Positions 1 to 64,000 of a DNA stretch of 64,000 bases are shown one piece after another. A program made the translations under genes and the position numbers. Every line of letters starts with the position of its first letter. Position 1 is the stretch's first letter. The notes beneath the pieces are model-generated. The model ran no database searches and was not told the DNA's origin. It saw only the letters and a program-made list of their open reading frames with translations. The DNA is from Chloroflexota bacterium (GTDB taxonomy: Bacteria; Chloroflexota; UBA11872; VXOZ01): NCBI GenBank assembly GCA_965221905.1, contig OZ244922.1, positions 2,080,001 through 2,144,000 of the forward strand. Direction: 5' to 3'.

Positions 1-1170
1 CATGCCGTAGCCACCGGATTCACCGACACGTTTTACCACTAAATTCTGTAAATTGTCAAGCGTAAACTCCAGATCTTCACGCCGCCTGCAGAGGTAAGTA
101 GGTACGTTTGCAAGGATCGGCTCTTCATGTAAGTAGTAGCGGATCATGTCAGGCACGTAGGCATACATGCTCTTGTCATCCGCTACACCAGTACCCGGAG
201 CATTCACCAGGGCAACATTGCCAAGCTTGTACGCATGGAGCAGGCCCGGTACCCCAAGCAGTGAATCCGGGCGAAATACAAGCGGGTCCAAGAAGTCATC
301 GTCCACACGCCTGTACACCACGTCGACTCGCCGCAAGCCCGCGGTAGTGCGCATATAGACATAGCCATCGTTCACCAATAGGTCACGACCCTCCACGAGC
401 TCCGCTCCGATCTCGCGGGCCAGGAAGATGTGTTCATAAAAGGCGGAGTTGTAGACGCCCGGGGTCAACAACACGATGGTGGGATTCGATTGTCCGCTCG
501 TTGCGAGCTCTCGGAGCGTTGTCTGGAGCACTTGGCCGTAGTGTTCGATCTCCCGGACGCGAGACCTTCTATACAGACGGCGAAAGCTCTTCTTCACCGC
601 CTCGCGATTTGCCAGCATGTAGGAGACGCCGGAGGGAACCCGCAGGTTGTCTTCAAGCACACAGAAGCCGTCGCTGGTCCGCACAATGTCGGAGCCGCAG
701 ATAGCAACCCATGTGCCGTGGGGGGCAGAAAACCCGCGCATTTCGACCCGGTACTGGGGACATCCACGCACCATGTCTACGGGGATTACACCGTCATGGA
801 CGATGCTCGGTTCGCCATAGAGATCCTTGCTTCTGGATCTTCCGTAGACGTCTTCCAAGAAGCTATTCAGCGCTTTTATTCGCTGCGTTAATCCCGCCTC
901 GATTACTTGCCAATCTGAACCTGAAAGAACGCGAGGGAGAGAGTCGATCGGAATAATGCGCTCGTCGGCCTCATCGTCGCCGTAGACCGTAAACGTGATG
1001 CCTTCGTTGGAAAATGAGCGGGTAACCCGTTCCTGGATTGTCGCCAACTCTTCGGGTGAAAGCTGGCAAAGCAGTTCGTGAAGGTCTCGACTGTGTTCCC
1101 GGGGAGTGCCGTCCGACAAGAACATCTCGTCGTAGACGTCGGCATCAAGTTGATAGTCTTCAAAGTTCAC
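1..1170 (-). CDS. Circularly permuted type 2 ATP-grasp protein (DUF404-type); partial, runs off the left edge
   Basis: Not in the ORF track because it is open at the edge. Hand translation from GTG at 1170 gives MNFEDYQLDADVYDEMF...EGITFTVYG...VLEDNLRVPSGVSYMLANR...VDVVYRRVDDDFLDP...GTGVADDKSMYAYVP...GESGGYGM, the family motifs. An in-frame TGA at 1174-1176 fixes the start. Confidence 0.92.
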   Translation of the reverse strand, partial: MNFEDYQLDADVYDEMFLSDGTPREHSRDLHELLCQLSPEELATIQERVTRSFSNEGITFTVYGDDEADERIIPIDSLPRVLSGSDWQVIEAGLTQRIKALNSFLEDVYGRSRSKDLYGEPSIVHDGVIPVDMVRGCPQYRVEMRGFSAPHGTWVAICGSDIVRTSDGFCVLEDNLRVPSGVSYMLANREAVKKSFRRLYRRSRVREIEHYGQVLQTTLRELATSGQSNPTIVLLTPGVYNSAFYEHIFLAREIGAELVEGRDLLVNDGYVYMRTTAGLRRVDVVYRRVDDDFLDPLVFRPDSLLGVPGLLHAYKLGNVALVNAPGTGVADDKSMYAYVPDMIRYYLHEEPILANVPTYLCRRREDLEFTLDNLQNLVVKRVGESGGYGM

Positions 1171-1528
1171 GGCTCATCTCGCTTACCGGGTTTGAATGGC
1201 TCATTGCCAGTGTCATAGCACCATGTCAGTCGTGCACCACTAGCACTCCACATTCCATAGTCGAGCGTTCAGAAAACGTGTCGGCCTCGCCAGAACAGTA
1301 GCAAAACAAGCACACAATTTCAAGCCTTCGCAATTCTGCGTCAAGCTTGTGGAATATCTGGCTGATAGCAACTAAAATGCAAGTTCGCTCAAGCGCCATG
1401 TGTCAATACCAATTGCGCCCGGCATGGGAGCAACTTGGCGATAGACACCAACTAGCCCGGTGCTCGCGGGTAGAAGGAATCCAATTGGCCGATCAGCACA
1501 TTGCCCTGATTAGACCGCACTCCCAACG

Positions 1529-3694
1529 CTATGCTTGGACCGGCTCTTCATCGGCACCCTCTCCAATAACCACGGGCGCAAGAGGGATTTCGATTGTCAT
1601 TTCGGTAAATTCGCCGGGTTCGGATTCGACGCGGATAGTGCCGCCATGGCGCCGCACAATGTCGCTGGACATGGCAAGACCAAGGCCGGTGCCTTGGTCG
1701 GTAGGCTTTGTAGTAAAGAAGGGATTGAACATCTTCTCAACAACGTCCGGTGGCATGCCGGTGCCATTGTCTTTGATGCGGAATTCGGCAGACTCGTCAC
1801 CTCGCCGCGAAGAGAGCCAGACTGTGGGGCTATAGTCCGTGGCGCCATCCGTTTTCTCGATGGCACGCCTTCTCTCATCGGTAGCGTCGCAGGCGTTGCT
1901 TACCATATTCAAGAAGACGCGGCCCATGTCCTGCGGAATGACTTCGATCTCTCCCATATCCGGGTCGAGGTCTTGCTTCAAGTCAAGCTGGAAATCCGAA
2001 TCGGTAGCCCGCTTGCTGTGGTAAGCGAGGCGTGCGTGTTCATCCAGAAGGTTATTGACATTCGTGGGCTGCTGTCCGCCGGTGCCCCGGCCCATGGAGA
2101 GCATGTCATGCACAATGCGGTTAGCGCGTTCTCCGTGCGAATGAATGCGTTCGAGGTTGCCTGTGAGATCACCGGAAATCTCTGCGATGAGGTCGCGGTC
2201 CTCAGCGCTCAACTCGCCTCCGTTTTCACTGAGAACCTCTCGCAATTCTTCAAGCAGGTCTGCTGAAGACTCGGAGAAATTCTTGACGAAGTTTAACGGG
2301 TTCTTGATCTCGTGGGCCACACCTGCGGTGAGCTCACCGAGTGCAGCCAGCTTCTCGCGCATTACGATTTGGTCTTGCGCTCTTCTCAAGTCAACCAACA
2401 CGCTTTCAAGCTGTTCATTCTTTCCCTGTAACTCGTCTGCAAGCTTCTCAACCAGATTCAAGCGCTGCACTTCCAATGCGTGACGACGGAAGACTTCCAG
2501 AGCTGAAGCCATTTCCGCTACCTCGTCGCGGCCACCAATCTCGACCTGGGCCTCCAAGTCGCCACCGGCCATATCGCGCATCCAACTTGAAAGCATTTCA
2601 ATTCGGCGCACCACGACCCGGCCAACGAAGAGCCACACGATTACCAGGGCGCCGCCAATACTGATGATGCCGATGGCAAGCAGGAGAAGACGACCGGTTA
2701 AAATTGCCTGCGTGGACGCTTGGGTGGCTTCCTCTACACTGTCGGACGCTGCGCTTACCAGGCCTTCCACCTCGCCCAGGAGTTCGTTGGCCAGATCGTT
2801 GTTGCTTGCCAACAAAGAGTTCTGGTGCTCGACGAGCCGCAGTTGCCGGGCGCGTAATTCAAATACGCTCTTCAACTCCAACAATTCGTCGAAGATAGGG
2901 GCAAGTTCGGCATAGAATGGCGCGTCCAGAAGCGCAAAGAGACTCCGCTCAATCTGGCTCTGAGCGGACTCGAATCGCTCCCTTAAAGGCTCGACTGAAG
3001 CCGCATCTGAAACCACATAGGAGTTTGCCAAAAGCTCGGTGGCAATGTTAGCTTGCGTGCGCAAAATCTCTAAGTGGCGATACCGATTGAATTCTTCTTC
3101 AGAGAAGTGGTCTGCGCGCGGCGCTGCGGCTTCTCCGATGGCACGAAAACCTGTGATCAAGTAGAAGATCTGGTCGTCAATCTCGGGGACCAAGACTTCG
3201 TCCAGGCCGCTGCGCAGGTTTGTTAGTGCATCACGCAACTGCTCACTTTGCCTATTCAGTTCAAACGACTCGGACATCCCGGTTTCAACGGCGCCGATGT
3301 TAGAAATGAGGGCATCGGCGCGGGCACGAACGCGCGCAAATCGTTCATCCGCTGAATCGGCCTGCTCCAAGACAGCCAATTGCTCCTCAAGGGCGGCATG
3401 CGCTTCGTCGATACTGGCAGCTACGCGGTTGAAGTCCGCGGGCGACGCAGCGCTCGCGAGCCGTGGAGCAGCGGCCTCTAACGAGTTACTGTGCTGTGCC
3501 ACCCTAAAGGCGGCTACCATTTCCGGCACGCTTCCTTCGTTTACCTGGCTCTGGACTTCACCAACGCGATTGAACGAAAACCACCCCACGAGACTGGCCG
3601 CAATGACAAGCGTCACAGCGCCGCCAATGCCCAAATAGAGCTGCGTTGATATCCTGTAACGGCTTTCGAGCAAGCCCCGAAATTGTTCAATCAC
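1529..3694 (-). CDS. Membrane sensor histidine kinase: TorS-like helical extracytoplasmic domain, HAMP, HisKA, HATPase
   Basis: Two TM segments flank about 300 aa of helical sensor. H-box VAHEIKNPLNF, N-box FLNMVSNA, DNGTG, FNPFFTTK, GTGLGL. GTGA overlap with the upstream gene. Confidence 0.93.
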   Translation of the reverse strand: MIEQFRGLLESRYRISTQLYLGIGGAVTLVIAASLVGWFSFNRVGEVQSQVNEGSVPEMVAAFRVAQHSNSLEAAAPRLASAASPADFNRVAASIDEAHAALEEQLAVLEQADSADERFARVRARADALISNIGAVETGMSESFELNRQSEQLRDALTNLRSGLDEVLVPEIDDQIFYLITGFRAIGEAAAPRADHFSEEEFNRYRHLEILRTQANIATELLANSYVVSDAASVEPLRERFESAQSQIERSLFALLDAPFYAELAPIFDELLELKSVFELRARQLRLVEHQNSLLASNNDLANELLGEVEGLVSAASDSVEEATQASTQAILTGRLLLLAIGIISIGGALVIVWLFVGRVVVRRIEMLSSWMRDMAGGDLEAQVEIGGRDEVAEMASALEVFRRHALEVQRLNLVEKLADELQGKNEQLESVLVDLRRAQDQIVMREKLAALGELTAGVAHEIKNPLNFVKNFSESSADLLEELREVLSENGGELSAEDRDLIAEISGDLTGNLERIHSHGERANRIVHDMLSMGRGTGGQQPTNVNNLLDEHARLAYHSKRATDSDFQLDLKQDLDPDMGEIEVIPQDMGRVFLNMVSNACDATDERRRAIEKTDGATDYSPTVWLSSRRGDESAEFRIKDNGTGMPPDVVEKMFNPFFTTKPTDQGTGLGLAMSSDIVRRHGGTIRVESEPGEFTEMTIEIPLAPVVIGEGADEEPVQA

Positions 3695-4965
3695 TGTTCT
3701 ATATCTCGTAGTGAACTCACAGGCTGGTACGTGCCGTCCGGGCCGATCATAGTAAGGAATACTGAATCTGATCCCTGGTTGTCGTCCGAACCATAGTTAA
3801 GTTCAAATTCGCTTAAGTCGATCACCCCAGTATTTCGTATGCTATCGAGAAAGCACTCTCGCGTGAGCTGCGGGCCGCACCGCTCAAGCCCGGCGATTGC
3901 CAGGCGCCCGGCAAGGTAGCCCTCTAGTGAAACAAAGCTGGGATCATGCCACGAAGACAATTCGCGAATGGCGCGAAGGTAGTCCTTGACGATTTGTTTG
4001 GAGTCGTCTGTTGGGAACGGAACCACCTGTGTCACGAACACTCCTACTCCCGCAGGGCCAAGTTCTTCCGCCAAGGCGTTGCTGCCGACAAAGGAAACGT
4101 TCATGAAAACCGGGTCCAGACCAATGTGCCGTGCCCAAAGGATAAGGGCGGCAACCGGCTTGTATGCGCCAATCATAATCACCGCTTCGGGATTACCGCG
4201 ACGGAGATCGAGCAAGGCCGCCTTTACAGCAGTGGTGTTGCGCGTATAGACGCCAATTGACACCATTTCCATGTTTCGCTTATCTAGGGCCAACCGCACC
4301 CCGTTGAAGCCGGCGCGACCGTAAGAATCGTCCTGATACAACACACCGATACGCGTGACGCCCAAGTCGATGGTCAGTCTTTCGACCATTTCTTCGGTCT
4401 CTTGATAATAAGAGGCGCGCATATTCACTACATTGAAAAGGTCTGAATTGCGCAGGAATTCGGCGCCGGTGAAGGGGGCAATGTAGGGGACACCCGCTTC
4501 ATAAGCAACCGGCACCGCAGAGCGGGACGTCGGCGTGCCAACGGCTCCGATGAGGGCGAATACATCGTGCTCTTCTATGAGCATTCTGGTGTTGGCAATA
4601 GCGGCTTCCGGTTCGTAGGCATCATCAGATATGAGCAAAACAAGCTCCCGCCCATGGACGCCGCCCTTCTGGTTGACTTCATGGAAAGCGGCCCTAATGC
4701 CGAATTCCATGTTAGTACCAAGCTCTACAGCGGGGCCGCTGAAGGCTGCGGATTGGCCAAAGAGAATCTGGTCGTCGGTGACGCCGGGAGCAGCAGACTG
4801 GGAAGCATCGGCTGCGGTCACTGGCGTTGCTGTTGCAACTACTGACTCGCCATCTTGGGCAGGTGTGGAGCAACCCACGAGAATAGCGGCAACGACAAAC
4901 CCACCAATGACCCTCACCATTGCATTGAATAGTGGGACCGTCGGCAGGCGGTGGGCCCTCTTCAT
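3691..4965 (-). CDS. Type-1 periplasmic-binding-fold (LivJ/branched-chain-amino-acid-like) solute-binding lipoprotein
   Basis: Lipobox-like ILVGC; motifs GVTDDQILFGQSAAFSGP, GGVHGR, DDAYEP, GAVGTPT, RASYYQE. Confidence 0.88.
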   Translation of the reverse strand: MKRAHRLPTVPLFNAMVRVIGGFVVAAILVGCSTPAQDGESVVATATPVTAADASQSAAPGVTDDQILFGQSAAFSGPAVELGTNMEFGIRAAFHEVNQKGGVHGRELVLLISDDAYEPEAAIANTRMLIEEHDVFALIGAVGTPTSRSAVPVAYEAGVPYIAPFTGAEFLRNSDLFNVVNMRASYYQETEEMVERLTIDLGVTRIGVLYQDDSYGRAGFNGVRLALDKRNMEMVSIGVYTRNTTAVKAALLDLRRGNPEAVIMIGAYKPVAALILWARHIGLDPVFMNVSFVGSNALAEELGPAGVGVFVTQVVPFPTDDSKQIVKDYLRAIRELSSWHDPSFVSLEGYLAGRLAIAGLERCGPQLTRECFLDSIRNTGVIDLSEFELNYGSDDNQGSDSVFLTMIGPDGTYQPVSSLRDIEQ

Positions 4966-5381
4966 TTGGCTATACTCGCAACCATTGTTAGATGATTCTT
5001 GCCCTGTTCCCGTCGATAGCGCACGTCATCCATTATTTTGCGCACAAGATGGATGCCTAAACCGCCTATGCTTCTATCCTCTAGCTCACCGGTCACATTG
5101 GGTTTAGGAGCGTCATGCAACGGATCAAAGGGCCGACCGTCATCAACGATCTCTATCGTGAGGGCGTTCTCATCAGAAAATAGTGATATTTCAATTTCAT
5201 GCAGACCATCGTCATGACCGTAATTCATGACGTTGATTACTACCTCTTCTAAGGCCAAGTTCACCTTGAATACGAGATCCAAAGGCCAATCCGCTTGCAG
5301 GCCGAAGTCCTCTATGGCTGTCGAGACCCGGTCTAACTCATCTTGTTTGGTCTCGACCTTTAGGTGCAATTCTGTACCCAC
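4962..5381 (-). CDS. RsbW/SpoIIAB-like anti-sigma factor Ser kinase (HATPase_c_2)
   Basis: LALEEVVINVMNYG, DDGRPFDP, GGLGIHLV. Probable GTG start at 5381, directly after the stop of the upstream gene (the track ORF starts at 5447). Confidence 0.9.
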   Translation of the reverse strand: MGTELHLKVETKQDELDRVSTAIEDFGLQADWPLDLVFKVNLALEEVVINVMNYGHDDGLHEIEISLFSDENALTIEIVDDGRPFDPLHDAPKPNVTGELEDRSIGGLGIHLVRKIMDDVRYRREQGKNHLTMVASIAK

Positions 5382-5382
5382 T

Positions 5383-6543
5383 TCAAGACTCGCTACGGTA
5401 AATGGCCAAGCAGGTGATATCGTCAGATTGAGGTGTATCGCCGGCAAAGTCGCTTACAGCTTGGAAGACCGCTTCGTTTGCTTCTTTGGGGTCTCGAGGA
5501 GGATTGGTCGCGAACACTTCCTGCAAGCGTTCTACCCCAAACTCCTCTTCTTGGGCATTCATGGCCTCGGTGACACCGTCCGTGTAGAGGAATGCGAGAT
5601 CGCCGGGAGCCAAGCTTATCGATTGCTGCTGATAGGGCATATCCGGCACCACTCCAAGCGCGATGCCTCCTGTTAGTGGAAGCAGAGATGAGCTCCCGTC
5701 GGGATGCACAATGAGAGGACTGTTATGTCCTCCGTTGGCGTAAGTGAATTCACCGGTTGACGAACTATACACCGCATACAGAATCGTGACGAACATTCCT
5801 GTGTCATTGTCTTCATGGAGCAGATCGTTAACCTCACCCAGAACTTGACCGGGCTCTCCCATGCCAATGGCAGAGCCTTTCAAGAGAGTGCGGCTAGACA
5901 TCATAAAGAGAGCGGCCGGAACGCCCTTGTCGGAGACGTCCGCAATAGCAACGCCGACAAGGCCGGCATCCAAAGTCAATACGTCGAAGAAGTCTCCACC
6001 GACGTTGCGGGCCGGCTCCATGCTGGCGTAAATCTCAAAGTCAGTACCTCGGGGGAAGTCAGTGGGGAGGATTGATTGTTGGATTTGACTGGCAACGTTC
6101 AGCTCGTTCTGCAACGCGACAAGCTTATCGCGCGACGAGAGCGCCTCACGCCACTCAGTCATATGACTCAGAGTGCGATCGATAGTGATTTGGAGGTCCG
6201 CAAAGTCCAGCGGCTTGGTGACGAAGTCGAAAGCGCCTCGATTCATCGCCGTCCGGATATTCTTCATATCCCCGTAAGCTGAGACGATTACGGAGCGAAT
6301 GTTGGGATCAACTTTGGGAATCTGCTCAAGCAGTGTCAAGCCGTCCATGCGCGGCATATTGATATCGGACAGTACCATATCAATTTCATTATCTTCATTG
6401 AGGCGTTCCAGCGCTTCTATGCCATTCTGAGCAAATACAAATGTATACCGCCCTGCTCTAATGTGGCGCCGCATCCGCTGCAACATGAGCGGCTCGAGAT
6501 CCGGTTCATCGTCGACAACGAGGATCTTATAGGGTGGTTCCAT
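5383..6543 (-). CDS. Receiver domain plus SpoIIE/PP2C phosphatase (RsbU/RsbY-like)
   Basis: REC motifs ILVVDDE, LSDINMP, FVTKP; PP2C motifs VGGDFFD, ADVSDKG, YTDGVTEA, SDDIT. Confidence 0.93.
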   Translation of the reverse strand: MEPPYKILVVDDEPDLEPLMLQRMRRHIRAGRYTFVFAQNGIEALERLNEDNEIDMVLSDINMPRMDGLTLLEQIPKVDPNIRSVIVSAYGDMKNIRTAMNRGAFDFVTKPLDFADLQITIDRTLSHMTEWREALSSRDKLVALQNELNVASQIQQSILPTDFPRGTDFEIYASMEPARNVGGDFFDVLTLDAGLVGVAIADVSDKGVPAALFMMSSRTLLKGSAIGMGEPGQVLGEVNDLLHEDNDTGMFVTILYAVYSSSTGEFTYANGGHNSPLIVHPDGSSSLLPLTGGIALGVVPDMPYQQQSISLAPGDLAFLYTDGVTEAMNAQEEEFGVERLQEVFATNPPRDPKEANEAVFQAVSDFAGDTPQSDDITCLAIYRSES

Positions 6544-6636
6544 CGTTTCCTTTCCACAAGAACTACATTAGCAAGCCCAATAGGTCCTTCCTATTAGCTG
6601 GCCAGAGTTCTCAACACTGCGAAAGAATGGGGTGAG

Positions 6637-6975
6637 CTAGTTCTTGAGTGCGTCTATTGCCTCATCTCGAGAGTCGTGAACTGCAATGATCTGATCGAAA
6701 CCGCTAATCTCGAAGATTTCGCGGATTGACTCAGAAAGAGAGCATACAGCGAATCTGGCATCCTGCTTTTGGAGAGACTTGGCGGTTAATAGGATGACCC
6801 GCAGCCCAGCACTACTTATATAAGAAACTTCCTCCAAATCCAAGACAACGGCTCGCTCGCTCGCGTCTATCGCAGCATCTAATGCATCCTGGAATTCACG
6901 GGCATTAGCACCATCAATGCGACCGTCCGTCTTTGCGATTAAGGTATTGTCCTGCCGCTCGGTGGTAACTCCCAT
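6637..6975 (-). CDS. STAS-domain anti-sigma factor antagonist (RsbV/SpoIIAA-like)
   Basis: 112 aa; LDLEEVSYISSAGLR phosphoserine motif; FEISGF; RBS GGAG upstream. Confidence 0.93.
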   Translation of the reverse strand: MGVTTERQDNTLIAKTDGRIDGANAREFQDALDAAIDASERAVVLDLEEVSYISSAGLRVILLTAKSLQKQDARFAVCSLSESIREIFEISGFDQIIAVHDSRDEAIDALKN

Positions 6976-7196
6976 TGGGCACTTCTCCTAAGTGTTGCTA
7001 TTCGGCTCTTGGCTGATCGCAATGCGTGAACGACAACCGCCGGTTTCGAAACCGGCTTTGCGTTTCACCTCACAGGCATTCCCTCCACTGGATGTAATGC
7101 AATCGGCTCGTTTTCTACCGATAGTACAAGCGTCTCCTGATCCTAGGAAATACTATACCATTTCCGATTATAGGGGTATGGCAAAGAATGCAAATG

Positions 7197-7517
7197 CTAC
7201 TTTGCAGACTCCCCGGTCTCCGCAGGCATAACCTCAGATATCCAAACCCGTGAATATCGGGACGGATCGGATGCGCTAGCACGACGAATGGCAGCAGTGG
7301 CTTGCTCGACTATGCCATCTTCTACTATCGCCTCGATCTTCACCATGGGCAGGAAGTCAATCTTGTATTCGACACCACGCAGAATCTCCGAATGGCTCAC
7401 CTCTTCTCTGAAGCCTTTGATGTCGATTGCGCTGACACTCGTGACCCCAAGCTTCACTAGGGCTTCATATACAATGCTTACCCTATCCGGTTGAACCCGT
7501 GCCACGACTAGTTTCAT
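7197..7517 (-). CDS. Divergent P-II family nitrogen regulator (GlnK-like)
   Basis: Colinear with PII proteins (KGF...H.E..RG.EY..DFLP.VKIE) and directly downstream of amtB, but ligand-binding residues are degenerate (see findings). Confidence 0.85.
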   Translation of the reverse strand: MKLVVARVQPDRVSIVYEALVKLGVTSVSAIDIKGFREEVSHSEILRGVEYKIDFLPMVKIEAIVEDGIVEQATAAIRRASASDPSRYSRVWISEVMPAETGESAK

Positions 7518-7538
7518 TGTCTGTGTCCTTATGCTTCT

Positions 7539-8756
7539 CTAAATGTCATAGCCACGCTCGCCGTGAAAGGCGAGGTCGAGTCCTTGCTCCTCGTCTTGGG
7601 CAGAAACTCGTATCCCACCAGTAAGCATACCTGTAACTTTCACGATAATGAAAGTGAGGACAGCCGCCCATGCTATGACTACAACCACGCCAAGTGCCTG
7701 CACGCCTAGTTGTGCAATAATCGTGCCGCTGGCAACCAAGAGACCGCCACCGCCAAACGCAGCGACCGCTTAGACTGATACCAGCAGCGTGCCGAGTATG
7801 CCCCCCACGCCGTGCACTGCAAAGACGTCAAGCGAGTCGTCGATCTTCAATCTTTCTTTAACTATACCAACTGCGAAGAAACACACTAAACCCGCAAGCG
7901 CGCCCAGGATCACGCCGCCAATCGGTCCAACGAACCCAGAAGCGGGAGTGACTGTTGCTAGGCCCGCAATCGCGCCCGTGACGGCGCCTACCAGAGAAGG
8001 CTTACCCAGCTTGATCCACTCGATTGCCGACCACACGATCACAGCGCTAGCGGCTGCAAGATGGGTCGCGGTGATAGCCATGCCTGCGCCGCCATCAGCC
8101 ATCAGTTGGCTGCCCCCGTTGAATCCGAACCAGCCCACCCAGAGCATCGCGGCTCCCGCTGCGGTCATGCCGGGATTGTGCGGAGGTTGGAGTTGGTCGG
8201 GAAAACCGATCCGTCTGCCGAGTAGAGCGGCGATGACCAAGGCCGATATACCGGCGGTCGTATGAACCACCAGGCCGCCTGCAAAGTCCATTACGCCAAG
8301 CTCGCCCAGCCAACCACCACCCCAAACCCAATGACAAACCGGCGCATAAACGAGGATGAGCCAAGCACTGCTCAGGATTAGCATCGAAGAGAATTTGATG
8401 CGCTCCACATAGGCGCCCACGATTAGCGCCGGAGTAATGATGGCGAAAGTCATCTGAAAGATTGCGAATACGATTGCCGGGATCGAGCCCCTCATCATAT
8501 CCGCTGCCATACCAGCGAAGAAGACTCTATTAAAGCCGCCGACAATGCCGCCTAGGCTGTCGCCAAAAGACAGGCTGTAGCCCACAACCAACCAAAGTAT
8601 GCTGACCACAGCGGCAATGGAAAAACAGTGCATCATCACGGACAGTACCGACCTGGAACGCACCAAGCCCGCGTAGAACATTGCCAAACCCGGCAGTGTC
8701 ATGAACAAGACGAGAGCAGTAGACATTAGAATCCATGCAGTGTCGCCGGAGTTCAT
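7539..8756 (-). pseudogene. amtB: Ammonium transporter AmtB interrupted by one in-frame TAA (7770-7772)
   Basis: MNSGDTAW...DFAGGLVVH...GWFGFNGGS...DDSLDVFAVHG. The same frame continues past the stop: LLVSV*AVAAFGGG...EEQGLDLAFHGERGY. Either a true nonsense mutation or a sequence error. Confidence 0.85.
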
Positions 8757-8869
8757 GTGATTCTCCCTTGGGACATTTTACCGTTGGGGTAGAATGGTTG
8801 AAAGAGGTCGACCATACAAAATTTGGATGCTGAGAACATCGAGACAAGCAACCAAATAAACGCGACACT

Positions 8870-8898
8870 ACCCTACCAACTACGGCTGCGTCTGTCAA
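8870..8898 (-). promoter_or_regulatory. Candidate sigma70-type promoter for amtB-PII
   Basis: Minus strand TTGACA (8898-8893), 17 bp spacer, TAGGGT (8875-8870). Confidence 0.45.
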
Positions 8899-9633
8899 GA
8901 ATAGCTTCGAGAAAGGGAGCGCGCTGCTAGACCTAATTCGGCACTCTCACGTTGCGATTGTTCTGAAGTCAACGAACGCCCTAGGTCAAGCGTCAGTAAG
9001 CCAGCATGGGTGCAGTCATTCGAGGGACCTATGCCCCAATGCTTCCCACGATCTTGCTCTCCTCTAACGATCTGTAGACGACCTAGCGCTGTGCGCGCTA
9101 AGCTACCACGCTGCAGAGCTTTGGGGTGGGTTTTGGGCACAAAGTGGAGACAATGAGTCTGAGGCGCACCGGGCCCAGAGCAGTTTGGAAGATAGTGAGG
9201 GCGGACCTCCCACAGTATGACCTCTAGCGCGTACTAGCGCTTGACACGAGGGCGGAATTAGCCGGAGGTGCTCGTAACTTTGTCAGCCCGGCAGTTTACG
9301 CCCGGCGTAGTGGGAGGGACTAGCTATGTGGACCGCTAGGAAGTCCAACAATGGGACATAGGGGTGCTTTCGAGGGGGATCGCTCTGCCCGGATACAGGC
9401 TTGAATTGAATGGGCTCTTGGCGCCGGCAGGCAGAATTAGACCAGCCATCTCAAATTTCTAGGAAGTCTCTTGTAGAGTTAACTCGCTGTGCGTTCTTCA
9501 CGCACCCAGTGGCGATATCGGCAAGGGGAGCGACATTTGCACTGATACAAAAATGCGCACAGTGCTCCCTGTCCTCTCTCGAAGGAACAGTTCTCATCTG
9601 CTGCGAGCATCTCCAACTTTGACCAAACTGGGA

Positions 9634-10485
9634 CTAGCGCGGCGACCGCTGGCATTCTGCCATGTACATATTGGTTTCTTCGTTGAGCAGCGGGTGATTC
9701 AGGGCCTCGTTGCCACTATCGTATACATGAGAGGGCGGGACTCGATAATCCATGAAAGCATGGCACAACCGACCCCAACTCCCGTCGATATCTCCTTCAA
9801 CGTAGAATCCGTGCCAGGGCGCATCAGAAATAGGGTTAGAGGAGGAAGGCTCTGGAGTGGGAGTGGGGTCGAGAGCAGACCCCACTCGGATATCAGCCTG
9901 TCTGGATTGTTGAGATTGGGACGTAGTCCCGGGCGGCCGCTCAGGTCCAAGGCCGCAATTGTGCTCATACACCCAACGTGCCGCGGCGTGCGACCCCCAG
10001 GTACTCACGAAAAGGTCCTGCACGTGAGCAGGCTGATCGGTAAGTATCGTTCCGTCCCGCGCCTCCAGCGCGCCGGTGTACTCTGTGTATGGGCACTGGT
10101 CGGAAATAGAAGGAGTCTGCGGCGCATAGCCAGAACCAAGCGTGCAGTTGTGCTCGAATACCCAACGCGCAGCCGCGTCCTCTCCCCAAGTATTCGCGAA
10201 GAGTTCTCGCACGTCGGCGGTCTGATCGGATAGCCGCTTGCCGTCTCGGGCCACGATTGCACCCGTGTAGGCTGCTGGTGTACAATAATCTACCGGCGAG
10301 GCAAAGGCAGTGTTTATGTGCCAGGTACCGGCGGCTACCACTGCCAATAGCCCGATCGAGAACGCGACGACGATAGCAAAGCCGGATGGGCCGGTGACCG
10401 ATCGCCGCACGCTACGCAGCCAGTGCGAAAAACACACTGTTAGTGCTAGGGTCACGTACACTTTGTTCACGTGCAGCCTCCTCAT
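9634..10485 (-). CDS. Hypothetical exported protein with two tandem Cys-bounded 47-aa repeats
   Basis: Hydrophobic signal-like segment ending AFA, internal duplication, Pro/Ser/Thr-rich linker. Start codon uncertain. Confidence 0.75.
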   Translation of the reverse strand: MRRLHVNKVYVTLALTVCFSHWLRSVRRSVTGPSGFAIVVAFSIGLLAVVAAGTWHINTAFASPVDYCTPAAYTGAIVARDGKRLSDQTADVRELFANTWGEDAAARWVFEHNCTLGSGYAPQTPSISDQCPYTEYTGALEARDGTILTDQPAHVQDLFVSTWGSHAAARWVYEHNCGLGPERPPGTTSQSQQSRQADIRVGSALDPTPTPEPSSSNPISDAPWHGFYVEGDIDGSWGRLCHAFMDYRVPPSHVYDSGNEALNHPLLNEETNMYMAECQRSPR

Positions 10486-10806
10486 TCGCTATTTAGAGCT
10501 ACGATTGCCGTAGTGGGGAATCCAGCAAGAAAATTGGATGAATCGTCAGCAGACGGTGTATGGGGGAAGGGCGAATCGGTCCGATTACAGAATGGAAATA
10601 GAAAAGTAGGCAGAATACCAGTTAAGCGTGAAGATGCTTACGGTCATAAAGGGAAAGAAATCGTCAAAGAATGGCACCGAGGATGGCACCACAAAGAAAA
10701 CACTGATCTGGATTGGAATTTCTAAAGGGAGATCCTATAATGCCAGACAACGAAAAATAAGTCAAATTTGGTCTTGCAATCTCGTCTAATTCGTGGGAAT
10801 ACTCAT

Positions 10807-11226
10807 ATGCCATACGCCGAATGGATACTACTTATTTGCGCTGTTTTGTTCGCTCTGCGCGTAATCGGGCAGGTGAACGTTGCGCTATATGCCCCACGGT
10901 GGTTGCCGGCGATGGAACATTGGTATTCGGGGCTGATGCCATACCGCTACCTGCTGCCGGCACAACTGTTCCTGCTGGCGCTCATGGTTCTCATCGTTGC
11001 CGACGTGTTTCGGGGCGATGGATTCTTTGTCGCGGGCGGTTGGGGATCCGTGGCCACGCCTCTAAGGCTTGCAGCAGTGATGTATTTCTCTTCCATGGCT
11101 GTGCGTTACGTGCTGACCATGACCTTTAGACCGGAAAGAAGGTGGTTCAAACGCACCATCCCAATCTGGTTTCACATGGTGTTGGCAACAGCCCTATGGA
11201 CGTTTGGCAACTATCACAGTCCGTAA
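10807..11226 (+). CDS. Hypothetical integral membrane protein (about 4 TM)
   Basis: Hydrophobic ORF with an RVIGQ...WLP..EHWYSGL.PY motif; likely ATG at 10807. Confidence 0.75.
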   Translation: MPYAEWILLICAVLFALRVIGQVNVALYAPRWLPAMEHWYSGLMPYRYLLPAQLFLLALMVLIVADVFRGDGFFVAGGWGSVATPLRLAAVMYFSSMAVRYVLTMTFRPERRWFKRTIPIWFHMVLATALWTFGNYHSP

Positions 11227-12347
11227 CTCGCGTCGATCAGCCGCGCTATGCGCTTTGCATCTATGGCAATGTTGTACAAGCCGCCTCTACCGTCATAGTT
11301 GTGCCCTACAAAGTAGAGACTTGGGAGCTCCAGGCTCCGCACGCGGTCCCGTCGTTTGGCGAAGCCGCAATCGTCTCTGGCACTGAAGGCCCCCATCCAA
11401 TCTATTGCCGAGCGGTAGCCGGTTGCTAGTATCACGGAGTCAAAGTCACGTTGAGCCCCGTCGGTGAAGGCCGCTCCCTGCGGCGTAAAGCACTTTATGC
11501 CTGGTAGGAGCGCTATAGATTCAGACCGCACCGCATTTGCTAGCTTCATTCCGATCAGTGGAACGTCCGGGCAGTTGCTGAAACCTGTCTTGCGCGGAAT
11601 TGGGTTGCCGCCCCGGACAGCCGCACCCACCAATCCGAATAGTCTGGTCAGGCGTTGCTGCAGACGCCGGGGCATCCAGGAAATTGCCCACCCCAGATAT
11701 TGGCTTGGAAGCCCTGCGATGCTCCTGGGCACGGTATTCGCCCCGGACCTGACAGACACGGCCACTCTTGCCCCAATGCCTGCTAGCTCCACCGCAATCT
11801 CTGCGCCGGAATTCCCAATGCCAACTACCAACACGCGTTGGGCGGCAAAGTTCTCAGGCTCTCTGTATGCTGAACTGTGGAATAGGTTCCCCTTGTACGT
11901 TTCTGCACCTTCAATGTCCGGTACCACCGGAGATGACATGATCCCGGTCGCCACCACTACGGCGGGCGCCGCAAGTGGACCTTCATTGGTTTCAATCCGC
12001 CAGTTAGTCCCGTCCCGCTCGAGCGCCTTCACCTCGACGCCAAGGCGCATTGGGAAGTGGAATCGCTCTGCATAGCTTGCCATGTAGCTCATAAACTCGG
12101 CGCGCGAGGGGAAGAGACTCGTGCCTCTAGGGAATGGCATCCCAGGCAGTGCGCTGAGGTGTCTGCCGGTATGTAAGCAGAGGCTTTTATACGTCTGCCC
12201 CCACATCCAACCTGGGTAAGCGCCCTTCTCAAGGATTATATTGGGTACGCCCCGCGCACCCAATTGTTGCGAAACGGCAAGTCCACCCGGCCCCCCGCCA
12301 ACAATCACGACGTGCGGAGGCGGCGCTGTTTGGGTTGAAGCTGTCAC
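11214..12347 (-). CDS. Flavin-containing monooxygenase (FMO/YUCCA/CzcO-like)
   Basis: GGGPGG FAD motif, YKGNLFHSSAY FMO motif, GIGNSG NADPH motif, ATGY. Confidence 0.88.
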   Translation of the reverse strand: MTASTQTAPPPHVVIVGGGPGGLAVSQQLGARGVPNIILEKGAYPGWMWGQTYKSLCLHTGRHLSALPGMPFPRGTSLFPSRAEFMSYMASYAERFHFPMRLGVEVKALERDGTNWRIETNEGPLAAPAVVVATGIMSSPVVPDIEGAETYKGNLFHSSAYREPENFAAQRVLVVGIGNSGAEIAVELAGIGARVAVSVRSGANTVPRSIAGLPSQYLGWAISWMPRRLQQRLTRLFGLVGAAVRGGNPIPRKTGFSNCPDVPLIGMKLANAVRSESIALLPGIKCFTPQGAAFTDGAQRDFDSVILATGYRSAIDWMGAFSARDDCGFAKRRDRVRSLELPSLYFVGHNYDGRGGLYNIAIDAKRIARLIDASYGL

Positions 12348-12597
12348 GATCTGAACCTCTATACCTTCGAAACTCTAGTTTTCTCAATACGGCCATAGTC
12401 GGGTATAAAACGCGCTGCCGCAACCTTGTTCAGGTCAAGGAATATGATGCGTTCTCCTGTGGAGCAACCGGATCGATCCAAGTGCATGCCGCTAAGCCTA
12501 AGGTCATCTAAAGTAGTACACTACGGAAGGCCGCAAGGCATGTAATTCATGCCTTTTACACGAATTGACGAGCAGGCAATTTCCAGTCAGGGGTCGT

Positions 12598-13467
12598 ATG
12601 CGTATCCTAATTACGGGTGGCAACGGACAACTGGCGTACGACTTGACGCGTACGCTGACAGTACATGAGGTGCATGCTCTGCCTCGCCGGGAACTGGACA
12701 TCTGCAACCCTGCACAGGCGGCTGCCGTCGTTCGTGCCATAGGGCCGGATGTGCTCATAAACACGGCTGCTTTCCACCGCGTAGACGATTGTGAGATACA
12801 GCAGGAGCCTGCTTTTGCCACCAATGCCCTTGCCGTGCGGCATCTTGCCCAACTCTGTAGAGAGTTGGACGCCCAGTTCGTCCATTTTAGTACGGACTAC
12901 GTGTTCGGCGGCCAAGCAAAGCGCGACCCGTTGACCGAAGGTGATGCGCCCGCCCCGCTCTCAGTATACGGAACATCCAAGCTGGCCGGGGAGTACCTTG
13001 CACTGCTGACGTGGCATAGAGCGGTAACTATCCGCACGTGCGGGCTCTACGGCGTTGCCGGCACAAGCGGCAAGGGCGGTAACTTTGTCCGAACAATGCT
13101 TCGCAAAGCTAGTGAAGGGGCGGCACTCCGGGTGGTCGACGACCAAGTGTGTACACCCACGTCCACCAAGGACTTGGCAGAGAAAATAGCATGGCTCATC
13201 ACCCAAGATATTTCCGGCGTCGTGCACATCACGAATGCCGGTTCCTGCACGTGGTATGAATTCGCCAAAGCAATCTTTGAACTGGCCGGTGTGGAGGCAA
13301 GCCTTTCACCAACTACGTCACAGGAGTACGCCACTCCCGCGACGCGCCCGCCCTACTCGGTCCTCTCAAATGAACGGCTCGCTGCCCTCAACCGCAACGA
13401 CCTTCGAACCTGGCGGGAAGCGCTAGCCGACTACCTAGAGGAAGCGAACAGAGGGACTAAAGACTGA
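12598..13467 (+). CDS. rfbD: dTDP-4-dehydrorhamnose reductase
   Basis: MRILITGGNGQLA, STDYVF, YGTSK, VDDQVCTPT, RPPYSVL. Confidence 0.92.
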   Translation: MRILITGGNGQLAYDLTRTLTVHEVHALPRRELDICNPAQAAAVVRAIGPDVLINTAAFHRVDDCEIQQEPAFATNALAVRHLAQLCRELDAQFVHFSTDYVFGGQAKRDPLTEGDAPAPLSVYGTSKLAGEYLALLTWHRAVTIRTCGLYGVAGTSGKGGNFVRTMLRKASEGAALRVVDDQVCTPTSTKDLAEKIAWLITQDISGVVHITNAGSCTWYEFAKAIFELAGVEASLSPTTSQEYATPATRPPYSVLSNERLAALNRNDLRTWREALADYLEEANRGTKD

Positions 13468-13823
13468 CGGCGTCTGGCAGTGCAGCAGGCTCTTGTGAAC
13501 AAATGCACTGTGATGGAGTTGCCTCGTCCACGTTCGTGGGGCGAATTGCACAGTCTGACGGTGACAAGGGACTTACCCAAGTCCTTCTCTCCCATCCCGC
13601 AGCCCGGCGCGGGTCGCCTCGAAGTGCCTCTCGACCTGACCTCCCAACAGCATGCTGCCTATCACAACGAGCCAAGAATACAAACGCGCTCCCGTAAACA
13701 CAATCAAGAGCGATTGCCTGGAAAGAACAAGCTATGCCCTGGCAGCGGCCCGCAGCATTAGAATTCTTCAAGAGTATCGACGCCAAGCGCTTCTCTGTGT
13801 GCCACCTACCAAGCGTATCTTGC

Positions 13824-14288
13824 CTAGAGTCTAGGTAGTCTTCCTAAGGACTCCGTGAACGCCTGAAACACCATAATTGGAATCGAAAACAAGCCCAGCA
13901 TCCAACCAAGGAAAAGGCCGTTGCGAAAGTTGAGCGTCTGTGTTCCTTCCTTCATGGAGAGAGCGAGCGCAATAGGCAAGAATGAAAAGAACAAGCCGCC
14001 GATGAAAATGAACAGAGCGTAGTCCCCAGCAGACTCACCGATGAGGCGATCCAGGTTCAGGAGCGGCCGAGTTGGCTGGGTAAACCGATCGAGTTGCGGT
14101 ATGACGTTCAGCAATAAGATACCTAGCGACCAGAGCCACGTCGTCGAACCCGCTGCACTACACATGGCGCCAGCTATGAAGCCGACCATAAATCCTAGCG
14201 GGTCGCTCTCTTCGATCTGCTGCTCCGGTCGATGCTCGGGCAGTCTCTGGGGGCCCCTGTCCGTATCTTCCATTGCACTTGCTACCAT
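13824..14288 (-). CDS. Hypothetical membrane protein
   Basis: Three to four hydrophobic segments; fills the gap between rfbD and the MraY-like gene. Confidence 0.6.
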   Translation of the reverse strand: MVASAMEDTDRGPQRLPEHRPEQQIEESDPLGFMVGFIAGAMCSAAGSTTWLWSLGILLLNVIPQLDRFTQPTRPLLNLDRLIGESAGDYALFIFIGGLFFSFLPIALALSMKEGTQTLNFRNGLFLGWMLGLFSIPIMVFQAFTESLGRLPRL

Positions 14289-14427
14289 TTGGGTGACAGG
14301 CTCGTCCGATACCGTTATTGTACCGCCGCCATAGCACCTGCGTCTAAGTCTAATTACCGGGCAAGTGTGATGGTATACTGATTGCTACTAACGGCCCGCC
14401 TTCGCAGCTTCTTTTCTGGCTTGGATA

Positions 14428-15522
14428 ATGCAACCGACCACGAGCACACTCTTGCTTGTCCTATTCTCCGCTACGGTAGTCGCCTTGCTTCTGACTGACG
14501 CTGTGCGGCGAATTGCGTTCCGGCTGCAATGGTTGGACATACCAGGGATAGGGAGAGTACACGCTAAGCCGGTGCCGCGCATCGGCGGTCTCGCCATCTT
14601 CGCGGCCTTCACGGGAACTTTTCTCGTTGCAATATGGTTGTTGGAAGACCTCACGTTTGATACTAAGTATCTCGGCTTACTCTTGGGCGCCGGCCTCATC
14701 ACGCTCGTGATGTTCATTGACGATGTCCGGGGGTTGCCTCCGCTTCCCAAGTTTGTCGCGCAAATCGTTGCGGCCGGCATAGCCATTTCATTCGGCATCT
14801 TCATTGAATTCGTGCGCGACCCCTTCGGCGGTAGTGTTTCCTTTCCTGGCTGGCTCGCCGAGTCCATGGAAGGCCATATCCACTTTCCGTTTTGGCTCTC
14901 GGTGATCATCACGTTGTTTTGGATCGTCGGCATGATGAATGCCATTAACTTCGTAGACGGGTATGACGGCTTGGCCGGTGGCCTCTCGTTCATTGGCGCT
15001 GGCGTACTCTTCTTTCTCAGCATTTCGCTGCAGCAGTTTAGCATTGCTTTTCTCCCGCTCATCCTCGCCGGTGCGATTCTCGGCTTTCTCCCCTTCAACG
15101 TGTACCGCGCACGCATCATCATGGGGGATAGCGGCTCCCACTTCTTAGGCTTTGCTCTAGGGACGATTGCTATCACTGGCGGCGCGAAGCTCGCCACTAC
15201 CTTGCTTATCTTTGGGGTACCGGCCATTGACGTGGCCTGGTCGATCATTCGGCGCACCTTACAGGGAGGACGCTTCTACCACCGGGATACAAGCCACTTG
15301 CATCATCGCCTTTCGGAACTTGGTCTGCCGCCGTTAGGCATCGCGTTTGTCTACTGGTCGTTGTCCGCAGCTTTTGGCACCATCGCCCTGCTGCTGCCGA
15401 CACCACTGCAAAAGGTCTATGCGCTTGGCATTCTTGGTGTCATAGTTATCGCTTTGCTCGTCGTGCTCGCACGCGGCGGCAAGACAAGAGAAAACTCTCA
15501 GGAACCCGATCGAGGGAAGTAG
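14428..15522 (+). CDS. MraY/WecA/TagO family undecaprenyl-phosphate GlcNAc-1-phosphate transferase
   Basis: PVPRIGG, IDD, NAINFVDGYDGLA, IIMGDSGS, HLHHRL; multi-TM. Confidence 0.92.
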   Translation: MQPTTSTLLLVLFSATVVALLLTDAVRRIAFRLQWLDIPGIGRVHAKPVPRIGGLAIFAAFTGTFLVAIWLLEDLTFDTKYLGLLLGAGLITLVMFIDDVRGLPPLPKFVAQIVAAGIAISFGIFIEFVRDPFGGSVSFPGWLAESMEGHIHFPFWLSVIITLFWIVGMMNAINFVDGYDGLAGGLSFIGAGVLFFLSISLQQFSIAFLPLILAGAILGFLPFNVYRARIIMGDSGSHFLGFALGTIAITGGAKLATTLLIFGVPAIDVAWSIIRRTLQGGRFYHRDTSHLHHRLSELGLPPLGIAFVYWSLSAAFGTIALLLPTPLQKVYALGILGVIVIALLVVLARGGKTRENSQEPDRGK

Positions 15523-15524
15523 GC

Positions 15525-16508
15525 ATGCGCTACCGGGTGCTCGTTACCGACTACGTTTGGCCTACTCTGGATAGAGAGCGAGCCATTCTCGAACCGCTTG
15601 GCGTGGAGTTGGTCCCGTCGCCCAGCGGCGATGAAGAGACCCTGGTGCAGCTTGCCGCTGGCGTAGACGGCATAATGACGTGCTTTGCCAGCGTAACCCC
15701 GGCAGTGGTGCGCGCCTCCAATAAACTTAGAGTCATTGCGCGCTACGGCATCGGCGTCGACAATATCGCTGTGGACGTCGCTACGAGCCGTGACGCGGTT
15801 GTCACGAATGTGCCTGACTACTGTGTTGAAGAAGTGGCGGAACATGCGCTGGCGTTGCTCTTTGCCAGCGCCCGCAAACTCGCGCGCTATGATCGAGAAG
15901 TGCGCAATGACAACTGGAATAGCAAAGTTGGCATGCCGCTCTATCGTATTCAAGGCAAGACTTTGGGAGTAGTCGGCTTTGGGCAAATCGGCAGAGAGGT
16001 GGCCGCAAAAGCGCAAGCCCTGGGCCTGCACGTCATCGCCCACAGCCCTCGCCTGACACCCGCAGAAGCTCATGTGGCAGGCTGTAGGGCGGTTGACTTG
16101 CCCGATCTTCTGCAAACAGCAGACTTTGTCAGCTTGCACTTGCCGCTGAACCCCCAAACGATACACATGTTCGACCGGGAACAGTTCGATTTGATGAAGC
16201 CCGGTGCAATCTTCATCAATACATCACGCGGCGGTTTGGTTGACAGCGCCGCCCTTGCCGGGGCACTTGCATCCGGACGGGTTGCCGCTGCCGGTATCGA
16301 CGTGCTGCCCCAAGAGCCGCCGGCTGCCGGCGATTCACTCCTCAGTCAGGAGAATCTCATCATTACCCCCCACGTCGCGTTCTACAGCGAGGAATCGCTC
16401 GCGGCACTCCAAAGCCGGACGGCACATGCAGTTGCACGGGTACTGCAGGCACAAATGCCGGAAAGTGTCGTCAATTCGGAGGTTTTGGAACGAGTGGTAC
16501 TGCGGTAA
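15525..16508 (+). CDS. D-isomer-specific 2-hydroxyacid dehydrogenase (CtBP-like)
   Basis: RYGIGVDN, NVPDYC, GFGQIG, INTSRG, DVLPQEP, TPHVAFYS. Confidence 0.9.
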   Translation: MRYRVLVTDYVWPTLDRERAILEPLGVELVPSPSGDEETLVQLAAGVDGIMTCFASVTPAVVRASNKLRVIARYGIGVDNIAVDVATSRDAVVTNVPDYCVEEVAEHALALLFASARKLARYDREVRNDNWNSKVGMPLYRIQGKTLGVVGFGQIGREVAAKAQALGLHVIAHSPRLTPAEAHVAGCRAVDLPDLLQTADFVSLHLPLNPQTIHMFDREQFDLMKPGAIFINTSRGGLVDSAALAGALASGRVAAAGIDVLPQEPPAAGDSLLSQENLIITPHVAFYSEESLAALQSRTAHAVARVLQAQMPESVVNSEVLERVVLR

Positions 16509-16544
16509 TTTGGAAAATCATGAGTCTTGTGAGGAGAATGAGGA

Positions 16545-17387
16545 ATGGCGATGTATGACTTTGCGGGACGAGTAGCCATTGTTACCGGCGGGGCCTCGGG
16601 AATCGGCGGGGCTACTGCCAGGCGGCTGGCCGCCGACGGCGCCAAGGTTCTTGTCGCTGACATCAACGAGGCGGCGGCTCAAGAGAGTGCGTCGAGGATC
16701 CGTGATGCGGGCGGCGAGGCCGATGTAGCGGTAACGGACGTGAGCAGTTCCGCGGACATTATCGCGATGATCGACCGCGGCGTGGAGCTTTGGGGACGGT
16801 TGGACATTCTGGTGAATAACGCCTATTCACCGACCGCAGCCAATGACACCAGTGCTCTCGAAACTACGGAAGAAGCTTGGGATACCGGCATGGCAATTCT
16901 CGCCAAAGCGATTTTCCTGGCCAGCAAGCACGCCATACCGCATATGGAGCAGAGCGGCGGCGGAAGTATTATAAACATGTCGTCCGTGCATGGGCTGCTC
17001 CAGTCTCCCGGCTTTCTCGTCTACGAAGCAGGCAAGAGCGCAGTGATCGGCATGACCCGCCAAATGGCGATTGACTTCGGGCCCCGCGGTATTCGTGTGA
17101 ACGCAATTTGCCCCGGCCATATTGTGACCGAACAAATTCAAGCCCGCATGTGGCAGGAGAATCCCAGCGGCTATGCCTTCTTCGAAGAACAGTACCCATT
17201 GCGGCGTTGCGGCAAGCCTGAGGAGATCGCCAACGCCATTGCGTTTCTCTGCTCAGAGCAAGCAAGTTTCATAACCGGCCATTCGTTGGTGGTCGATGGC
17301 GGCCTGACCATTCAATTGCAGGAAAACTTGGGTGTGCGGCTTGCGCAATTTGTGCAAAAGAATCCTGAGACAGACCTCCCCTACTAA
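16545..17387 (+). CDS. SDR family oxidoreductase
   Basis: TGGASGIG, NNA, YEAGK, PG, VDGG. Confidence 0.92.
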   Translation: MAMYDFAGRVAIVTGGASGIGGATARRLAADGAKVLVADINEAAAQESASRIRDAGGEADVAVTDVSSSADIIAMIDRGVELWGRLDILVNNAYSPTAANDTSALETTEEAWDTGMAILAKAIFLASKHAIPHMEQSGGGSIINMSSVHGLLQSPGFLVYEAGKSAVIGMTRQMAIDFGPRGIRVNAICPGHIVTEQIQARMWQENPSGYAFFEEQYPLRRCGKPEEIANAIAFLCSEQASFITGHSLVVDGGLTIQLQENLGVRLAQFVQKNPETDLPY

Positions 17388-17713
17388 ATGCCAAGCCTAA
17401 GCTAAGGCTAGCAGTCGAGGATGACCACAGTGGTCGCGGCAATTGGTTGAGGACAGCGCCGAGTCCAGAGAATGCTTGCGCCGACTAATGTGTTGCTTGA
17501 CTGTGGCTCGAAGAGGGTCATACGTATCGCCAAATTGTGGGCAGTGTCACTCTCGGCTCAGCACATGCAGACCGGCGTACTCAGTTTGCCGCTCCCAATG
17601 AGTGTTTGCCAGGTTGGAGCCAACGTCCGATGGACGTCGACAGCTTTGTTCTGGGAAACCTTTGCAGCGGGTAAAGAAGACCGACGTGTTACGTCTCTGA
17701 GAAATGCCGCCCA

Positions 17714-18433
17714 TTACTCGAGACCTGAACGGGACCGACTCCGGAGTTGCCAGCACAGCCGAAAGAACTGCAATGCTTCGCCTGTGCTTAGCTTGGATTT
17801 TCCGTGCCGACGTTCTACGAACGTAATGGGAGCTTCAGTCACGCGGGCCTGGGTCGCTCTGACCACTATTTCGAGAAGCAGCTTGAACCCTTCCGGTTGC
17901 AGCGAGGGCAGCAGCGGCGCAACGGTCTCCCGGCGGAAAGCCGCGAAGCCGGACGTGGCATCGCGAATGTCCAGGCCAAGTGCCTTTTGGGCTAGCATCC
18001 CCGCTGCGCGACTCATGAGCCGACGCCGCAGAGGCCATCCTTGAGTTGCCCCTCCAGATATATAGCGAGAACCGACAACGATATCGGCATTCGCTAAGGC
18101 TTCCAATAGTATTGGCAGGTCTTGGGGGCGATGGGATAAGTCGGCGTCCATCATCACCCAGTAATCCCCCTTGGCTATAGAGAATCCGGCAGCCACTGCG
18201 CTGCCGAGACCTAGTTTCCGAGGGCGTTCCACCAGACGGATCGATGGACATTCGGCTGCCGCACTACGTACAACATCGGCAGTGCCATCCGGACTGCCGT
18301 CGTCGACCACTATCACCTCGTATTCCCAGGTCGCTTCCAGAGCGGCTCTTAGTCCGGAGATGAGCAAGGCTATATTGTCCCTTTCGTTATACGTGGGAAC
18401 CACTATGGAGATAGCTGCTCTGTTCTCTGTCAT
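17714..18433 (-). CDS. Polyprenol-monophosphomannose synthase-like GT2 (DPM1/Ppm1 family)
   Basis: VVPTYNE, VDDGSPDGT, MDADLSH, GSRY, DATSGF, GKSKL. Confidence 0.9.
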   Translation of the reverse strand: MTENRAAISIVVPTYNERDNIALLISGLRAALEATWEYEVIVVDDGSPDGTADVVRSAAAECPSIRLVERPRKLGLGSAVAAGFSIAKGDYWVMMDADLSHRPQDLPILLEALANADIVVGSRYISGGATQGWPLRRRLMSRAAGMLAQKALGLDIRDATSGFAAFRRETVAPLLPSLQPEGFKLLLEIVVRATQARVTEAPITFVERRHGKSKLSTGEALQFFRLCWQLRSRSRSGLE

Positions 18434-19291
18434 GTGGACATGCGTACGTTGAGAATGCAATCCGAATATGTGTGGGGGAAAAGCAAAGATACTCTATTGA
18501 GAAGTAGCTAGAATGAGATTGGCTCATCCACAGCTACATTGGCGGCCGTTGTCTCCAACACCTATACACAATTGACTACCTCTTCCCTAATCCGCAATAG
18601 AGTAAAGAAGAGGGAGAGAGTTGCGTTGGTATCCTACTCTTGCGGTGTGTGCAAACCTCGTTAACACTCCCAATACTTCACGCGTGACTTGATGGTATGC
18701 TTTCACATCCTCTAATGAAAGAGAGTGCAATGGCTGCAATCTATGTCTGCAATGGGTAAATCATGCTCACGCATCGAAATAGAACAGATTTGCGATAATC
18801 CCGCTTCCACGTGAGTTAAGGTTTAAAGTCTTCCCTGAGAAGCATCACTTGCTAGTCTCCAATTCATTGAGACCAGACTACTATAATTTGCCCCAGGCCC
18901 ACTAGAACAAGGATTGACCATCCAACATTTTAACGATTGTTAGATAATTAAGATAGATCGCCCATCTGCCTTTCTCTAGTGGAACGACTATCCTAATTAA
19001 CACCAAGCAAAATATACATCGAGCTGTGGAGTTTCGCCGCCATCTATGGGGACCAATTCGCAAGAGTGGCTAAACGGAAAATGCAAAGCAGTCGTAGGAA
19101 CCGGTGAGTAATTAGGATTAGGCTTTCCCCTGACCCGCACTCTTGGCGTGAAGTGCAGGGGTGGCAACGAGAGACAGTAAGGGTGATTGGACTGCAGAGC
19201 GCTCACCTAACGCGTTAGTAGAGGCCATAGCCGATAGGCGACTGTCAAGAGACCCGCATCACATGAGAGCAAATTACTTGGATTTCATATC

Positions 19292-21898
19292 GTGAGCAAG
19301 CGCTGGCACACGCATGCGCTTCTGTTCTCACTGTTTTTCCTGATTCAAGTAGCTCTGGCACACGCGCGTGAGCAGCCGTTGAGAATGTCGGATGAGGCGG
19401 TCTTCTTGGCGAATGCCCTCTATCTCTCTGGTAGCGCTCCCATGCCTACTCTTCACGGGGCACACTATTCGGCTTTTGGCTACTCCCTATTCCTAGTCCC
19501 AGCCTTCTGGGTTTTCGACCATCCCCATACAATTTACTTTGCAAGTCTGGTTATCAGTGCGCTCCTCATGAGCACGCTTTACTTAGGCCTATACTATGTC
19601 TTGACATCCTTACTCGGTTCGCCGTCGCGCTACTCTGCTCTCGCCGCAATCTTTACCTGTCTCTATCCACCTTTCCTGCTACGTGCCAACTTCGCCTGGG
19701 CTGACGCTGCCTACTTGCCGGGCTTCGTGTTTCTTGTAGCTCTTTTCGGAATTCTGTTGCGTCAGAAATCTGTGCGCACTGCAATTCTCTTCGGCTTGCT
19801 CCTGGGCTTTATGTATACTATTCACTCTCGCTCGTTGCCTCTCATTCCAATTGCCGCACTCTATCTTGTCATCCTCGGCCTTGTGCGTAGTTTGCCATGG
19901 CGGACGGTGGGCGCCGCACTAACTGCTACCGGTGTGATTTTCATCGGCACTCGTCTTGCAATAAACCATCTGAGAATAGCTAGCGGCACTGCCATCCCGC
20001 AGAACCCGGTAAGTCCGATATTCGCCTACTTCTTCTCTGCGGAAGGATTCTATGCATTCGTCGTCAAGGCCAACGAATACTTGCTATACCTTGTCCAGAC
20101 ATCCTACGGACTCTTTCCCATTGGCGTGCTGGCCGCCGGCTACGTGCTCTGGGGGCGGCGCCGTAATGAACTTAGCAGCCTTGTCAAAGACGTGCCCAGT
20201 GCAACAATTGTGTTCTTCATATTGACTTGGCTGGGTACGCTTACGCTCGGCGCTGCATTTGTTGCATCGGGTCAGGAACGGGCACAGTTTCTGATTGGAG
20301 GGCGTTACATTGATGGTGTTTCCGCCATCTTTTTCGGGCTTGGTCTTGTTACCATCCTGCGGGAAAAGCAATGGTCGCCTTGGCGCTTAGCTACTGTCGT
20401 TGTCCTATTGCTTGCAGGAAGCACCCTCGCGGCTACTTTGGGCTCGTCTCTATTCTCAACAAGCGTATTTGAAGCGAGTGCCTATCCCTTTCTTAGAATT
20501 TTGGGGCCTACGCCGCTCGCTCTGGTTGTTGCCTCTGCTGTAGCTGCTGTGGGCTTTGTGTGCTTCTCTCTCGCCCGCGGTCGCTGGCGTTTCCTCGCCG
20601 TCGCCGCCATTGCCTGCCTCTTCCTCCTTACCAGCGCCTTCGGCTACTTCTCCGCTATCCTCCCGCTCCAAGAGCGTGTCGCCCGCTCCTCCACCCTCGC
20701 TGCCTACATCCGTACTTACCTCGGCTCCCCTCCCACCATCGCCTACGACACCACTTACTATCATCCGTTGACTTACTTCACTTACGAATACCTCCTGCCG
20801 CACACACGGTTTATTCCCTTTGACGGCGCTGCGGGCGAACTACCGCCGGCTCCCATCGTCATCAGTAGCCGCTACTGGAAAGACGCCGATACCTTAGACG
20901 CACGCTTCTGGCAGGCTGAACACCATGTCCCTCTCGTCGGCGCCGATCAAGCCCTCTGGACACTCCCCGGCCCTGTTCAGTCTGCCCTGCTTCCACACCT
21001 GGACTACGCCAATGCCGTCCTCGGCCTCCATGCCCTCCCTGCCTGGAGCATCGTGACCCCTGCCGGCATTGCCGTCCAACCCTCCTGGGGTCTGCGCCAG
21101 CACGGCCTCTTCCACCCTACCGATTACAGTGATACTATCCCGCCAGTCCGGTTCACTTCCCTTGCCTCTTTCCATGTACCCACCGCAGACCACCCACCGC
21201 AAGCCCTCCTCCTCAACCTCATCAGTACCGTCAATCAAGACACTCCTCTGCGCGTCCAGGTCAACGAACATACCCTCTTCGCTAATTCCATCCCTCCCGG
21301 CAACTGGTGCCACCTCTTCCCCCTCCACTCCTCTCCAAACGCTTCACTCACCCATGTCCAACTTAGCCTGCCCTCCGCTGACAGCACGCAACCGGCTCTC
21401 ATGGTCGTGCGCGGCATCACCCTGCTCGATCATGTCCCAGCACAGCACCATTCCCTTACCGCCGATCCCCTTCCTCCCAGCGCCTACCGCTCACGCCTCA
21501 CTCTCCTCTCTCCTCCCTATCCCCAACCAATCGTGCGCGGCGCCATGGCTTCCCTGCGTCTCACTGTGACTAATACCGGCGACCACACCTGGCCCACTCC
21601 CTGCGAAATCGGCCAAACTCCCGCCGCCGTCCAGCTCGGCATCCTCTGGTTCCCCTTGCACACCACTAACCGTGACTTCTCCTCTCACGTGGCTGAAGGG
21701 AGAACTGCCCTGCCCTACGCTCTCGCTCCCGGCTCCTCCATCAGCCTCACCGCCATCCTCGCTCCCTTCACACAAGCTGGCGATCCACTGCCTCCCGGTG
21801 AATATGAAGTCTGGATCGGCCCCGTCCAAGAAGGCATCGCATGGTTCTTCCAACATGGCGACAACGTGCTTAAAGTGCCAGTAACAGTAGTACACTAA
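19292..21898 (+). CDS. Large polytopic membrane protein, probable GT-C-fold glycosyltransferase with C-terminal extracytoplasmic Ig-like domain(s)
   Basis: DE motif after TM1 (MSDEAVF), many TM helices, C-terminal LTVTNTG..TWP...LAPG...PPGEY...VQEG.AWF Ig-like signature. Confidence 0.72.
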   Translation: MSKRWHTHALLFSLFFLIQVALAHAREQPLRMSDEAVFLANALYLSGSAPMPTLHGAHYSAFGYSLFLVPAFWVFDHPHTIYFASLVISALLMSTLYLGLYYVLTSLLGSPSRYSALAAIFTCLYPPFLLRANFAWADAAYLPGFVFLVALFGILLRQKSVRTAILFGLLLGFMYTIHSRSLPLIPIAALYLVILGLVRSLPWRTVGAALTATGVIFIGTRLAINHLRIASGTAIPQNPVSPIFAYFFSAEGFYAFVVKANEYLLYLVQTSYGLFPIGVLAAGYVLWGRRRNELSSLVKDVPSATIVFFILTWLGTLTLGAAFVASGQERAQFLIGGRYIDGVSAIFFGLGLVTILREKQWSPWRLATVVVLLLAGSTLAATLGSSLFSTSVFEASAYPFLRILGPTPLALVVASAVAAVGFVCFSLARGRWRFLAVAAIACLFLLTSAFGYFSAILPLQERVARSSTLAAYIRTYLGSPPTIAYDTTYYHPLTYFTYEYLLPHTRFIPFDGAAGELPPAPIVISSRYWKDADTLDARFWQAEHHVPLVGADQALWTLPGPVQSALLPHLDYANAVLGLHALPAWSIVTPAGIAVQPSWGLRQHGLFHPTDYSDTIPPVRFTSLASFHVPTADHPPQALLLNLISTVNQDTPLRVQVNEHTLFANSIPPGNWCHLFPLHSSPNASLTHVQLSLPSADSTQPALMVVRGITLLDHVPAQHHSLTADPLPPSAYRSRLTLLSPPYPQPIVRGAMASLRLTVTNTGDHTWPTPCEIGQTPAAVQLGILWFPLHTTNRDFSSHVAEGRTALPYALAPGSSISLTAILAPFTQAGDPLPPGEYEVWIGPVQEGIAWFFQHGDNVLKVPVTVVH

Positions 21899-22045
21899 CC
21901 CTTGCGTTGCGTAAGAACTCTAATGGGCAATTGTCCAGGCAGAGCAAAGAGCTTCGGACAGCACGAGCCGCAGACCTATTGCTCTCAATCGAATGGCAAT
22001 TGAGGCGTGGATTGGCGCAAGACCAAATGACAGGAGTATGACACA

Positions 22046-23173
22046 GTGTCTAACCCTCCGACGATCGGCGTACTTGGCATAGGACAGCGCGGACTGCAGC
22101 ACCTTGCAGCGCTTTGGCGCTTGCAGGAGATGGAGCTCGCGCGAATAGTCGCTCTTGCGGACATGCACCCGCCGAATCTGGAAGAAGCCAAGATTCGGCG
22201 GTATATTCCGGACTACCGGCAAGGAGAGATTCGCTGTTACAACGCATTCGATAGGCTCATGGCTGAAGAAGAATTGGACGCGCTCTACGTTTGCATTCCC
22301 CCGAACCGCCACAACGGGGAAGTCGTCTGCGCAGCAGAACGGGGCATACACCTCTTCGTGGAAAAACCCATGAGTCTCGTCCTCGATGAGGCTCTCGCTA
22401 TGAATGCCGCCATCAAGCGCAGCGGTGTGATCGCCGCCGTAGGTTTCCAGCAACGTTACGATGCATGGCATGCCGCTATGCACGAGTATCTACAAGGAAA
22501 GCGCGTCGTAATGGCTACCATGGTGCATACGGGCAACGTGGAGAGCCACAATGCAAAACACACGCCGACCGAAGCCCTTGGCGGACCGGCCAGCCGGGTG
22601 TGGACCGCGTATCAAGATTGGTCCGGCAACAGCGTTGTGGAAGCCGGCATTCACCAGACCGACCTGATGCGCTTCTGGTGCGGCGAGATTGACTCGGTAC
22701 AAGCAAACTATGTGCCTCGCGACCCCGCTCTTGTCGCTACCGAGGGCGATAATCCGATGGCGTATAGCGTAACCTACACTTTTGCGAATGGAGCGGTAGG
22801 CCATCTCATTATGTCGCGTTTAGCGGGCGTCTTTCACCAGGAGGCCTACATGCACGTACTTTGGGATCACGGCCATCTCAGCGTGGAATCGAGTGGGCCG
22901 GTCGCCTACTTCTACGATGGCGCGTATCCGCCCGGGGCACCTCCGGCCGCTGAAGTCTTGCGCCATCCCTTGCAGGCAGGGGATCGCGGTGACTCCACGT
23001 TCGAGGTGAATCGTGCCTTTGTGCAAGCGGTTGCACACCATGATCCTTCAGCCGTCCGCAGCCCGTTCCACGACGCCATGCATAGCCTTGCCGCCGTCCT
23101 TGGCGCGAATATTTCTAGTATGCGCAACGGCGCGCGCGTATCCTTAGAAGAGCTCTTAAGAAGCCCCCGTTAA
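22046..23173 (+). CDS. Gfo/Idh/MocA family oxidoreductase
   Basis: GIGQRG, HLFVEKP, VGFQQRY, IHQTD. Confidence 0.88.
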   Translation: MSNPPTIGVLGIGQRGLQHLAALWRLQEMELARIVALADMHPPNLEEAKIRRYIPDYRQGEIRCYNAFDRLMAEEELDALYVCIPPNRHNGEVVCAAERGIHLFVEKPMSLVLDEALAMNAAIKRSGVIAAVGFQQRYDAWHAAMHEYLQGKRVVMATMVHTGNVESHNAKHTPTEALGGPASRVWTAYQDWSGNSVVEAGIHQTDLMRFWCGEIDSVQANYVPRDPALVATEGDNPMAYSVTYTFANGAVGHLIMSRLAGVFHQEAYMHVLWDHGHLSVESSGPVAYFYDGAYPPGAPPAAEVLRHPLQAGDRGDSTFEVNRAFVQAVAHHDPSAVRSPFHDAMHSLAAVLGANISSMRNGARVSLEELLRSPR

Positions 23174-23280
23174 GGCGCCTTCAGCGGAACACTTAGAGGG
23201 TCTCGCGCAAAGGTAGACAAATCGAAAAGCTTGTGAAATAATGCACATGCATTTGGATGCATGCACTTGCGCTGGATGCT

Positions 23281-23309
23281 TTGAGGCGATTATGAGCGTA
23301 TGCTATACT
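23281..23309 (+). promoter_or_regulatory. Candidate sigma70 promoter of the atp operon
   Basis: TTGAGG-17bp-TATACT with extended -10 TG. Confidence 0.55.
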
Positions 23310-23329
23310 TGCTTGACGCAAGAAGAAGG

Positions 23330-23560
23330 ATGATGCCGCCACAGCCCAAGAAGCGCATCGAAATCGGCCCGCTGCGAGCCGGGATGTTCGCAATCCAGTT
23401 CGGCTTCGTCGTGGGCAGCTTTGTGCTTGGCGGAGTTTGGGCTGGAAACTATCTTGACGAGCGATTTGGCACGTCGCCGCTATTGGTGATCTTGGGCATG
23501 CTGGCAGGGCTTCTTTTCAGCTTCGGTACGCTGTACCAGCTCTATCGCATGCAGATATAG
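23330..23560 (+). CDS. AtpZ/AtpI family protein
   Basis: Two TM, G.YLDERFGTSP motif, first gene of the atp operon. Confidence 0.85.
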   Translation: MMPPQPKKRIEIGPLRAGMFAIQFGFVVGSFVLGGVWAGNYLDERFGTSPLLVILGMLAGLLFSFGTLYQLYRMQI

Positions 23561-23568
23561 GGAACACT

Positions 23569-24336
23569 ATGGACTTTCTGGAAGTCATCGGCTTCAAGGG
23601 ACTGCACATTTCACTGGCTGCGGAGCCGCTGTTTCACATAGGTCCGGTTACGATCACGAATACCATCTTTACAGCTTGGATCGTGATGGCGCTCCTCGTG
23701 ATAGCGTCATTCTTGGCCACGCGCAAGATGCAATTGGTGCCAAGCGGCCTCCAGAACTTTGCGGAGGCCATCGTGGAAATGCTCTACGACATCGTTGAAG
23801 GGGTCTTGGGAGACCGCGCACGCAGAATTTTCCCCATCATTGCCACGTTCTTCATCTACATCGTGGTTGCGAACTGGATGGGGTTGCTACCGGGGTTCAA
23901 CAGCATTGGCGTTTGGGAGCACGATGCGGAGGGTCATGAACTCTTCATACCGATATTCCGCGCAGCCAATAGCGATCTCAATATGACCGTTGGGATGGCG
24001 CTCATCGCCTTTATTCTCATTCACTCCGCCGGCGTTATCGTCCACAAGCCGCTTGGCTACCTCAAACATTTGGCCGGCCCCCTGCCCATCCTTATTATCA
24101 TCAACGTCGCGATTGAAGCCTTTGTGCCTGTATCGCTTTCCGTGCGTCTTTTTGGCAATATCTTCGCCGGTGAAGTGTTGCTCCTGGTTATGCGCCTGCC
24201 AGTGGTCGGAGCCGCATTCATGGTCTTGGAGGTGTTATTCGGTCTGATCCAGGCGCTCATCTTCACCATGCTTTCGCTGATTTTCCTCGGGCTGGCGATG
24301 AGTGGAGAGCATGAACAAGAAGAAGCACACGCATAG
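23569..24336 (+). CDS. atpB: ATP synthase F0 subunit a
   Basis: PSGLQN, SLSVRLFGNIFAGE, IQALIF. Confidence 0.96.
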   Translation: MDFLEVIGFKGLHISLAAEPLFHIGPVTITNTIFTAWIVMALLVIASFLATRKMQLVPSGLQNFAEAIVEMLYDIVEGVLGDRARRIFPIIATFFIYIVVANWMGLLPGFNSIGVWEHDAEGHELFIPIFRAANSDLNMTVGMALIAFILIHSAGVIVHKPLGYLKHLAGPLPILIIINVAIEAFVPVSLSVRLFGNIFAGEVLLLVMRLPVVGAAFMVLEVLFGLIQALIFTMLSLIFLGLAMSGEHEQEEAHA

Positions 24337-24411
24337 GTTTCAGTTGGAGTAAGAGCAGTTAGGTTACACGTACCGATCCAGTAGAGGTCACAGTAAGGAG
24401 AAGAGGATTTC

Positions 24412-24642
24412 ATGGAACCGGAAACTGCTGCAAAGTTGGCTGCGGGAATTGCCATGGGCGTCGGCGCCATCGGTCCCGGTTTGGGTATCGGTATCGCCGT
24501 TCGCGGCGCGATGGAAGCAATCGGCCGCAACCCGGAAGCAGCGAATGACGTGCGCAACACCCTTATCATCGGCGCGGGCTTGGCGGAAGCAATCGCCATC
24601 TATTCGTTGCTCACGGCAATTCTGCTTATCTTCCTCGGCTAA
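24412..24642 (+). CDS. atpE: ATP synthase F0 subunit c
   Basis: GIG repeats, GRNPE, LAEA proton-binding Glu. Confidence 0.97.
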   Translation: MEPETAAKLAAGIAMGVGAIGPGLGIGIAVRGAMEAIGRNPEAANDVRNTLIIGAGLAEAIAIYSLLTAILLIFLG

Positions 24643-24714
24643 CGCACCGAGTCGGCAACAACCGACCGAGGCTAGATTAGTGTCACACTAGGAAACAAGG
24701 GAGAACGTATTGCT

Positions 24715-25209
24715 ATGGGCGAGCTGGGGATCAACCCGTTCTATCTCGCCTTCCAAATTATCAATTTCCTGATTCTTGTCTTTCTGCTGCATCGCATTCT
24801 CTACCGACCCGTGCTGAATATACTCGATCAACGGAAAGAGCGTATCCGCGAGGGTCAGGAGGCGGCGGAGCGAGCGCGCACCGAAGCGGAGCAACTCCGA
24901 CAAGAGTACGAGCAACAGCTTGAAGAATCGCGCGCGCATGCGCGTAAGATAATTGATGATGCGGCGGCAGCGGCTGAACGCTTACGTGATGAGAGTGTCG
25001 TCAGCGCCCAGCAGGAGGCGCAGCGCATTCTTGATCGGGCTCGGGAGGAACTCCGCGCTGAGACTGAGTACGCTCGTCGAGAACTGCGACATGAAGTAGC
25101 ATCTCTTTCCGTAGCAGTGGCCGGGAAGCTCATTCAAGATAGCCTCGATACAGAGAAGAATCGCGAGCTTGTGGCGCGCCTCATTTCAGATATGGAAGAG
25201 CCAACGTGA
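24715..25209 (+). CDS. atpF: ATP synthase F0 subunit b
   Basis: QIINFLIL TM followed by coiled coil; operon position. Confidence 0.95.
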   Translation: MGELGINPFYLAFQIINFLILVFLLHRILYRPVLNILDQRKERIREGQEAAERARTEAEQLRQEYEQQLEESRAHARKIIDDAAAAAERLRDESVVSAQQEAQRILDRAREELRAETEYARRELRHEVASLSVAVAGKLIQDSLDTEKNRELVARLISDMEEPT

Positions 25210-25739
25210 GCAGTTCCATCAATGTGCGTCGCTACACGCGTGGTGTGTTGCACTACGCTGAGCAAACGAACACCCTCGACCTGTGGCGACGCGATTTTCC
25301 GGTTCTCCTAGCGATTGGTGAGGATCGGACGGTGCGAAAGTTCTTAGAAAACCCGCGCCTTTCAGTAGCTAGGCGTTTGGAAGTCGTTCTTGGGTCTATT
25401 GGCGACCATGTCTCTGCCGCCGGTCAAGAGTTGTTGCGCGTTCTTATCGAAGATCGCGCAGTGCGCATTCTGCCGCAACTCGCAAGGCAAGTTTTGCGGG
25501 AAGCTGACCGCATCGAAGGAATTGCGCGTGTGCACGTGACCAGCGCTGAATCCCTGACTGAAGACCTGCGCGAGAAACTTCAGGGATCCCTGGGAAGGGA
25601 CGGCCGAAAGGTTATCTTGGAGGAATCAGTAGATCCCGCAATCATCGGCGGCTTGATCCTGCGTGAGGAAGACCGCTTACTCGATCTCAGTGTCAATGCG
25701 TCGCTCAGAGCGATGGAGGAGCAATTGGCGCGCGTATGA
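25206..25739 (+). CDS. atpH: ATP synthase F1 subunit delta
   Basis: [23 protein letters not shown]. Confidence 0.9.
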
Positions 25740-25770
25740 CTGCGCCGGTATGAAAAGGAGAGAGGGCCTC

Positions 25771-27303
25771 TTGAGCATCAAATCTGAAGATATTGCCTCA
25801 GTGCTACGCCAGCAAATTGAATCGTTCGATCGCCCGAGCGAGGCGGTTAACGTGGGCACAGTCGTTGAAGCGGGGGACGGCATCGCTCGTATCTTCGGCC
25901 TTTCAGGAGTAATGAGTAGCGAGATTCTGGAGTTTTCCAACGGTGTATTCGGTTTGGCGCTCAACCTAGAGGAAGACACCGTCGGCGCGGTCATTATGGG
26001 CCCTTATGAGGAGATTAAAGAGGGTGATGAGGTACGGGGCACAGGTCGTGTCATGTCGGTGCCAATTGGCCCGGAACTGGCGGGCCGTGTGGTCAACTCG
26101 CTGGGCCATCCTGTTGACGGCAAAGGGCCGATCAATACCGCTGAGACCAGTGTTATCGAGAAGGTAGCTCCCGGTGTAGTTACCCGTGAGAGCGTGAATG
26201 TCCCGTTGCAAACCGGCATCAAGGCCATCGACTCGATGATTCCGATCGGCCGCGGCCAGCGTGAGCTCATCATTGGCGACCGGCAAACGGGCAAGACAGC
26301 TATCGCCCTCGACACCATCATCAACCAAAAGGGCAAGGGCGTAACCTGCATATACGTCGCAATCGGCCAGAAACAGTCTGACATCGCCAACGTGACGGCG
26401 ATTCTCGATCGCCATGGTGCGATGGACCACACCATCATCATAGCCGCAGGCGCGTCTGATCCCGCGGCATTGCTCTACTTAGCCCCATTTACGGGCTGCA
26501 CCATGGGCGAATACTTCCGAGATAGAGGCCAGGATGCTCTTGTCATTTATGACGACCTAAGCAAGCACGCGTGGGCCTATCGTCAGGTCTCCTTGCTGCT
26601 CCGACGCCCGCCGGGCCGTGAGGCTTATCCGGGTGACGTCTTCTACCTGCACTCGCGTTTGCTGGAACGCGCTTCCTGCCTTAACGAGAACTATGGCGGC
26701 GGCACGTTGACTGCTCTCCCCATCATCGAGACCCAGGCCGGTGACGTCTCGGCCTACATTCCCACCAACGTGATTTCCATTACGGACGGCCAGATCTATC
26801 TTGAGCCGGATCTCTTTTACGCCGGCCAGCGCCCTGCGGTTAATGCCGGTATTTCGGTGTCGCGTGTCGGCGGTGACGCACAGACTAAAGCGATGAAGCA
26901 GGTTGCCGGTCGACTGCGGTTGGACATGGCGCAATACCGCGAACTTGCCGCATTTGCGCAGATTGGTTCCGACCTTGACCGTGTCACACGACAGCAACTT
27001 GAACGCGGACAGCGGGCAATGGAACTTTTGAAGCAACCCCAATACGCCCCACTCCCGGTTGAGAACCAGGTCATCACCATTTATGCATTGAATGCCGGCG
27101 AACTTGACGACGTTGCGGTGAGCGACATCAGCCGCTTCGAAGCCGAGTTGATGCAATATATCTCTGCCAGCCACCACGAGTTGGGAGATGAGATCAGGGA
27201 GTCTCAGACCCTCTCCGATGAAATTGAAGAGAAGCTGACGGCAGCAGTCAAGCAATTCAAGCAGGATGTATTCCAGCCTGCCGTGCAAACAGGAGCAGCG
27301 TAA
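25771..27303 (+). CDS. atpA: ATP synthase F1 subunit alpha
   Basis: [29 protein letters not shown]; probable TTG start after an AAGGAG/GAGGG RBS. Confidence 0.97.
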
Positions 27304-28185
27304 GTGCCGAGTATTCGTCAACTGCGGCGGCGAATTCGCGGAGTTCAGAACACCCGCCAGATCACGCGTGCGATGGAGCTTGTGGCTTCAAGCCGTTTGC
27401 GCCGCGCTCAGGAGCTGGTGTTAGCCTCGCGTCCCTATGCAGAACGGATCCGGTTGGTAATCAACAACCTGGCGGCAGTCAGCGGCGCACAGGAACTCCA
27501 TCCCCTGCTTCAAGTCCGCCCGGTATCTCGCGCTGCAGTGATTCTCTTCACTACCAGTCGTGGCCTGTGCGGCAGCCTGAATTCCAACATGGTACGGGCT
27601 GTGGTCCGCTTCATTCTCGATCGCGGCGTGTCCGTTGACATTTTTGCCGTGGGCACAAAGGGACCGGCTCTGTTGCGGTCTGTTGGACTGAGTGACGCGG
27701 TTTCGGCGCAATATCAGGACTTGGGCAACTACCCTAACTTGGCGGACATTCTGCCGATTTCTCGCAGCACCATCGAAGGATATACAACCCAAGAGTATGA
27801 TGAAGTTTATGTTGGGTATTCCCAATTCGTGAACCTGATGCGTCAGGAGCCGACGCTGACACGGATCTTGCCAATTGCCCCAGATGAACTCGATAAGACT
27901 GAAGTCCGTGCTTTTCAGCAAGTTGATTACATCTATGAGCCAGATCCTGACGAGGTGCTCTCTACGCTTTTACCTCGGTTTATCGAAGCACAAATCTACC
28001 GAGCATTACTGGAGAACATTGCCAGCGAGCATAGTGCGCGTATGATCGCGATGCGCAACGCCACGGAAAATGCGGAGGAAATCCTGCAGGACCTAACGCT
28101 CACCTACAACAAGGTACGCCAGACCGCGATCACAAACGAGGTCATTGAGATTGCGACGGCAGCGAAAGCAATCGCCGGAGCATAG
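27304..28185 (+). CDS. atpG: ATP synthase F1 subunit gamma
   Basis: QITRAMELVA, RGLCG, SEHSARMIAM, RQTAITNE. Confidence 0.97.
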   Translation: MPSIRQLRRRIRGVQNTRQITRAMELVASSRLRRAQELVLASRPYAERIRLVINNLAAVSGAQELHPLLQVRPVSRAAVILFTTSRGLCGSLNSNMVRAVVRFILDRGVSVDIFAVGTKGPALLRSVGLSDAVSAQYQDLGNYPNLADILPISRSTIEGYTTQEYDEVYVGYSQFVNLMRQEPTLTRILPIAPDELDKTEVRAFQQVDYIYEPDPDEVLSTLLPRFIEAQIYRALLENIASEHSARMIAMRNATENAEEILQDLTLTYNKVRQTAITNEVIEIATAAKAIAGA

Positions 28186-28220
28186 AATTAATGTATGGTT
28201 TTGCAGCGATCCAGACTTAG

Positions 28221-29645
<1,425 letters not shown>

Positions 29646-29656
29646 GACTCCTAACT

Positions 29657-30091
29657 ATGGCCTCGCTACGACTTGAAATCATAACTGCCGAGCGCATTGT
29701 CCTCACGGAGGAGATGGTGGAGTCCGTGCGCGTGCCGGGGGCTGACGGCGTGGTTGGGATCTTGCCGCGCCACGCACCGCTAATGACTGCACTGGCGCCG
29801 GGTGAACTCATTATGCGCAAGGGTGAGGAAGAGGAGTCCTTTTTCGTTACGGGAGGATTCCTGGAAGTGCGAGATAACCAGGTAGCAGTTCTGGCGGATG
29901 CTTCCGAGCGAGCCGAGGAAATTGACATTGCTCGCGCAGAAGAGGCGCGCCATCGCGCTGAAGAAGCACTCAGCGAGAAGAAAGATGGCGCAGAGCTTGC
30001 GGCCGCCGAGGCGGCAATGCGTCGCGCATTGATTCGATTGCGCCTGGCGCAACAAGCAAGACGCAGGCGAGGTCCCAGACGGGCACAATAG
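29657..30091 (+). CDS. atpC: ATP synthase F1 subunit epsilon
   Basis: GILPRHAP, GGFLEV, EIDIARAE. Confidence 0.96.
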   Translation: MASLRLEIITAERIVLTEEMVESVRVPGADGVVGILPRHAPLMTALAPGELIMRKGEEEESFFVTGGFLEVRDNQVAVLADASERAEEIDIARAEEARHRAEEALSEKKDGAELAAAEAAMRRALIRLRLAQQARRRRGPRRAQ

Positions 30092-30141
30092 GCATTGCAG
30101 TAGGATTCTGACGATCAACAACGTCTTAAGTTTGTGCAGCG

Positions 30142-30174
30142 TGGCAGTCGCCAGCATGGCAGTCGTCAGCATGG
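30142..30174. repeat. Tandem 15-bp direct repeat (2.2 copies)
   Basis: TGGCAGTCGCCAGCA / TGGCAGTCGTCAGCA / TGG in the atpC-murA spacer. Confidence 0.7.
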
Positions 30175-30293
30175 ATTTGTTGCGAACATCACCCATCTTT
30201 CTTCCTGTACGTAGGCCCGTTTACTCTCTATCTACAGCCTAATGTTGCCGGGTAATTGTCGGTGCGTGCGATCTTCTTCTGGAGCAGCTCACT

Positions 30294-31574
30294 ATGACAG
30301 CGCTGGAGCAACGAACGCAGGGCGACAACGCTATCGTGCGGGGCGGCCGGCGTTTGACGGGCGAGGTGCGAGCGCGGGGATCAAAGAACTGCGCTCTTCC
30401 TCTGATGGCTGCCGCCCTACTTACGAAAGAAACGTGCGTACTGCACAACCCGCCATTCATTCGCGACGTCGCGGCAATGGCCGATCTGCTCACTAGCTTG
30501 GGCGCTCGCGTTGAACTAGATGAGAAACAGCGCACGATTACGATAACTGCAGACAAGATTACTTCTACGCGCACCCCAACGGCAATAGCAGCAAGTTTTC
30601 GGGCGTCGTTTCTCGTAACCGGCCCGCTGCTTTCTCGAGCCGGAGAAGCATCCTCAGTGCATCCCGGCGGCTGCAAGATTGGCGAACGGCCCGTAAACGT
30701 GGATCTGCTCGGCTTTGAGGCAATGGGCGCCACGGTAGAAAGCCAAGAGCAAGACTATCGGTTGTCCGCCAAACGCCTGAACGGTGCTCGACTCTATCTT
30801 GATTATCCCAGTCATACCGGCACAGAAAACCTCATGCTCGCCGCCACATTGGCGCAAGGAACGAGCGTAATCAGGCATGCTTCTGCCGAACCGGAAGTTG
30901 TTGCATTGGCCGATTGCCTCAATGAGATGGGAGCGCGCGTCCGTGGCGCAGGAACGAACACCATTGAAATTGAAGGAGTAGAGAGTCTCCATGGCGCCGA
31001 ATGGGACGTCATACCCGATCGGCACGAAGCGGGTACTTTCGCGCTAGCCGCAGCTATGACTGGCGGAGCGGTGACAATTCACAATGTTATCTACGACCAC
31101 TTAGAGCCCGTGCTTTACAAACTTGCGCAGTGTGGTGTTACCATACAAGGAACATGCGATCCGATTACGGTTTCCTCGAATGATCGTCTGCGAGCCGTAG
31201 AAGTACAAGCCATTCACTTTCCAGGTTTTCCCACAGACTTGCAGCCACAGATTTGCGCGCTGCTTACGCAGGCCAGCGGTGAGAGCGTCATCCACGAGCG
31301 CGTATTTGAAGCACGTTTCAACTACGTGGAAGAGTTGAGCAAGATGGGGGCCGATATCAACGTTTCAGGCGGGAAAGCGTATATTCATGGGCCAACGGTC
31401 TTGCGCGGCGCCACGGTACAAGCGCTCGATATTCGCTCCGGAGTCGCTCTCTTGCTCGCGGCACTGGCTGCCGAGGATACCACGCGCGTGAGGGATATGC
31501 ATCACGTTTATCGAGGATATGAGTCCCTTCCTGAAGACTTGATCGCTCTCGGCGCAAGCGTAGTAATGGAATAG
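30294..31574 (+). CDS. murA: UDP-N-acetylglucosamine 1-carboxyvinyltransferase
   Basis: [14 protein letters not shown] (catalytic Cys), GFPTDLQ, DIRSG, RGYE. Confidence 0.95.
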
Positions 31575-31582
31575 CTAGATTT

Positions 31583-32593
31583 ATGTTTGGTGCACAGCAA
31601 ATCGGCATAGACCTGGGAACGGCTAACGTACTGGTCTACGTTCCGGGACGCGGCATTACTATTGACGGACCTTCCGTCGTCGCCGTTTCGACTGACGACA
31701 ACCACGTTGAAACTATCGGTGACGAAGCCCGCCAAATGATCGGACGGGTGCCATCCAATATCGCCGTTGTGCGCCCAATGCGTGAAGGCGTGATTGCTGA
31801 TTACGTCATTACCCAAGAGATGATCCGCCATCTGATTCGGCGCGTTTGCGGCCGGGTGCGCTTCTACAAGCCTGACGTTATGGTCTCGGTGCCAACCGGC
31901 ATCACCAGCGTCGAACGCCGCGCAGTGCATGATGCAGTGATCTCAGCCGGTGCCGGCAATGCTTACTTGATCGAAGAACCGCTTGCCGCCGCGCTCGGCG
32001 CCAATGTGCCCATTTCCTCCCCGAGCGGCAACATGATAGTGAATGTCGGTGGCGGCACTACTGAAGTTGCTGTTCTGTCGCTCAACGCCATCGTGGTCTG
32101 TTCATCAGTACGTGTTGGAGGGACCCGTCTCGATACAACGATTTATAATTATGTCAAGAGACACTATAACCTCCTAATCGGTGAAGGAACTGCCGAGGAG
32201 GTGAAGATCGCGGTTGGAAGCGCGCTTCCAATGGAACGACCGTTAACGCTGGAAGTTCGCGGTAGAGACCAAGTGGCCGGCCTGCCTCGGACCATAACAA
32301 TTTCCTCTGATGAAATTACCGAAGCAATTCAAGAAACCGTAGCCATCATTGTCAAGTGTGTGCGAGACGTGCTGGTGAAAACACCGCCGGAGCTGGCATC
32401 AGATATCATCGACCGCGGCATCGTGATGACAGGCGGCGGTTCCCTCCTGCGGAATCTTGACGGTTTGCTCACCCAGGAAACCGGCATCGCATGTTATGTT
32501 ACCGAGAGTCCGCTCATCAGCGTGGCACTAGGAACCGGAGTAGCCTTGCAGTACTTCGACACGCTGAAGCGCAGCCTCGTCAGTTTCCGTTAG
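31583..32593 (+). CDS. mreB: Rod shape-determining protein MreB/Mbl
   Basis: [33 protein letters not shown]. Confidence 0.93.
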
Positions 32594-32900
32594 TGGCAAT
32601 CGCACGTGCCGGTGGCAGCCGGGCGCCTGCGGCAATCTCACGAAGGAACTCGCCAGAGTGTCCATCTTCTCGCAATTGCAGCCGGGAGAGCTCTAAAACG
32701 AGAACGTCTTCTTGCTATCGGCATGGTGTCCGCCTGCATCGTGGCAACAGCGCTGCACCCCGCCAAGATTGGTCGCGGCTCAACGCTCCCTAGAACCTTA
32801 GATGCAAGCAGGCACTCCATTTTCCCGCAAACAGGCTGCTTCCGCCCTGCTTGCGCTTATTGACACCCTTCAATATTGCGTCGGCTGAAACCGGAAACAA

Positions 32901-32909
32901 TGCTATAAT
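32901..32909 (+). promoter_or_regulatory. Candidate extended -10 promoter for yebC-ruvCAB
   Basis: TGCTATAAT about 110 bp upstream of the yebC start. Confidence 0.45.
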
Positions 32910-33017
32910 GACTCTAGTAATTCGGTACAGGCACGACCTCCAGAGGACATCCTCTCAACGTTTCAGAACCCCGCGAGGCCATTGGCGTTGGCATCGGCGT
33001 TGACTGGGAGAAGTATC

Positions 33018-33770
33018 ATGGCAGGACACTCAAAATGGGCGCAAATCAAGCGCCAAAAGGCAGCCAACGACGCAAAGCGGGGGCAGCTCTATACAAAGCT
33101 TGGACGCGAGATTGCTGTGTCCGCTCGTGATGGCGGCGGGGATCCTGAAATGAACTTTCGCCTGCGTCTTGCGATCCAACGCGCGAAAGATGCCAACATG
33201 CCCGCCGACACCATTGAGCGCGCTGTCAAACGCGGGAGCGGTGAACTGGATGATGATATTCGTCTTGAAGACATCTTCTATGAGGGGTATGGGCCGGGAG
33301 GCGCGGCACTTTTAATTGAAGCGCTTACGGACAACCGGAACCGCACCGTAGCAGAACTCCGCAATGTGCTCGCGCGCGGTGGCGGCAACCTCGGCGAATC
33401 CGGCAGCGTCGCGTGGATGTTTGATACGCGGGGACAGATAATTATCGAACTAAGCAACGGCGACCCCGATGAGGCTATGCTCGAATCGATTGAGTTAGGT
33501 GCGGAAGACGTACAGGAAGAAGACGGCACGCTGGTTGTACTCACACTCCTCGAGCAACTCGAATCCGTCCGCCGTGGCATGGAAGAACTCGGTTACACCG
33601 TGGAAAGCGCCGAGCTCACGCGTGTCCCAAAAACCATGTCGGAACCCGATACCGATAAAGCGACGCAGTCGATGCGGCTCATCGAGCGCGTCGAAGACCT
33701 AGATGACGTGCAAAAAGTCTACACGAATCTCGAACTCACTGAAGAAGTGATAGCTGCGTACGCAAGCTAG
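33018..33770 (+). CDS. yebC: YebC/PmpR family protein
   Basis: MAGHSKWAQIK, YEGYGPGG, LTDNRNRT, DDVQKVYTN. Confidence 0.96.
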   Translation: MAGHSKWAQIKRQKAANDAKRGQLYTKLGREIAVSARDGGGDPEMNFRLRLAIQRAKDANMPADTIERAVKRGSGELDDDIRLEDIFYEGYGPGGAALLIEALTDNRNRTVAELRNVLARGGGNLGESGSVAWMFDTRGQIIIELSNGDPDEAMLESIELGAEDVQEEDGTLVVLTLLEQLESVRRGMEELGYTVESAELTRVPKTMSEPDTDKATQSMRLIERVEDLDDVQKVYTNLELTEEVIAAYAS

Positions 33771-33778
33771 GATGACCT

Positions 33779-34270
33779 ATGCGCATCCTTGGTATCGACC
33801 CGGGCATTGCTCGTCTCGGGTACGGCATCATCGAAGATACACCTCAGCTTTCCGTCGTTGCCTTTGGCTGTATCACGACCCCGGCCAAGCAGAGTCAGCC
33901 GCTGCGTCTCCTTTCTATCTACAGGCAGCTTGAGGAAGTCTTCGAGTTGGCTGCGCCCGATGAGGTCGCCGTGGAGCGGCTCTTCTTCAATCAGAACATT
34001 ACCACTGCGTTCGCGGTTGGTGAGGCGAGGGGAGTTGTGCTCTTGCGCGCAGCCGAGGCCGGCTGTCCTGTGAGCGATTACGCACCCTTGCAGATCAAGC
34101 AAGCGCTCGTTGGATACGGGCGTGCCGACAAGCGGCAGGTCCAGATTATGGTATCTATGGCGCTTTCGCTCGACAAGCCGCCCACACCCGATGACGCAGC
34201 CGACGCTCTCGCGGTAGCTATCTGCCATGCGCACATGCGCACTGCTCAGCAACTCCTTGCGCAAACATGA
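33779..34270 (+). CDS. ruvC: Holliday junction resolvase RuvC
   Basis: ILGIDPG, E.LFF..N, GYGRADK, DDAADALA. Confidence 0.96.
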   Translation: MRILGIDPGIARLGYGIIEDTPQLSVVAFGCITTPAKQSQPLRLLSIYRQLEEVFELAAPDEVAVERLFFNQNITTAFAVGEARGVVLLRAAEAGCPVSDYAPLQIKQALVGYGRADKRQVQIMVSMALSLDKPPTPDDAADALAVAICHAHMRTAQQLLAQT

Positions 34271-34830
34271 TTGCATTTATTCATGGCGAGCTTGTTCGCA
34301 CGGAGGTTGACTCCGTCACGGTTCGTGTCGGCGGCTTTGGTCTGCGAATGGCTGTTCCCAGCAACATCATTCAGCAGATTGGCGCGGTGGGCACTGCCGT
34401 TACGCTGGAGACGAGACTGCTCGTACGAGACGACCGTCTAGAACTCTTCGGCTTCGCCGATGAGCGCCAAGCGTCACTATTCGACCAAGTCCAGACGGTG
34501 GGAGGCGTCGGGCCGCGACTTGCCCTAGCCATACTCTCGACGTTTACTCCTGACCAATTTGCCGCAGCACTCGAGAACGAAGACCTGCGGCAGCTCACCC
34601 GCGTCAGCGGCCTGGGCAAGCGGACGGCTAGCCGGGTCATTCTCGAACTTCGCGGCAAACTGGCGCCAGCGACCGAAGCCACGGGTGTTTCCGACGATAC
34701 AGCAGACGCGCTGGCGGCACTGGGATACTCTGCGTCCGAGATCGCGCACGTGCTGGCTCGTCCTGAAGTCCAGGCAGCCGGATCGGTTGAAGAGCGTATT
34801 GCGGCAGCGTTGCGGCAGATTGGGGCCTAA
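34267..34830 (+). CDS. ruvA: Holliday junction branch migration protein RuvA
   Basis: MIAFIHG, LFGF, GVGPRLA, GLGKRTA, ALAALGY. Confidence 0.94.
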   Translation: MIAFIHGELVRTEVDSVTVRVGGFGLRMAVPSNIIQQIGAVGTAVTLETRLLVRDDRLELFGFADERQASLFDQVQTVGGVGPRLALAILSTFTPDQFAAALENEDLRQLTRVSGLGKRTASRVILELRGKLAPATEATGVSDDTADALAALGYSASEIAHVLARPEVQAAGSVEERIAAALRQIGA

Positions 34831-34961
34831 CGGCAGACCCAAGGAGTTACTTAGCTGTACCATCTACTTGAATCCGGCTTGTTGAAAGGTCGTGTCGAAC
34901 TTGAATTGCCTCACCTGGGCGGTCTGCATGGAGTGCAAGCGCATTTGCAAGGGATGAGTAC

Positions 34962-35996
34962 ATGACCGACACCCGCATCGTTGCCCCACAAGAGGAGCCG
35001 GAAGACGCTCAAGCCGCGCAAACACTGCGGCCGCGTTCCCTGGACGAGTGCATCGGACAGGACAAGGTGCGGGAGCATTTGCTGATTGCGATCACCGCCG
35101 CAAAGCTGCGGCAGGAGCCGCTTGACCATACCCTTTTCCATGGCCCGCCGGGGCTGGGCAAAACGACCTTTGCAAACGTGCTGGCCACGGAGATGGGCGT
35201 CAACATCAAAGTTACCGCTGGACCGGCAATTGAGCGACCAGGCGACCTAGCAGCTATCCTCTCAAACGTCCGCTCCCACGACATTCTCTTTATCGACGAA
35301 GTGCATCGCCTCCATCACGCCGTGGAGGAAATCCTCTACCCGGCGATGGAGGACTTTGCACTGGATATCGTCATGGGTAAAGGCATGGCGGCGCGCAGCA
35401 TCCGTCTCTCTCTGCCTCCCTTCACGCTCATTGGCGCCACCACACGACTGGCACTGATAAGTTCTCCTTTGCGAGACCGCTTTGGCGCCCATTTCCACAT
35501 GGAATACTATGATCTGGATGCAATGCGCATGATTGTCAAACGCTCAGCCGGGATATTGCGAGTGGTCATTGACGAGGATGGAATAAACGAAATCGCGCAA
35601 CGCTCACGCGGCACTCCCCGCATAACGAACCGATTGCTGCGCCGCATCCGCGACTGGGCGCAGGTGAAAGGCGACGGGCACATTACCGCGTCGCTTGCCG
35701 AGGACTGCCTTACGAGCTTGGAAATCGACGGTTTGGGGCTCGACGCCGTGGATCGTACTATCCTTCTTACCATAATTGAGAAATTCGGTGGTGGGCCGGT
35801 GGGAATCGATACGATGGCGGCGGCAATTGGCGACGAGGCGCAGACCATTGAGGATGTCTATGAACCGTACCTGATGCAACTTGGCTTCTTAGCAAAGACG
35901 CCCCGCGGACGGGTCGCGCTTTCTGCGGCGTCTGCGCACCTGGGGCTTGAGACTGTCGATGCTGATGACGATGATCAGCCTCGGCTCTTCGACTAG
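34962..35996 (+). CDS. ruvB: Holliday junction helicase RuvB
   Basis: [39 protein letters not shown]. Confidence 0.97.
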
Positions 35997-36014
35997 ATCG
36001 CTAGGCAAGGCCAA

Positions 36015-36647
36015 ATGTATCGCACTCCCGCACTTCCGCAACGCACGGTGCGCGACTCGCTGCGCTGGATTGGTTGGGATGTACCCCTCCGATTAATCCC
36101 ATTCGCTGCAATCTCACTCTTCTGGGCCTATGTCTTTGCTAATTGGACTGAGACGCTAAAGCTCTCGTGGAACCTAACCGGACTGGACGCTGCGCTAATT
36201 CTGGGTACCGGCATTCCCGCATTCGTGGCGTGCACGCTGTTTCGGACACGCTATTGGCCCATCCAAAATCTGGCAACTCCCCGTGCGCATCTGATTGAAG
36301 ATGGGTACTTTTTCTTCTTCAATGCGCCCGCCGAGGAACTCTTCTTTCGCGGCATGCTCCAATCGTGGGCGATGTCCCTCGGCTTTTTGCCGCCGGCCGT
36401 AGGCTTTGCGGCTGTTGCGGTGATCTTCGGCTTTTATCATCGCCTAGTCGGATTTCCCTTGCCTTTCCTGTTGCTTGCCACCGCAGGCGGCGTTTTATTT
36501 GGCCTCCTCTTCCTGGTGTCAAGTTCGATACTGACGCCAATCATCGTTCACTTCATTGCCGATCTCGCGCTCTTCAATCTAGGACCCGCCCTGCTCGCTC
36601 GTATTGGCAGGAACCCTTATCGTGTGATTAGAGCGCCATCCGTTTGA
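36015..36647 (+). CDS. CPBP (Abi/CAAX) family intramembrane metalloprotease
   Basis: EELFFRG, FGFYH, H...D motifs. Confidence 0.88.
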   Translation: MYRTPALPQRTVRDSLRWIGWDVPLRLIPFAAISLFWAYVFANWTETLKLSWNLTGLDAALILGTGIPAFVACTLFRTRYWPIQNLATPRAHLIEDGYFFFFNAPAEELFFRGMLQSWAMSLGFLPPAVGFAAVAVIFGFYHRLVGFPLPFLLLATAGGVLFGLLFLVSSSILTPIIVHFIADLALFNLGPALLARIGRNPYRVIRAPSV

Positions 36648-36673
36648 CAGTCTATTGTCCTGTTTCTTACACT
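36644..36673 (+). promoter_or_regulatory. Candidate sigma70 promoter upstream of the radical SAM gene
   Basis: TTGACA-18bp-TACACT. Confidence 0.45.
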
Positions 36674-36895
36674 AAAGGTGATGTGCGCTCTTTACAGACC
36701 CCGTTACCTCGTGCCGAAAGCCGGGCAATTTGCCCTAATGTAAACTGCAACTGATAATGTCTAGTATTGAGAAGCTAAGGAAAACATGCGCCTATCTTCT
36801 ACAAATAGATCACCGCTATACAACAGACCAATTCACGGTGGTACCGGGCGGCACACCGAGCCCGGCTTCTCACAAAAGAATGAAAGAGGTGCTCC

Positions 36896-38029
36896 GTGAA
36901 TACGATTGACGGCGCCGTTGACCTCATCAAGAAACACAAGCGGCACCGCGCGGTACTGACTCCGCGTGTCGGCCAGTTTATGTACCACTGGATGAAGGGC
37001 ACCACGCATCTACCGTATCTTCCTCTCAAGCTGCACGTCGAGCCGACCAGCGTGTGTAACTTGCGTTGCCCCATGTGCCCGCAGAGCTTGGGATTGCCCG
37101 ATGAGCAGGGCTATATGGAAGTCGACCTCTTTCGCAAGATCATCGATGACTGCAAGGACTACGTGCGCGAAATCAACCTGTTTCTGCGCGGCGAATCGCT
37201 CATTCATCCGCAGCTCGATGAAATGATTCGCATTTGCGAAGGGGCGGGGATTGTCGCGAATCTGAGTACAAACGCGAAGATCCTTACTGCGGACCGCGCC
37301 GAAATGCTCTTGGATGCGGGGCTGAGCAAGCTCACCGTGAGCTTCGACGCAGGCGAAAAAGAGATGTATGAGAAAATGCGGCACGGCGCAAAGTTTGATC
37401 GCGTGCTGGCTAATGTCCTGGAGTTTCTCCGGCGCAAACAGGCCCGAGGCAGCGACAAACCTTATGTGGTCATGCAGATGCTGGTCTTCTACGAACCCGG
37501 CATGCAGCCCAAGATCCCGCGCGAGTTTCGCGATCAGTTTGCCGGGCTTCCGGTTGATGAGTGGGACCCCATGTTTGCCCACGGCTGGGCAGGTATGTTC
37601 GACAGTAGCGAGGAGTTTACTCCTCGACCCAGCGGGCCGAACTATCACCCGTGCAACTGGCTTTGGAAGTCCATGACCATCTATTGGGATGGTACCGTCC
37701 CGGCCTGTTGCGCTGACTGGACCGGCAGCTACGTATTGGGAGACGTACGTGAAGAGAGTGTCAGCGATCTTTGGAACAACGAGGACATGGTTCGGTTACG
37801 TCAGTTGCAGGTGGACGGCCGCTATAAGGAAGTCGGCATTTGCAGCCGCTGTGACGCTCTGTGGCAACCTGACGGCAAGCTGTGGCAGGTCATGTCGAAA
37901 GTAGAAGACGTCATAACTGGTGGAAACCCGCCAGGCGAAAGCGTCCGCGTTGCCATGCAGAATGGCGCGAACGGCAACGGCAAGCCCAAAGCTAAAGTAA
38001 GAATACGCAAGAATCCGCCTCCAACGTAG
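36896..38029 (+). CDS. Radical SAM protein with C-terminal SPASM/twitch Fe-S domain
   Basis: CNLRCPMC; PCNWLW...WDG.V.ACC.D...C..C auxiliary cluster motif; GAGG RBS. Confidence 0.92.
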   Translation: MNTIDGAVDLIKKHKRHRAVLTPRVGQFMYHWMKGTTHLPYLPLKLHVEPTSVCNLRCPMCPQSLGLPDEQGYMEVDLFRKIIDDCKDYVREINLFLRGESLIHPQLDEMIRICEGAGIVANLSTNAKILTADRAEMLLDAGLSKLTVSFDAGEKEMYEKMRHGAKFDRVLANVLEFLRRKQARGSDKPYVVMQMLVFYEPGMQPKIPREFRDQFAGLPVDEWDPMFAHGWAGMFDSSEEFTPRPSGPNYHPCNWLWKSMTIYWDGTVPACCADWTGSYVLGDVREESVSDLWNNEDMVRLRQLQVDGRYKEVGICSRCDALWQPDGKLWQVMSKVEDVITGGNPPGESVRVAMQNGANGNGKPKAKVRIRKNPPPT

Positions 38030-38074
38030 GCATCATGCAGGAATATACCTTCTTTACCCTGGAGAAATGACTTC

Positions 38075-38326
38075 ATGCCCATAAACGAACAGCTACTTGA
38101 GATTCTGCGCTGTCCGGCTAATAAAGCACCGTTGCGACCGCTCTCAGATGATGAGATCAACGCGCTCAATGCTCGAATTGAGAACGAGGAAGTCAAGTAT
38201 CAAGACGGCAATGTGGTGGACAAGCCGTTGGAGGAAGGGCTCATTACCGAAGACGGAGCCACAGTCTACCGAATTGACGAGAGTATTCCGGTGATGCTGA
38301 TCGAGATGGGCATCCCAACGGAGTAA
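38075..38326 (+). CDS. Trm112 family protein
   Basis: LLEILRCP...YRIDESIPVML. Confidence 0.85.
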   Translation: MPINEQLLEILRCPANKAPLRPLSDDEINALNARIENEEVKYQDGNVVDKPLEEGLITEDGATVYRIDESIPVMLIEMGIPTE

Positions 38327-38451
38327 ACGCAAGTGGGCCAAACAGCACACTGAGTACTTTGCAGGCCTAACGCGCTTTGAGACGTAACGGAATTATCGCA
38401 AAGAGAAGCTCTCTTGCCGAACGAATTGGGCAAGAGAGCTTTCTGTCATTT

Positions 38452-39549
38452 CTATTGTAGTTTCCCTCGCCCCAGAATAGGCCACACCACTTCCACGCGA
38501 CCATCGCGAATGCCGTAGAAGTTGTCGTGCAGGAACACTGTCGTGTCCCCGTAGCCCACGATGAACTGTAGTTTGTCCCCAACACGGGGAGTGCCGGACG
38601 GCTCTGCCAACTGGATCGTGCCATGCTCTGCTGAGCATCCAACGGAGGTTACATTAGGCAGGCCGCGGGGCTTGGGAGTGCTCGCGTCGGTGCTCATCGT
38701 CTTTTTCCCTGCATCGCAAATTATGCGCGTGGGGGCGGGCCTACTCGTCACGGTAGAGAGAACGGTCAGCGCGAATTCATGAGGCACCTCGAAGCGCTCC
38801 CGATACGTGATGTCGCAGAAGATGCCGCCACCTGCCTGGATCTCGGTGACGCCCGGTTGGAACGCAGTATGCCAGTACGTGCCGCTGCCGCCGCAACTCA
38901 CGATTTCCACCGGTAAGCCTGCGTCACGACACTGTTGTGCGCTTCCGGTGAGCCGAGCAATCACCTCTTTGACCATCTGCTCTTTCTCGGTATCGTCCTT
39001 GGCCCCGAGCACCTGGGCTTCCCAGCCCATCACCCCCGCAAACTCAAGACTTGGATAGGCGGCGATTTTCTTGGCAAGCGCGACTACCGGCTCGCCCGGC
39101 AGCACACCGGCCCGGTCTATTCCCACGTTCACTTCAACCACTAAGCGTTGCCGGACGCCTTTGCGCTCTGCTGCCTCCGCTATTTCGCGGACGTTTTCCT
39201 CGCTATCCACGGCTGGGATGACGTCGGCGTGTTTGCGAAGGTTGACGAGCCGCTCGACCTTTTGGGGACCAACTATCTGGTTGGCGATGAGGATGTTGCG
39301 AATGCCGCCCGCAGCCATTACCTCAGCTTCGCCGAGCTTGGCACACGTGACACCTATCGCGCCGGCATCCACAAGCATGTGCGCGATCGCGGGAGACTTG
39401 ATCCCTTTGCTGTGCGGACGCCAGTTTATCCCGGCCTCTTGAATGATCACGCGCGCCATATGCGCTACATTACGCTCCAAGGCGTCCAATTCTACCAAGA
39501 GTGCCGGTGTATCGATGTCTTCAAGCGGTCGGCCAATAATGTTCATCAT
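38452..39549 (-). CDS. DSD1/D-threonine aldolase-like fold-type III PLP enzyme
   Basis: IDTPAL, RPHSK, EAEV, GGSGT, DAGKK, SAEHG; TGATG coupling to the upstream gene. Confidence 0.88.
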   Translation of the reverse strand: MMNIIGRPLEDIDTPALLVELDALERNVAHMARVIIQEAGINWRPHSKGIKSPAIAHMLVDAGAIGVTCAKLGEAEVMAAGGIRNILIANQIVGPQKVERLVNLRKHADVIPAVDSEENVREIAEAAERKGVRQRLVVEVNVGIDRAGVLPGEPVVALAKKIAAYPSLEFAGVMGWEAQVLGAKDDTEKEQMVKEVIARLTGSAQQCRDAGLPVEIVSCGGSGTYWHTAFQPGVTEIQAGGGIFCDITYRERFEVPHEFALTVLSTVTSRPAPTRIICDAGKKTMSTDASTPKPRGLPNVTSVGCSAEHGTIQLAEPSGTPRVGDKLQFIVGYGDTTVFLHDNFYGIRDGRVEVVWPILGRGKLQ

Positions 39550-40541
39550 CAGATAGTTATCCACTTGTCTGCGCGGCTTGCCGCAAAGGAAGTTTCTATG
39601 ATGCGTGTGGTCTTGGCTCCATCTTCACCTGAATACAGCGGCGGCTTACCTGCCAAGACTCGATCACTAAAATCCTGGATGAGCGGCAAGTGCCTGTTCT
39701 CCGCATGCGGGAGCATGAACTCCTCGGTGCCGGCCGCGGTCTTCAAGGTGAGCTGCGGCCCATCGGTCGGCGTACTGAAGATTGCGCCCTCGGTACCGAA
39801 TATTTCAATCGTGTCGTAGCCGACGCCGATGCTCCAGTGAAACGAGGCGGTCACCTGAACCCCGCTCTCCATCTTGATCAGCAGCACGTCCGAATCATCA
39901 GCGGGATACGAGTGCACGAGCGTCTCATTGCGGGCAGCGACAGCCGCGGGTTCGCCAAACCAATAGCAAAGGAGGTCGAGGCGGTGCGAGCCGACGTCGG
40001 CAATCGGTCCTCCGGCGCTCTTGGCGGGATCAACACGCCAGATTTTCGGGTCATCCGGAGTCGGATCGTAGTTGCCTGTCAATACCAAACGTACCAGGAC
40101 CGGCGTACCTATCGCCCCATTGTCGATTAGTTCCTTGATTTTTCGGTTGTTTGGATAGTAGCGCCGATAGTACGCGACGGCCAGATTGACACCGCCGTCG
40201 CGACAAGCGTCAACCATCGCTTGACACTCAGCGCCGGTGAGCGCCATTGGCTTCTCGCAGAGCACGTGTTTTCCAACGGCCGCCGCCGCAATGGTCTGCG
40301 GCAAATGCTCGTAAACGCGGCTTGCGGCATAGACGACGTCAATATCGGGGTCAGCGAGAAAGGCATTGATATCGCTGTACGCTCGCCGCGCGCCGTGCCG
40401 ACTCGTAAAGTCTTCCGCTCGCTCTTGACTGCTGCTTGCAAACGCAACGAGGGTGCTATTCGGATCCTCGTTTACTGCTGGCGCCACCGCTTTGTTCGCA
40501 ATGTCGCCGCAACCAATGATGCCCCAGCCAACTCGTGCCAT
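39549..40541 (-). CDS. Gfo/Idh/MocA family oxidoreductase
   Basis: GCGDIA, HVLCEKP, AYYRRY, DVGSHRLD. Confidence 0.9.
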   Translation of the reverse strand: MARVGWGIIGCGDIANKAVAPAVNEDPNSTLVAFASSSQERAEDFTSRHGARRAYSDINAFLADPDIDVVYAASRVYEHLPQTIAAAAVGKHVLCEKPMALTGAECQAMVDACRDGGVNLAVAYYRRYYPNNRKIKELIDNGAIGTPVLVRLVLTGNYDPTPDDPKIWRVDPAKSAGGPIADVGSHRLDLLCYWFGEPAAVAARNETLVHSYPADDSDVLLIKMESGVQVTASFHWSIGVGYDTIEIFGTEGAIFSTPTDGPQLTLKTAAGTEEFMLPHAENRHLPLIQDFSDRVLAGKPPLYSGEDGAKTTRIIETSFAASRADKWITI

Positions 40542-40544
40542 AGT

Positions 40545-40904
40545 TTACTCCTCCGGCCCACCTGCATCTGTGATTGGCGCCGAGTTGCTGGCTGTGTGTG
40601 GCGGAACCACCCAGCGACCGACACCGTTTCGAATTGCGTGCATTAGTTCCTCGATGAGTTCTTCGTCTTCACCGGAACGAATCGCCTCTGAAACGCACCC
40701 CTCGATGTGGCTGCGCAGGACGATAAGTGAGACTTCCTGCAGTCCGGCAGTTATCGCCGCCATCTGCTGGAGAATATCCACGCAGTACCTATCTTCAGCA
40801 ACCATGCGCTGAATGCCCCGCACCTGACCTTCAATCCGCCGGAGCCGGTTGAGCAGGGCTTGTTGCTCAGCTTGATATCTGTGGCCGGACGGTGCATCTG
40901 ACAA
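40545..40904 (-). CDS. CsoR/RcnR family metal-sensitive transcriptional regulator
   Basis: RLRRIEGQVRGIQRM...YCVDILQQ...HIEGCV. Confidence 0.9.
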   Translation of the reverse strand: MSDAPSGHRYQAEQQALLNRLRRIEGQVRGIQRMVAEDRYCVDILQQMAAITAGLQEVSLIVLRSHIEGCVSEAIRSGEDEELIEELMHAIRNGVGRWVVPPHTASNSAPITDAGGPEE

Positions 40905-41332
40905 CGCGGCACCTGCTCCTTAATCATCTACCAGCGGCAAGTCTGCTTCCGGTCTCATAGGGCGTTCTTGAAAGCAATTAGGGGTTGCGATACTGCTGTG
41001 TCGTTGATTATTGTACACCAACTCCATGCATCAGGTGGGTGCTCTGCCACCACCGTCGCCCAACAGAGGCTATAGCACAAGCGCCATAGCAATTCTCGGC
41101 GCGGCGGCTACGCTTACTTATCGACTTGCTGAGACCGCCTACCGGATTTGCAATACCTGCATCTGGATACTGCCCCGCTATTGCCGGTATAATTGCCGGG
41201 AAGTGAGTTACGTGCCGACGGGCATGGAATGTCGAAACGGGCGCATAGTAGATCGTGCCGTAGCGAAACGGTGTGAATGGAAAACTTGGCGGAAGTCGGA
41301 GCCCGAATTGAGCAAGTAAGGAAAGTTATTTA

Positions 41333-41725
41333 GTGCCTCGCTTTGCGGTCGGTCATCGCTTCCCGGCGCAAGCAATTCACCTTGCGCCCGAATGCGTACG
41401 GCAATATCTCGCTGCCGTGGGGAGTGAAAGCCCTCTCTACCACGGGGACAACACCACCGCGCCTCCCCTGGCCGTCGCTGCGTGGGTGCTTGCCGGGATC
41501 ATAGAGGCAATCGGCCTGCCGCCCGGTTCCGTACACGCCACTCAGGAGTTTACTTTCATGGATACTGCGCCGCTTGATAGCACACTCGACGCAGAAGCTG
41601 AGGTTGTACAGGCCACGTCGCGCGGCGGTATGGACGTGATTGTCGTCGAGATTAAGGCCCAGCACGAGCAGCGTGCTGTGCTGACAGGGCGCTCGATGCT
41701 GATGATGCCCGCGAGCGAGGCATAG
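41333..41725 (+). CDS. MaoC-like hot-dog fold protein (HadA-type subunit)
   Basis: YLAAVG...APP...VHATQEF.F; paired with the downstream MaoC gene. Confidence 0.8.
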   Translation: MPRFAVGHRFPAQAIHLAPECVRQYLAAVGSESPLYHGDNTTAPPLAVAAWVLAGIIEAIGLPPGSVHATQEFTFMDTAPLDSTLDAEAEVVQATSRGGMDVIVVEIKAQHEQRAVLTGRSMLMMPASEA

Positions 41726-41727
41726 GG

Positions 41728-42141
41728 ATGGATGCGACCAAGCGCTGGCCTGTCGGTGCAGAACTCCCTACCCGATCGCACACGGTGACTCTGGAAACGT
41801 TACGCGACTATGCGGAAGCAAGCGGCGACCACAATCCCATTCACACAGATCCGGCGTTCGCTGCCACCACACCGTTCGAGCGACCGATTGCACACGGCAT
41901 GCTGCTGCTCGCCTACGTCATGGAGATGCTTACAACTACGTATGGTGCGGCTTGGACCACCTCGGGTCAGCTTATGGTACGCTTTCGCAAACCTGCGTAC
42001 GTGGATAGCACGGTAACGGCGTGGGGCGCGATCAAGAGGGTGGATGACGAATCGGGCAGACTGCAGATTGCAGTCGGCTGCCGTGACGAACACGGTAACG
42101 ACCTTGTCACGGGTAGTGCAGAGGTTATGCCCCAGACCTGA
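41728..42141 (+). CDS. MaoC family (R)-specific enoyl hydratase/dehydratase (HadB-type)
   Basis: YAEASGDHNPIH.D...IAHGM, RFRKP. Confidence 0.9.
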   Translation: MDATKRWPVGAELPTRSHTVTLETLRDYAEASGDHNPIHTDPAFAATTPFERPIAHGMLLLAYVMEMLTTTYGAAWTTSGQLMVRFRKPAYVDSTVTAWGAIKRVDDESGRLQIAVGCRDEHGNDLVTGSAEVMPQT

Positions 42142-42173
42142 GCGCCACAGCCAGCGACTCTTGCTAGTCCGCT

Positions 42174-43202
42174 TTACTCTACCGTCGCGGGACGCGAGTT
42201 TGCCAGCCGAGTCGCGTAGTTGCTTGCGTAATAGTCGGCATAGCTGCCGGACTTGATAGCAAGCCACCAATCTTCATTTTCGACATACCACTTGACCGTA
42301 GCCGCCAGTGCCTGCCGAAAGTTGTATTGTGGTTGCCATCCGAGCGCTTCCAGGCGGGAAGAGTCGAGACTGTAGCGGTAGTCATGGCCCGGTCGATCCT
42401 CGATCAGCCGCATCAATGAACGGGGCTTTTCAAGGACTTCTAAGATGGCCGTGGCGAGAGTCATGGTATTGACTTCGAATTCAACGCCGACGTTGTACAC
42501 TGCGCCCAACTCGCCCGTATGAAGCACGAGATCAATGCCGGCGCAATAGTCTGTTACGTACATATAGTTGCGGACCGCTTTGCCTTCGCCATAGATCGGT
42601 AGCGGCTTGTCCTCGATGGCATTGGTCACGAATACCGGCACCACTTTTTCCGGATACTGATGAGGGCCGATGGTGTTCGCGCCACGGGTGACCATTACGG
42701 GCAAGTCAAAGCTCGAAAAGTAGGAAAGAGCAAGCAACTCACCACCCGCCTTGCTGGCCGAGTATGGGTTGCGTGGCGCAAGGCGCGCGTCTTCGCTGGC
42801 GGCGCCCGCCGGCACGTGACCGTATACCTCGTCAGTGCTCACCTGTACTATCCGCGTCACGTTGTGCGTGCGCGCCGCCTCCATGAGCACGCGAATGCCT
42901 TCTACGTTGGTCCGCACGAAGGCCGCCGGGTCCATTACAGAGCGATCCACGTGGCTCTCTGCGGCAAAGTTTACGAGCGCATCGCAACCCGCCATTGCTT
43001 CACCCACGGCGTCAGCATCGCAAATGTCGGCTTGAACAAACTGAAAACGGGGGTTCTCCTCGAATGCAGAGAGATTTGCCAGGACGCCAGCGTATGTCAG
43101 CTTATCCAATGCCACGACGTGAATGTCCGGATGCCGGGAAAGTACGTAACGCACATAGTTGCTGCCGATAAAGCCGGCTGCTCCCGTCACCATAATCCGC
43201 AT
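42174..43202 (-). CDS. rfbB: dTDP-glucose 4,6-dehydratase
   Basis: TGAAGFIGSN, AAESHVDRS, STDEVYG, YSASK, DRPGHDYRY. Confidence 0.96.
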   Translation of the reverse strand: MRIMVTGAAGFIGSNYVRYVLSRHPDIHVVALDKLTYAGVLANLSAFEENPRFQFVQADICDADAVGEAMAGCDALVNFAAESHVDRSVMDPAAFVRTNVEGIRVLMEAARTHNVTRIVQVSTDEVYGHVPAGAASEDARLAPRNPYSASKAGGELLALSYFSSFDLPVMVTRGANTIGPHQYPEKVVPVFVTNAIEDKPLPIYGEGKAVRNYMYVTDYCAGIDLVLHTGELGAVYNVGVEFEVNTMTLATAILEVLEKPRSLMRLIEDRPGHDYRYSLDSSRLEALGWQPQYNFRQALAATVKWYVENEDWWLAIKSGSYADYYASNYATRLANSRPATVE

Positions 43203-43237
43203 GCTGCCTACTCCCTATTCTCATTCATGAATGTTGC

Positions 43238-43618
43238 CTATTTCGCCCCCTCGTCCTCTTCTTTCACTATCCGGTTAACAGCAAAACTGACCACACTAAT
43301 GATGAGGGCAACAAGCATGGCCGATAAAAGCGTGGGACGGCCCGACTCTGCTAATTCGACACCCGGCAGGAGCGCCGTGCCCAACCAGAACAGCAGGCCG
43401 TTCAAGACCAGGATCCAAATGCCAAGCGTCAGCACGGTTACTGGAAGGGAGACAATCTTGAGCACCGGCCCAATCAGCGCATTGATCAACGCCACGCCAA
43501 CGGCAAAGACTATGATCGTGAGCCAATCGCCGCTGTTTGTGAATTCCACCAGCGCGAAACGGCTCGCGATAAGCACGGCGACCAGTACTGCCAAGCTGCG
43601 GAGGACTAAAGCACGCAT
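43238..43618 (-). CDS. 4-TM phage holin superfamily IV / YvlD-like membrane protein
   Basis: INALI.P.LK..SLP...LTLG...LVLNG; GAGG RBS before ATG 43618. Confidence 0.82.
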   Translation of the reverse strand: MRALVLRSLAVLVAVLIASRFALVEFTNSGDWLTIIVFAVGVALINALIGPVLKIVSLPVTVLTLGIWILVLNGLLFWLGTALLPGVELAESGRPTLLSAMLVALIISVVSFAVNRIVKEEDEGAK

Positions 43619-43940
43619 GCGACTTTCCTCTAGCAGGCTATCGAAAACTCCAGCCACTTCTCAATTCAATTATACAGCCTCGGAATCTAGGCTACGACTC
43701 CAGCGGTCTGAACGGAGGATTGCAAACTACTGCCTAACCGTAGACCGCGGTCCCATGACGGAAAGTGAGCAGTGTTGGTGTACCCTGGCCGTGCCCTGTC
43801 TTGCAAACAGTCGCATCGGCCGGATCAGGAAGATGTGCGCTTTTGGCAATGAGGCGTTCACTGGGTAGCTGCGAAATCGAAGACGCTCTACTGCTAGAAG
43901 CCCAATAAGGGCGCTAAGGACAGCACCTCACTGTTTGCGG

Positions 43941-44633
43941 CTAGTTGTCGTCTCCCTCATGAGAGGGCTTGGGCGCACTCCGTCTGAGCAGACCCACTCC
44001 GAGCGATACGCTCCAGATTGCCCAAGACACGAAACAAAACCGGTTTATCTGGATCATAGTTTGCAACAGCGGCGTCACGCTGACGCCGATAATCTGACTC
44101 ACCAGCGCGATAACCGAGACTACTGCTATGATCCCCGCAGCGATGCGATTGAATTCGTCTCGGATCGCAAGGCCCAAACTGTAGAGCAAGAAGCCAAAAG
44201 CAACTGCTAGACTTGTAATCAAGCTAATGCCAAATTCAACTCTAAAGACCACAGTAGCAGAGTGAGAGTATGCAGCATACGCAACGTACGTATCCGCCAC
44301 TTCCAAGTTTGGCCCCTGCATCACCACCCAAGCGACAGCGCCGACTGCCAAGAACAGCAGGCCAAGTTGGGAGAGTGCTTCGTCGCTGCGGCAACTGCGC
44401 AGCAGTGCGAATTGGCCGTAGAGGGCGAGGATAAGCCCCAATGCAATTCCGATACTCGTGACAGTTGCCAGAGTATGGATGCGCTCCAAAGCGACATTTG
44501 TTGCTAAGGTGTTGTCCATCAAGAGGTTGTTGAAGAGCACGCCGCCCGGCTGGAAGAGAAAGCAGACGAATGCCAGCACAGGGCCCACAATCAGGCACAA
44601 TCCGCCAAGCGTCTTTGCTGAAACCACTCTCAA
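43941..44633 (-). CDS. Hypothetical membrane protein (about 6 TM)
   Basis: Hydrophobic ORF preceded by AGGAGG RBS. Confidence 0.72.
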   Translation of the reverse strand: MRVVSAKTLGGLCLIVGPVLAFVCFLFQPGGVLFNNLLMDNTLATNVALERIHTLATVTSIGIALGLILALYGQFALLRSCRSDEALSQLGLLFLAVGAVAWVVMQGPNLEVADTYVAYAAYSHSATVVFRVEFGISLITSLAVAFGFLLYSLGLAIRDEFNRIAAGIIAVVSVIALVSQIIGVSVTPLLQTMIQINRFCFVSWAIWSVSLGVGLLRRSAPKPSHEGDDN

Positions 44634-44881
44634 AGCCTATCCTCCTAGTGAAACGTGTTGCACCAGTTCGTCGGGTCTGTGGATCGTTGCCTCAAGCCCA
44701 CTGGGCTCTGAATGCCGTTAGCATCAGCTCGCTCATTGAGAGACAACGCAACCACAAATCCATACGTGTGGCAAGTGCACAGTATCTTCGGGGCTGCTTT
44801 CCGTCCACCTTTTAGTTATCTTGGTATACTATGCATATAAGCGCCGTTCCAGCAAGCCATTGAGAATTGCAGGTAAGAGCG

Positions 44882-45379
44882 ATGTTTCAAGGAATAGACC
44901 GGTTTCTGGCTTCGATCCTTGTGGTAATTTTCTTTGTTGTGTTGCTTGCCGTTGTGCTAGTGTGGCGTTCCCCCACAACAGGCGAACTCGAGTATAAGGT
45001 TGAGAGCAACCCCAGTGACGTGGTGCACAATTTTGTCGTTGCTGTAACGCGAGGCGACGAAGAACGCGCAAAGTCCTACCTCTCACCTGAGCTCCTTGAA
45101 GAGATAGCGGAGAGAGAAAAAGAGAACAGGTATTCAATCATACGGTCATACGGATCTGGATCTAGCACGGGCTTACGCATCGTGGTTGAAGAAGAAACAA
45201 CCGTGGAAGGCCTTGCGACCGTAGAGCTTTCTATCACATGGTTCCATTCTGAACCGACACCCTTAGGTCTCCTTGGGATGTTCGGATCAAATCAGTATTC
45301 GCGTGAATTTGACATTCGATTGCGGCAGTTTGACGGTGAGTGGAAGATCGTCGAGCCCTTTGACCTGTACATGCTGTAA
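44882..45379 (+). CDS. Membrane-anchored hypothetical protein (NTF2-like extracytoplasmic domain likely)
   Basis: N-terminal TM; P..VVHNF..A...GD.E.A..YL; C-terminal GEWKI. Confidence 0.72.
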   Translation: MFQGIDRFLASILVVIFFVVLLAVVLVWRSPTTGELEYKVESNPSDVVHNFVVAVTRGDEERAKSYLSPELLEEIAEREKENRYSIIRSYGSGSSTGLRIVVEEETTVEGLATVELSITWFHSEPTPLGLLGMFGSNQYSREFDIRLRQFDGEWKIVEPFDLYML

Positions 45380-45438
45380 ATGCCTCATGACCGGGGCTAG
45401 CCACATCAAGCACTCTCTCCCGTAACGAGGAGCACGCA

Positions 45439-47136
45439 ATGCTCACAGTACGGCGTCTGTACATTCTCGCTGCGGCCTTCATCGGCCTTTTGATTTTCAT
45501 GCAGAGCAGCAGCGAGTTACTGCGGCTTGCTTTACTGATAGTCCCGCAAGACCCTGACTTTGGTTTAGGCAGCGATTGGTGGCGCGATCGCTTGAGCTTG
45601 AATCTTGCCTTGCTTGCAGTGGCTACACCGCTTTGGCTGGGGCATTGGGTGTGGGCACAACGCCTCGCGCGTGACAGCGCAGAGGAGCGGAGCGCACTCC
45701 GTTCCCTCTTTTTTCTCGGCGCGCTGGGTGTAACGATTATCCAGACTGCCGGGGCAGCGGGGGAAATCCTCTATGTCCCACTTGCGCGTCTTGCCGGGGA
45801 TTCCTTCGCAACACTTGAATTACTAGACAATCTGGCTGAATTCCTAGTCTATGGGCTATTTTGGGCATACCACATTCGACAGCGGCCGCCGGCGCGGTTT
45901 CAGATCGGGGCGGCGGCAACCATTACACGCTGGTATTGGTATGCCGCCTCATTTGGTAGCTTAGGAATATTGGTCGCGTCGGTGATTCCGCTGCTCGCAA
46001 CGATACTTCAGCGTCTGCTTGGCGTTGATGCTGTCAATTCTGCGTGGTGGGAGCTACCGGATGCCAATAACATCGCCTGGATCATCGTGGGTAGTGTCGG
46101 CTGGACGTATCACTGGGCCAAAATTCAGGGCGAGATTGCGGACGCGCAGAGCCTTGAGTTGCGATCGGCCTTGCGTAAGGTCTACCTCTACGCGACGGTG
46201 GGTCTGGGCGCAGCCGGCGCGCTCTTAGCAGTCGGCCGAATTCTCTACTGGATTCTTCTGAATGCACTGGGCGCAGTAGACGAGGAGCTAGGGTTCATCG
46301 ATGACTTTGCCCGCGTCGTGCCAGTCGCTCTCGTAGCGGCCACAGCGTGGTACTACCACCGCTACCACTTGCAGCGAGACGCCACTCTGGTAGCCGAGTT
46401 GCCACGGCAAGCTGCAATTCGTCGAGTATACTCTTACATCCTTACAGCAATCGGCGTTGCTCTATTGGCGACGGGCGTGTTCGGCATTTTAAGATTGGTG
46501 ATCGGGCTCTTGACCGGCGAGGCGGAAACGCTAGACCTGTCTGACAACTTCCTGCAGCAACAGTTGAGCCTCTATGTGACGTTGCTGTTCGTGGGCCTCG
46601 TTGCGTGGGTGTGGTATTGGCGGCAGATACAGCAGCAAGTGGATGCGGATGAAAGCGGTGAAGAACAGTCATCGCTCGTGCGCCGCATCTATCTCTATGC
46701 GGTGGCATCAGCAAGCGTGATTGCAGTAGTGATTGCGATTGGGACACTGCTCTACGAATCACTGCGTTCCGTACTCGGCGTTGAACCTTGGAGCGGTTTG
46801 ATAGACTCCCTTCGGACAAACGTTAGCATAGCGCTGGTAGCCGCCACGTTGCTCACGTACCACGTCCGAATTCTGCTCCGAGAGCAATTGCCTTCATTGG
46901 CGAAAAGAGATGCGGACGCTTTAGAGGAACATGCTCCGTCGAAGGTTGATGAAGCGGCGTCCGTTACGGTAGAGCACAGCCTGGTGGTAACGGTATCGGG
47001 CAGTGACCTGCAATACGCGCGGCAGCTAATCCAACAAAGTGCCCTGCCCGAAGGCACGAAACTCTCATTCCTTGAGAGTGCACTGTCACCGGAAGAGGTC
47101 CGCCAGCGGCTGCAGACCGAGCCGGCCGACGAGTAA
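45439..47136 (+). CDS. DUF5671-like repeat membrane protein
   Basis: Repeated RR.Y.Y ... W..HW TM modules (VRRLY, LRKVYLY, IRRVYSY, VRRIYLY). Confidence 0.78.
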   Translation: MLTVRRLYILAAAFIGLLIFMQSSSELLRLALLIVPQDPDFGLGSDWWRDRLSLNLALLAVATPLWLGHWVWAQRLARDSAEERSALRSLFFLGALGVTIIQTAGAAGEILYVPLARLAGDSFATLELLDNLAEFLVYGLFWAYHIRQRPPARFQIGAAATITRWYWYAASFGSLGILVASVIPLLATILQRLLGVDAVNSAWWELPDANNIAWIIVGSVGWTYHWAKIQGEIADAQSLELRSALRKVYLYATVGLGAAGALLAVGRILYWILLNALGAVDEELGFIDDFARVVPVALVAATAWYYHRYHLQRDATLVAELPRQAAIRRVYSYILTAIGVALLATGVFGILRLVIGLLTGEAETLDLSDNFLQQQLSLYVTLLFVGLVAWVWYWRQIQQQVDADESGEEQSSLVRRIYLYAVASASVIAVVIAIGTLLYESLRSVLGVEPWSGLIDSLRTNVSIALVAATLLTYHVRILLREQLPSLAKRDADALEEHAPSKVDEAASVTVEHSLVVTVSGSDLQYARQLIQQSALPEGTKLSFLESALSPEEVRQRLQTEPADE

Positions 47137-47146
47137 TGCACGTCCC

Positions 47147-47173
47147 CGGTACAAGTCCTAGGGACTTGTACCG
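47147..47173. terminator. Perfect 12-bp inverted repeat between convergent genes (bidirectional terminator or REP-like)
   Basis: CGGTACAAGTCC-TAG-GGACTTGTACCG. Confidence 0.6.
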
Positions 47174-47248
47174 CGTTTCACTACCAACGGAGCTCTGTTG
47201 GCGCCTGCGAATCCGAAGCCTTGCTCGGTGACTAAGGCGAAATCAGAC

Positions 47249-48304
47249 TCACACGGTGGCCGGCACACCTGTCATCAACCTAACCGCTTCGTGTGCTGCC
47301 TCAATTGTCGTCTCGATATCCTCTGCCGCGATCTGGTGGTAGGTCACGAGGCGAATGCGATTGTCTGAAACCGCGCCGCACTTCACACCGCGTGTCGCCA
47401 AATCAGCCGTAAGTTGCGGCGCCGTGCCCACAGATGCATCAAGGTCGATGTAGACCATGTTGGTCTCTACGTGATCGGCGGAAATACCGGGAATAGCGCC
47501 CAAGCCTTCGCCAAGCCGCCGTGCGTTGGCATGATCTTGGGAAAGCTTCTGCGGAATGGTCTGCAGAGCCACGATCCCCGCCGCTGCCAGCACACCGGAC
47601 TGTCGCAGGCCACCGCCCAGCATACGTCGAAAACGCCGTGCTGTTTCAATGAATGCACTGTCGCCGCAGACTATAGATCCTACCGGCGCGCTCAACGCTT
47701 TCGAAAGGCAGAATGTCACAGAGTCTACGTATTGCGTAACTTCAGAGACCGGGACCTCTAAGCCAGCGGCCGCATTGAAGACGCGCGCACCGTCCATGTG
47801 AATGGCTATATCCAGCTCGTCAGCCAAGTCCCGCAAGCCGGCCAGGGTGGACAGCGGGTACACCGCCCCGCCGCCTCGATTGTTGGTATTCTCCAGACAG
47901 ATAAGGCGTGTCGGAGAGAATGCGTCATAGGGCCGGCGGAGCACGCTTCGAATACTCTCGGCAGTGAGGATGCCCCGGTCAGATGGCGCGATCCGGGGTG
48001 ACGTGCCCGCTACCGCGGAAAAGTCGCCGGCCTCAGTGGTGACAATATGGGCCTCGTCTGCGACGACAAACTCGTCGCCATTACGACAGTGGGTCAGGAG
48101 GCAGACGAGGTTGCCTTGCGTACCGCTGGTTACGTAGAGGGCTGCCTCTTTCCCCGTAATCTCCGCGGCCATGGCTTCCAGCCGATTGACGGACGGGTCT
48201 TCCCCATAACAGTCATCGCCGACTGCCGCGTTCGCCATTGCCTCTCGCATTTCGTCCGTCGGCATGCTTACAGTGTCGCTGCGCAGGTCGATAACTTTCG
48301 ACAT
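47249..48304 (-). CDS. ltaE: Low-specificity L-threonine aldolase
   Basis: IDLRSDT, GDDCYGEDP, SGTQGN, LENT, HMDGAR, CLSK.L.AP.GS. Confidence 0.92.
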   Translation of the reverse strand: MSKVIDLRSDTVSMPTDEMREAMANAAVGDDCYGEDPSVNRLEAMAAEITGKEAALYVTSGTQGNLVCLLTHCRNGDEFVVADEAHIVTTEAGDFSAVAGTSPRIAPSDRGILTAESIRSVLRRPYDAFSPTRLICLENTNNRGGGAVYPLSTLAGLRDLADELDIAIHMDGARVFNAAAGLEVPVSEVTQYVDSVTFCLSKALSAPVGSIVCGDSAFIETARRFRRMLGGGLRQSGVLAAAGIVALQTIPQKLSQDHANARRLGEGLGAIPGISADHVETNMVYIDLDASVGTAPQLTADLATRGVKCGAVSDNRIRLVTYHQIAAEDIETTIEAAHEAVRLMTGVPATV

Positions 48305-48547
48305 TCGTTCACTCCCTCGCTTGATGTTGTACAGAGTAATTCAGGAAATCTCTCGGCAAATGCGCCCGCCTCAGTCTTCACCGGCGAACGCAGCTATGCA
48401 CGGTACGGCCCACATCTATTATTGGGGCCCAACAGCCCTTGATCCTAGTATAGAATCCCCGTCTATTCTGCGCACGTGCAAGACCACGATCAGAGCCCTG
48501 TTCAAGCTGGATTTGCCGCTCTCATTGAGCCGCCACGCTAGGATCCT

Positions 48548-49561
48548 CTAACCCAGGCCTTCTTCGAAGTATCGTGCTAACTCATCTCTTGGGAACGATG
48601 GCACATCGTGCCAGGCGCCATCAACAAGCATCCGTATTCCCTGTGTCGATTCGGTCAAGCGGCCGATGGCAGCGGCCTCGATACCTTCGTCGCGGAGTGC
48701 GGCCAGGGCGGCTACGACGTCTTCCGCCGCAACTACCGCGAGTAATGCGCCCGATGCAAGCAATCCGAGCGGATCGAGTGCCAAAGCCTCGCAGATTTCA
48801 GCGGTCTCCGCCAAGAGCGGGACCATATCGAGGTCTACAGAGAGTCCGCATGCTGCCCCGGCTGCCAACTCAGCCAGTGCCGTGGCCAGGCCGCCTTCCG
48901 TCGGATCGTGCATCGCGCGTGGATGGAGAGAGCGGCACAAGGCCTCCGCGGCAGGCGTCACGCTAATACCGGGATCATCGAGATATGCTTGCGCACGGGC
49001 GATTGTGGCCGGCGCTACGCCTTGGGCCGCAAGTTCCTCGCTCGCATCTTGCGCTAGGATAGCTGTCCCTTCGATAGCAACACCGTTCGTAAGGAGAATT
49101 ACGTCTCCAGGCTGTGCGTTGGCATTCACCACAAGGCGGTCCTTTGCGACCTCCCCCAAGAGCGTACCGGCAAGAATTGGCCGTTTTACTCCGTCGGTTA
49201 CCTCCGTATGCCCTCCAATCAGTGTGACACCTAGTGCCTGGCACGCGTCTTGGAGGTCGGTGAAGATCTGCTTTACGGTCTGCGTGGTACAGTCTGGCGG
49301 AAGCAACAGCGTTCCCAGGAACCAGCGCGGCCGTGCGCCCATGGTCGCCACGTCATTCGCGTTGATTTGCAGAGCATACCAGCCGATGCGATGCGCCGTG
49401 AACGTAATTGGGTCGCTCTTTGCAATGAGATACCGATCGCCAATATCCAGCACGGCGGCATCTTCGCCTAAGCGGGGCCCCACTATGACATCCGGGTCAT
49501 CGATTGGTATGGCTGCGAGTAGCTCCGCCAAGAGCCCTGCCGGTAGTTTGCCTTGTAGCAT
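48548..49561 (-). CDS. AIR synthase family (PurM/HypE/ThiL superfamily) protein
   Basis: GKLP, GEDAAV, DPIT, NANDVATMGA, GGHTE, MHDPTEGG, DEL. Confidence 0.85.
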   Translation of the reverse strand: MLQGKLPAGLLAELLAAIPIDDPDVIVGPRLGEDAAVLDIGDRYLIAKSDPITFTAHRIGWYALQINANDVATMGARPRWFLGTLLLPPDCTTQTVKQIFTDLQDACQALGVTLIGGHTEVTDGVKRPILAGTLLGEVAKDRLVVNANAQPGDVILLTNGVAIEGTAILAQDASEELAAQGVAPATIARAQAYLDDPGISVTPAAEALCRSLHPRAMHDPTEGGLATALAELAAGAACGLSVDLDMVPLLAETAEICEALALDPLGLLASGALLAVVAAEDVVAALAALRDEGIEAAAIGRLTESTQGIRMLVDGAWHDVPSFPRDELARYFEEGLG

Positions 49562-49565
49562 CGCG

Positions 49566-51038
49566 TTAGCCTTTGATCACGCCAATGGGCCGCACACGCG
49601 CCACGACGCGGGCAATGCCGGATTGCTCCACAATGTCCACCACATCGCGCACGTCCTTATATGCCTCGCTCGCCTCTTCCGCCAGTCCGGCCTTGCTCTG
49701 CGCGCGAACGACAATGCCTTTCTGCGCCAATAGTCGCACGAGGTCTACCCCGGCAAGCTTCTTCTTTGCTGCCCCCCGGCTCAGCAGCCGACCCGCGCCG
49801 TGGCACGTGGAGGCAAAGGTCTCTCGTCGTGCCTGCTCTTGCCCTACGAGAATGTACGAGTATCGGCCCATATCGCCGGGAATGAGGACCGGTTGACCGA
49901 TGGCGCGGTACTTGGCGGGCACTTCGGGATCTCCAGCGGGCAGGGCGCGTGTGGCGCCTTTACGGTGCACGCAAAGAGTCATTTCCTCACCGTCCACGCG
50001 ATGGCGTTCCATTTTGGCGATATTGTGGGCAACGTCGTAAACTACACCAATGTCAATTGCAGGTTCCGACTGCCCAAGGACGTGCTGAAATGCCCGTCGC
50101 GTGCGCTCTGTAATGGCCTGGCGGTTGGCAAAAGCAAAGTTGGCGGCCGCTGCCATTGCGCCGAGATATGCCTGACCCTCAGGTGACTTTATGGGGGCAC
50201 AGGCCAACTGCTTATCAGGGAGCGAAATCCGGTACTGCTCCATGGCGCGCTGCATTACGCCGAGATACTCCTGGCACACTTGATGTCCAAGTCCGCGAGA
50301 ACCCGTATGGATCGAGAGCATGACCTGACCGGGCTCGTCAATGCCGAACGCATGCGCGGCCTTTTCATCCGCAATGGTCTCCACTACTTGCACTTCAAGA
50401 AAGTGATTGCCCGACCCCAGCGAACCAAGCTGCGGCGCTCCCCGTTGGCGCGCTCGATCGCTAACTTTGGAGGTATCAGCGCCAGGCAGGCATCCCCCGG
50501 ATTCGATTGCCTCCAGGTCTTCACTGCTACCGTGTCCATTGTCCACCGCCCATGCTGCGCCCCTGGCCAGAGCCCCTTCGACGTCTATGGAAACGGCGCG
50601 TTTTCTCTTCCCTCGTCCCAATCCGGTCGGCACATCGCGGAACAACTGATTCACGATTTCAGGCAATTGACTCTTGACGGCGCGCTCGTGCAAATTCGTG
50701 CGCAGCAGGCGCACGCCGCAGTTTATGTCAAATCCCACGCCACCCGGTGAGACGACGCCATCCTCGAGTCGCATCGCCGCCACACCGCCGATGGGGAAGC
50801 CATAACCCCAGTGAATGTCAGGCATGGCAAGCGCATTCCCGACGATACCGGGCAACGCGGCCATATGGGCCACCTGCTGGATCGCCATATCACCGGCCAT
50901 GGAATCGATCATGGCCTCATCAGCAAAGATAAGTCCGGGAACTCGCATGCCGGGCATGTAGCTGACCGGTAGCTCCCAGCGGACGGCATCCTGCTGCCGC
51001 AGCACCGATCGCCAATTGTGCGGCGCGTTCTTCCCCAT
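49566..51038 (-). CDS. rtcB: RtcB RNA ligase (long, archaeal-type)
   Basis: MPDIHWGYGFPIGG, DINCG, GSGNHFLE, HTGSRG, HNIAK, HRKGAT, STCHGAGR. Confidence 0.96.
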   Translation of the reverse strand: MGKNAPHNWRSVLRQQDAVRWELPVSYMPGMRVPGLIFADEAMIDSMAGDMAIQQVAHMAALPGIVGNALAMPDIHWGYGFPIGGVAAMRLEDGVVSPGGVGFDINCGVRLLRTNLHERAVKSQLPEIVNQLFRDVPTGLGRGKRKRAVSIDVEGALARGAAWAVDNGHGSSEDLEAIESGGCLPGADTSKVSDRARQRGAPQLGSLGSGNHFLEVQVVETIADEKAAHAFGIDEPGQVMLSIHTGSRGLGHQVCQEYLGVMQRAMEQYRISLPDKQLACAPIKSPEGQAYLGAMAAAANFAFANRQAITERTRRAFQHVLGQSEPAIDIGVVYDVAHNIAKMERHRVDGEEMTLCVHRKGATRALPAGDPEVPAKYRAIGQPVLIPGDMGRYSYILVGQEQARRETFASTCHGAGRLLSRGAAKKKLAGVDLVRLLAQKGIVVRAQSKAGLAEEASEAYKDVRDVVDIVEQSGIARVVARVRPIGVIKG

Positions 51039-51052
51039 GCTATTTCACCTAC

Positions 51053-51511
51053 TTAGATATCAAAGTACACTTGTATCGTCGTGCGGTTTGGCAGTATCGC
51101 AACGTCGAGTTGATGGTACGTCACCGCCTTGATCTCTATTCCCGCGCTCTCCTCGGAGTCTTCAAGCAATACTCCAGCGACGCTAGCCGAACAGCGCGGC
51201 AGTGCGCACGTAGAGAACGCACAGGTCTGCGCAACCACGCCATCCACGCTAAATAGGAAGAGTAGCTCGGCCAGCCAGTTCACGACCAGATCCGGCCAGG
51301 TTTCGCCACTGACCGCAACCTCGTGCTTTATCGCCGGCCCGGTCGCGAAGCCTGGGTCAATGCCAAGCATGATGGCATACATGCCGCGGGTTGCCGCCGC
51401 GAATGCAACACCGGGATCAGGCCCCCATGCCTGCACACCTACGTCGGCCGTATGCTCTAGGAACGCAAACCCAGCGTCATTTGCTGCCGGCGCGCCATCG
51501 TTAGCGCTCAT
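51053..51511 (-). CDS. Archease
   Basis: EHTADVG, WLAELLF, IKAVTYH, C-terminal FDI; probable ATG at 51511 overlapping the end of the upstream gene. Confidence 0.92.
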   Translation of the reverse strand: MSANDGAPAANDAGFAFLEHTADVGVQAWGPDPGVAFAAATRGMYAIMLGIDPGFATGPAIKHEVAVSGETWPDLVVNWLAELLFLFSVDGVVAQTCAFSTCALPRCSASVAGVLLEDSEESAGIEIKAVTYHQLDVAILPNRTTIQVYFDI

Positions 51512-54005
51512 GCCCGTGACCGTGGTCGTGCAAGCGTCCTTGAAGATGCGCTTTGGCATGCTGGAAAACCTGTCGCACACCGTTGTGTCGCTCAGCATCT
51601 CCACGCGTCGCAAGGGTGTCGAGCCAGGTCAGTCCGCCATCCAGAATTGTCATCATGTAAGTCGCGTCGCTGGGATTGAAGAGTTCCTGGTTATCGGCCA
51701 CGACGTACACCGGCGACGTGTGCGCCGCCACGTTTACGACCCAATAGTGCTGCACTTCCAGCGAGCTCACGCAGCGTGCCGCTATCCAGCCGCTCCCGTT
51801 GAGCTTCACTTCCCGGCTAAGCCGACAGGTCTTGCTACCGCTCGGCACTGTTTCCGTTGCAACCACGGCGCCGTTGCATACGATTTGAAGCTCGTGGAAC
51901 GGCAGCACCGATTCCACCCAAGCCTCGACTGTTAGCGTGCCGCCGCCGTTTGGCAACTTCAGCTCGTCGCCGGGGTGTTTCCCTTCAACCCGCACGTCTA
52001 TTAGCGGCCCGCTCGTTGTAAAAGTACGTCCTTGGCGGACGGCCCGTGCCCAGGTGTCAAAGGAAAAGTCATCCTGCAGCAGGGCGTACGTGCGCACGCC
52101 GCCGACCGGAATCCCTGCGCTCATTTTGTCCGTGCCGCCCACGGCAGCAACCCGGTAACCGTTGTTGAGAAACCGGTACCACTCGTGTATCCCGAATTGT
52201 TCCATGTTGGCAGTGAAGTACTTCATCTCTACCGCATCTACCTTACCGAGAACGATCTCCGCCACTGCTTCGGTATAGGGGTTCGGGAAGTGCGGAATGA
52301 CCACCAGGCCGTCGCGCTCGCGCGCGCGGTCCGCCCACTCACTCATGCTGCTGAGCACTGGATCTCCAATGTAGCTTTCACCGGGCCCGCCTGTGGTCAT
52401 GGGATACACCGGTTCGCCCTTCACTCCCAGCAGGCTGATGTGTCCCAGCAAATGCTGGCGATTCTCCGTACCCACATACACCACAGTGTCGTCCCTGCTG
52501 ACCCCGGAAACGTCGCCGGTGATATCCCCGACGTTCGTATAGAGATCGCCCCATTGGGAAGCGAGGAGGTTTATCAGATTCACGCCCTCCGCTTGGCCTT
52601 CAAGCCATGCCGTCTGTGGTGAAATGAAGTGCACGTGTGTGTCGGCGGTAACCCAGCCGTTTGCGCGCCAGTTCAGCGGACGCGCCAGCTTGAGCGTGAG
52701 TTCGCGTTGGCCGGGCGCGATATTGATCCGTTGGCGTAACGGTTGGTACTCAAACCCCTTGAAGATCTCAACGAACACATCACCTACCGGTAGCTCGATC
52801 TGGAATGTACCGTCAACGTAAGCGTACTGGGTCGTGCCTAGTTTCAGATCGCCGGCGTAATCTTCAAACCAGTTGTCATTCACTTCATGGCGATGACCGT
52901 ACGGTGGCAAGTAGCGGCCGTCGGGCGACCGGAAGTGGACGCGTGCAGCGGTGGGCTTGTCCGTAGTCGCATCTTCCAACCGCACGTGGACCCATGCACG
53001 TTCCGGGGTGAGGACCTCAACCAGGACTTTGCCGTCGCCGCTCTTGCTCTGACCCGTTTCGTAAAGCGAATCCATTGGCACGGCGCGACCGGCCACCTCC
53101 AGCGTGGCGTCAGGGCTGGCGGTCACATCCACGATGAGGGAATTCCCATCTTCTTTGCTCTCTGCCTCGCCCAAGCCGAGCGCTTCGTCCCTGAGCCAAG
53201 TATCCGGGTCGAACGCCGGTACCGCATACTTGCGCGCCAAGGTACCAAGGTCCACGGTCACCGGGGTGTCTTCGGGCGGCGCGCCATCCATTTCAGGCGG
53301 CAGCACTATGCGAAAGCTCTCCAATTGATTGTGGCGTAGGGGATGATGCTTGCCTGTAAACAGGGTGATGCCGGCAACCACCACGTTTCCGCTGCCGGTG
53401 GCAGCCAAGTGCAACGATTCCACAGTCTTTTCAGGGTACGGATTCGGTAAGGCGTAGATCCAATAGTATGACGATGTTCTTGCCCGCGACATTGCAATGC
53501 CCGTCTGCCAGTGCCCCCATGAGCCGCGAGGATACGGCCCGTTGATGTCCACCGGCTCCGTGGCATTCTGCGGCCGGGCGGCAAAGGCCATTTGTCCCCA
53601 AGCTACCGTCGAGTTGATCTCGAACCGCCGTCGGACCGGCTGCGACTGTTCGTCGCCGTCGGCGTATCCAAGCGTATAGGCAGCAAGCTGTTCGCCAGGT
53701 TGCATGACCATGCCGGTCATTCCGGGATTCTCTGATACACCTGGTTCTGCGTCACAGAAGTGCGCAATGACAAAATGCGTGATGCCGCTGCGGCCAACCG
53801 GTACGGCAACTCCATCTTTGCTCAACCTAATCCAGCTCTTGGTTGCATCTGAAGCCCCTAGCTCGAATGGAATTCCCCAATACGCTTGCTCTCCGTCCGG
53901 CAGGTTGTCCAGTTCACCCGCTACGGGACCATCCCAAGAGGACACGTCGTCTTGGCGCGCGGCATTTCGCACTGCCGACAGATCAAGAGGTATAGCGTGT
54001 ACCAT
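51501..54005 (-). CDS. CehA/McbA-type PHP-domain metallohydrolase with a large N-terminal extension
   Basis: GWVTADTHVH, HLLGH, PHFP, WYRFLN.G......GGTD, GRTFTTSGP, AHTSPVYV; AGGAGG RBS before ATG 54005. Confidence 0.82.
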   Translation of the reverse strand: MVHAIPLDLSAVRNAARQDDVSSWDGPVAGELDNLPDGEQAYWGIPFELGASDATKSWIRLSKDGVAVPVGRSGITHFVIAHFCDAEPGVSENPGMTGMVMQPGEQLAAYTLGYADGDEQSQPVRRRFEINSTVAWGQMAFAARPQNATEPVDINGPYPRGSWGHWQTGIAMSRARTSSYYWIYALPNPYPEKTVESLHLAATGSGNVVVAGITLFTGKHHPLRHNQLESFRIVLPPEMDGAPPEDTPVTVDLGTLARKYAVPAFDPDTWLRDEALGLGEAESKEDGNSLIVDVTASPDATLEVAGRAVPMDSLYETGQSKSGDGKVLVEVLTPERAWVHVRLEDATTDKPTAARVHFRSPDGRYLPPYGHRHEVNDNWFEDYAGDLKLGTTQYAYVDGTFQIELPVGDVFVEIFKGFEYQPLRQRINIAPGQRELTLKLARPLNWRANGWVTADTHVHFISPQTAWLEGQAEGVNLINLLASQWGDLYTNVGDITGDVSGVSRDDTVVYVGTENRQHLLGHISLLGVKGEPVYPMTTGGPGESYIGDPVLSSMSEWADRARERDGLVVIPHFPNPYTEAVAEIVLGKVDAVEMKYFTANMEQFGIHEWYRFLNNGYRVAAVGGTDKMSAGIPVGGVRTYALLQDDFSFDTWARAVRQGRTFTTSGPLIDVRVEGKHPGDELKLPNGGGTLTVEAWVESVLPFHELQIVCNGAVVATETVPSGSKTCRLSREVKLNGSGWIAARCVSSLEVQHYWVVNVAAHTSPVYVVADNQELFNPSDATYMMTILDGGLTWLDTLATRGDAERHNGVRQVFQHAKAHLQGRLHDHGHGHER

Positions 54006-54131
54006 CAATGCCCTCCTCATAAGGCCGTGGTCGAGGTAATTGGGAGTTTTCACACCCGGAATCTAACTGTGACTGCACGGTACCATGAACCCGTCAAGAG
54101 CAACACTAAGAAGCTCAACGGGGCAGCGGGA

Positions 54132-55088
54132 CTACTGCAGATGCGGGTTTTGAGGGTTCATGTCCTGCACGGCTTGCAGTGCCTGCATAGTTGGCAAGAC
54201 CGCTTCACCGGATACCATTGGTTCTCGCTCTTGGCGGAGCGCGCTGATGAATTCGATATTCTGCAAATACCCGGCGCTGGCTTCCTCATTTTCGCCACCG
54301 GCAGCCACTATCTGATCATTAGGATCAACCAGTCTTCTATCCCGGACCATCAACGTGGTCTCTTCACCAATGATCAGGATTTCGAGGAGAGGACGCATAG
54401 TGTTGTAGGAGAGCGCGCACGATACGATTTGGTCGCGTTGCGTACGCAGCGACACCGCCAGATCTAGAGGAATTCCAAGCTCTTGGTGCGGCGGCCCCAT
54501 GTAGCCCGCAATATCTTTGGCGGGCTCCCCCAGCAGCCAGAGCGCTGTATCTACCGCATGGCACCCGTGGTGCCAGAGCAAGTTGTCGGTCCACGAGCGT
54601 CGCCGTCCTTGCCAATTCACGTTCTCTCGGCGCAGGAACCCATAGTGAATATACAGGCTGTGAACATGCAACTCGCCTTCGGCAATGCGCTGCCGCACTG
54701 CCGACAGCGTCGGCCAAAAGCGCATGGTATGGGCGACCATCATGGTGCGGCCCTTCTGTTCGGCAAGCGCAGTGAGCATCTCGGACTCTTGTAGGGAGAG
54801 GGCGAGAGGGATCTCCACCAGCACGTGTTTGCCGGCCTCGAGCGCAGCCTGTGTTTGCGCTGCATGCCTCGCGCTGGGCGACGTGACGACGACCGCGTCT
54901 ATGTCATCTTGCGCCAGTGCTTCCGCGAGGTCCACCGTTGCCAAGGAAGCGCCGCACTTCTGCGCGAACGCCTGCGTTGGCTCCAAGAGCCGCCCGACCA
55001 CCGCCGTAATCTGAACACCGGGTATCCGGGCAAACGACCGACGATGGACATCGGCGATACTGCCGTACCCCACCATACATAGATTCAT
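54132..55088 (-). CDS. Gfo/Idh/MocA oxidoreductase resembling LigC/PmdC
   Basis: GYGSIA, HVLVEIP, RREN.N..G..RSWTDNLLWHH.CH.VD, which resembles the LigC-family motif. Confidence 0.82.
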   Translation of the reverse strand: MNLCMVGYGSIADVHRRSFARIPGVQITAVVGRLLEPTQAFAQKCGASLATVDLAEALAQDDIDAVVVTSPSARHAAQTQAALEAGKHVLVEIPLALSLQESEMLTALAEQKGRTMMVAHTMRFWPTLSAVRQRIAEGELHVHSLYIHYGFLRRENVNWQGRRRSWTDNLLWHHGCHAVDTALWLLGEPAKDIAGYMGPPHQELGIPLDLAVSLRTQRDQIVSCALSYNTMRPLLEILIIGEETTLMVRDRRLVDPNDQIVAAGGENEEASAGYLQNIEFISALRQEREPMVSGEAVLPTMQALQAVQDMNPQNPHLQ

Positions 55089-55225
55089 CGCGTGACTCTC
55101 ACTCTCATTGCAAGCTTCAAAGAGGCGCAACCCTTGAGCAGGACACCGCCCAACACACTAAACCTTGCACGAATTCCAAAGTAACCCGGCCCGGCCTTCG
55201 CGCCTCATGCGCTCTGCAATCGGCG

Positions 55226-55678
55226 TCAGCGCGTGTGGCCGACGAGGCTCGTGGTAGTTACTGCCTCTGCCAAGACTTCCTCGGTAATTTCGCCATCGGG
55301 CCTTTTGGGAATGACAAAGGCGCGACGGTTTACGTCGGTATCCACCACTTGCAGCGTTTCGTCGGGTCCAAGTTCGGTGCCCATCTGCTTTAGCCAAGCT
55401 GCGGGATCACTGATGATGGCGGTCTTGTAGTTCGGGTCTTTCCAAAAGTGGGGTGCCCCGCCTAAGAATGACGGGTAACAGCTACACGGCGTGCAGATAA
55501 TCATGTGATGCGTGGAGCCAGTATTGTCATAAACGGCCAGGGACAGATGACCCGGCACGTCGATATTGAGTTCCTCCAGTGCTCCACGTGGATCGCGCAG
55601 CAGCAGGTTCCTGAAGTTCCCATCTTCCCAGACACGCTTGATCACTCTTCGCGCGTCAAGATTGTCAGCCTGTGTCAT
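55226..55678 (-). CDS. Nitrile hydratase alpha-subunit-like protein, N-terminally short, no beta subunit nearby
   Basis: W.D..FR..LL.DP, NT..THHMIICTPCSCYP..LG..P..WK...Y, V.D....R..VIPKRP.G, VT..SLVG; AGGAGA RBS. Confidence 0.88.
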   Translation of the reverse strand: MTQADNLDARRVIKRVWEDGNFRNLLLRDPRGALEELNIDVPGHLSLAVYDNTGSTHHMIICTPCSCYPSFLGGAPHFWKDPNYKTAIISDPAAWLKQMGTELGPDETLQVVDTDVNRRAFVIPKRPDGEITEEVLAEAVTTTSLVGHTR

Positions 55679-55834
55679 TTGGTGTCTCCTTTGTGTATCG
55701 GGACTAGCATACCATATACTTTCGGATACACCTGCGATTGGTTCCCGGTGTCACAGTCCACGATAGGCTCATATGCCTTGAGATCGACATAGGTTGTTGC
55801 GAATTATTGTATAACGTGATCAGTTGCCCGCATC

Positions 55835-55863
55835 TTGCCAAGAAACTGTCAACTCGATATAAT
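55835..55863 (+). promoter_or_regulatory. Sigma70 promoter for tRNA-Gly (and possibly tig)
   Basis: TTGCCA-17bp-TATAAT. Confidence 0.7.
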
Positions 55864-55881
55864 GATTGCGTGTCAAAGTGT

Positions 55882-55953
55882 GCGGAAGTGGCTCAGAGGT
55901 AGAGCATCACCTTGCCAAGGTGAGGGTCACGGGTTCGAATCCCGTCTTCCGCT
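55882..55953 (+). tRNA. tRNA-Gly (GCC); CCA not encoded
   Basis: GCGGAAG/CTTCCGC acceptor stem, GCTC/GAGC D arm, TCACC-TTGCCAA-GGTGA anticodon arm, ACGGG-TTCGAAT-CCCGT T arm, discriminator T. Confidence 0.97.
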
Positions 55954-55985
55954 CCCGGCGAGTCACGAGAACGCCGACGTTAGAG

Positions 55986-56020
55986 AAAAAGAGCGCTGCT
56001 AAGGCTGCGCCTCTTTTTTT
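55986..56020 (+). terminator. Candidate intrinsic terminator after tRNA-Gly
   Basis: Imperfect GC hairpin flanked by A5 and T7. Confidence 0.55.
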
Positions 56021-56105
56021 GCTATGTCACGAACTTTCGCGAAAACTGAAGAGTTAGATACCTGCACCTTCAACGGTGTTGCGGTAAGGGAGAGCATACA
56101 CGGCA

Positions 56106-57542
56106 ATGATGATCACGGTAGAGTCGGAACAACTCGAAAAGAGCCGGGTGAAACTTACGGTGGATGTGCCGCTCGAAGAGGTTGAGACGGCTTACAAGCG
56201 TGCCGTACGCCGTGTCAGCGACAAGGTCAATATTCCCGGATTCCGCCGCGGCCGTGCGCCGCAGGCCCTGGTAGAGCGACACGCCGGGGTAGAATCGGTC
56301 TTCCGCGAAGCACTCGATCGTCTGGTGCCTGAGGCGTATGCGGAAGCAGTAAATCAGGCGGAAATCCAGCCTGTGGGTAATCCGGAACTCGAGTTGCTGC
56401 AAGCCGAGAAAGATGAAGCGGTGTCATTCGCCGCCACGGTGCCGGTGAAACCGGAAGTTGATACGGGTGACTACCGGGCCATCCAGATTACCAAGGAAAA
56501 GCGGCTCGTAACCGAAGAAGACATTGAAGTTGTGCTGAGAAGCCTCGAACAGCAAATGGTGCAGTGGGACGACGTCGAACGTCCTGTAGAAATCGGTGAT
56601 CGCGTCAGTCTGGACTTGCGCATCAGCGTAGAAGGCCGCACCGTCAGCAATACGCCTGGCGCCAACCTGATTATTGGCGAGAACACCATGCCGGAAGGGT
56701 TCGACGAAGCCGCCACCGGTATGGTCGCCGACCAAGAACGTTCCTTCATTCTCTTGTTGCCGGAAGACTATGCCGTCGAAGCGGTTCGCGGTAAGTCGGC
56801 TGACTTTGAGATCAAGGTGCTGGGCACGTCGGAGAAAAGACTCCTGGGGTTGACTGACGAATTAGCGAAGACCACAGGCGGATTCGAGACTATCGTTGAC
56901 CTGCGAGCGGACGTGCGCAAGCGCTTGGAAGAGCGTGCCGAGCAGGACGCCGAGCAACAGGCCGAGAACACCCTCGTCCAAGAGCTTTTATCCGGCGCCA
57001 CGTTCGAAGTGCCGGATGTCCTAATCGAGGAACAGGCCCAGCGCTTGGAGCAGCGTGAAGCCTTTGAAGCATCGCAGCGGGGCATACCCAAAGAATACTA
57101 CCTCCAGATGATCAATCTCTCGGAAGAAGATTGGAAGCAACGCATTTTTGAACGGGCAGAAGGCATGGTGCGCAACTTCATTGCGATCGATGCTGTAGCC
57201 AGTCAAGAAGACATTATTGTCCCTGTCGAAGAAATCGAGGCGGAAATTGTGCAGAGCATGGCAAACTATCGTAATCAAATCGCGCAGCAAGAGCAACAAG
57301 CAGGGATGATCGTAACAGAGAAGCAGCCGTCGAAGGACGAAATTCAGGCGCAATTTCAGAAGATGCAGCAATATCTGAATAGTGAAGCCTCGCGCACCAA
57401 CATCGCCATGAATCTGCGCATGCGTAAGACGATCGACTTCCTGAAAGAGACCGTCAAAATTGAGGAAGTCACTGTGGAAGCCAAACCGGAAGAAATACCG
57501 GATGCAGAATCCTCGATTGAAACACCGGCCCCACAGTCCTAG
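56106..57542 (+). CDS. tig: Trigger factor
   Basis: IPGFRRGRAP ribosome-binding signature, FKBP-like middle domain, C-terminal domain. Confidence 0.95.
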   Translation: MMITVESEQLEKSRVKLTVDVPLEEVETAYKRAVRRVSDKVNIPGFRRGRAPQALVERHAGVESVFREALDRLVPEAYAEAVNQAEIQPVGNPELELLQAEKDEAVSFAATVPVKPEVDTGDYRAIQITKEKRLVTEEDIEVVLRSLEQQMVQWDDVERPVEIGDRVSLDLRISVEGRTVSNTPGANLIIGENTMPEGFDEAATGMVADQERSFILLLPEDYAVEAVRGKSADFEIKVLGTSEKRLLGLTDELAKTTGGFETIVDLRADVRKRLEERAEQDAEQQAENTLVQELLSGATFEVPDVLIEEQAQRLEQREAFEASQRGIPKEYYLQMINLSEEDWKQRIFERAEGMVRNFIAIDAVASQEDIIVPVEEIEAEIVQSMANYRNQIAQQEQQAGMIVTEKQPSKDEIQAQFQKMQQYLNSEASRTNIAMNLRMRKTIDFLKETVKIEEVTVEAKPEEIPDAESSIETPAPQS

Positions 57543-57606
57543 ACTCAGCTTCTCTGTTACTGCGGGATGAGGCTACATGTGGAAACTAACGCACACCGCT
57601 GATTTG

Positions 57607-57645
57607 AGACCGACATCTGATTTTGGATGTCGGTCTTTTGCTTTT
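57607..57645 (+). terminator. Intrinsic terminator after tig
   Basis: AGACCGACATC / GATGTCGGTCT 11-bp stem followed by a T-rich tract. Confidence 0.8.
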
Positions 57646-57695
57646 CGTGCCGCTGTATCCATCTTTGCGCTGCACTGTGCACTTGAGGCGATCCG

Positions 57696-58703
57696 ATGAG
57701 CGCTCCGCCGAGCAATCAGATGCAAGAAGGTACAGTCCTGCGGGTTTCACGTGGGGAATACGTCGTAAAGACCGATTTCGGCACGTTTAACTGCAAGCTT
57801 CGAGGAAAGTTGCGCAAGGAGTTTGTCTACTCCACGAGCAAGAGCAGAGCGCCCCGCGTGCAGAGGGTACAGCCAACCCAATCACGTTCTCCCGTTAGCA
57901 TCGGCGATCACGTACGCATTCGTTCGTTTGGGCCAGGCACCGGCGTGATCGAAGAGATTCTGCGGGATGATGACGAGACGTGGGGAATCATACGCCAAGC
58001 TCCTGAGAGCAAGCGTGCTCACGTGCTTGCGGCGAATGTCGACCAAATTGTGATTGTGCTGGCAGCCTCGGAACCGTCGCCGGACTTTATTCTGCTCGAC
58101 CGCTACCTTGTGATCGCCGAGTACCACACTCTGCCCACGCTCTTGGTGCTAAATAAGATTGACCGGGGCATTCCGGCTGAAGTTGTGGAAGAGTTTTCCG
58201 GTTATCAACGCCTTGGCTACACCGTACTCCATACGAGTGTCCCGGACTGCAGCGGGATAGCAACGTTGCGGGATACATTGCAGGGCATGCGGACTGTCTT
58301 TAGCGGAGTTTCCGGCGTCGGCAAGTCGTCTCTCATAAACCGTCTAGCGGCAAGCTCCGAACTGCCGACGGGCGCCGTTGGCGCGAAAGGCGAAGGTCGC
58401 CACATCACCACACGCTCCGAAACAATCACGCTCGACGAAGAATCCCTTGTGATGGATACGCCGGGGCTGCGTAAGTTGACCTCCTGGAGCATTCTGCCCG
58501 AGGACCTGCCCCATCTATTTCCTGAAATCCGTAAGCTGATAGGTACATGCCGGTTCCGTGACTGTGCGCATCTCGACGAGCCCGGCTGCGCTGTAGGGAT
58601 GGCACGGGACGCCGGCGACATGGCGCCGCGCCGCTATAGGAGCTACGTGCTCTTCTACCACGAGCTTTCCTCACAAAACCTGGCGCCCTGGGAACAGGCA
58701 TGA
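57696..58703 (+). CDS. rsgA: Ribosome small subunit-dependent GTPase A
   Basis: AANVD, NKID, GVSGVGKSS, GRHITT, DTPG, CRFRDCAH..EPGC. Confidence 0.95.
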   Translation: MSAPPSNQMQEGTVLRVSRGEYVVKTDFGTFNCKLRGKLRKEFVYSTSKSRAPRVQRVQPTQSRSPVSIGDHVRIRSFGPGTGVIEEILRDDDETWGIIRQAPESKRAHVLAANVDQIVIVLAASEPSPDFILLDRYLVIAEYHTLPTLLVLNKIDRGIPAEVVEEFSGYQRLGYTVLHTSVPDCSGIATLRDTLQGMRTVFSGVSGVGKSSLINRLAASSELPTGAVGAKGEGRHITTRSETITLDEESLVMDTPGLRKLTSWSILPEDLPHLFPEIRKLIGTCRFRDCAHLDEPGCAVGMARDAGDMAPRRYRSYVLFYHELSSQNLAPWEQA

Positions 58704-58845
58704 GATGGTTCGGCATACTTTCTGCCTCCCGGATACGCATGGCCGGACTACGATGCTCGGCGCATCCTCGCGCCCCAAATTGACCGGTAACGAGTCTGTC
58801 GCTTACTCTATTCACCATACAAAGACTTTAGCGTTAGGGGTCTGA

Positions 58846-59493
58846 GTGGCGGTGAATACTCCAAAGCAAGCAGCATGTGAATTGGTGTCTCCCGTAAACC
58901 AAACTTCTCGACCGCTTCTAATAGTGCTTTCCGGTCCATCGGGAGCGGGAAAAGACTCGATTATCGACGGCCTCATCGATAGAGGGATCGCGTTCTATCG
59001 GGCGATCACCGCAGTCACTCGTGATCCGCGTCCGGGGGAAATTAGTGGCACTCACCATTACTTTCTGACCCCGGAAGAATTCCTGCAGTGGGAATCCCAA
59101 GGGAAGTTCCTGGAAACCGCAATCGTTTACGGGCACCGCTACGGTACGCCGCTGCATGAAGTCGTGGAGGCGATGGACACGGGACGTGACGTTCTCTTGC
59201 GGGTGGACGTGCAGGGAGCCGCTTCAATCCGCCAGCGCATGTCGAAGAGCATCCACATATTCATTGGAGTACCGGACCTCTCCTTGGAAACCTTTCAGGA
59301 GCGCAGAGACCACCGTGGCGCCGAATCGCCTGAAGATAGAGCAGAACGCGATTCTCTCCTGCGGGAAGAGCTCGCGGCTATTCCCCATTTCGACTATTAT
59401 GTGACCAATGAAACCGGTAAGATTGACCGGGCCATAGACCAAGTTAGCGCCATCATCACGGCGGAAAAGTGTCGGATTTGCCCGCGCGGGTGA
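58846..59493 (+). CDS. gmk: Guanylate kinase
   Basis: SGPSGAGKDS, TR.PRPGE..G..Y.F, YGT, DVQGA. Confidence 0.94.
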   Translation: MAVNTPKQAACELVSPVNQTSRPLLIVLSGPSGAGKDSIIDGLIDRGIAFYRAITAVTRDPRPGEISGTHHYFLTPEEFLQWESQGKFLETAIVYGHRYGTPLHEVVEAMDTGRDVLLRVDVQGAASIRQRMSKSIHIFIGVPDLSLETFQERRDHRGAESPEDRAERDSLLREELAAIPHFDYYVTNETGKIDRAIDQVSAIITAEKCRICPRG

Positions 59494-61892
59494 TATCATC
59501 ACCCCTTGAAACTCCGTTTGCCGAGATTGCAGTGGACGTGCTCAACGTCCCTGCCGACAAAACTTATCACTACGCCATTCCCGATCACCTGCGAGACTTA
59601 GTGGCTCCTGGAATAATGGTGCTCGTGGGATTCGGGGACCGCATCATCGAGGGCCTCGTGGTATCCGGCAGCGATACGTCCCCTGTCGACGACGTCCGCG
59701 AAGTCATGGACGTCGTGGCCGAGAGTGCGCTCCTTACACCAGTGCAGATCGCGCTTGCCCGCCGAATATCCAGCTACTATCTCGCATCCCCCATGAAAGT
59801 CATAGGGCCCATGCTCCCGCCGGGCCTGCGCGAGCGCGTGAGGCGCTGGTCGAGACTGGACCCGCTTGTAGACTTGCCGGAGGACGTGGCTACTACCCCG
59901 AGAGAGCGCCTTTTCCTGGAAACGCTGCGGAGCGAAGGTGAAGTCGCTCACGACCGACTGAAGCAACTAGCCGGGCCGACGGTGTTCCCACGGATGCAGC
60001 GTCGCTTGGAGCGCCTGGGTGCGGTGCATCTGCGCGTCGCCTTGAACCCCGTTAAGCCGCCGCCCTTGAGAGACCAGTGGGTCGAAAGCCTTTCGTCCAC
60101 AAAGGAAGCCGAGCCGCTCTTAACGCGTATGCGATCACAGCGAAAGCTCCTGCGAGCCTTGGAGTCCTACGGCAAGGGCGTTTTGGTTCGCACCCTCCTC
60201 GAGGAGACCGGGGCGGGCGCGGCCTCGCTGCGCGCGCTGGAGGACAAAGGACTGGTGCGCCTCTCCACCCAGTATCGAAACAAAAGCGACGAAACGCAGC
60301 CAGGCGCATTGCCGCGACTGGGATCCCCTCAGCAACAACGCGCCTGGGAAGCCATTGCGGAGTTTATGTCTAGTAAAGACCAGCACTCTCCTGCTCATTC
60401 CATGGTAGTAATGTCCGGCTGTGCCGCGGGCGCCGACAACGAGACTTGGGCGCTCTACGCGCACGCTGTTGCGCAAGCGCACAAGAGCGGCTCCCAAGCA
60501 TTGATCCTTGCGCCAAATAACTATGCCGCGCAGCGGATCGCGCAAGCGCTCGAGAGCTTCTTCCCGGATCACGTGTTGCCCTGGCATGGTGCGTTGCGAC
60601 CGGCCCGACGCCGAGCCGCTTGGGAGCGGGTGCAGCGCGATGACCCGGTCATAGTAGTTGGTACACGTTCGGCGGTATTGCTTCCCTATCAGTCGCTCGG
60701 CTTGGTATTGGTCGACAATGAGCACGAAGACTCTTACAAGAACTCGGAGAGCCCCCGCTTTCATGCGGTTACCGCCGCCGGTTGGCTTGCAGAGAGTTTC
60801 GCCGCGCCCATGCTGCTGTTTTCGCATACGCCGCGCGTGACCACGTATGCTGAGGTTGAGAGCGGTCAGGCGCACTTCACCCGCGCAACTGACGTCACTC
60901 CCACCGCGAATATCATCGACATGCGCACTGCTCGCCACGTTGGACCCCGTCAGATCATCAGCCGCGAGCTACGGGACGCGATAACTAACGCACTTGAAGC
61001 ACGCCGGCCTGTGGTGCTGCTGCAGAACCGGCGTGGCGCTGCTACCCATGCGCTCTGCCCGAAGTGCGGGCATCTCATTCAATGCCGGAATTGCAGCGTG
61101 CCGCTGGTGCAGCATCGGGCGAGTGGGGTCATGCGCTGCCACCGTTGCGGCGCAGAATCGCCAATCCTTACACAATGCCCGCGGTGCGAGAACCAGCTTC
61201 GCTTTCGCGGCGTCGGATCACAAGCTGTAGAAATCGAGATGCGTCGAATCTTCCCTGCCGCCCGGATCGCGCGCTGGGATAGTGACGTGATGGGCGAAAA
61301 GGATGAATCAAACCCTCTAGCCGCTCTCCGAGAGGGCAAGCTGGACATCCTCATTGGAACCGCGGCCGTCCTAATCGAACCCTTGCCCGTCGGCCTCTAC
61401 GCCGTCGTATCCGCAGACACAGCGCTTCACTTGCCTGACTACCGGGCCTCGGAGCGGACATACCAACTCTTGCGGCGCATCGGTTTCATGGCTGCACAAG
61501 CGCAGGCAGAGATGCTCGTTCAAACGTACACACCTGAAAGCCTCCCCTTGCGCGCCTTGAAGATTGGTCGATACTTGTGGTTCTACCGCAAGAACGTCGC
61601 AGAACGAACAGGCGCTTTTCCTCCAAGTGTGGAAATGGCGGTCTTGCTTTACCAAGACCGCAATCTGGAGCGCGCCGCAGAATCGGCGGTCGCTTTGGTA
61701 CAATGTCTTCAGGAGACCATCGACCGTGACCGCCAGGCGGTCGAGCTCTTGGGACCGGCGCCCGCCTTTCCCGAACGTGTACGCGGGCTCTACCGTTGGC
61801 ATGTTATGGTGCGTGGCAGATGCATTCACGATCTCCTGGTTCACGTACCACCAGGGTGGATTATCGACGTAGACCCGGTCAGTGTGTTGTAG
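59490..61892 (+). CDS. priA: Primosomal protein N' (PriA) with degenerate helicase motifs
   Basis: 3'-DNA-binding N-terminus (YHYAIP...G..V.V.FG), four CxxC pairs, PDYRASER, QTY.P, GPAPA, IDVDP; GTGA overlap with gmk; gmk-priA-def-fmt synteny. Confidence 0.9.
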   Translation: MISSPLETPFAEIAVDVLNVPADKTYHYAIPDHLRDLVAPGIMVLVGFGDRIIEGLVVSGSDTSPVDDVREVMDVVAESALLTPVQIALARRISSYYLASPMKVIGPMLPPGLRERVRRWSRLDPLVDLPEDVATTPRERLFLETLRSEGEVAHDRLKQLAGPTVFPRMQRRLERLGAVHLRVALNPVKPPPLRDQWVESLSSTKEAEPLLTRMRSQRKLLRALESYGKGVLVRTLLEETGAGAASLRALEDKGLVRLSTQYRNKSDETQPGALPRLGSPQQQRAWEAIAEFMSSKDQHSPAHSMVVMSGCAAGADNETWALYAHAVAQAHKSGSQALILAPNNYAAQRIAQALESFFPDHVLPWHGALRPARRRAAWERVQRDDPVIVVGTRSAVLLPYQSLGLVLVDNEHEDSYKNSESPRFHAVTAAGWLAESFAAPMLLFSHTPRVTTYAEVESGQAHFTRATDVTPTANIIDMRTARHVGPRQIISRELRDAITNALEARRPVVLLQNRRGAATHALCPKCGHLIQCRNCSVPLVQHRASGVMRCHRCGAESPILTQCPRCENQLRFRGVGSQAVEIEMRRIFPAARIARWDSDVMGEKDESNPLAALREGKLDILIGTAAVLIEPLPVGLYAVVSADTALHLPDYRASERTYQLLRRIGFMAAQAQAEMLVQTYTPESLPLRALKIGRYLWFYRKNVAERTGAFPPSVEMAVLLYQDRNLERAAESAVALVQCLQETIDRDRQAVELLGPAPAFPERVRGLYRWHVMVRGRCIHDLLVHVPPGWIIDVDPVSVL

Positions 61893-61922
61893 ACACTCAT
61901 TTTCAAGGCTGGAATAACCAAC

Positions 61923-62426
61923 GTGGCCGTGAGAAATGTTCTTCAGCTAGGCAGTGAAACACTGCGTGAGAAAGCCAAACCTGTTTCCAAGGGCATGCGG
62001 GGGCTGCGAAAGCTCACGGATGATATGTTCACCACCATGGACGACGCTTCGGGCGTGGGTTTGGCTGCTCCGCAAGTCGGCGTGCCTTTGCGCGTGATCG
62101 TAGTTGACGCCGATGAAGTACGGATGGCTCTCGTCAACCCTGAAATTGTCAAGACTTCGGAAGAGACTATCCTGGACGAGGAGGGTTGTCTTTCTTACGT
62201 CTCCTACTATGGCCCGGTGAGCCGGTATCAAAGCGTTGTCGTCAAGGGCAGGTCGCTCGAGTGGAAGAAGGTGCGCATCCGCGCTGAAGACCTCTTGGCG
62301 CGCGTATTTCAGCATGAGATCGACCACTTGAACGGTACACTCTTTGTAGATCGTGTCGAAGACCCTGAGGAAATCCGCCGCGCTGACCCTGAAGCGGAGC
62401 CGGAAACTCCAATCGAAGACTATTAG
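61923..62426 (+). CDS. def: Peptide deformylase
   Basis: GVGLAAPQVG, EGCLS, QHEIDHL. Confidence 0.97.
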   Translation: MAVRNVLQLGSETLREKAKPVSKGMRGLRKLTDDMFTTMDDASGVGLAAPQVGVPLRVIVVDADEVRMALVNPEIVKTSEETILDEEGCLSYVSYYGPVSRYQSVVVKGRSLEWKKVRIRAEDLLARVFQHEIDHLNGTLFVDRVEDPEEIRRADPEAEPETPIEDY

Positions 62427-62435
62427 GAAGTCGAG

Positions 62436-63434
62436 ATGCGTGTCATTTTTTGCGGCACCGCCGCTTTCGCCGTACCCAGCTTGCACGCCCTCGCGCAACA
62501 TCACGACGTTGTCCTGGTGGTGACCCAGCAGGACCGACCGGCAGGACGCGGCCGCAGACGGAAAATGCCGGCGGTAAAACAAGCGGCTGCCGAATACGAT
62601 CTCCCCGTCATACAGCCGCGCTCCCTGCGCAGGGATTCCGTGGTCTCAGAACTCGCGGCGGCGGCTCCCGACCTCATCGTCGTTGCAGCCTACGGCAAGA
62701 TACTGCCGGCGGCGGTTCTCGACCTGCCGCCGCGCGGGTGCCTGAACGTGCACGCTTCTCTCCTGCCCCGTCACCGCGGAGCTGCACCTGTGACCGCAGC
62801 CATTCTCGCCGGTGACCCTGAGACGGGCGTGACAATCATGCAAATGGACGAGGGTCTTGATACCGGCCCAATCCTCAGGCAACAATCACTGCGCCTTTCG
62901 GGAGAAGAGATCACGTCTGCATTGACAACTGCTCTTGCTCAGCTTGGCGCCGATCTCCTCATTCCAACACTCGATGAATTGATCGCCGGACGTGTCAAAG
63001 CACAAGCGCAAGATAGCGCCAGAGCCACGTATGCTCCGCTCCTGAGCAAAGATGACGGCATTGTGCAGTGGGATCAAGATGCAGAATCCATTTGTCGCCA
63101 TGTGCGAGCCATGCAGCCGTGGCCGGGTGCGGTGACGCTTTGGGACGATCGGCAGCTCAAAGTCCTTCGCGCGCGCGCCATAACGCGTGAGAATGATGAA
63201 GCGCCGGGCTCAGTAATCAGGCATCAGGAGAAGCTCGCCGTGGTCGCGGGCTCCGGAGTCGTCTTGCTTGAAGAAGTGCAACTGGCCGGCAAGCGGGCGA
63301 TGCCCGCCGCCGATTTCCTCCACGGCTACGATAGCATCATCGGCACGGTGCTCCGTGGGCCGGCATGGTATCATGACACTGAAACATCGGCAGTCTCCCG
63401 CGATGAAAGTGGTGCCGATTTACCTCCACAATAG
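62436..63434 (+). CDS. fmt: Methionyl-tRNA formyltransferase
   Basis: VVTQ.DRPAGRG, NVHASLLPRHRGAAP, GLDTG, PWPG. Confidence 0.97.
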   Translation: MRVIFCGTAAFAVPSLHALAQHHDVVLVVTQQDRPAGRGRRRKMPAVKQAAAEYDLPVIQPRSLRRDSVVSELAAAAPDLIVVAAYGKILPAAVLDLPPRGCLNVHASLLPRHRGAAPVTAAILAGDPETGVTIMQMDEGLDTGPILRQQSLRLSGEEITSALTTALAQLGADLLIPTLDELIAGRVKAQAQDSARATYAPLLSKDDGIVQWDQDAESICRHVRAMQPWPGAVTLWDDRQLKVLRARAITRENDEAPGSVIRHQEKLAVVAGSGVVLLEEVQLAGKRAMPAADFLHGYDSIIGTVLRGPAWYHDTETSAVSRDESGADLPPQ

Positions 63435-63483
63435 GGCGAAGGGACGGGGAATTCCGCATTAGCGGTACGTGAGGCATAGTCGA

Positions 63484-64000
63484 ATGGATGATCCGCTAGG
63501 GTTGGGGCTTCCACCTACAGAGACTGAGATTCAGGTAACAGATGACATTGGAGCCCTGGTGAGTGTGATGCCACCGCGGATCCGGCGTTCCTTGGAAGCA
63601 ATCGATGACGCGTCCGACCTGCTTGAAATTGTCCTGGATCTTGGACGAAAACCGGAAGCGCGCTTTCTCAAGCGTGAAGCTGTCCTCGACGACAGAGAAC
63701 TGACGGCAGACGACATTACCTTCGTCATTTCTCGGTTGGGTGCATTCACAAACGATAACCGCGCCGGCATTCCTCGGACGCTTCACCGCATTTCAGCCAT
63801 CCGCAACCGCAGGGGAGACATCGTCGGCCTGACTTGCCGCATCGGGCGGGCCGTGTTCGGAACGATTGAGATCATTCGCGACCTGGTTGAGACCGGCAAA
63901 AGCCCGCTGTTGCTAGGCAGCCCGGGCGTGGGGAAGACAACGCTCCTGCGCGATGTTGCCCGCGTGCTTGCCGACGAATTGCACAAACGCGTAGTGGTAG
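63484..64000 (+). CDS. Ycf45/SpoIIIAA-like AAA ATPase (R3H-associated family); partial at the right edge
   Basis: Hand translation: LLEIVLDLGRKPEARF...NRAGIPRTLHRISAIRNR...GLTCRIGRAV...GSPGVGKTTLLRD. Confidence 0.9.
   Translation, partial: MDDPLGLGLPPTETEIQVTDDIGALVSVMPPRIRRSLEAIDDASDLLEIVLDLGRKPEARFLKREAVLDDRELTADDITFVISRLGAFTNDNRAGIPRTLHRISAIRNRRGDIVGLTCRIGRAVFGTIEIIRDLVETGKSPLLLGSPGVGKTTLLRDVARVLADELHKRVVV

Follow-up and report, generated by a model that had tools for sequence, protein, structure and literature searches.

A conserved 150-residue nitrile hydratase alpha-like protein with an intact cysteine claw from one lineage of Chloroflexota

The alpha and beta genes of characterized nitrile hydratases (NHases) lie side by side, and to our knowledge every structurally studied NHase or thiocyanate hydrolase has its active site at the alpha-beta interface, with beta arginines treated as essential. 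The window analyzed here, a 64,000-nucleotide stretch of Chloroflexota DNA, encodes a protein of 150 residues that resembles the alpha core, retains the Cys-rich metal motif (claw) and has no recognizable beta gene nearby. This raises the question of what such an alpha core is: an enzyme in its own right, a partner of a distant beta subunit, a metal protein with another role, a peptide precursor or a relic. The features of the gene are as follows.

55226..55678, minus strand: coding sequence of the 150-residue NHase-alpha-core protein (ORF, Pfam, AlphaFold2, Foldseek and dN/dS evidence)
55475..55495, minus strand: metal claw C62-T63-P64-C65-S66-C67-Y68, invariant in 22/22 family rows and 15/15 genomic copies
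55229..55237, minus strand: C-terminal H148-T149-R150 at the protein end, HTR in 22/22 family rows and 14/15 genomic copies
55686..55690, minus strand: ribosome-binding site AGGAG, 7 nt before the ATG, with GGAG invariant and the preceding A present in 11/12 aligned loci
55706..55714, minus strand: extended -10 element TGGTATGCT, an upstream footprint in 12/12 regions

The ORF comprises 150 codons (453 nt) from an ATG start on the minus strand (55226-55678), and its product has a mass of 16.7 kDa and a pI of 5.3. Within the stop-to-stop frame (55229-55750) just 24 codons are open upstream of the ATG, so no additional N-terminal arm is concealed behind an alternative start codon. The protein has three Cys residues in total, C62, C65, and C67, all inside the claw. 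The GC content of the gene (0.556, window 0.565) and its GC3 match those of neighboring genes, and its composition is native.

The Pfam NHase_alpha model (PF02979) matches with 120.5 bits (cut-off 27.2) over profile positions 37-183 of 184. Searching the PDB by sequence returns NHase alpha chains (best 1v29_A, E 3.5e-25), which align only from their own residue 45-75 onward. The NCBIfam equivalog models give scores below their cut-offs, far below in the case of NHase alpha (TIGR01323, 110.7 bits, cut-off 249.85; thiocyanate hydrolase gamma subunit TIGR03887, 80.3 bits, cut-off 291.45). An AlphaFold2 model built from a 137-row alignment (pLDDT 94.6, pTM 0.88) predicts the NHase alpha core fold. 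Foldseek comparison with the PDB yields 39 matches at E <= 0.001 with TMq values of 0.81-0.87, all of them NHase alpha chains of both Co and Fe type or the thiocyanate hydrolase gamma subunit, and the next match lies at E ~1. By fold, sequence, and claw the protein belongs to the NHase alpha superfamily, but it lacks four features of the enzyme subunit: an equivalog-level score, the arm, a neighboring beta gene, and the conserved arginines. A homodimer prediction (two copies, with alignment) reached 0.00 and 0.02, short of the 0.42 mark, and was counted neither way. Precomputed annotation attaches PF27793 to the family; a literature search of open-access papers and preprints returned no mention of this entry.

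The CxxCSC signature of NHase alpha is present, with C62, C65, S66, and C67 invariant, and in the 22-row family alignment the invariant stretch extends to I61-C-T-P-C-S-C-Y-P69. In claws of this kind the metal-ligating backbone amides are those of the Ser and the last Cys, not that of the third-position residue. Pro at the third position is found in 4/114 other alphas. The serine amide is mentioned as a metal ligand in PMC2887384, and a CTPCSC sequence from a dinoflagellate (Karenia brevis) EST was set aside as a possible artefact in PMC3323583. Co-type claws are given as CTLCSCY and Fe-type claws as CSLCSCT (PMC2667541); Thr63 and Tyr68 are thus of the Co type and suggest Co(III) as the metal, with Fe(III) as the other candidate. 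The protein ends ...SLVGHTR, three residues past the fold and its last conserved Gly, and the one genomic copy departing from the HTR tail (locus L006) ends HSC.

A column-by-column comparison of 22 family rows with 114 other alphas separates what is kept from what is changed. Retained from ordinary alphas are W17, D19, H57, the claw, Y68, P69, P76, Y84, P92, R119, P124, P127, and G147. A larger set of positions has been exchanged for another invariant residue: G9A, E51D, N58H, V61I, L64P, P75A, Y79W, S81D, R85K, R87A, R93A, V95W, F99M, S114T, T115D, A116V, Y120A, L123I, D143T, I146V, and V148H. These include three arginines conserved in ordinary alphas (R85K, R87A, R93A). The DS[ST][AS] stretch of ordinary alphas is likewise replaced. 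Its T114 aligns with S169 of the Geobacillus pallidus alpha, a residue described at the alpha-beta interface, where a substituted Arg forms a buried salt bridge with beta D218 (PMC9465369); the altered D-T-D-V stretch therefore corresponds to a former alpha-beta interface. The arm, which in the G. pallidus enzyme comprises a 3-10 helix and helices H1 and H2 and packs intimately on the beta helical domain (PMC9465369), is absent, with approximately 45-60 N-terminal residues missing.

The original prediction had described the protein from the DNA alone, and its account holds. The 150 residues with the full core signature, and the three Cys and the Ser of the motif at 55475-55495, can be read directly from the sequence. 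YKTA stands at residues 84-87 in place of YRSR (Y-R-[S/A]-R in the 114 other alphas). The proposed combination of Co-type Thr and Tyr with Pro for Leu is seen in the column comparison (T63/Y68, L64P), and loss of the N-terminal arm agrees with a Pfam match that begins at profile position 37 and PDB chains that align from residue 45-75.

A word-indexed protein search recovered 33 relatives at 66-93% identity, 26 of which are exactly 150 residues long. Three others have 147-148 residues and four are aberrant (174 and 173 residues; fragments of 114 and 90). The 173-residue database member, P0031, is frameshifted after residue 97, and its tail resembles an alternative-frame ORF of the window (55158-55397, minus strand); the frameshift reflects either a sequencing error or a pseudogene, confined to a single contig. 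The clean 22-row alignment contains 59 invariant columns. Scanning genome contigs located 14 loci (labels of the type L001), all in Chloroflexota MAGs, giving 15 sources including the window, and the ORF is intact at 453 nt and 150 codons in 15/15 copies. The median dN/dS is 0.11 (range 0.06-0.23; Nei-Gojobori, 81 of 105 pairs with usable dS). A profile search of 1.84 billion 50%-identity representatives of all lengths places the family in a single cluster (P0013, 301 bits, 150 residues), followed by two fragments, by P0034 (153 residues, 143.5 bits) and then by ordinary or beta-alpha fused NHases at <=126 bits; no longer or fused family member appeared among these representatives, with no length filter applied. 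The gene is genuine, is under purifying selection and is conserved in length, and the family is specific to one Chloroflexota lineage. In open-access papers and preprints, no description of stand-alone or orphan short NHase alpha proteins was found; apart from the EST remark, what came up dealt with ordinary NHases or with RiPPs.

Upstream of the gene, DNA from more distant loci cannot be aligned except in two blocks, the -10 block and the AGGAGG block of the ribosome-binding site, which align in 12/12 regions. T.TG.TAT.CT is invariant across these regions and the G of TATGCT nearly so. Conservation of these blocks in otherwise unalignable DNA argues for a dedicated extended -10 promoter of the gene's own, with a predicted start near 55699. 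A consensus promoter scan made no call at TGGTATGCT, as there is no -35 element for it to recognize. Both the ribosome-binding site and the candidate extended -10 element at 55714-55706 had been proposed originally, and both are kept in 12/12 aligned upstream regions.

P0034 heads a second short family of ~153 residues and 14 clusters, with P0181-P0192 among its members; NCBI annotates one of them as "nitrile hydratase subunit alpha [Chloroflexi bacterium]". Phylogenetic placement was assessed with a quick IQ-TREE run (LG+G4, SH-aLRT support only) on 131 rows, excluding NHLPs and comprising 9 of the 22 family rows (13 near-duplicates were dropped), 8 from the sister family and 114 others. The two short families and the long-branched P0134 form one clade (SH-aLRT 99), which the midpoint root separates from the other 113 sampled alphas. 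The family thus belongs to a deep clade of NHase alphas of its own. Pfam scores of the two short families lie at 120-125 bits, whereas 19 other alphas, three of them short, reach 147-261 bits. P0134, a metagenomic representative of 218 residues, carries a 76-residue N-terminal extension and a degenerate claw (...AARDFCGCYP...) yet ends GHSR; its long branch leaves its placement unsure. The loss of the claw with retention of the C-terminal GHSR hints at a role not tied to metal. Other short alpha-only clusters occur elsewhere, including a second monophyletic group of seven rows and Atlas clusters of 139-162 residues, and those inspected keep Y-R-x-[R/Q]. When the protein itself was used to search the Atlas, all that came back were further short NHase_alpha clusters scoring <=0.85, which are leads only.

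Could a beta subunit lie close by? Pfam detects no NHase_beta_N, NHase_beta_C, or CobW-type domain in any of the 56 window ORFs scanned, each of 100 residues or more. The search space for beta was then the six-frame translation of the 64-kb window and of ±10 kb at the 14 loci (6048 pieces). Over this set, neither a profile made from the beta regions of six fused beta-alpha proteins nor a phmmer search with 11 beta segments gave any match below E 0.6; the weak matches are trigger factor and RtcB. As a positive control, the family profile recovered the alpha-like gene in 15/15 sources of the same set. A beta gene alongside, as expected of an NHase alpha, was thus not found within the window or within ±10 kb at the 14 loci, and the original statement that the window holds neither beta nor activator agrees with the Pfam survey of its 56 ORFs and with the beta profile result. 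In published descriptions, characterized NHases are made up of both alpha and beta (PMC2887384, PMC7329996). According to PMC7193024, beta R52 and R157 form salt bridges with the oxidized Cys residues, and the beta R56Y and R56E variants are inactive. Because canonical catalysis depends on beta arginines, the alpha core may be a poor catalyst or none.

The genes downstream on the same strand are as follows.

54132..55088, minus strand: GFO/IDH/MocA oxidoreductase, PmdC/LigC-like, 318 residues (Pfam; 9azo_A PmdC, E 2.3e-56, full length)
51501..54020, minus strand: CehA/McbA (PHP-type) metallohydrolase, multidomain, 839 residues (NCBIfam NF038032, 160.9 bits)
block 49566-54020, minus strand: the hydrolase followed downstream by archease, RtcB, and an AIR-synthase-related gene, with overlaps or gaps of <=15 nt

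The order NHase-like gene, oxidoreductase, hydrolase is kept in 15/15 genomes, all of them closely related and syntenic across the full 20 kb, and includes two loci with a different upstream flank (L010 and L012). No terminator was called by a scan between the NHase-like gene and the oxidoreductase gene, and the two are possibly co-transcribed. Calling the oxidoreductase LigC-like was right; its best solved relative is PmdC (9azo_A), a CHMS dehydrogenase (PMC11489326). The original prediction had gone further and proposed a partnership of the NHase-like protein with this dehydrogenase and the hydrolase. The constant gene order speaks for that proposal; against it, the genomes are close kin, the spacer to the oxidoreductase, 137 nt in the window (55089-55225), ranges from 41 to 457 nt and is unconserved except for the oxidoreductase ribosome-binding site, the hydrolase family has at least 553 clusters (Chloroflexota, Anaerolineae and others) compared with 33 for the NHase-like family, and the hydrolase is tied to archease and RtcB. 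For these reasons the functional link to the oxidoreductase and hydrolase, which is drawn from gene order, is weak.

Several further observations concern this neighborhood. The hydrolase may belong with the RNA-repair genes (archease, RtcB) rather than with the NHase-like gene; locus L010 has no RtcB or AIRS match. The AlphaFold2 model of the hydrolase (pLDDT 90.3) shows beta-sandwich domains and a PHP-like domain, with AziU3/U2, PsfC, 3e38, 2anu, and EndoQ as Foldseek neighbors. Its N-terminal half was considered as a stand-in for beta and rejected: it has no Pfam or PDB sequence match, Atlas returns only unnamed clusters, and the predicted domains are nothing like NHase beta. The spacer before the oxidoreductase is expanded to 316-457 nt in L004, L005, L007, and L012 (10454 to about 10900), and an ORF-like piece (...NLRYQEIE...) common to those of L005 and L007 may be a small repeat that was inserted. 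In the window a tRNA-Gly(GCC) gene (55882-55955, plus strand) lies divergently to the NHase-like gene, preceded by a near-consensus match to a sigma-70 promoter (TTGCCA-17-TATAAT, 11/12, at 55835-55863); the listed ORF 55866-56057 is a mere translation of this tRNA. In five loci the tRNA is replaced by a divergent GNAT acetyltransferase gene, absent from the window and confirmed by Pfam in three of the five (minus strand; L003 8796-9587, L004 8817-9662, L005 8817-9662, L007 8815-9762, L010 8996-9820). Farther away, at 15-18 kb, lie a CsoR/RcnR-type repressor (40545-40904, minus strand) and a radical SAM/SPASM protein (36896-38029, plus strand), and no link between either of them and the NHase-like gene was found. 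An ammonium transporter ORF (7770-8756, minus strand) matches profile positions 1-323 of 399 only, and the gene may be interrupted or its end read in another frame.

The protein also scores above the cut-off of the leader_NHLP model (TIGR03793, 69.3 bits, cut-off 50.9), in two stretches that flank the claw region, and weakly matches other models of the NHLP clan. Ordinary NHase alphas are reported to match the NHLP model in two stretches as well, and NHLPs to lack 63 residues that include CxxCSC and to possess a Gly-Gly site and a core peptide (PMC2887384). No deletion of the claw region, Gly-Gly site or C-terminal core peptide is found in the NHase-like protein. None of the 56 window ORFs encodes a cyclodehydratase, LanM, or C39 ABC transporter, and the sole radical SAM/SPASM gene of the window lies 17 kb off. 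On these sequence features the protein is not an NHLP. Of the earlier suggestion that it is intermediate between NHase and NHLP, one part stands, as the arm is missing as in NHLP leaders; against the rest, the region deleted in NHLPs is kept, the Gly-Gly site and core are lacking, and the family has its own deep clade in a tree of NHase alphas drawn without NHLPs.

The protein is probably a metalloprotein that stands alone. Taken together, the data lead us to propose a stand-alone NHase-alpha-core protein that would carry a Co or Fe claw, undergo Cys oxidation and act as a hydratase on a nitrile-like substrate without a canonical beta, a proposal that we hold to be evenly poised between right and wrong. 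C62, C65, and C67, with the backbone amides of S66 and C67, would bind low-spin Co(III), or Fe(III), and two of the claw Cys would be oxidized as in NHase. The site would then hydrate a small substrate with a C-N multiple bond, for example a nitrile, thiocyanate, or isonitrile. Roles usually filled by beta, namely shielding and hydrogen bonding, would pass to the family-invariant H58, W79, D81, K85, W95, D115, and H148-T149-R150. From gene order, joint action with the downstream PmdC-like dehydrogenase is possible. Against a stand-alone hydratase weigh the lack of an adjacent metal transporter or activator and the TIGR01323 score far under its cut-off. A bolder form, for which we have limited confidence, regards the whole short clade as self-sufficient minimal NHase-type catalysts, in which the alpha core itself would supply the second-sphere residues that come from the beta arginines in all studied enzymes, for example through the HTR tail, K85, and W79/W95, and in which the chemistry or substrate may not be nitrile hydration.

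Several other explanations compete with this proposal. The claw might serve a metal protein that is not a hydratase, for instance one that buffers or chaperones Co or Fe or that senses redox state or NO. Such a role would account for the missing beta arginines that catalysis requires (PMC7193024), for the strong divergence from the enzymes (120 bits against 147-261 for 19 other alphas) and for the retention of the C-terminal tail, but not the claw, in P0134. However, the gene has no metal-homeostasis genes next to it (15 kb separate it from the CsoR/RcnR-type repressor), the claw is invariant, Co-type Thr and Tyr included, and ToyJ provides a precedent for catalysis by an alpha alone (PMC7329996), so that we regard this role as rather doubtful. 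Alternatively, the protein could be a conventional NHase alpha whose beta, perhaps one with a compensating extension, is encoded elsewhere in the genome. The intact claw and core fold fit this view, as does the need of canonical activity for beta arginines (PMC7193024), and the search for beta covered the window and ±10 kb in 14 genomes. Yet the arm that clasps beta is absent, three conserved arginines and the DS[ST][AS] interface stretch have been replaced, the family occupies a deep separate clade, and the characterized NHases described in PMC2887384 and PMC7329996 consist of alpha plus beta; an unlinked beta is accordingly considered unlikely.

The last two explanations carry far less weight. 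A RiPP precursor of NHLP type, or a leader-like protein with the Cys residues as modification sites, is suggested by the leader_NHLP score of 69.3 bits above its cut-off of 50.9 and by the weak matches to other NHLP-clan models. This is highly improbable, as the two-stretch match is that reported for ordinary NHases (PMC2887384), the region deleted in NHLPs is present, just three residues follow the fold with no Gly-Gly site or core, and the window has no cyclodehydratase, LanM, or C39 ABC transporter, with its only radical SAM/SPASM gene at a distance of 17 kb. Decay of a former NHase operon to a remnant, an outcome that the original prediction had named against itself, might be read into the missing arm and beta and the frameshift of P0031. 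It is scarcely credible: all 15 copies are intact and of the same length with dN/dS 0.11, and conservation extends to the promoter, the ribosome-binding site, and 59 invariant columns, which excludes a truncated relic as the explanation of the family.

If the proposed stand-alone hydratase is correct, a selected 150-residue alpha core without beta would represent a minimal scaffold for the assembly and function of a metal center with Cys-sulfinate/sulfenate ligands. It would also show how the alpha fold can become independent of beta, a step that came before the NHLP leader peptides as well, and could serve as a compact, single-gene biocatalyst. Were the bolder, self-sufficient form true, this would be the smallest natural protein with an oxidized Cys-claw Co/Fe center. 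Should a beta turn up at another place in the genome, the family would be no more than a divergent NHase whose genes are unlinked.

Among known systems, Co-type NHase alphas (Bacillus smithii 1v29_A, Geobacillus pallidus 2dpp/7qou, Pseudonocardia thermophila 1ire) share the fold (TMq 0.84-0.86, 31-34% identity), the C-T-x-C-S-C-Y claw with its Thr and Tyr (PMC2667541), and the residues W17, D19, H57, P76, R119, P124, P127, and G147. In contrast to these, the NHase-like protein is without the ~45-60 N-terminal residues of the arm on beta (PMC9465369), has Pro for Leu in the claw, carries R85K, R87A, R93A, and at least 12 more family-specific replacements, ends three residues beyond the last conserved Gly, and has no beta or activator gene found adjacent. 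NHLP leaders (TIGR03793) are also derived from NHase alpha and also lack the N-terminal arm, whereas the NHase-like protein has the claw and lacks a core. The 153-residue sister family, at ~40% identity, has the same short architecture and shares D51, G54, H58, and F71, V-V-D-T, and R-A-x-V-I-P-[K/R], with [F/Y]-W-K for W-Y-K, and its C-terminus falls on the same column, with Arg or Lys as the last residue (GYAR or GYAK versus GHTR). It differs in its claw (CT[K/Q/E]CSCW), in having Arg, or in some members Gly or Lys, at the column of A87, and in having mostly Arg at that of A93. Finally, ToyJ, the alpha of the three-subunit toyocamycin NHase, is likened here by description only: ToyJ-type alphas are ~21 kDa (AnhA, 21.33 kDa) and are encoded with two beta-derived subunits (PMC7329996), while the NHase-like protein is 16.7 kDa and has no beta-derived neighbors. 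According to Nelp 2014, as quoted in PMC7329996, ToyJ needs no other subunit to be active and fully modified, and it thus offers a precedent for an alpha acting alone, as proposed for the NHase-like protein.
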